Origin: Candidatus Heimdallarchaeota archaeon
Lineage (GTDB): Archaea > Asgardarchaeota > Heimdallarchaeia > Heimdallarchaeales > Heimdallarchaeaceae
Reading direction: 5' to 3'
Assembly (NCBI GenBank): GCA_019057375.1
Contig: DXJF01000101.1
Span: 1-18,443, forward strand
Length of the DNA: 18,443 bases
The notes under the pieces are model-generated. The model searched no databases and was not told where the DNA came from. It worked only from the letters and a program-made list of their open reading frames with translations. Of this stretch, positions 1 through 18,443 are shown piece by piece. How positions within the stretch are numbered: the stretch's first letter is position 1; each line of letters opens with the position of its first letter. A program made the position numbers and the translations under genes.

Positions 1-1250
1 TCTTCGATATCTTTGGTAGTGATATATGTTTTTGCAATTATCATACCCAGTACAATTTTTTCCCATCTTTCAAGGGTTCCTTCTTGAGTTCTGCTATACC
101 TTTTGAGGCTATCTACATAAATTGTAGCACCCTTTAATGTACAAGTAACAAATCCCTCTAGATATAGATTCATTACACCCTCTAAGACCTCATCAACTTT
201 TCTATTCATTAGAGTAGCAAGTTTCCTGAGAGGAATTCTCTCTTGAGTAGATAATAAGCCAAACAATGCTTCGTAATTGAAAAAAGATAAAGCGGCCATT
301 TCTTCTATTGTTTGATTTGGTTGTGTATCAGGAATGATAACTGGTACTATCTTATTTTTCTCATTAAATATAAATTGAAACGTACCCCTTGCAGTTAAGA
401 AAGCAATAATTCTGACTACTTCTTTTTCTTCTTTGTCAAGATATTTTGATAATTCCTCTATATCTACTTCTTTCTTCAATATAGTGTACCCAACTACTGA
501 TCTTTCATCACCTTGAAGAGCTTCCATAGGTAAAGTGCGGGGAGCAATCAGATACTTTTTGACGTTTACGGAAATTTTACTCGAACCAACAATTCCTCCA
601 GAAACTTCAAATGAAGCTTCCAATTTATTATGCAACATAAGCTTAGCAATTGTGTTAAATACTTCATCTCTAGTGAAACCTGTTAGTTTTGCTACTTTGC
701 TTAATTCTGCATCACGCAAAAGCATACATGTTCCTATGATAAATGTATCATCAGAACTGATTTTTACTTTCTCGAAAGGTTTCCATATATTTTGAACTAG
801 TATCTCTTGATTTTTCAGACTTCCAATGAATAGCCCTCTGACTGTGAGGAATAGAAGATGTGATATTAGTTCCTCAGAAGAAATGTTTAAAATTTTGCGA
901 AGTAAATGGATATTGATTTTTTTATTGCTTACTAGTACTCCTAACAGATTTCTTCTAAGATTACTTAATCTTCCTGGATTCACCCTTGGATACCTATATG
1001 CTGATACTAGAACAAATCTGTTTTTTCTGTAGTATCCCCTCAGAATAAGAGCTTGAATGAGTAACTGTATATAGTCTTTTATTGCTCCGATGGGAACTCC
1101 AGTCTGCTCAGAAAACGATTTTAAGTTAATTTCTCTATATAGATAGAGTTTTGAAATAATTTGTGATTTTCTTGTTTTTGATAGAGTTACTTCAGGAAGA
1201 TCTAATTCTTGGAAATCTAATTCGACAATATCTTCACGTTCATAACTCAG
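1..1250 (-). CDS. Tandem winged-helix (PCI-like) repeat protein, 3' end beyond the left edge; probable non-canonical CTG start
   Basis: Manual translation of the minus strand is stop-free from 1250 to the edge (~416 codons): (M)SYEREDIVELDFQELDLPEVTLSKTRKSQIISKLYLYREINLKSFSEQTGVPIGAIKDYIQLLIQALILRGYY...EKIVLGMIIAKTYITTKDIE. At least five complete and one partial ~70-aa helix-turn-helix-plus-wing units. Not in the supplied ORF track. Confidence 0.75.
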   Translation of the reverse strand, partial: MSYEREDIVELDFQELDLPEVTLSKTRKSQIISKLYLYREINLKSFSEQTGVPIGAIKDYIQLLIQALILRGYYRKNRFVLVSAYRYPRVNPGRLSNLRRNLLGVLVSNKKINIHLLRKILNISSEELISHLLFLTVRGLFIGSLKNQEILVQNIWKPFEKVKISSDDTFIIGTCMLLRDAELSKVAKLTGFTRDEVFNTIAKLMLHNKLEASFEVSGGIVGSSKISVNVKKYLIAPRTLPMEALQGDERSVVGYTILKKEVDIEELSKYLDKEEKEVVRIIAFLTARGTFQFIFNEKNKIVPVIIPDTQPNQTIEEMAALSFFNYEALFGLLSTQERIPLRKLATLMNRKVDEVLEGVMNLYLEGFVTCTLKGATIYVDSLKRYSRTQEGTLERWEKIVLGMIIAKTYITTKDIE

Positions 1251-1362
1251 TTGAATCTACCCCAGCCAATTAACTCTATTAAGCATTACATAACTTATTA
1301 AAGTTACCTTATAAAGAACAACTATTTGGTAGATAGAATAAAAGAACTACTCATTTAATTAA

Positions 1363-2658
1363 TTATGTTCTGTCAAGATAGGTTTCATATTCCCATTCCC
1401 ATTCGTCTTCTTCACTTATGTTTTTAGCTTCCGTATGTTCCTTACATTCCATTCTTTTAACGGCTAGAAATATATCTAGAATGTCTTGACCAAGAGTTTC
1501 TTTTACGAAAGAGCTTTTTTCCAAAAAGTCCAGAGCTTCAGATAAACTATTAGGTAATTGTACAATCCCCATACTTTTCCTTTCCTCAATAGATAAAGTT
1601 TCAACATTTTTAGTTGTAGGAGGAATTGGTTCAATCATATCCTTGATCCCATCCAAACCTGAAGCTAGAAGTAAAGCTGAGGCCAGATAGATGTTTGAAG
1701 CAGCATCTGTTGCTCGAAATTCGATTCTTGCTTTCTTTTCGTATCCTGGAACTCTAATCAATACTGTTCTATTAGCAACTCCCCAAGATTTGTAAACAGG
1801 AGCTTCATGACCAGGAACCAATCTTTTGTAAGAATTTGTTGTTGGATTGAAAAGTGCAGTCATTGCATCTACATGTTTCAAAATTCCTCCAACAAAATAG
1901 CGCAATGTATCACTGATACCTTTTTCTTCATCTGCAAAGATATTCTTCCCATCTTTGATAAGATATTGATGAATATGCATTCCACTTCCAGCTTGATCAG
2001 CAAAAGGTTTTGGCATGAAAGTACTAAAAATTTCACTAAAAAGAGAATCTGCTTTGACAATCATTTTCGCAGTTTGTGTGTCATCTGCTTGCTTTAAAGC
2101 CTCTAAAGCAGCGAATTCAATCTCTTGTTGACCATTACCAACTTCATGGTGAATTGTTTTAACCGCAATACCCATTTCTTGCATATCGCTTGCAATATTT
2201 CGTCGAAGATAACCTAATTCATCATAAGGGAGAGTATCCATATATTCACCAGATTCATATGGCTCAAGATCTAGGTCTAAGAAGTACCATTCAAGTTCAG
2301 GTCGTGTCTTCAATTCATAACCTAAATCATTAGCTTGTTTAATTACTTTTTTCAAAATGCTCCGAGGATCAGTTGGATGGGGATTTCCATCATTCCCATA
2401 AATATCACAGATGAATCTTGCCATTCTTGGTTCCCAGGGAAAAACAGCTAAAGTTGATAAATCAGGGACTACTTTCATGTCACTCTGTTCAGTTTTTAAG
2501 AATCCTAAGGATGATCCATCCACTCCGGTGCCATCTTTCATTTCCCCCCAGATGTTTGAAGGAAATTCGACTGACTTTAAATCTCCAAATATAGTTGTAA
2601 ATTGAAATTGAATAAACTCAATGTTATTCTTTCTAAAAAACTCTTCCAGCTCATCCAT
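1363..2658 (-). CDS. glnA: Glutamine synthetase type I (GSI-alpha-like)
   Basis: Motifs DGSS, ELEWYF, HHEVGNGQQEI, TFMPKP...GSGMHIHQ, NSYKRLVPGHEAP, NRTVLIRVP, RIEFR. The glutamate-flap Glu (PGHEAP) and the Tyr of GEYMD are retained. Confidence 0.9.
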   Translation of the reverse strand: MDELEEFFRKNNIEFIQFQFTTIFGDLKSVEFPSNIWGEMKDGTGVDGSSLGFLKTEQSDMKVVPDLSTLAVFPWEPRMARFICDIYGNDGNPHPTDPRSILKKVIKQANDLGYELKTRPELEWYFLDLDLEPYESGEYMDTLPYDELGYLRRNIASDMQEMGIAVKTIHHEVGNGQQEIEFAALEALKQADDTQTAKMIVKADSLFSEIFSTFMPKPFADQAGSGMHIHQYLIKDGKNIFADEEKGISDTLRYFVGGILKHVDAMTALFNPTTNSYKRLVPGHEAPVYKSWGVANRTVLIRVPGYEKKARIEFRATDAASNIYLASALLLASGLDGIKDMIEPIPPTTKNVETLSIEERKSMGIVQLPNSLSEALDFLEKSSFVKETLGQDILDIFLAVKRMECKEHTEAKNISEEDEWEWEYETYLDRT

Positions 2659-2768
2659 GAGATATACCTTACCATTTGACTGTAAAAAAGAAAAATCCAG
2701 ATTAATATATATATTTTTGTCAAAGTATTAAATCGGTAGAGTTCTGTATAATGTATGCTTGTTCGACA

Positions 2769-2780
2769 ATTATATATAAT
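2769..2780. promoter_or_regulatory. Palindromic TATA-like box in the divergent glnA/pdaD intergenic region
   Basis: ATTATATATAAT is a perfect 12-bp palindrome ending 24 nt before the ATG at 2805, the spacing expected for an archaeal TATA box with a leaderless transcript. A second TA tract at 2702-2718 could serve glnA. Confidence 0.45.
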
Positions 2781-2804
2781 CCGCAAAAACTTTTACATTG
2801 AAAA

Positions 2805-3362
2805 ATGAGCAACCCAACGAGATTCTGGTTTACATCCGGTATAGGTGAATCTGATACATCTGAACTAGATGCAATTGACAAAGCATTCATGAATTCAGGA
2901 TTAGGTTATCAAAATCATATTACTGTGTCCTCTATTCCTCCTGTTATAGAGACAACACCCGAAATAGATAGAGCGAAGGGAATTACATTCATAGACGTTG
3001 ATGATAAACGTATGATGATTCCATTTAGTACAAATATTCATGTTGTTAAAGCTCTCTCTAGAGGGTCTGTTGGACAAAAACATGCAACATGCATTGCTTT
3101 AGCAAAAGTCTTTGTAGAGATCAAAAAGGAACAAATCCCGTGTATGTTAGCTTTTGAAAGCAAAGGTGAGATTTTAGATAAAACTGAAAATAAGGCTATA
3201 GAGGGTGTGAAATCAATGGTTCAAGAAAGAAAAGCAAAAATTGATTCTTCCTGGGGTTTATCTGGCTTTAAAACTATAAGCTCATGTTTGGAAATTACTA
3301 AAAATTTTGGGTGCTCAGTTTCATTTGTTGTCTTTGACCCATTTACATATAAAAATGAATGA
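2805..3362 (+). CDS. pdaD: Pyruvoyl-dependent arginine decarboxylase family protein
   Basis: N-terminal FWFTSGIGES..ELDAIDKAF..SGLG.QN.ITVSSIPP matches the PvlArgDC pattern including the Ser-Ser autocleavage site. A Glu in LAFESKG and a C-terminal SVSFVVF strand are also present. The sequence is divergent, so the substrate is not certain. Confidence 0.72.
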   Translation: MSNPTRFWFTSGIGESDTSELDAIDKAFMNSGLGYQNHITVSSIPPVIETTPEIDRAKGITFIDVDDKRMMIPFSTNIHVVKALSRGSVGQKHATCIALAKVFVEIKKEQIPCMLAFESKGEILDKTENKAIEGVKSMVQERKAKIDSSWGLSGFKTISSCLEITKNFGCSVSFVVFDPFTYKNE

Positions 3363-3409
3363 AAAAGACTCTAAAACAAAAAACATAATACATAAAGCAT
3401 AAAAATAGC

Positions 3410-3417
3410 TTTAAATA
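3410..3417 (+). promoter_or_regulatory. Putative TATA box with A-rich BRE for the 3449 gene
   Basis: AAAAATAGC-TTTAAATA ending 31 nt upstream of the ATG at 3449. Confidence 0.4.
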
Positions 3418-3448
3418 CCACAACCAAGCAAGGCTGAAGTGAAGAGAT

Positions 3449-5335
3449 ATGAACAATAAAAAGACATATGCCTTTGTAGTTATAATACTGATAACACTTT
3501 CATTAGGACTAGGATCATTCGATCCAAAAATTCATGCTGCTAGTACTACAGAACCGATTTTAGAAAGCCTAGTAGCTGAAGGGCTTGAAGATTTTCAAGG
3601 TATCAATTTCCCAAATCACACTATGATAACAGTTGAATATTCCGTAGATCGTTTAGTAGGTATCAGTGGAGTAGTAATAGTGGGCTCTGGTTCAAACCTG
3701 AGTCTAACCCCTGAAACCAGCTTAGCATTAAATTTTTCCGACTCTCAAGTTGATCGTTCATATTACAAAGGGACTTTCGAATTAACTAGTTTAACCACAT
3801 TCAAGGGTTATTCTTGGATAGGTGAAATCAATAATGGAACCTATGAAGTTTTAGAAAATTTTAATCATTTAGGACCTTGGCATTATCTCTATGTTACAGA
3901 AGAAGGGACACCTCCTGCCTTTTATAATATTGGTAATGCAACTGTGACACAAAACAGTTTCATCTACTATACTCCTTCTAATCAAACAAATAATACAGTG
4001 GTGATCCGCTACGAAATCTATGGGGGCACAGAAAATGATACAGTAACTTTAGCATTGTCGAAGTACAGAGATCCAATAACTGATGTCTCTTTAGGCATAT
4101 TTAATGGTGATGTAACATTTATTGAAATGGATTGGCAAGAAGGAAATATAACTACAACTTCTGTTATTTTCAACACAACGTTTGAATTTACGGATAGAAC
4201 AATTTTCTTCAGCGCGAACAATTCATATGGTTGGGATATGTGGGGAGGTATAAATGAAGTCAGGACTCAGCTAAATGTGTATATGATCAACAATGGATTT
4301 TACTTTGAATCAGATACATTACAAGAAGGAAAAATAACTGATTTAGATGACTTAGAGTTTAATATCACTACTTACAATTCAACAGATTTAGAGAAATATG
4401 GAATCAGATATTTTGTAACACAAGGTCTAGATAATGATACAGAAATAATTCCGTTTACTGAAGTCGAAGCAACACTTAATCGAAATTATACAGTAGAAAA
4501 CGAAAATGGATACAACAATACAATAAGAGAATACTTTGTTTCTATTGGTTCATTCTCAAAAGGGAATATTTTGCATTATGAAGCATACAATCTCTATTAT
4601 GATGCGTTTTACAATGAAACAGGCGGAATAATGAAATTGCTGTACATCTACGATTCAGTTCCAGAGATTAATTTATATCCTGTGAATAACACCTACACAA
4701 ACGACTATAATGTGACTTTTTACTACGAGATTGATGCTTCTCGAGGGTCGCTTTATAGTGTTGAAATGGATTTTGATGATGGAACACCAATCACTGATAT
4801 AATGGATGTAGATACAAATACAAGTGTTCATTATTATCCTCAGGTTACAGGAGAATATAACGCGACATTATTTGTTACAATTAACATTACAAGAGTTAAT
4901 GATGCTCCTGTACTAGTAAATACCTCGATTTCTACAATTATCTATCTTGACTTTGAAAATCCTACATTGGAAATCACTAGTCATACTTTAAATGATACAG
5001 CAATAATCGATGGATATGTTGAATTTTATTTTGACTATGCTGATGCGTATGCAGGTATAGAAAGAGTCTGGATTTTTTGGGACAATGGTGTTGTTCAGAA
5101 TGTTACTGATGATCATTTTGCCTTCCACAATTATGTAGAAGATGGAAATTATACTGTAACTATAATGGTTAAAGATAGGGCTGGAAATCAGTTTAATTCG
5201 ACCATAATGTTTAACGTCGAGCTTGAAGTTGAAACACCAACATCAACAACTCCTTATGCAAGCTTATCATTTCTATTTTCTCTTCTAGTAGCAGGTTATG
5301 CGCTTAACAAAAAAAATAAAACAAATCGAAAGTAA
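3449..5335 (+). CDS. Secreted, C-terminally anchored surface glycoprotein with two C-terminal PKD/Ig-like domains
   Basis: N-terminal basic plus hydrophobic signal (MNNKKTYAFVVIILITLSLGLG). About 27 N-x-S/T sequons counted by eye in the ectodomain. PKD-like MDFDDG..HYY..GEYNATL and FWDNG..HNY..GNYTVTIMVKDRAGN. Thr/Pro linker, hydrophobic helix and basic tail (TPTSTTPYASLSFLFSLLVAGYALNKKNKTNRK). Confidence 0.75.
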   Translation: MNNKKTYAFVVIILITLSLGLGSFDPKIHAASTTEPILESLVAEGLEDFQGINFPNHTMITVEYSVDRLVGISGVVIVGSGSNLSLTPETSLALNFSDSQVDRSYYKGTFELTSLTTFKGYSWIGEINNGTYEVLENFNHLGPWHYLYVTEEGTPPAFYNIGNATVTQNSFIYYTPSNQTNNTVVIRYEIYGGTENDTVTLALSKYRDPITDVSLGIFNGDVTFIEMDWQEGNITTTSVIFNTTFEFTDRTIFFSANNSYGWDMWGGINEVRTQLNVYMINNGFYFESDTLQEGKITDLDDLEFNITTYNSTDLEKYGIRYFVTQGLDNDTEIIPFTEVEATLNRNYTVENENGYNNTIREYFVSIGSFSKGNILHYEAYNLYYDAFYNETGGIMKLLYIYDSVPEINLYPVNNTYTNDYNVTFYYEIDASRGSLYSVEMDFDDGTPITDIMDVDTNTSVHYYPQVTGEYNATLFVTINITRVNDAPVLVNTSISTIIYLDFENPTLEITSHTLNDTAIIDGYVEFYFDYADAYAGIERVWIFWDNGVVQNVTDDHFAFHNYVEDGNYTVTIMVKDRAGNQFNSTIMFNVELEVETPTSTTPYASLSFLFSLLVAGYALNKKNKTNRK

Positions 5336-5356
5336 AATCTTTACTTTCTCATTATT

Positions 5357-7252
5357 TTATTTTGTCTCAATCTCTATGCTAAAAACAAAGTCTTTTGTCT
5401 CATGTAATTCTAAGATTGGTACTTTCATTCTCAGAGTTAACTCTAAATTACGAAAACGTTTCTTACTATCGTATCTAATCTCTTCAGGTACAGTGATTTT
5501 TACCTTTGAGTTTGTTTTTTCATTATTTATCTCCAGAATCACAGAATCTTTTGAACTTGATATGTTTTCTAGGATAAGATTCTCTTGTGAAAATATTGGT
5601 GCGATATAATCTCCCATATTAAATTTAGAGAGACTATAAAGAATGAATTCTTCTTTGACTACCCCTCTATTTTGAAAATTGTAATTAATGTCTATTTTGT
5701 TAGAACCGTTTCTGATTGTAAAAATTTTCTTCAGAACTATGTCACTTGTTGCATAAGTACTTAAAGCAATTTCAACTCCATCAGTTAATTCTTTTCTACT
5801 AGCTACATAACCTTCGTTGAATAGATTATATTGGCCACTGTACTTCTTAGAAACTATATCAAACATTAATCCATAATTGGGTTCTTGGGTTACAGTGTTT
5901 ACAATCAGACTTGGGGATGGAGAAGAAGCTATAAACTCTCCGTTTTCGAGATTAAAAAGATTGTTAATTACACCCCCCCTATGTAGAAAACTACAAAGAA
6001 TGTTGTTATTATAATGAACCATATCTCCACAAATTGGGTCAATTATATGAAAACCATCTTTGGTTATTTTGTCTGTTTTGTAGGCGTTTGCTATAAATTC
6101 TGCTAAATTAATATGATTTATACTATTCCATATATTCATAAAGTCCAGAATATTTACTCCTTTAATTGGTTCATTAAATTGTGAAAAGTACGTATTGTGT
6201 AAATTTGTTAGAAGATAATTCCAAGAATGTTTAATTAGATTTTCAATTGCACTCTTTTGAATATTTTCAAGCGAGCTTGCAGCTTTTTCTATCCTTTTGA
6301 TTCTGTTTAAATTCATTTTTAATATTCTAGTTAGGTTTTCACAACATGGAGAGAGTTCAATAGTCGGTATAGTTTCAGAAGATAATATCATTTCATAAGG
6401 CAATGAATACTTCAAATCGATTTCTTTGATATCGAATTTTTCTATAACTTCTGAAGGTCTAATAAAATTCATCGGCTGATTTAGTAATTGTTTACTTTCA
6501 ATGAAATAGCTGTCAAAATTAAAATCAGATCTAAAGGTCGGGAATTTTAGATCATTAAGATCAATAGTTAGCAAGCCGAATAGATCTATCCCTTCTTTAT
6601 TTGATATTTTGTCCCCTTTTTGGATAGCTTCTGACAAACTGTCAATAATACCTGAGCTGAGATATTGCTTATAGAACTCCGGGAAAAGTCTATAAATACT
6701 TCTCAGATTATATGACGGAAGAACATAAATGTCTTTATCTTTTATTTTAAAGACTTTGGAAAAACTGGGGTCTATATTTCCAATAGGCTTTTTATTAATT
6801 GCTCGATCCAAAATATTCCAGTCTACTATTATATACCTGTACGATTCGTCAACAAGGTGACCTACATTTCGATCATCAAAAACACCGAAGGGAGAATAAA
6901 ACCCTTTAATATACTCATCAGGATAAAAGTTTTTTAGTTCTTTAGAAGCATATTTGATTTGGTGTTTAAGAATCTCATTTTCGAATTTTAACGAAAAAGG
7001 AACATAATTCGAAAACATTGACGCTGACAGCTCTAATTGTTCTGCTAGACAAAGTTTGGAAATGTCTTTTACAATAGATTCATTTTCCCAGATTATTGAT
7101 TGGAGAAAGAGTGTATTAAAGGAAATGGTTCCTTTAAACTGTGGTTCTCTTGCGAACCAATCTATAATCTGTTGATATCTACCCGCGTGATCTTTGGTAA
7201 CAGCACCCCTAAAGCAAGACAGATTATAATGTGCAGATAAATAAACTGTCAT
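5357..7252 (-). CDS. GH57 alpha-amylase/4-alpha-glucanotransferase-like protein, apparently catalytically degenerate
   Basis: Three-part GH57 architecture: N-terminal barrel (VYLSAHYN; GTISFNTLFL; GFYSPFGVFD...YRYIIVD), a central helical region (WNYLLTNLHN) and a C-terminal beta-sandwich (SFLHRGGVINNLF). Start placed at ATG 7252 (MTVYLSAH) rather than the track's TTG 7342, because GH57 homology begins there. Confidence 0.68.
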   Translation of the reverse strand: MTVYLSAHYNLSCFRGAVTKDHAGRYQQIIDWFAREPQFKGTISFNTLFLQSIIWENESIVKDISKLCLAEQLELSASMFSNYVPFSLKFENEILKHQIKYASKELKNFYPDEYIKGFYSPFGVFDDRNVGHLVDESYRYIIVDWNILDRAINKKPIGNIDPSFSKVFKIKDKDIYVLPSYNLRSIYRLFPEFYKQYLSSGIIDSLSEAIQKGDKISNKEGIDLFGLLTIDLNDLKFPTFRSDFNFDSYFIESKQLLNQPMNFIRPSEVIEKFDIKEIDLKYSLPYEMILSSETIPTIELSPCCENLTRILKMNLNRIKRIEKAASSLENIQKSAIENLIKHSWNYLLTNLHNTYFSQFNEPIKGVNILDFMNIWNSINHINLAEFIANAYKTDKITKDGFHIIDPICGDMVHYNNNILCSFLHRGGVINNLFNLENGEFIASSPSPSLIVNTVTQEPNYGLMFDIVSKKYSGQYNLFNEGYVASRKELTDGVEIALSTYATSDIVLKKIFTIRNGSNKIDINYNFQNRGVVKEEFILYSLSKFNMGDYIAPIFSQENLILENISSSKDSVILEINNEKTNSKVKITVPEEIRYDSKKRFRNLELTLRMKVPILELHETKDFVFSIEIETK

Positions 7253-7439
7253 TAAGAAATCAGTCTCACTGGTATTAAAATGTCTTTCTGTGGAACTTCC
7301 ATTCGTTTTAATACGTGACAAACGGCTATATAAATAACACAACCCCTATTTAAACTTATAAAACAATATATAAACAAACATGTGTCACATATTTGTAATT
7401 TGGTGTTAGGGGGCTTCTATCGTACTTTATTTAGCTAGC

Positions 7440-7447
7440 TTTATATA
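7440..7447 (+). promoter_or_regulatory. Putative TATA box of tfb
   Basis: TTTATATA ending 24 nt before GTG 7472 and 33 nt before ATG 7481. Confidence 0.5.
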
Positions 7448-7471
7448 ATCTCATGTGCATGTTCAATTAGA

Positions 7472-8434
7472 GTGTCTGGAATGAGTGAAGACCGCTGCCC
7501 AAATTGTAACTCCGAGGAAATTATTGATGACTACACCCGTGGTGAGTCTATTTGCAGTAATTGTGGGTTAGTGGTTTCTAAATTAATTGATACATCTCCT
7601 GAATGGAGAGCATTTTCAGGAGAAGAAAGAGCAGCTCGGAGTAGAACTGGTTCACCAATATCACCTCTAAAATCTGATTATGGTGTTTCATCTCAAATTA
7701 GTTTTGGTAACATGGATATTTTTGGCAAGAAACTAGACCCAAATGTCGTGGCAAAGATGAGAAGATTGAGATGGCTTAATAGAAGAGATTCTCGATCTCA
7801 AATCCGAAACCTAAGAATTGCTTTGAGAGAGTTGAAAAGAATAGTAAGTCAACTTGAGTTAAGTGATGAGATAGCGGAAGCAGCAGCTACTACTTATAGA
7901 AAAGCTTTGAAAGCGGATTTAATTCGTGGAAGAAGCATTGAATCGATGGTTGCAGCCGCAATATACATAGCAGCTCGTCAATATAACAATCCGACCACAC
8001 TTAAAGATATTGAAAAACATATCAGAGCAGACAAGAAAGTTATCGCTCGATGTTTCAGACTATATGTTCAGGAATTACATATTAAACCAACACCAATTGA
8101 TCCTGCAGTTTTACTCACTAAGTTATGTAATGAACTTGAATTAACAACCGCTACACAGAATGAAGCTTTGAAAATTCTAGAAGAGAGCAAATCAAGAAGA
8201 CTCGATATGGGTAAGAACCCATTAAGTGTCGCAGCAGCTGCAATATATATCGCAGGAATCAGAACTGGTGAAAGAAGAACTCAACAACAAGTTGCCAAAG
8301 TAGCAAAAACAACTCCAGTTACATTACGAAACCGATTCCGAGAAATAGTAGACTCTTTAGAATTAGCTAACGTAATCGTAAAAAGAGGAGCTGCATCAGC
8401 ACCTGTTTATGTTCGCGATCCATGGAAATTCTAA
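7472..8434 (+). CDS. tfb: Transcription initiation factor IIB (TFB)
   Basis: Zn ribbon CPNC-x18-CSNC, B-reader PEWRAF..RSRTG, two cyclin repeats (RGRSIESMVAAAIYIAAR; GKNPLSVAAAAIYIA) and C-terminal HTH RTQQQVA..TPVTLRNRFREI. The start may be ATG 7481. Confidence 0.96.
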   Translation: MSGMSEDRCPNCNSEEIIDDYTRGESICSNCGLVVSKLIDTSPEWRAFSGEERAARSRTGSPISPLKSDYGVSSQISFGNMDIFGKKLDPNVVAKMRRLRWLNRRDSRSQIRNLRIALRELKRIVSQLELSDEIAEAAATTYRKALKADLIRGRSIESMVAAAIYIAARQYNNPTTLKDIEKHIRADKKVIARCFRLYVQELHIKPTPIDPAVLLTKLCNELELTTATQNEALKILEESKSRRLDMGKNPLSVAAAAIYIAGIRTGERRTQQQVAKVAKTTPVTLRNRFREIVDSLELANVIVKRGAASAPVYVRDPWKF

Positions 8435-8437
8435 TAC

Positions 8438-8450
8438 TTCTTTCTTTTTC
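8438..8450 (+). terminator. Oligo-T/pyrimidine archaeal terminator after tfb
   Basis: TTCTTTCTTTTTC immediately after the TAA stop at 8434. Confidence 0.45.
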
Positions 8451-8527
8451 TAGTATTACCCTAATGTTATTACTGTATTAATCTGGTTTTATTAAGAGTA
8501 AACTTCTCATTAAATGGGTTAAACTCT

Positions 8528-8887
8528 ATGGTTATTAAGAGAAAGATTCTGAAAGATTCTAATATTAAACCAGAAGATACTCAAGTCAATTCACAACCTC
8601 CTGGAGTGAAATTTTACTCTCTAATTGATATTGTTAAAACTGATCGTATTATGGATGAAGTTAAGGAAGGAAATTTAATTTTCCTAAATATAAATAGAAT
8701 TTCAGCATGTCCTGAGAGGAAAAATGAATTTCTACAATCTCTGAAGAACACCTCAGCTGAACTTCATGCTACTTTGAAGATGGTATCCAATGAAACACTA
8801 ATGATTGCTCCATCTACTGTTCCTGTTGAGATAAGATCTTTGTCCCCAACTGGATTAAGAAATATCAAATTTAACTCCAAGGAATAA
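8528..8887 (+). CDS. sepF: Archaeal-type SepF (FtsZ membrane anchor) homolog
   Basis: Pattern SLIDIVKTDRIMDEVKEGNLIFLNI...FLQSLK...LMIAPSTVPVE matches the SepF core (i..el.eGniv.ldi...L....G.i......ivtP.gv.i). It has a short basic/hydrophobic N-terminus and the size fits (119 aa). Confidence 0.65.
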   Translation: MVIKRKILKDSNIKPEDTQVNSQPPGVKFYSLIDIVKTDRIMDEVKEGNLIFLNINRISACPERKNEFLQSLKNTSAELHATLKMVSNETLMIAPSTVPVEIRSLSPTGLRNIKFNSKE

Positions 8888-8915
8888 AAAAAGAAAGACC
8901 ATATTAGATTCTTAT

Positions 8916-11708
8916 TTAGCTTGAGTTTATTTTCAATTCAATTATCTTATCCACATTTAATATTAAATCTGCTAGTTTCTCTTTTTGTGGTCCTCCACCA
9001 ATTGCTAGTTCACCTTTTCCTCCACCTGAACCACCAACTAATTCTGACAATTCCTTAATTATTGAAACAATATCAACTTCTGAATTTTTACTCCTAGCTC
9101 CAACTAGAATTACTTTGTCCTCATCTGAAGAAATCAAAATACTTATTCCATTCTCAAAATTCTTGACTGCTTGAGTAGCTTGAACAATTAGCTCTTTTTG
9201 ATTTCCTGTTGTTTCTTTAACTAAAACATCAACATCCTTGATTTTCTTAGTTTTTATTTGAGTAGGAGAAAATTGCAACTCAGCGATTTTTTGGTTAAGA
9301 TTTTCAATTTCTTTCTTTTGTTCTTTCCATTCTTTAAAAAACCTATTTACAGTTTTAGGAAGTAGTTTAGGTTCTACACTAAGAATATTTGAAGATTCTT
9401 TGAGAATATTTTCTTGTTCTTGAATGTATTTCAGGGCTGGATTACCTGCAAGAATTTCCAGTCTCACTATTCCATCTTGGATTCTTTCACTACTAACAAG
9501 CTTAATGATTCCAATGTCACCAGTGCTATCTAGATGTGTACCACCACATGCTTCTATATCCCATTGATTAATGGACACGATGTGAAGTGTTTTTCCTGGA
9601 ACAACGCCACCTTGATAAATTTGGAAACCATAATTCCTTTCAGCTTCATCTCTATCTAAATCGGTTTTTAAAATTGATCGATTCTCGAATACCACTTGGT
9701 TAGCTAGATATTCAATCTTTTGCAATTCTTTTGCCTTTACAGAGTTGTAATGTGTTATGTCTAATCGAGCTTTGTGTTCAGTTTTATCTGCACCCGCTTG
9801 CCAAACATGATCCCCTAGAATTTCTTTTGCAGCAGTATTTACAACATGAACAGCTGTATGATGACGCATAATATCCATACGTCTTTTTCCATCAATTTCT
9901 CCTTCAACAGATTGACCTTTCTTGAGGTCACATTTTTCCTCTAGCTTATGAATGATTGTAGTTCCTTTTTTGAAAACATCAGTGACATGAAATTCTTTTC
10001 CATCTACACTTATAGTGCCAATATCGTGAATCTGTCCTCCACCTGTAGGATAGAATAGTGTTTTATCTAGTACAAGATATTTACCTTTTAGTACTGATTC
10101 TACTTTGGCTTCAAACTTCGTCTTATAGACATCTTCGTAGTATGAAGTTTGAGTAATATATTCTTCTTCTAATTCTAAAACGAGTTCATCCTTAGCTATT
10201 TTTTGCTTAGCTTTTTGCTGTGCAAGAATTTCTTCCGATTTAATATAGAAATCGTCTGGGACTTCAACATCCAATTTGTTTTCTTTAGCTAGTTCCTTGA
10301 CCATTAAAGGATTAATTCCATTGTTTTGATACAAATCTAAGAGTGTTTTAAAATCAAATTCATTCTTTTGTTGGATTAGTTTATTAACAATTCTTTTCCC
10401 TGATTTCTTAGTTTCTTCATATCGTTTAAGTTCTATATCGATTATCTTGAAGATATCCTCTCTATGCTCCTTTACTCTAGGATAAGAGACTGAAAGGTGA
10501 TCGATTTGAAGATCAAATAGTTTCTCAAATGAGAATTGTAGTCCATATAAACTTCTGAGAGCTTCTATTCTTCGCAAAAGAACTCTTAGGTTGTATCCAC
10601 CACCTACATTTGAAGGAATTGCTCCGTCAGCAATCGTCATAGATAGAGTTCTTGCATGGTCTGCAATTGCATATATCGCTTCTTGTGGTCCAAGAGCTTT
10701 TAACATTTCATCATATGTCATCCCTAGTTTCTTAGCCATTTGTCTTCTTTCTTCTCTCAAATCTTTGACTTCTTCCACTGCTAAAAGACCTGCAAGTATA
10801 TTGTATTCCACTAGTAGTTTATGATCTGGTTTGTAATCATTTTCTTTTTGCAAATAGTTTATGGCTTTTGGAAATATTGCCTCATATATTGAGGGCGTTC
10901 CTTGGGTGAACCATGATACTCTATCCAAACCCCAACCTACATCTATCACTTGCATATCAAGATTCTTTACTTTTCCATTATCGAATCCATAAGCGATAAA
11001 TACATTATTCACGACTTCTATTCCATAAGCCATAGCTTCCAAATTAGGTCCAAAGTTACCTCCACCTGCCCAAATGCCTTCCACATAAGATATTTCTTCA
11101 GGTTTAAGTCCTAATTCTCCAGTTAGATATTGGAAGTTCAAATCTAAGCATCTATCCATCCAATATCCATCAGTTAGTGTTTTAGAATTGAAAGAATGTT
11201 GTCCAAACATAACGAAACAAGTTAAATGTCTAGCTGTTTTTCCAATATTATCTATATCTGAGAATTCTCCACCTGTTCTAATACACATTTGGGGTACAAC
11301 TAGAGGATTTGCTGGAGGATCAACAACCCCTTCTAGAACCCAGGGTTGAAAATCAGCTATAGAGGCTATTGTAAAGTCCATATCAGCTCTCCATCTTGAT
11401 ACAACTGGATAATCCTTTATTGCCGTATGACCATTTTTTACAAAGAAATCTGTCAAACTTTTAATTGTTTGATCAAAGTCCATGTTCTTTCCTTTTTTGC
11501 CAATGAACTTATATCCTCCAGAACATCTGGTATCTCCACAGTTTTCTTGGTCTGGAATTAATGTCCAGAAATGGTGATTACAATGAGGACATTTCTTTCT
11601 GATAAAACCTTTTTCCTTGAATAGGTTAACTTCGTAGCTTTCCTTCTTGAATCTTTCTTTGAGTTGATCTTTTGATATGGACATTATTACTCTAGATGCC
11701 AAAACCAA
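8916..11708 (-). CDS. alaS: Alanine--tRNA ligase, archaeal type
   Basis: Archaeal N-terminal Zn motif CPHC..FWT..CGD..C, FTIASIADFQP, DVGWGLDR, editing motifs HHTAVH and EACGGTH, C-Ala GGGKGELAIGGG. The true start may be ATG 11684 (MSISKD). Confidence 0.97.
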   Translation of the reverse strand: MVLASRVIMSISKDQLKERFKKESYEVNLFKEKGFIRKKCPHCNHHFWTLIPDQENCGDTRCSGGYKFIGKKGKNMDFDQTIKSLTDFFVKNGHTAIKDYPVVSRWRADMDFTIASIADFQPWVLEGVVDPPANPLVVPQMCIRTGGEFSDIDNIGKTARHLTCFVMFGQHSFNSKTLTDGYWMDRCLDLNFQYLTGELGLKPEEISYVEGIWAGGGNFGPNLEAMAYGIEVVNNVFIAYGFDNGKVKNLDMQVIDVGWGLDRVSWFTQGTPSIYEAIFPKAINYLQKENDYKPDHKLLVEYNILAGLLAVEEVKDLREERRQMAKKLGMTYDEMLKALGPQEAIYAIADHARTLSMTIADGAIPSNVGGGYNLRVLLRRIEALRSLYGLQFSFEKLFDLQIDHLSVSYPRVKEHREDIFKIIDIELKRYEETKKSGKRIVNKLIQQKNEFDFKTLLDLYQNNGINPLMVKELAKENKLDVEVPDDFYIKSEEILAQQKAKQKIAKDELVLELEEEYITQTSYYEDVYKTKFEAKVESVLKGKYLVLDKTLFYPTGGGQIHDIGTISVDGKEFHVTDVFKKGTTIIHKLEEKCDLKKGQSVEGEIDGKRRMDIMRHHTAVHVVNTAAKEILGDHVWQAGADKTEHKARLDITHYNSVKAKELQKIEYLANQVVFENRSILKTDLDRDEAERNYGFQIYQGGVVPGKTLHIVSINQWDIEACGGTHLDSTGDIGIIKLVSSERIQDGIVRLEILAGNPALKYIQEQENILKESSNILSVEPKLLPKTVNRFFKEWKEQKKEIENLNQKIAELQFSPTQIKTKKIKDVDVLVKETTGNQKELIVQATQAVKNFENGISILISSDEDKVILVGARSKNSEVDIVSIIKELSELVGGSGGGKGELAIGGGPQKEKLADLILNVDKIIELKINSS

Positions 11709-11804
11709 CCCAAATATAATAAAATTTTGTATCTATAGGAAAATTTTCTATAAAATGAATATTAACTACAAAACTCTTTTAAGCGCCTTTTCCAGCCTTC
11801 TTTT

Positions 11805-12995
11805 ATGAAAGATGTCGAAATTAAGGAAGTATCGGGGGACGAATTAGATCCATTGCTCGAAATGGTTTTTTATGCTTTTTTTTCAACTCCTGGTGACATT
11901 GAAAGATTACTTAAGAACAAACATTACTTCAAAGAGGATTTGTGTTACGCAATTTATGAGGGTGATAACCCTGTTTCAGGATTAATGCTCAAACCTATCT
12001 TGCAAAATGTTCGAGGAACAATTAAAAAAATGTGCGGAGTCGCAGAAGTCGTTACAAATCCTGAAGCTAGAAGAAAGGGATATGCAAAGAAATTAATGGA
12101 TCTTTCATTCAAAAAGATGAAAGAAAAAGAACAAGTATTTTCTACCTTATATCCTTTCAAAGAGGAGTTTTACGAAAGATTAGGGTATGTTAGTTTTCCT
12201 CAATTAAGAACAGCTGTTTTCTCTCCTCAATCTTTGGCTCCTTTAATCAAAGAAGAACTAGATGGTACTGTAGAAAAAATCAACATCAAAGAAGGAATGG
12301 ATCAATATCTTGATTACATTAAGAAGTTTCAGCTTAAAACCCATGGGATGGGAATAAAACATGACACTGAACAAGCTAAGATGAAAGATGAAGCTGCTTA
12401 CTGGATTGCTATTGCAAAAAATAATAATGGTGAGGTTATAGGAATCATGACCTATAAAATCACTGGATTTTGGAAAGAAATTAAAATTAGACATTTTTAC
12501 TTTGATAATTCTCTTGGCAAATATCTGTTACTGCAATGGTTAGCTCACCATGCCGACCAAGTTAATGAAATTCATCTCCCTGTTCTTCCTGGAGATTTTC
12601 CTGAATTATGGTTTAATGATACATTTTGGGGTTCTAAGGGGAAAATAGTCAGTAGAGAATGGGTGCCCTCTTGTATGGGAAGAGTTGTAATTGTTGATCA
12701 AATGTCTGGAATTCATGTTGGAAAAGGAGCTATTTCGATAAAAATCAGAGATGAACAATGTGACTGGAATAACAAAATATACTCATTTGAGAGCGAAGAA
12801 AAAATTCTAGAAGTAGCTGAGACTGATCAATATGATTGTGAGTTATCAATTCAAGGATTATCTGCCATAATCTACGGGTGTTATAATCTGGATGACTTCC
12901 AATTTAAAAGATGGGGTAATTTAACAGAAGAAAATAAGCTAACACTAAAGAAACTCTTTCCACAAAAATTACCACATTTACATGCAGATTTCTAA
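11805..12995 (+). CDS. Eis-family GNAT acetyltransferase (tandem GNAT + SCP2-like C-terminal domain)
   Basis: Acetyl-CoA motif GVAEVVTNPEARRKGYAKKLM, STLYPFKEEFYERLGY, and C-terminal ELSIQGLSAIIYG..LFP typical of Eis-like proteins; 396 aa. Confidence 0.85.
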   Translation: MKDVEIKEVSGDELDPLLEMVFYAFFSTPGDIERLLKNKHYFKEDLCYAIYEGDNPVSGLMLKPILQNVRGTIKKMCGVAEVVTNPEARRKGYAKKLMDLSFKKMKEKEQVFSTLYPFKEEFYERLGYVSFPQLRTAVFSPQSLAPLIKEELDGTVEKINIKEGMDQYLDYIKKFQLKTHGMGIKHDTEQAKMKDEAAYWIAIAKNNNGEVIGIMTYKITGFWKEIKIRHFYFDNSLGKYLLLQWLAHHADQVNEIHLPVLPGDFPELWFNDTFWGSKGKIVSREWVPSCMGRVVIVDQMSGIHVGKGAISIKIRDEQCDWNNKIYSFESEEKILEVAETDQYDCELSIQGLSAIIYGCYNLDDFQFKRWGNLTEENKLTLKKLFPQKLPHLHADF

Positions 12996-13012
12996 TTAGA
13001 AATCTTCTCCTT

Positions 13013-14182
13013 TTACATTAAAGCTTCCCAAATATTTGGTGTAGAATCAGGATAAAAACTATCTATATCCTTTATTTCAATAACTATTTTTCCAGTATCC
13101 CCATGAATTGAATAAGGTATTCTACTTACTCTTTTAATGTCTGTAGATACAGCTCTATCAATTCTAGGGTATCTATTCAAGATTATGTCATTTGACATTT
13201 TCCTTCTAACTTTCCAATCATTTGGCATTATAATGTTATATTGATTATGATCAAAAGAAGTAGTCTCATTAACTTGAGTTTTTATTTTTCTAGCCTTAAG
13301 TTCTGTTAAACCAAAATCTTCAACTTCTAATTTTGTTATATTTTCTAGTTCACCAGAACAGTATTTGCATTTGATATTGCTATTTAGAATTCTTTTGTTT
13401 AGTGCAGCAAACCTTAGAACTTCTACTTTTTTTCCTGTTATTTCTTCTATCAATTCATAAGCTCTAAATTTAGACTTACAGCTTTGACATTGTAAGATAG
13501 GGTTATCCAAATCCACAAGAAAAGAGTGCTCAATGTAAGGTTTTACTAGAAGAGAAAAAATTCTGTTTCTGAGAGGTTTTGCTTCATTAGGAATTTCTTC
13601 TATAGATTGAGATCTGGTTTCGTCATGTATGAAGGTTAAATAGTTCAAAATTGAAACTCTTTGTTCATTATTTAGACCCTTTGATTCTTTATCTACTACC
13701 CATCCATGTACTCCTCTTCTACCTGAAAAAAACCATTTCATCTCCTTAAAACCAAAATCTTCTTTCATAGTTTCTTCAATAAATGCAACTGCATCTTGAA
13801 CTAAAGGCCAGCAGATTTTACAATAATCGTATTTACCGCAATCACATGATCTTACTAGATCATATTCGTTGATATCAATGTCAAAAATAAATTCTCTGTA
13901 CTTCCACTTGATAGAATGTATTCTATTATCTCTGGAAGGTGGTTTTTCATAAACTGAACCTACATAAGCATGCTGAACTGAATTAGAAACCATAAACTCT
14001 CTCAATTTTTTTGTATTTTCAAAAGATATGTTTCTTGTAAATCTATCATTAATAACAAACCCAAATTCTCTATTTTGAAAATCAGACAAACCTAGATAAG
14101 ACATAAAACTCTCTATAGGAAATTTCTTCTCATAATATTCAGACAGTAATTCTAATGTAACTTTCTCACTCATCTTCATCAC
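13013..14182 (-). CDS. priS: DNA primase catalytic (small) subunit, eukaryote-like, with an extra Zn-binding insertion
   Basis: REFGF, EFIFDID (catalytic DxD), CDC..CKIC Zn site, FSGRRGVHGW, IDRAVSTD..RIPYSIHGDTG. Overlaps the priL stop codon; the start could be ATG 14173. Confidence 0.95.
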   Translation of the reverse strand: MMKMSEKVTLELLSEYYEKKFPIESFMSYLGLSDFQNREFGFVINDRFTRNISFENTKKLREFMVSNSVQHAYVGSVYEKPPSRDNRIHSIKWKYREFIFDIDINEYDLVRSCDCGKYDYCKICWPLVQDAVAFIEETMKEDFGFKEMKWFFSGRRGVHGWVVDKESKGLNNEQRVSILNYLTFIHDETRSQSIEEIPNEAKPLRNRIFSLLVKPYIEHSFLVDLDNPILQCQSCKSKFRAYELIEEITGKKVEVLRFAALNKRILNSNIKCKYCSGELENITKLEVEDFGLTELKARKIKTQVNETTSFDHNQYNIIMPNDWKVRRKMSNDIILNRYPRIDRAVSTDIKRVSRIPYSIHGDTGKIVIEIKDIDSFYPDSTPNIWEALM

Positions 14183-15518
14183 TCCCCTTTACATCTTTTT
14201 CTTCCTCTTTCTTTGCATAGAATCTTTTGTAGGCTTGCCTAGTGAAACTTATCATCTGATTAATGTGATTTCCTCGTACAGTCCAATCAGTTAATAATGT
14301 AAAAAATCTCGCACATGCTCTTTGATACTGTTGACCATTTAATAATTTGGAAATATCTTCTATAGCCTTTTCAACAACTTCTTCCTTTCTATCTTCAAAA
14401 CGTGTTTTTATGTCTTCAATAATTTTTGCACTTTCTTTATGTGCCCAGTAACAATAATAATTATTAATACAAGTTTTACAGCTTGGAGGGTTATAATCGA
14501 CTTCACGACCAACTTTACCATAAATATGTAGAATTTGATAGCTAACCCTCTGTTTAAACTCCTCAAAAGAAATTCCAATATTATCTACTGAGTTTTCATA
14601 CCAAAATCTCTGTTGTTCTTCAACTGACATGCCAGCTCTTTTTAGAAAAGTTCCCAACTGCCAATTTTCTAAATGAGCAAGATGACCTTCTGATTTAAGA
14701 ATCCCAATTAGCTCCTGAATACATGGTGGAAATAATTCGGTTTTAGAAAGGATTTCTACTTCCTCTTCTATGCCTAAACTAAGGTAATCTTTCGATAATC
14801 TTGTAGATCTAGCAATCTCTTCTACTCTGTTAAATATAGGTTTAATAGCATTTTTTAATCCTTCATCTTGTTCGACAAGTCCTTTGGATTTCTCAATAAC
14901 CTCTCTCAGCTGTTTCTCAAACTCTCTTTTGACTGCAAGGCGTAAGTCCGCAAGAGTAACAATACCCCATCCTTTGTAGAGAAGTACTCTTTTTGCTGAA
15001 ACTATTGAGGGTATTTTTGTGTAATGAATAGCTACTTTTCTGTTAAGGTCAGTAGCACTTGTTCCATATTTGCTTTTAGCGTATTTTACAGATCTTGTAT
15101 CGACTTCCGCAATATTGAATCTTCTGTAAATATCTATACCAAACAAGCTATTAATTTCACTGATTAACTTAACGTTTTCTTGAGAATAAAGTTCTCTTAA
15201 CACACTTACTTTTTGTTCAAAACTTGAACTGCTGATAAAACGAAATTCAAATAGATCCCCCTCAACCTCTATCAACCAGGATGTTAATCGTGGATCTAGG
15301 GAAACTGCAAGTTTAAGTGAAGTGTGTCCTCCAAATTCCTCTACTTTCGACTGAAACCATTCATCTTCAGACATCCATGTAGGTTGAGTTATTATCCATA
15401 AATCTTCAGAAATCAGACGATCTAAGCGAGTATTAGCATAAATATTCCAGCTTTCAATATCTATAGATATATCTCCAGGATCTTTTAAAACAAACCAGTC
15501 AGGAATTTCAGTCGACAT
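14166..15518 (-). CDS. priL: DNA primase large subunit with Fe-S domain, p58-like
   Basis: FPPC, HLAHLENWQLGTFLKRAG, YQILHIYG, YNPPSC, YYCYW, YQRACARFF. Directly upstream of and overlapping priS. AAAGGA ribosome-binding-like sequence upstream of ATG 15518. Confidence 0.93.
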   Translation of the reverse strand: MSTEIPDWFVLKDPGDISIDIESWNIYANTRLDRLISEDLWIITQPTWMSEDEWFQSKVEEFGGHTSLKLAVSLDPRLTSWLIEVEGDLFEFRFISSSSFEQKVSVLRELYSQENVKLISEINSLFGIDIYRRFNIAEVDTRSVKYAKSKYGTSATDLNRKVAIHYTKIPSIVSAKRVLLYKGWGIVTLADLRLAVKREFEKQLREVIEKSKGLVEQDEGLKNAIKPIFNRVEEIARSTRLSKDYLSLGIEEEVEILSKTELFPPCIQELIGILKSEGHLAHLENWQLGTFLKRAGMSVEEQQRFWYENSVDNIGISFEEFKQRVSYQILHIYGKVGREVDYNPPSCKTCINNYYCYWAHKESAKIIEDIKTRFEDRKEEVVEKAIEDISKLLNGQQYQRACARFFTLLTDWTVRGNHINQMISFTRQAYKRFYAKKEEEKDVKGSDEDE

Positions 15519-15552
15519 GATTTTTCCTTTCTTTAATACTTACATAACGGTA

Positions 15553-16683
15553 TTAAAAAAATTGTGTTAAAGTTTTTTGATTATTATCTATTTTTCTTAA
15601 ATTAGATATTTTGATCCCTACCAGTCTTATGTCTTCAGGTTTTTTATTTTCAAATTCTTCTAGAAGTTTCTGAACTACAGTCCTAACAAGTTTTTCTGAG
15701 ATATTGTAACTGGATAGAGAATGTGCTCTAGTATAGGTTTCGAAGTTTTTAAAACGAATTTTTAGAGTTATTGTTTTAAAACTCATGTTTTTAACTCTCA
15801 TTCTTGCAATAATTGTGTCAATGGATGAATCAATTTGTACCCAAATATCTTCCCATTTTTGGTGTCTATTAAAGAAGGTTTTCTCTTCACTTATTGATTT
15901 TCTTTCATTAGAAACGAATTTATTTTCAGTATTTTCAGTATTGAAACCGTTCACTAGTTTCCATGTTTTAAGTCCATATTTACCAAATTTCTGGTAGACT
16001 AACTGGTATGGCAACTTAGCTAAATCACCACAAGTGTAAATTTTTTTCTTGCTGAAAGATTCAGCACTTTTCTTTCCTACTCCAGGTATGATGGTAATTT
16101 TTAGAGGTTCCATAAATTCTGTAATATCTAGAGGTTTTACAACAACTAATCCATCAGGTTTATCTGTTTCAGAAGCGATTTTTGCCAGTATTTTAGTGGG
16201 AGCAATACCTATTGAACAAGTTAAATGTTCTGTCGCAAAAATGTCATCCTTTAATTCCACAGCAAGTCTTCTTGCTTCTTCATAATCGGATACAATTTCA
16301 GTTAGATCAAGATAAGCTTCATCATTACCCGCTACTTTCATTGTAGGAGAATAATGTTTTACTATATTCATAATACTCTTGGAAACATCACTATACAGCT
16401 TATATGACCCTCTAACCATTGTTAAATGAGGACATAATCTTAGTGCTTGTGATATTGGCATACCTGAATGAATGCCATATTTTCTTGCTTTATAGTTACA
16501 AGTACTAACGACACCTTGTTTTGTTTTTGGATTTCCTCCAACAACAAGAGGTTTATCAGCTAAATCAGGATTCTCTCTTATTTCAACAGAAGCAAAAAAA
16601 GCATCTAAATCCATGTATAAAATGATAGAATCAAATGTTTGTTCCTTCTCGGAGAAATAAACGACTTGATTAGCAAGTGTCAT
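15553..16683 (-). CDS. dinB: Y-family DNA polymerase IV (DinB/Dpo4) with C-terminal PIP box
   Basis: YMDLDAFFASVE, STCNYKARKYGIHSGMP, DEAYLD, CSIGIAPTKILAKIAS...KPDGL, IPGVGKK, little-finger domain, and terminal QKTLTQFF. Confidence 0.96.
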   Translation of the reverse strand: MTLANQVVYFSEKEQTFDSIILYMDLDAFFASVEIRENPDLADKPLVVGGNPKTKQGVVSTCNYKARKYGIHSGMPISQALRLCPHLTMVRGSYKLYSDVSKSIMNIVKHYSPTMKVAGNDEAYLDLTEIVSDYEEARRLAVELKDDIFATEHLTCSIGIAPTKILAKIASETDKPDGLVVVKPLDITEFMEPLKITIIPGVGKKSAESFSKKKIYTCGDLAKLPYQLVYQKFGKYGLKTWKLVNGFNTENTENKFVSNERKSISEEKTFFNRHQKWEDIWVQIDSSIDTIIARMRVKNMSFKTITLKIRFKNFETYTRAHSLSSYNISEKLVRTVVQKLLEEFENKKPEDIRLVGIKISNLRKIDNNQKTLTQFF

Positions 16684-16705
16684 ATTATTTAATCATAGTC
16701 TTTTT

Positions 16706-16713
16706 AATATAAA
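16706..16713 (-). promoter_or_regulatory. Putative TATA box of dinB (probably leaderless transcript)
   Basis: Minus-strand TTTATATT lying 22 nt upstream of ATG 16683. Confidence 0.4.
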
Positions 16714-16719
16714 AAGTCC

Positions 16720-16740
16720 AAAAAATAAAAAATGAAAAAA
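16720..16740 (-). terminator. Oligo-T terminator of the PLD/LTD gene
   Basis: Minus strand reads TTTTTTCATTTTTTATTTTTT starting 4 nt after the TAA at 16745. Confidence 0.5.
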
Positions 16741-16744
16741 GGAT

Positions 16745-18443
16745 TTACCTTTTTCTTCTTCTAAAATGTAGTGCAGCTAAACCTACTATTCCTATCGCAG
16801 GCAATACAAACTCATAAGAAGTGAAACCTGGATCAGTGTCAACATATACAACCCCAGGATTTGGAGTATCAACTATGAAATCAGTGTTACAATTATTAGT
16901 GTCTTCATTCGCAGGATCTCTTTGTAAAGTTTTATCTGCATCTGTAGTAGAACCTGACCATGCAACAACGCCTGCTACACTTCCAGATCCCCAAGCAACA
17001 GCATCTTTTGTAACATCAGACGGATCTTTTAAACTAATATCATCGCCTGTATTAGCTAGTTGTATGTTACCTAAATTGTAATCAGCTGCTGGAGTTGTAA
17101 CACCTAATGCTGTCATCTCACTTTGATATATTGCTTTATCGTATGCAAATATCAATATGTCATCCGAATCTATTTGTGCTTCTTCTGGTAGGATGTAATT
17201 ACCCTCGTTGTCTGTTAGTTTCCAGTTTTCAAGGTAAATATTAAAATCAAATGCATTATAAATCTCAACAAATTCCCCTTCAGGTTCATCGTCAGCATCA
17301 TATCGAATTTCAGTAATGAATAGTTTCCATCCTACTTCATTGATTATGTTAATCTTCTTCACAACTTCAATTGGATCTCCCACAGTAGGAGTTCCTACAA
17401 CTTTAATATTGTGGATACCATCGGTATATGTATCAGTATTGATGCTAGTACTGACTATTCCAGTTGGATTACTCCAGATATGAACAGATGTACCATCAAT
17501 AAAAAGTTCTCCAGCTGTGTATGTGTTGATTGCAAATGATGCCTGGAACAAGAAGCTTCCTGAGGCTATTCCTCCAACTTTTGGAGATACTAAAGCAACT
17601 GGAGCTGCAAAACCAACAGGTGTTTCACTATTAGCCCAATCATAATCAAATACATCTTTGAAATATGTTGCAACATTAGCATTTTTTACGATAGCTCCTG
17701 CTTCTCTGTTATTTTCAATTGAATTGTTAGACCAGTTGATACTTGAAACTTGAACAGTTTCGCCATCAACAGAAACATATTTGTTATGATCATACATCCC
17801 TTTGAAAAACTTAACTTGAACACCACTGTTGATTAAAGTTTCTGTAACATTTTCAGTTGATGAGTCTGGTTCTGGTATAAGAACTCTTATTGAAACCCCT
17901 CTCAGAGCAGCGTCAATAACATCATTGAGTAAATCACAATCAAACTTGATATATTGAAGTTCTAAATCGATACTAGTAGTTGCTGATTGAATTAAGTTAG
18001 AAAGTAATTCAAAACTGTTATCTGGAGAGAAAATAGGTGTCACTTCAGCATATTCAACGAAGGTAGATGGAGAAAATGGGTGCTCATAAGTTCCACTAGT
18101 TTCAGGAGCTTGAAGGTTTCCTGTATGTCCAATTGCAGAATCGTAAGCGGTAGAGATAAACCCATCAGCAATGAAGACACCTTCAAAGTATAATGCAATT
18201 TCTGCATCATTAAAAACAAATCCCATCTCTCTATTAGTTCTTGCTACAGGTTCTTCAGGAATACTTGAAGGTGCCCAGTTTCCAGAGTATACATAAACTT
18301 CTTGACTATCAACAATCCAGAATTTAGCGTGTGTAAAAGTGAAAGAACTACTTGTCCAGTAAACATCAATTCCTGCATTATCTAGTCTCCAAGCAGCTTC
18401 TTCGGTGTATTCATCTTCATAGCTATTAACACGATCATCAGAA
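16745..18443 (-). CDS. Cell-surface phospholipase D-superfamily protein (two HKD motifs) with Ig-like and lamin-tail domains and PGF-CTERM-like anchor; 5' end beyond the right edge
   Basis: The frame stays open upstream of the track's ATG 18226 to the window edge (...FTHAKFWIVDSQEVYVYSGNWAPSS...NREMG). HKD1 is at 18308-18331 and HKD2 (HNKYVSVD..SSINWS..NREAG) at 17765-17788. LTD signature LFITEIRYD..EFVEIYN..LENWKL..LANTGDDISL. C-terminus DPGF-hydrophobic helix-RRRKR. Confidence 0.86.
   Translation of the reverse strand, partial: SDDRVNSYEDEYTEEAAWRLDNAGIDVYWTSSSFTFTHAKFWIVDSQEVYVYSGNWAPSSIPEEPVARTNREMGFVFNDAEIALYFEGVFIADGFISTAYDSAIGHTGNLQAPETSGTYEHPFSPSTFVEYAEVTPIFSPDNSFELLSNLIQSATTSIDLELQYIKFDCDLLNDVIDAALRGVSIRVLIPEPDSSTENVTETLINSGVQVKFFKGMYDHNKYVSVDGETVQVSSINWSNNSIENNREAGAIVKNANVATYFKDVFDYDWANSETPVGFAAPVALVSPKVGGIASGSFLFQASFAINTYTAGELFIDGTSVHIWSNPTGIVSTSINTDTYTDGIHNIKVVGTPTVGDPIEVVKKINIINEVGWKLFITEIRYDADDEPEGEFVEIYNAFDFNIYLENWKLTDNEGNYILPEEAQIDSDDILIFAYDKAIYQSEMTALGVTTPAADYNLGNIQLANTGDDISLKDPSDVTKDAVAWGSGSVAGVVAWSGSTTDADKTLQRDPANEDTNNCNTDFIVDTPNPGVVYVDTDPGFTSYEFVLPAIGIVGLAALHFRRRKR

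Follow-up and report, generated by a model that had tools for sequence, protein, structure and literature searches.

A putative zinc module derived from glycyl-tRNA synthetase in the catalytic primase subunit of one genus of Heimdallarchaeaceae

The catalytic (small) primase subunit, PriS, encoded in the 18,443-nucleotide stretch of Heimdallarchaeota DNA analyzed here (hereafter, the window) carries a 57-residue putative zinc module with four cysteines (residues 226–282; 13337..13507, minus strand). Our sequence searches and comparisons show that it descends from insertion domain 1 of glycyl-tRNA synthetase (GlyRS) of the dimeric (alpha2) type and has since diverged. A segment of the GlyRS gene (glyS) appears to have been copied once and to have come to lie in the helical subdomain, in the stretch that separates catalytic motif II of PriS from motif III, with the GlyRS copy retained; after the transfer, the module would have acquired a basic net charge and three fixed aromatics, while the GlyRS-invariant Asp was lost. 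We regard this explanation, taken whole (i.e., GlyRS origin, copying within the genus, a working part of the primase, and refitting), as highly probable, and grade the function proposed for the module separately and more cautiously below. Primase catalytic subunits are highly conserved, and the enzyme of the Heimdall group is the closest known prokaryotic relative of human PRIM1.

The host gene, priS (13013..14182; this and all other features given below lie on the minus strand unless stated otherwise), encodes a eukaryote-like archaeal PriS, as judged from a Pfam profile, PDB matches, and a structural model. Its ORF comprises 389 codons counted from a GTG at 14182, which residue numbering follows here, and the protein is probably 386 aa long because the starts of its orthologues coincide with an ATG three codons later (14173), the likely start. 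PF01896 matched aa 100–370 (Pfam: 108.6 bits vs. a cut-off of 26.8, E = 5.3e-31). The best matches in a PDB sequence search were human and Xenopus Pri1 (E about 1e-40), the former with 27–30% identity, and those to the PriS of Pyrococcus and Saccharolobus were far weaker (E = 1e-10 to 1e-13). Motif I (DxD) reads DID (D101, D103; 13874..13882) and motif III (hD) reads RID (aa 340–342; 13157..13165), and both are invariant among 22 aligned PriS proteins. In motif II (SGxRGxH), which reads SGRRGVH (aa 153–159; 13706..13726), six of the seven residues are invariant in this alignment and V158 is nearly so. The canonical PriS zinc knuckle, CDCGKYDYCKIC (C113, C115, C121, and C124; aa 113–124; 13811..13846), is again invariant among the 22 proteins. 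A full-length model, built from an alignment without GlyRS rows, reached an overall pLDDT of 90.3 and a pTM of 0.87 and has the Prim fold, matching human Pri1 (6r4s) with a Z-score of 29.4 and an rmsd of 2.9 over 302 aligned residues. The gene for the large primase subunit, priL, is adjacent, and a whole-genome comparison found one PriS copy in each genome of the family.

Minus-strand translation of 13337–13507 returns exactly the 57-residue segment quoted in the initial annotation (beginning DNPILQCQSC and ending SGELENI), in frame within the ORF. The four cysteines claimed for it can be read directly from the translation, C232/C235 in a first knuckle (CQSC; 13478..13489) and C272/C275 in a second (CKYC; 13358..13369), with 36 residues between the pairs. 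Its placement between motifs II and III, in addition to the normal PriS zinc site, is also borne out by the positions of those elements. The canonical PriS knuckle and the zinc-binding domain of bacterial DnaG are small Cys4-type modules on a primase core that are thought to contact the template; they are unrelated in sequence and origin to the GlyRS-derived module, which comes on top of a canonical knuckle that is retained. In the alignment of 22 PriS proteins, eight (54–94% identical to the window PriS) contain a block of ~62 residues, whereas 14, including other Heimdall and Asgard proteins, cleanly lack it. Relative to these insert-less orthologues, the full indel spans about aa 225–287 (13322..13510), and the boundaries first drawn for the module were right to about five codons. 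Insert-less eukaryote-like PriS proteins (Gerd_ePriS of 10.1101/2025.10.19.683342; human PRIM1) have the same Prim fold, motifs I–III, and zinc knuckle as the window PriS, and the adjacent priL and a Y-V-G motif are also common to both, but at this point of the helical subdomain they have only helices, with no second zinc site in those aligned. A second variable PriS insertion of 10–19 residues is located between motif I and the zinc knuckle (alignment columns 141–160), starting after E-Y-D-A and finishing in Y-V-G-V-R. It occurs in only some orthologues, with or without the GlyRS module, and is missing from the window PriS.

When whole PriS was compared to whole GlyRS by BLASTP, similarity was confined to the insert segment. 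The alignment to one GlyRS of the same genus is gapless (58 bits, E = 1e-13, 39% identity over 66 aa), and that to another is stronger (65 bits, E = 1e-15, 47% over 70 aa). Using GlyRS genes from 19 related genomes for module comparison, we could align the PriS inserts to the GlyRS modules without any internal gap. The nine closer PriS inserts share 40–52% identity with the modules of their own genus, against 28–36% with the GlyRS of a sister family. The NCBIfam model TIGR00389 matched two places in the window genome, the real glyS and 13328–13507 of the window (model positions 81–141, E = 6.7e-5), and eight other members of the genus also yielded matches in PriS-sized frames (model positions of about 80–141, with E-values down to 1.3e-7). 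Whole PriS scored 22.1 bits on this model, below the cut-off of 243.3. Because only positions 81–141 match, PriS is not itself a GlyRS, and neither TIGR00389 nor BLASTP revealed GlyRS similarity in PriS outside the insert.

The consensus for the archaeal GlyRS insertion given in the initial annotation proved essentially correct. GlyRS insertion domain 1 in its zinc form, present in archaea and many bacteria (the human GlyRS equivalent is about 140–227), and the PriS module have the same CxxC-x36-CxxC arrangement of four Cys, the motifs P-x-x-Q-C, S-x-F-R-A, A-E-G-L (core), and I-K-C, and the same strand-strand-helix-helix-strand order. A zinc motif in insertion 1 of archaeal GlyRS has been described (PMC6104698). 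Across 39 aligned sequences (PriS inserts and GlyRS modules), the four Cys are the sole invariant columns and their spacing is the same in nearly all, which argues that the cysteine pattern did not arise by chance. At the sequence level, the PriS module differs from the GlyRS domain in that C-P-x-C is replaced by C-K-Y-C in most copies, Y274 of this knuckle being fixed in PriS and missing from GlyRS, and in that the Asp of the R-A-D motif, invariant in 25 of 25 GlyRS, is Tyr in all 12 PriS inserts (Y242; 13457..13459).

Short four-Cys modules are common, and weak zinc-finger matches to Pfam were indeed obtained with the segment (E = 0.014–1.5), as would be expected if the GlyRS likeness were the convergence of a generic zinc ribbon. 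All of the generic families tried (e.g., Zn_ribbon_4/5, A2L_zn_ribbon, zf-AN1, and DUF678) remained below their gathering thresholds; the best, DUF678, scored 16–17 bits against a required 24.1, and the rest were lower, most of them spanning a single knuckle. GlyRS matches, in contrast, were significant, as had been predicted for the segment searched alone, and no other family was. Phmmer against the PDB with the segment alone gave a single meaningful match, N. equitans GlyRS (5z5e; E = 0.019), and a profile of eight inserts again recovered only this protein in the PDB (E = 1.8e-4). Searched against 1.84 billion representative proteins, the same profile yielded 81 matches at E ≤ 1e-3 (best, 9.6e-11), all of them GlyRS or GlyRS fragments, a statement that is true of cluster representatives and not of every protein. 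Ten of these matches were checked and all ten pass GlyRS equivalog models; 66 of the 81 also fit a GlyRS profile made without the insertion, and the remaining 15 are short fragments, most with visible GlyRS flanking motifs. The insert-bearing PriS proteins themselves are absent from the library matches, perhaps because an insert-less PriS serves as the representative of their 50% clusters. This exclusivity, together with gapless alignments at up to 52% identity and E-values of 1e-13 to 1e-15, leads us to reject convergence, to which (jointly with an assembly chimera, discussed below) we assign next to no probability.

The predicted fold agrees with GlyRS ancestry. A model of the insert alone (pLDDT 83.6) shows the order strand-strand-helix-helix-strand-helix, and the full-length PriS model has the same secondary structure at aa 229–290, with pLDDT values of 92–96 there. 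In an exhaustive structural search of 48,161 chains with the insert model, human GlyRS (2pme_A, residues 140–227) aligned with 68 of 68 residues (Z = 7.2, rmsd 3.6) and was the only chain with Z ≥ 5; the next was a TFIIE zinc finger at Z = 3.5. Foldseek with the 68-residue insert model also placed human GlyRS at the top (probability 0.99, TM 0.65–0.69), with E-values of 0.08–0.15 that are not significant at this query length; the exhaustive search gave the clearer result. The match of the insert-only fold depends partly on sequence homology, because GlyRS rows were present in the alignment behind that model. Taken together, BLASTP, profile searches, the module tree described below, and the fold match support the GlyRS origin that had been claimed for the module. 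The module resembles GlyRS insertion 1 in its homology, with GlyRS as the only family, in its four Cys, and in its fold, and it departs from that domain in lacking the R-A-D Asp and in lying between primase motifs II and III instead of class II motifs 1 and 2.

To establish how widespread the insert is, the window PriS was compared with those of 25 genomes of the same Heimdallarchaeaceae genus. In 12 of them PriS matched end to end, and in the other 13 it matched in two pieces (1–220 and 280–389), without the insert; two-piece matches were also found in all six genomes of four sister genera, none of which has the insert. The insert is thus no general feature of PriS, being missing from 14 of 22 aligned proteins, 13 of 25 congeners, and six of six sister-genus genomes. 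The same survey bears on whether the segment could be an assembly chimera, a reading favored by the fact that the glyS of the window genome stops at a contig end exactly where its own module would be. Twelve separate assemblies and seven protein clusters (from NCBI, ENA, JGI, and Logan; 54–94% mutual identity) all have the insert in frame, and agreement among assemblies made independently takes the place of a read-coverage check at the junctions. In addition, identity to any GlyRS is at most about 52%, which rules out a mis-joined glyS read. One insert-bearing priS, that of genome G003 (L036, G003:C248:589-1803), contains a single in-frame TAG inside the match, which might be explained by an error in sequencing, by pseudogenization, or by recoding.

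The initial annotation had called for a tree of the insert together with GlyRS domains. In this tree, all 12 PriS inserts group together (98/97), and their clade falls within the GlyRS modules of their own genus (89/94) and is separate from those of sister families and other organisms; the alignment has 58 columns, and the finer order is without resolution. The position of the insert clade points to a single transfer, with a glyS of this genus as the donor and the helical subdomain of priS as the recipient. Whether GlyRS retains the domain, a further question raised at the outset, could be answered from six insert-bearing sister genomes in which the relevant region is readable: their GlyRS keeps its own module, so that the event was a duplication and not a relocation. 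The glyS of the window genome (C61:9225-9926) is cut by the contig end exactly where its insertion module would lie, only model positions 249–562 being assembled, and the sister genomes were used in its place.

In a PriS tree from which the insert columns had been removed, the insert-bearing genes fall into two well-supported clades of nine and three members, with a backbone that is without resolution; a GlyRS tree, taken as a proxy for the species, is equally without resolution. A single insert-bearing PriS clade was not rejected (AU test: p-value 0.061). The insert tree indicates one origin, so that either a single gain with subsequent losses in some lineages or a swapping of priS alleles between members of the genus may account for the two clades. 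Both insert-bearing clades sit on long stems (0.41 and 0.42 changes per site, insert columns removed), which suggests that the rest of PriS evolved faster around or after the insertion.

By codon comparison, purifying selection acts on the insert as strongly as on the remainder of PriS. Between deep insert-bearing pairs, dN/dS ranges from 0.06–0.11 in the insert and from 0.07–0.13 in flanking PriS, with saturated synonymous sites in the deeper lineages (dS about 1.5–2.5). The window copy shows somewhat raised values against its five closest relatives (0.25–0.9), which are based on only 3–11 changes per class. Given a single PriS per genome, intact catalytic motifs, and selection equal to that on the rest of the protein, the insert is best seen as a working part of the replicative primase. 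It might instead be a tolerated passenger, kept only since its deletion would misfold the helical subdomain, and it is true that 13 of 25 congeners prime without it and that it lies in a variable region of PriS. Surface positions are, however, conserved as strongly as the catalytic domain, and the four Cys and six PriS-specific residues have remained fixed across lineages with saturated synonymous divergence; we consider the passenger reading improbable.

These six residues (N227, L230, K238, Y242, F258, and Y274) are shared by all, or almost all, of the inserts, and in GlyRS they are seldom or never found. The PriS inserts have a mean net charge of +2.3 (vs. about −2.5 in GlyRS modules of the same genus) and on average 4.3 aromatic residues (vs. 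1.0); i.e., the module is net basic with about four aromatics in PriS, whereas GlyRS insertion 1 is acidic with about one. Primase builds a short A-form primer-template duplex beside its active site. By analogy with the parent domain, we suggest tentatively that the module provides an extra, zinc-stabilized, putative nucleic-acid-binding surface on PriS for the template or the primer-template duplex, a reading that we prefer while holding it with limited confidence. The short A-form duplex resembles the acceptor helix with which the parent module is linked, and a grip on it could alter initiation efficiency, primer length, or hand-off. Thirteen species of the genus replicate their DNA with no such module, so that priming as such does not require it, and because half of the genus lacks it, its role must be a modulatory one. 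The mode of binding of the parent need not have persisted, given that the GlyRS-invariant Asp has been replaced.

The main rival to a nucleic-acid-binding surface holds that the insert serves protein–protein interaction or bracing, docking a component of the replisome or stiffening the helical subdomain of PriS. Most of the newly fixed positions have hydrophobic or aromatic side chains (L230, Y242, F258, and Y274), and the new aromatics might pack on PriS or on a partner protein instead of touching nucleic acid. The high confidence of the insert within the full-length model (pLDDT 92–96, pTM 0.87) would fit tight packing on PriS, and long stems such as those of the two insert-bearing clades (0.41 and 0.42) are what adaptation of PriS to its insert should produce. 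A basic shift of about five charge units is nevertheless more typical of nucleic-acid binding, and PriL, which is colinear whether or not a genome has the insert, shows no indel matching that of PriS; no partner was identified. A complex prediction of the isolated module with PriL (score 0.01) was uninformative either way. We judge an interaction or bracing role to be possible but somewhat less likely than nucleic-acid binding.

Insertion 1 helps GlyRS to clamp the acceptor stem of its tRNA. This mobile domain, placed between motifs 1 and 2, takes up an ‘upward’ conformation in tRNA complexes (PMC9731397). [quoted passage not shown] This reading, to which we give only a very small chance, draws on the association of the GlyRS domain with tRNA binding (PMC9731397), on the retention of much of the module core, and on the GlyRS-derived accessory subunit of Pol gamma, which already serves DNA replication (Wolf and Koonin 2001, cited in PMC4419789). 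In GlyRS, however, the module works together with a catalytic core and an anticodon-binding domain, neither of which is present in PriS; the invariant Asp is Tyr in every PriS copy, five other positions have been refixed, and no tRNA-related feature was seen near priS. With the other tRNA-binding parts of the parent missing and its invariant Asp gone, retained tRNA specificity is unlikely. Were the module, against this expectation, still to recognize an acceptor-stem-like RNA helix, a tRNA could act as or gate a primer, or couple the initiation of DNA synthesis to tRNA charging, and in a close relative of eukaryotes the status of translation would be tied to replication directly, at the molecular level.

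The transfer of a GlyRS module to a primase appears to be undescribed so far. Our literature search found no paper linking primase, GlyRS, and Asgard archaea through such a module, and the survey and biochemical study of Asgard primases (10.1101/2025.10.19.683342) makes no mention of a second zinc site or a synthetase-like segment. POLG2, the accessory subunit of animal mitochondrial DNA polymerase gamma, offers a precedent for a GlyRS-derived protein recruited to DNA replication, and is traced to a bacterial GlyRS (Wolf and Koonin 2001, as cited in PMC4419789). There, an entire GlyRS gene was acquired by horizontal transfer and turned into a separate processivity subunit, whereas in the Heimdall PriS only a 57-residue insertion module, from a gene of the lineage itself, would have been spliced into an existing replication enzyme. 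The primase would be a second, independent case, next to POLG2, in which DNA replication has taken over parts of GlyRS. The feature is restricted to about a dozen species and represents a recent, datable, and cleanly bounded move of a nucleic-acid-recognition module from an aminoacyl-tRNA synthetase into a core replication enzyme. Insert-bearing and insert-less species within one genus provide natural controls, making the system tractable for studying how accessory domains change primer initiation, length counting, and hand-off, and how a tRNA-associated module gets refitted to a new substrate.

In the window, priS is preceded by priL (14166..15518; PF04104, E = 1.3e-39), which overlaps the priS start by 8–17 nt. 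Just upstream of priL, across a 34-bp gap, is a gene for a Y-family translesion polymerase (15553–16683; IMS and IMS_C domains), and the co-orientation and tight packing of these three genes suggest one operon. An alanyl-tRNA synthetase gene (8916–11708; tRNA-synt_2c, tRNA_SAD, and DHHA1) is present 1.3 kb downstream of priS on the same strand, with no evident link to the GlyRS-derived insert, and is separated from priS by a GNAT/SCP2 acetyltransferase gene in the opposite orientation (11805–12995, plus strand). Farther along, a 661-codon ORF (5357–7342) had no Pfam match at E ≤ 1e-5. Directly upstream of the polymerase-primase block, a gene at 16745–18226 encodes a protein with an unusual pairing of a PLD-like nuclease/phospholipase domain and a lamin-tail domain.
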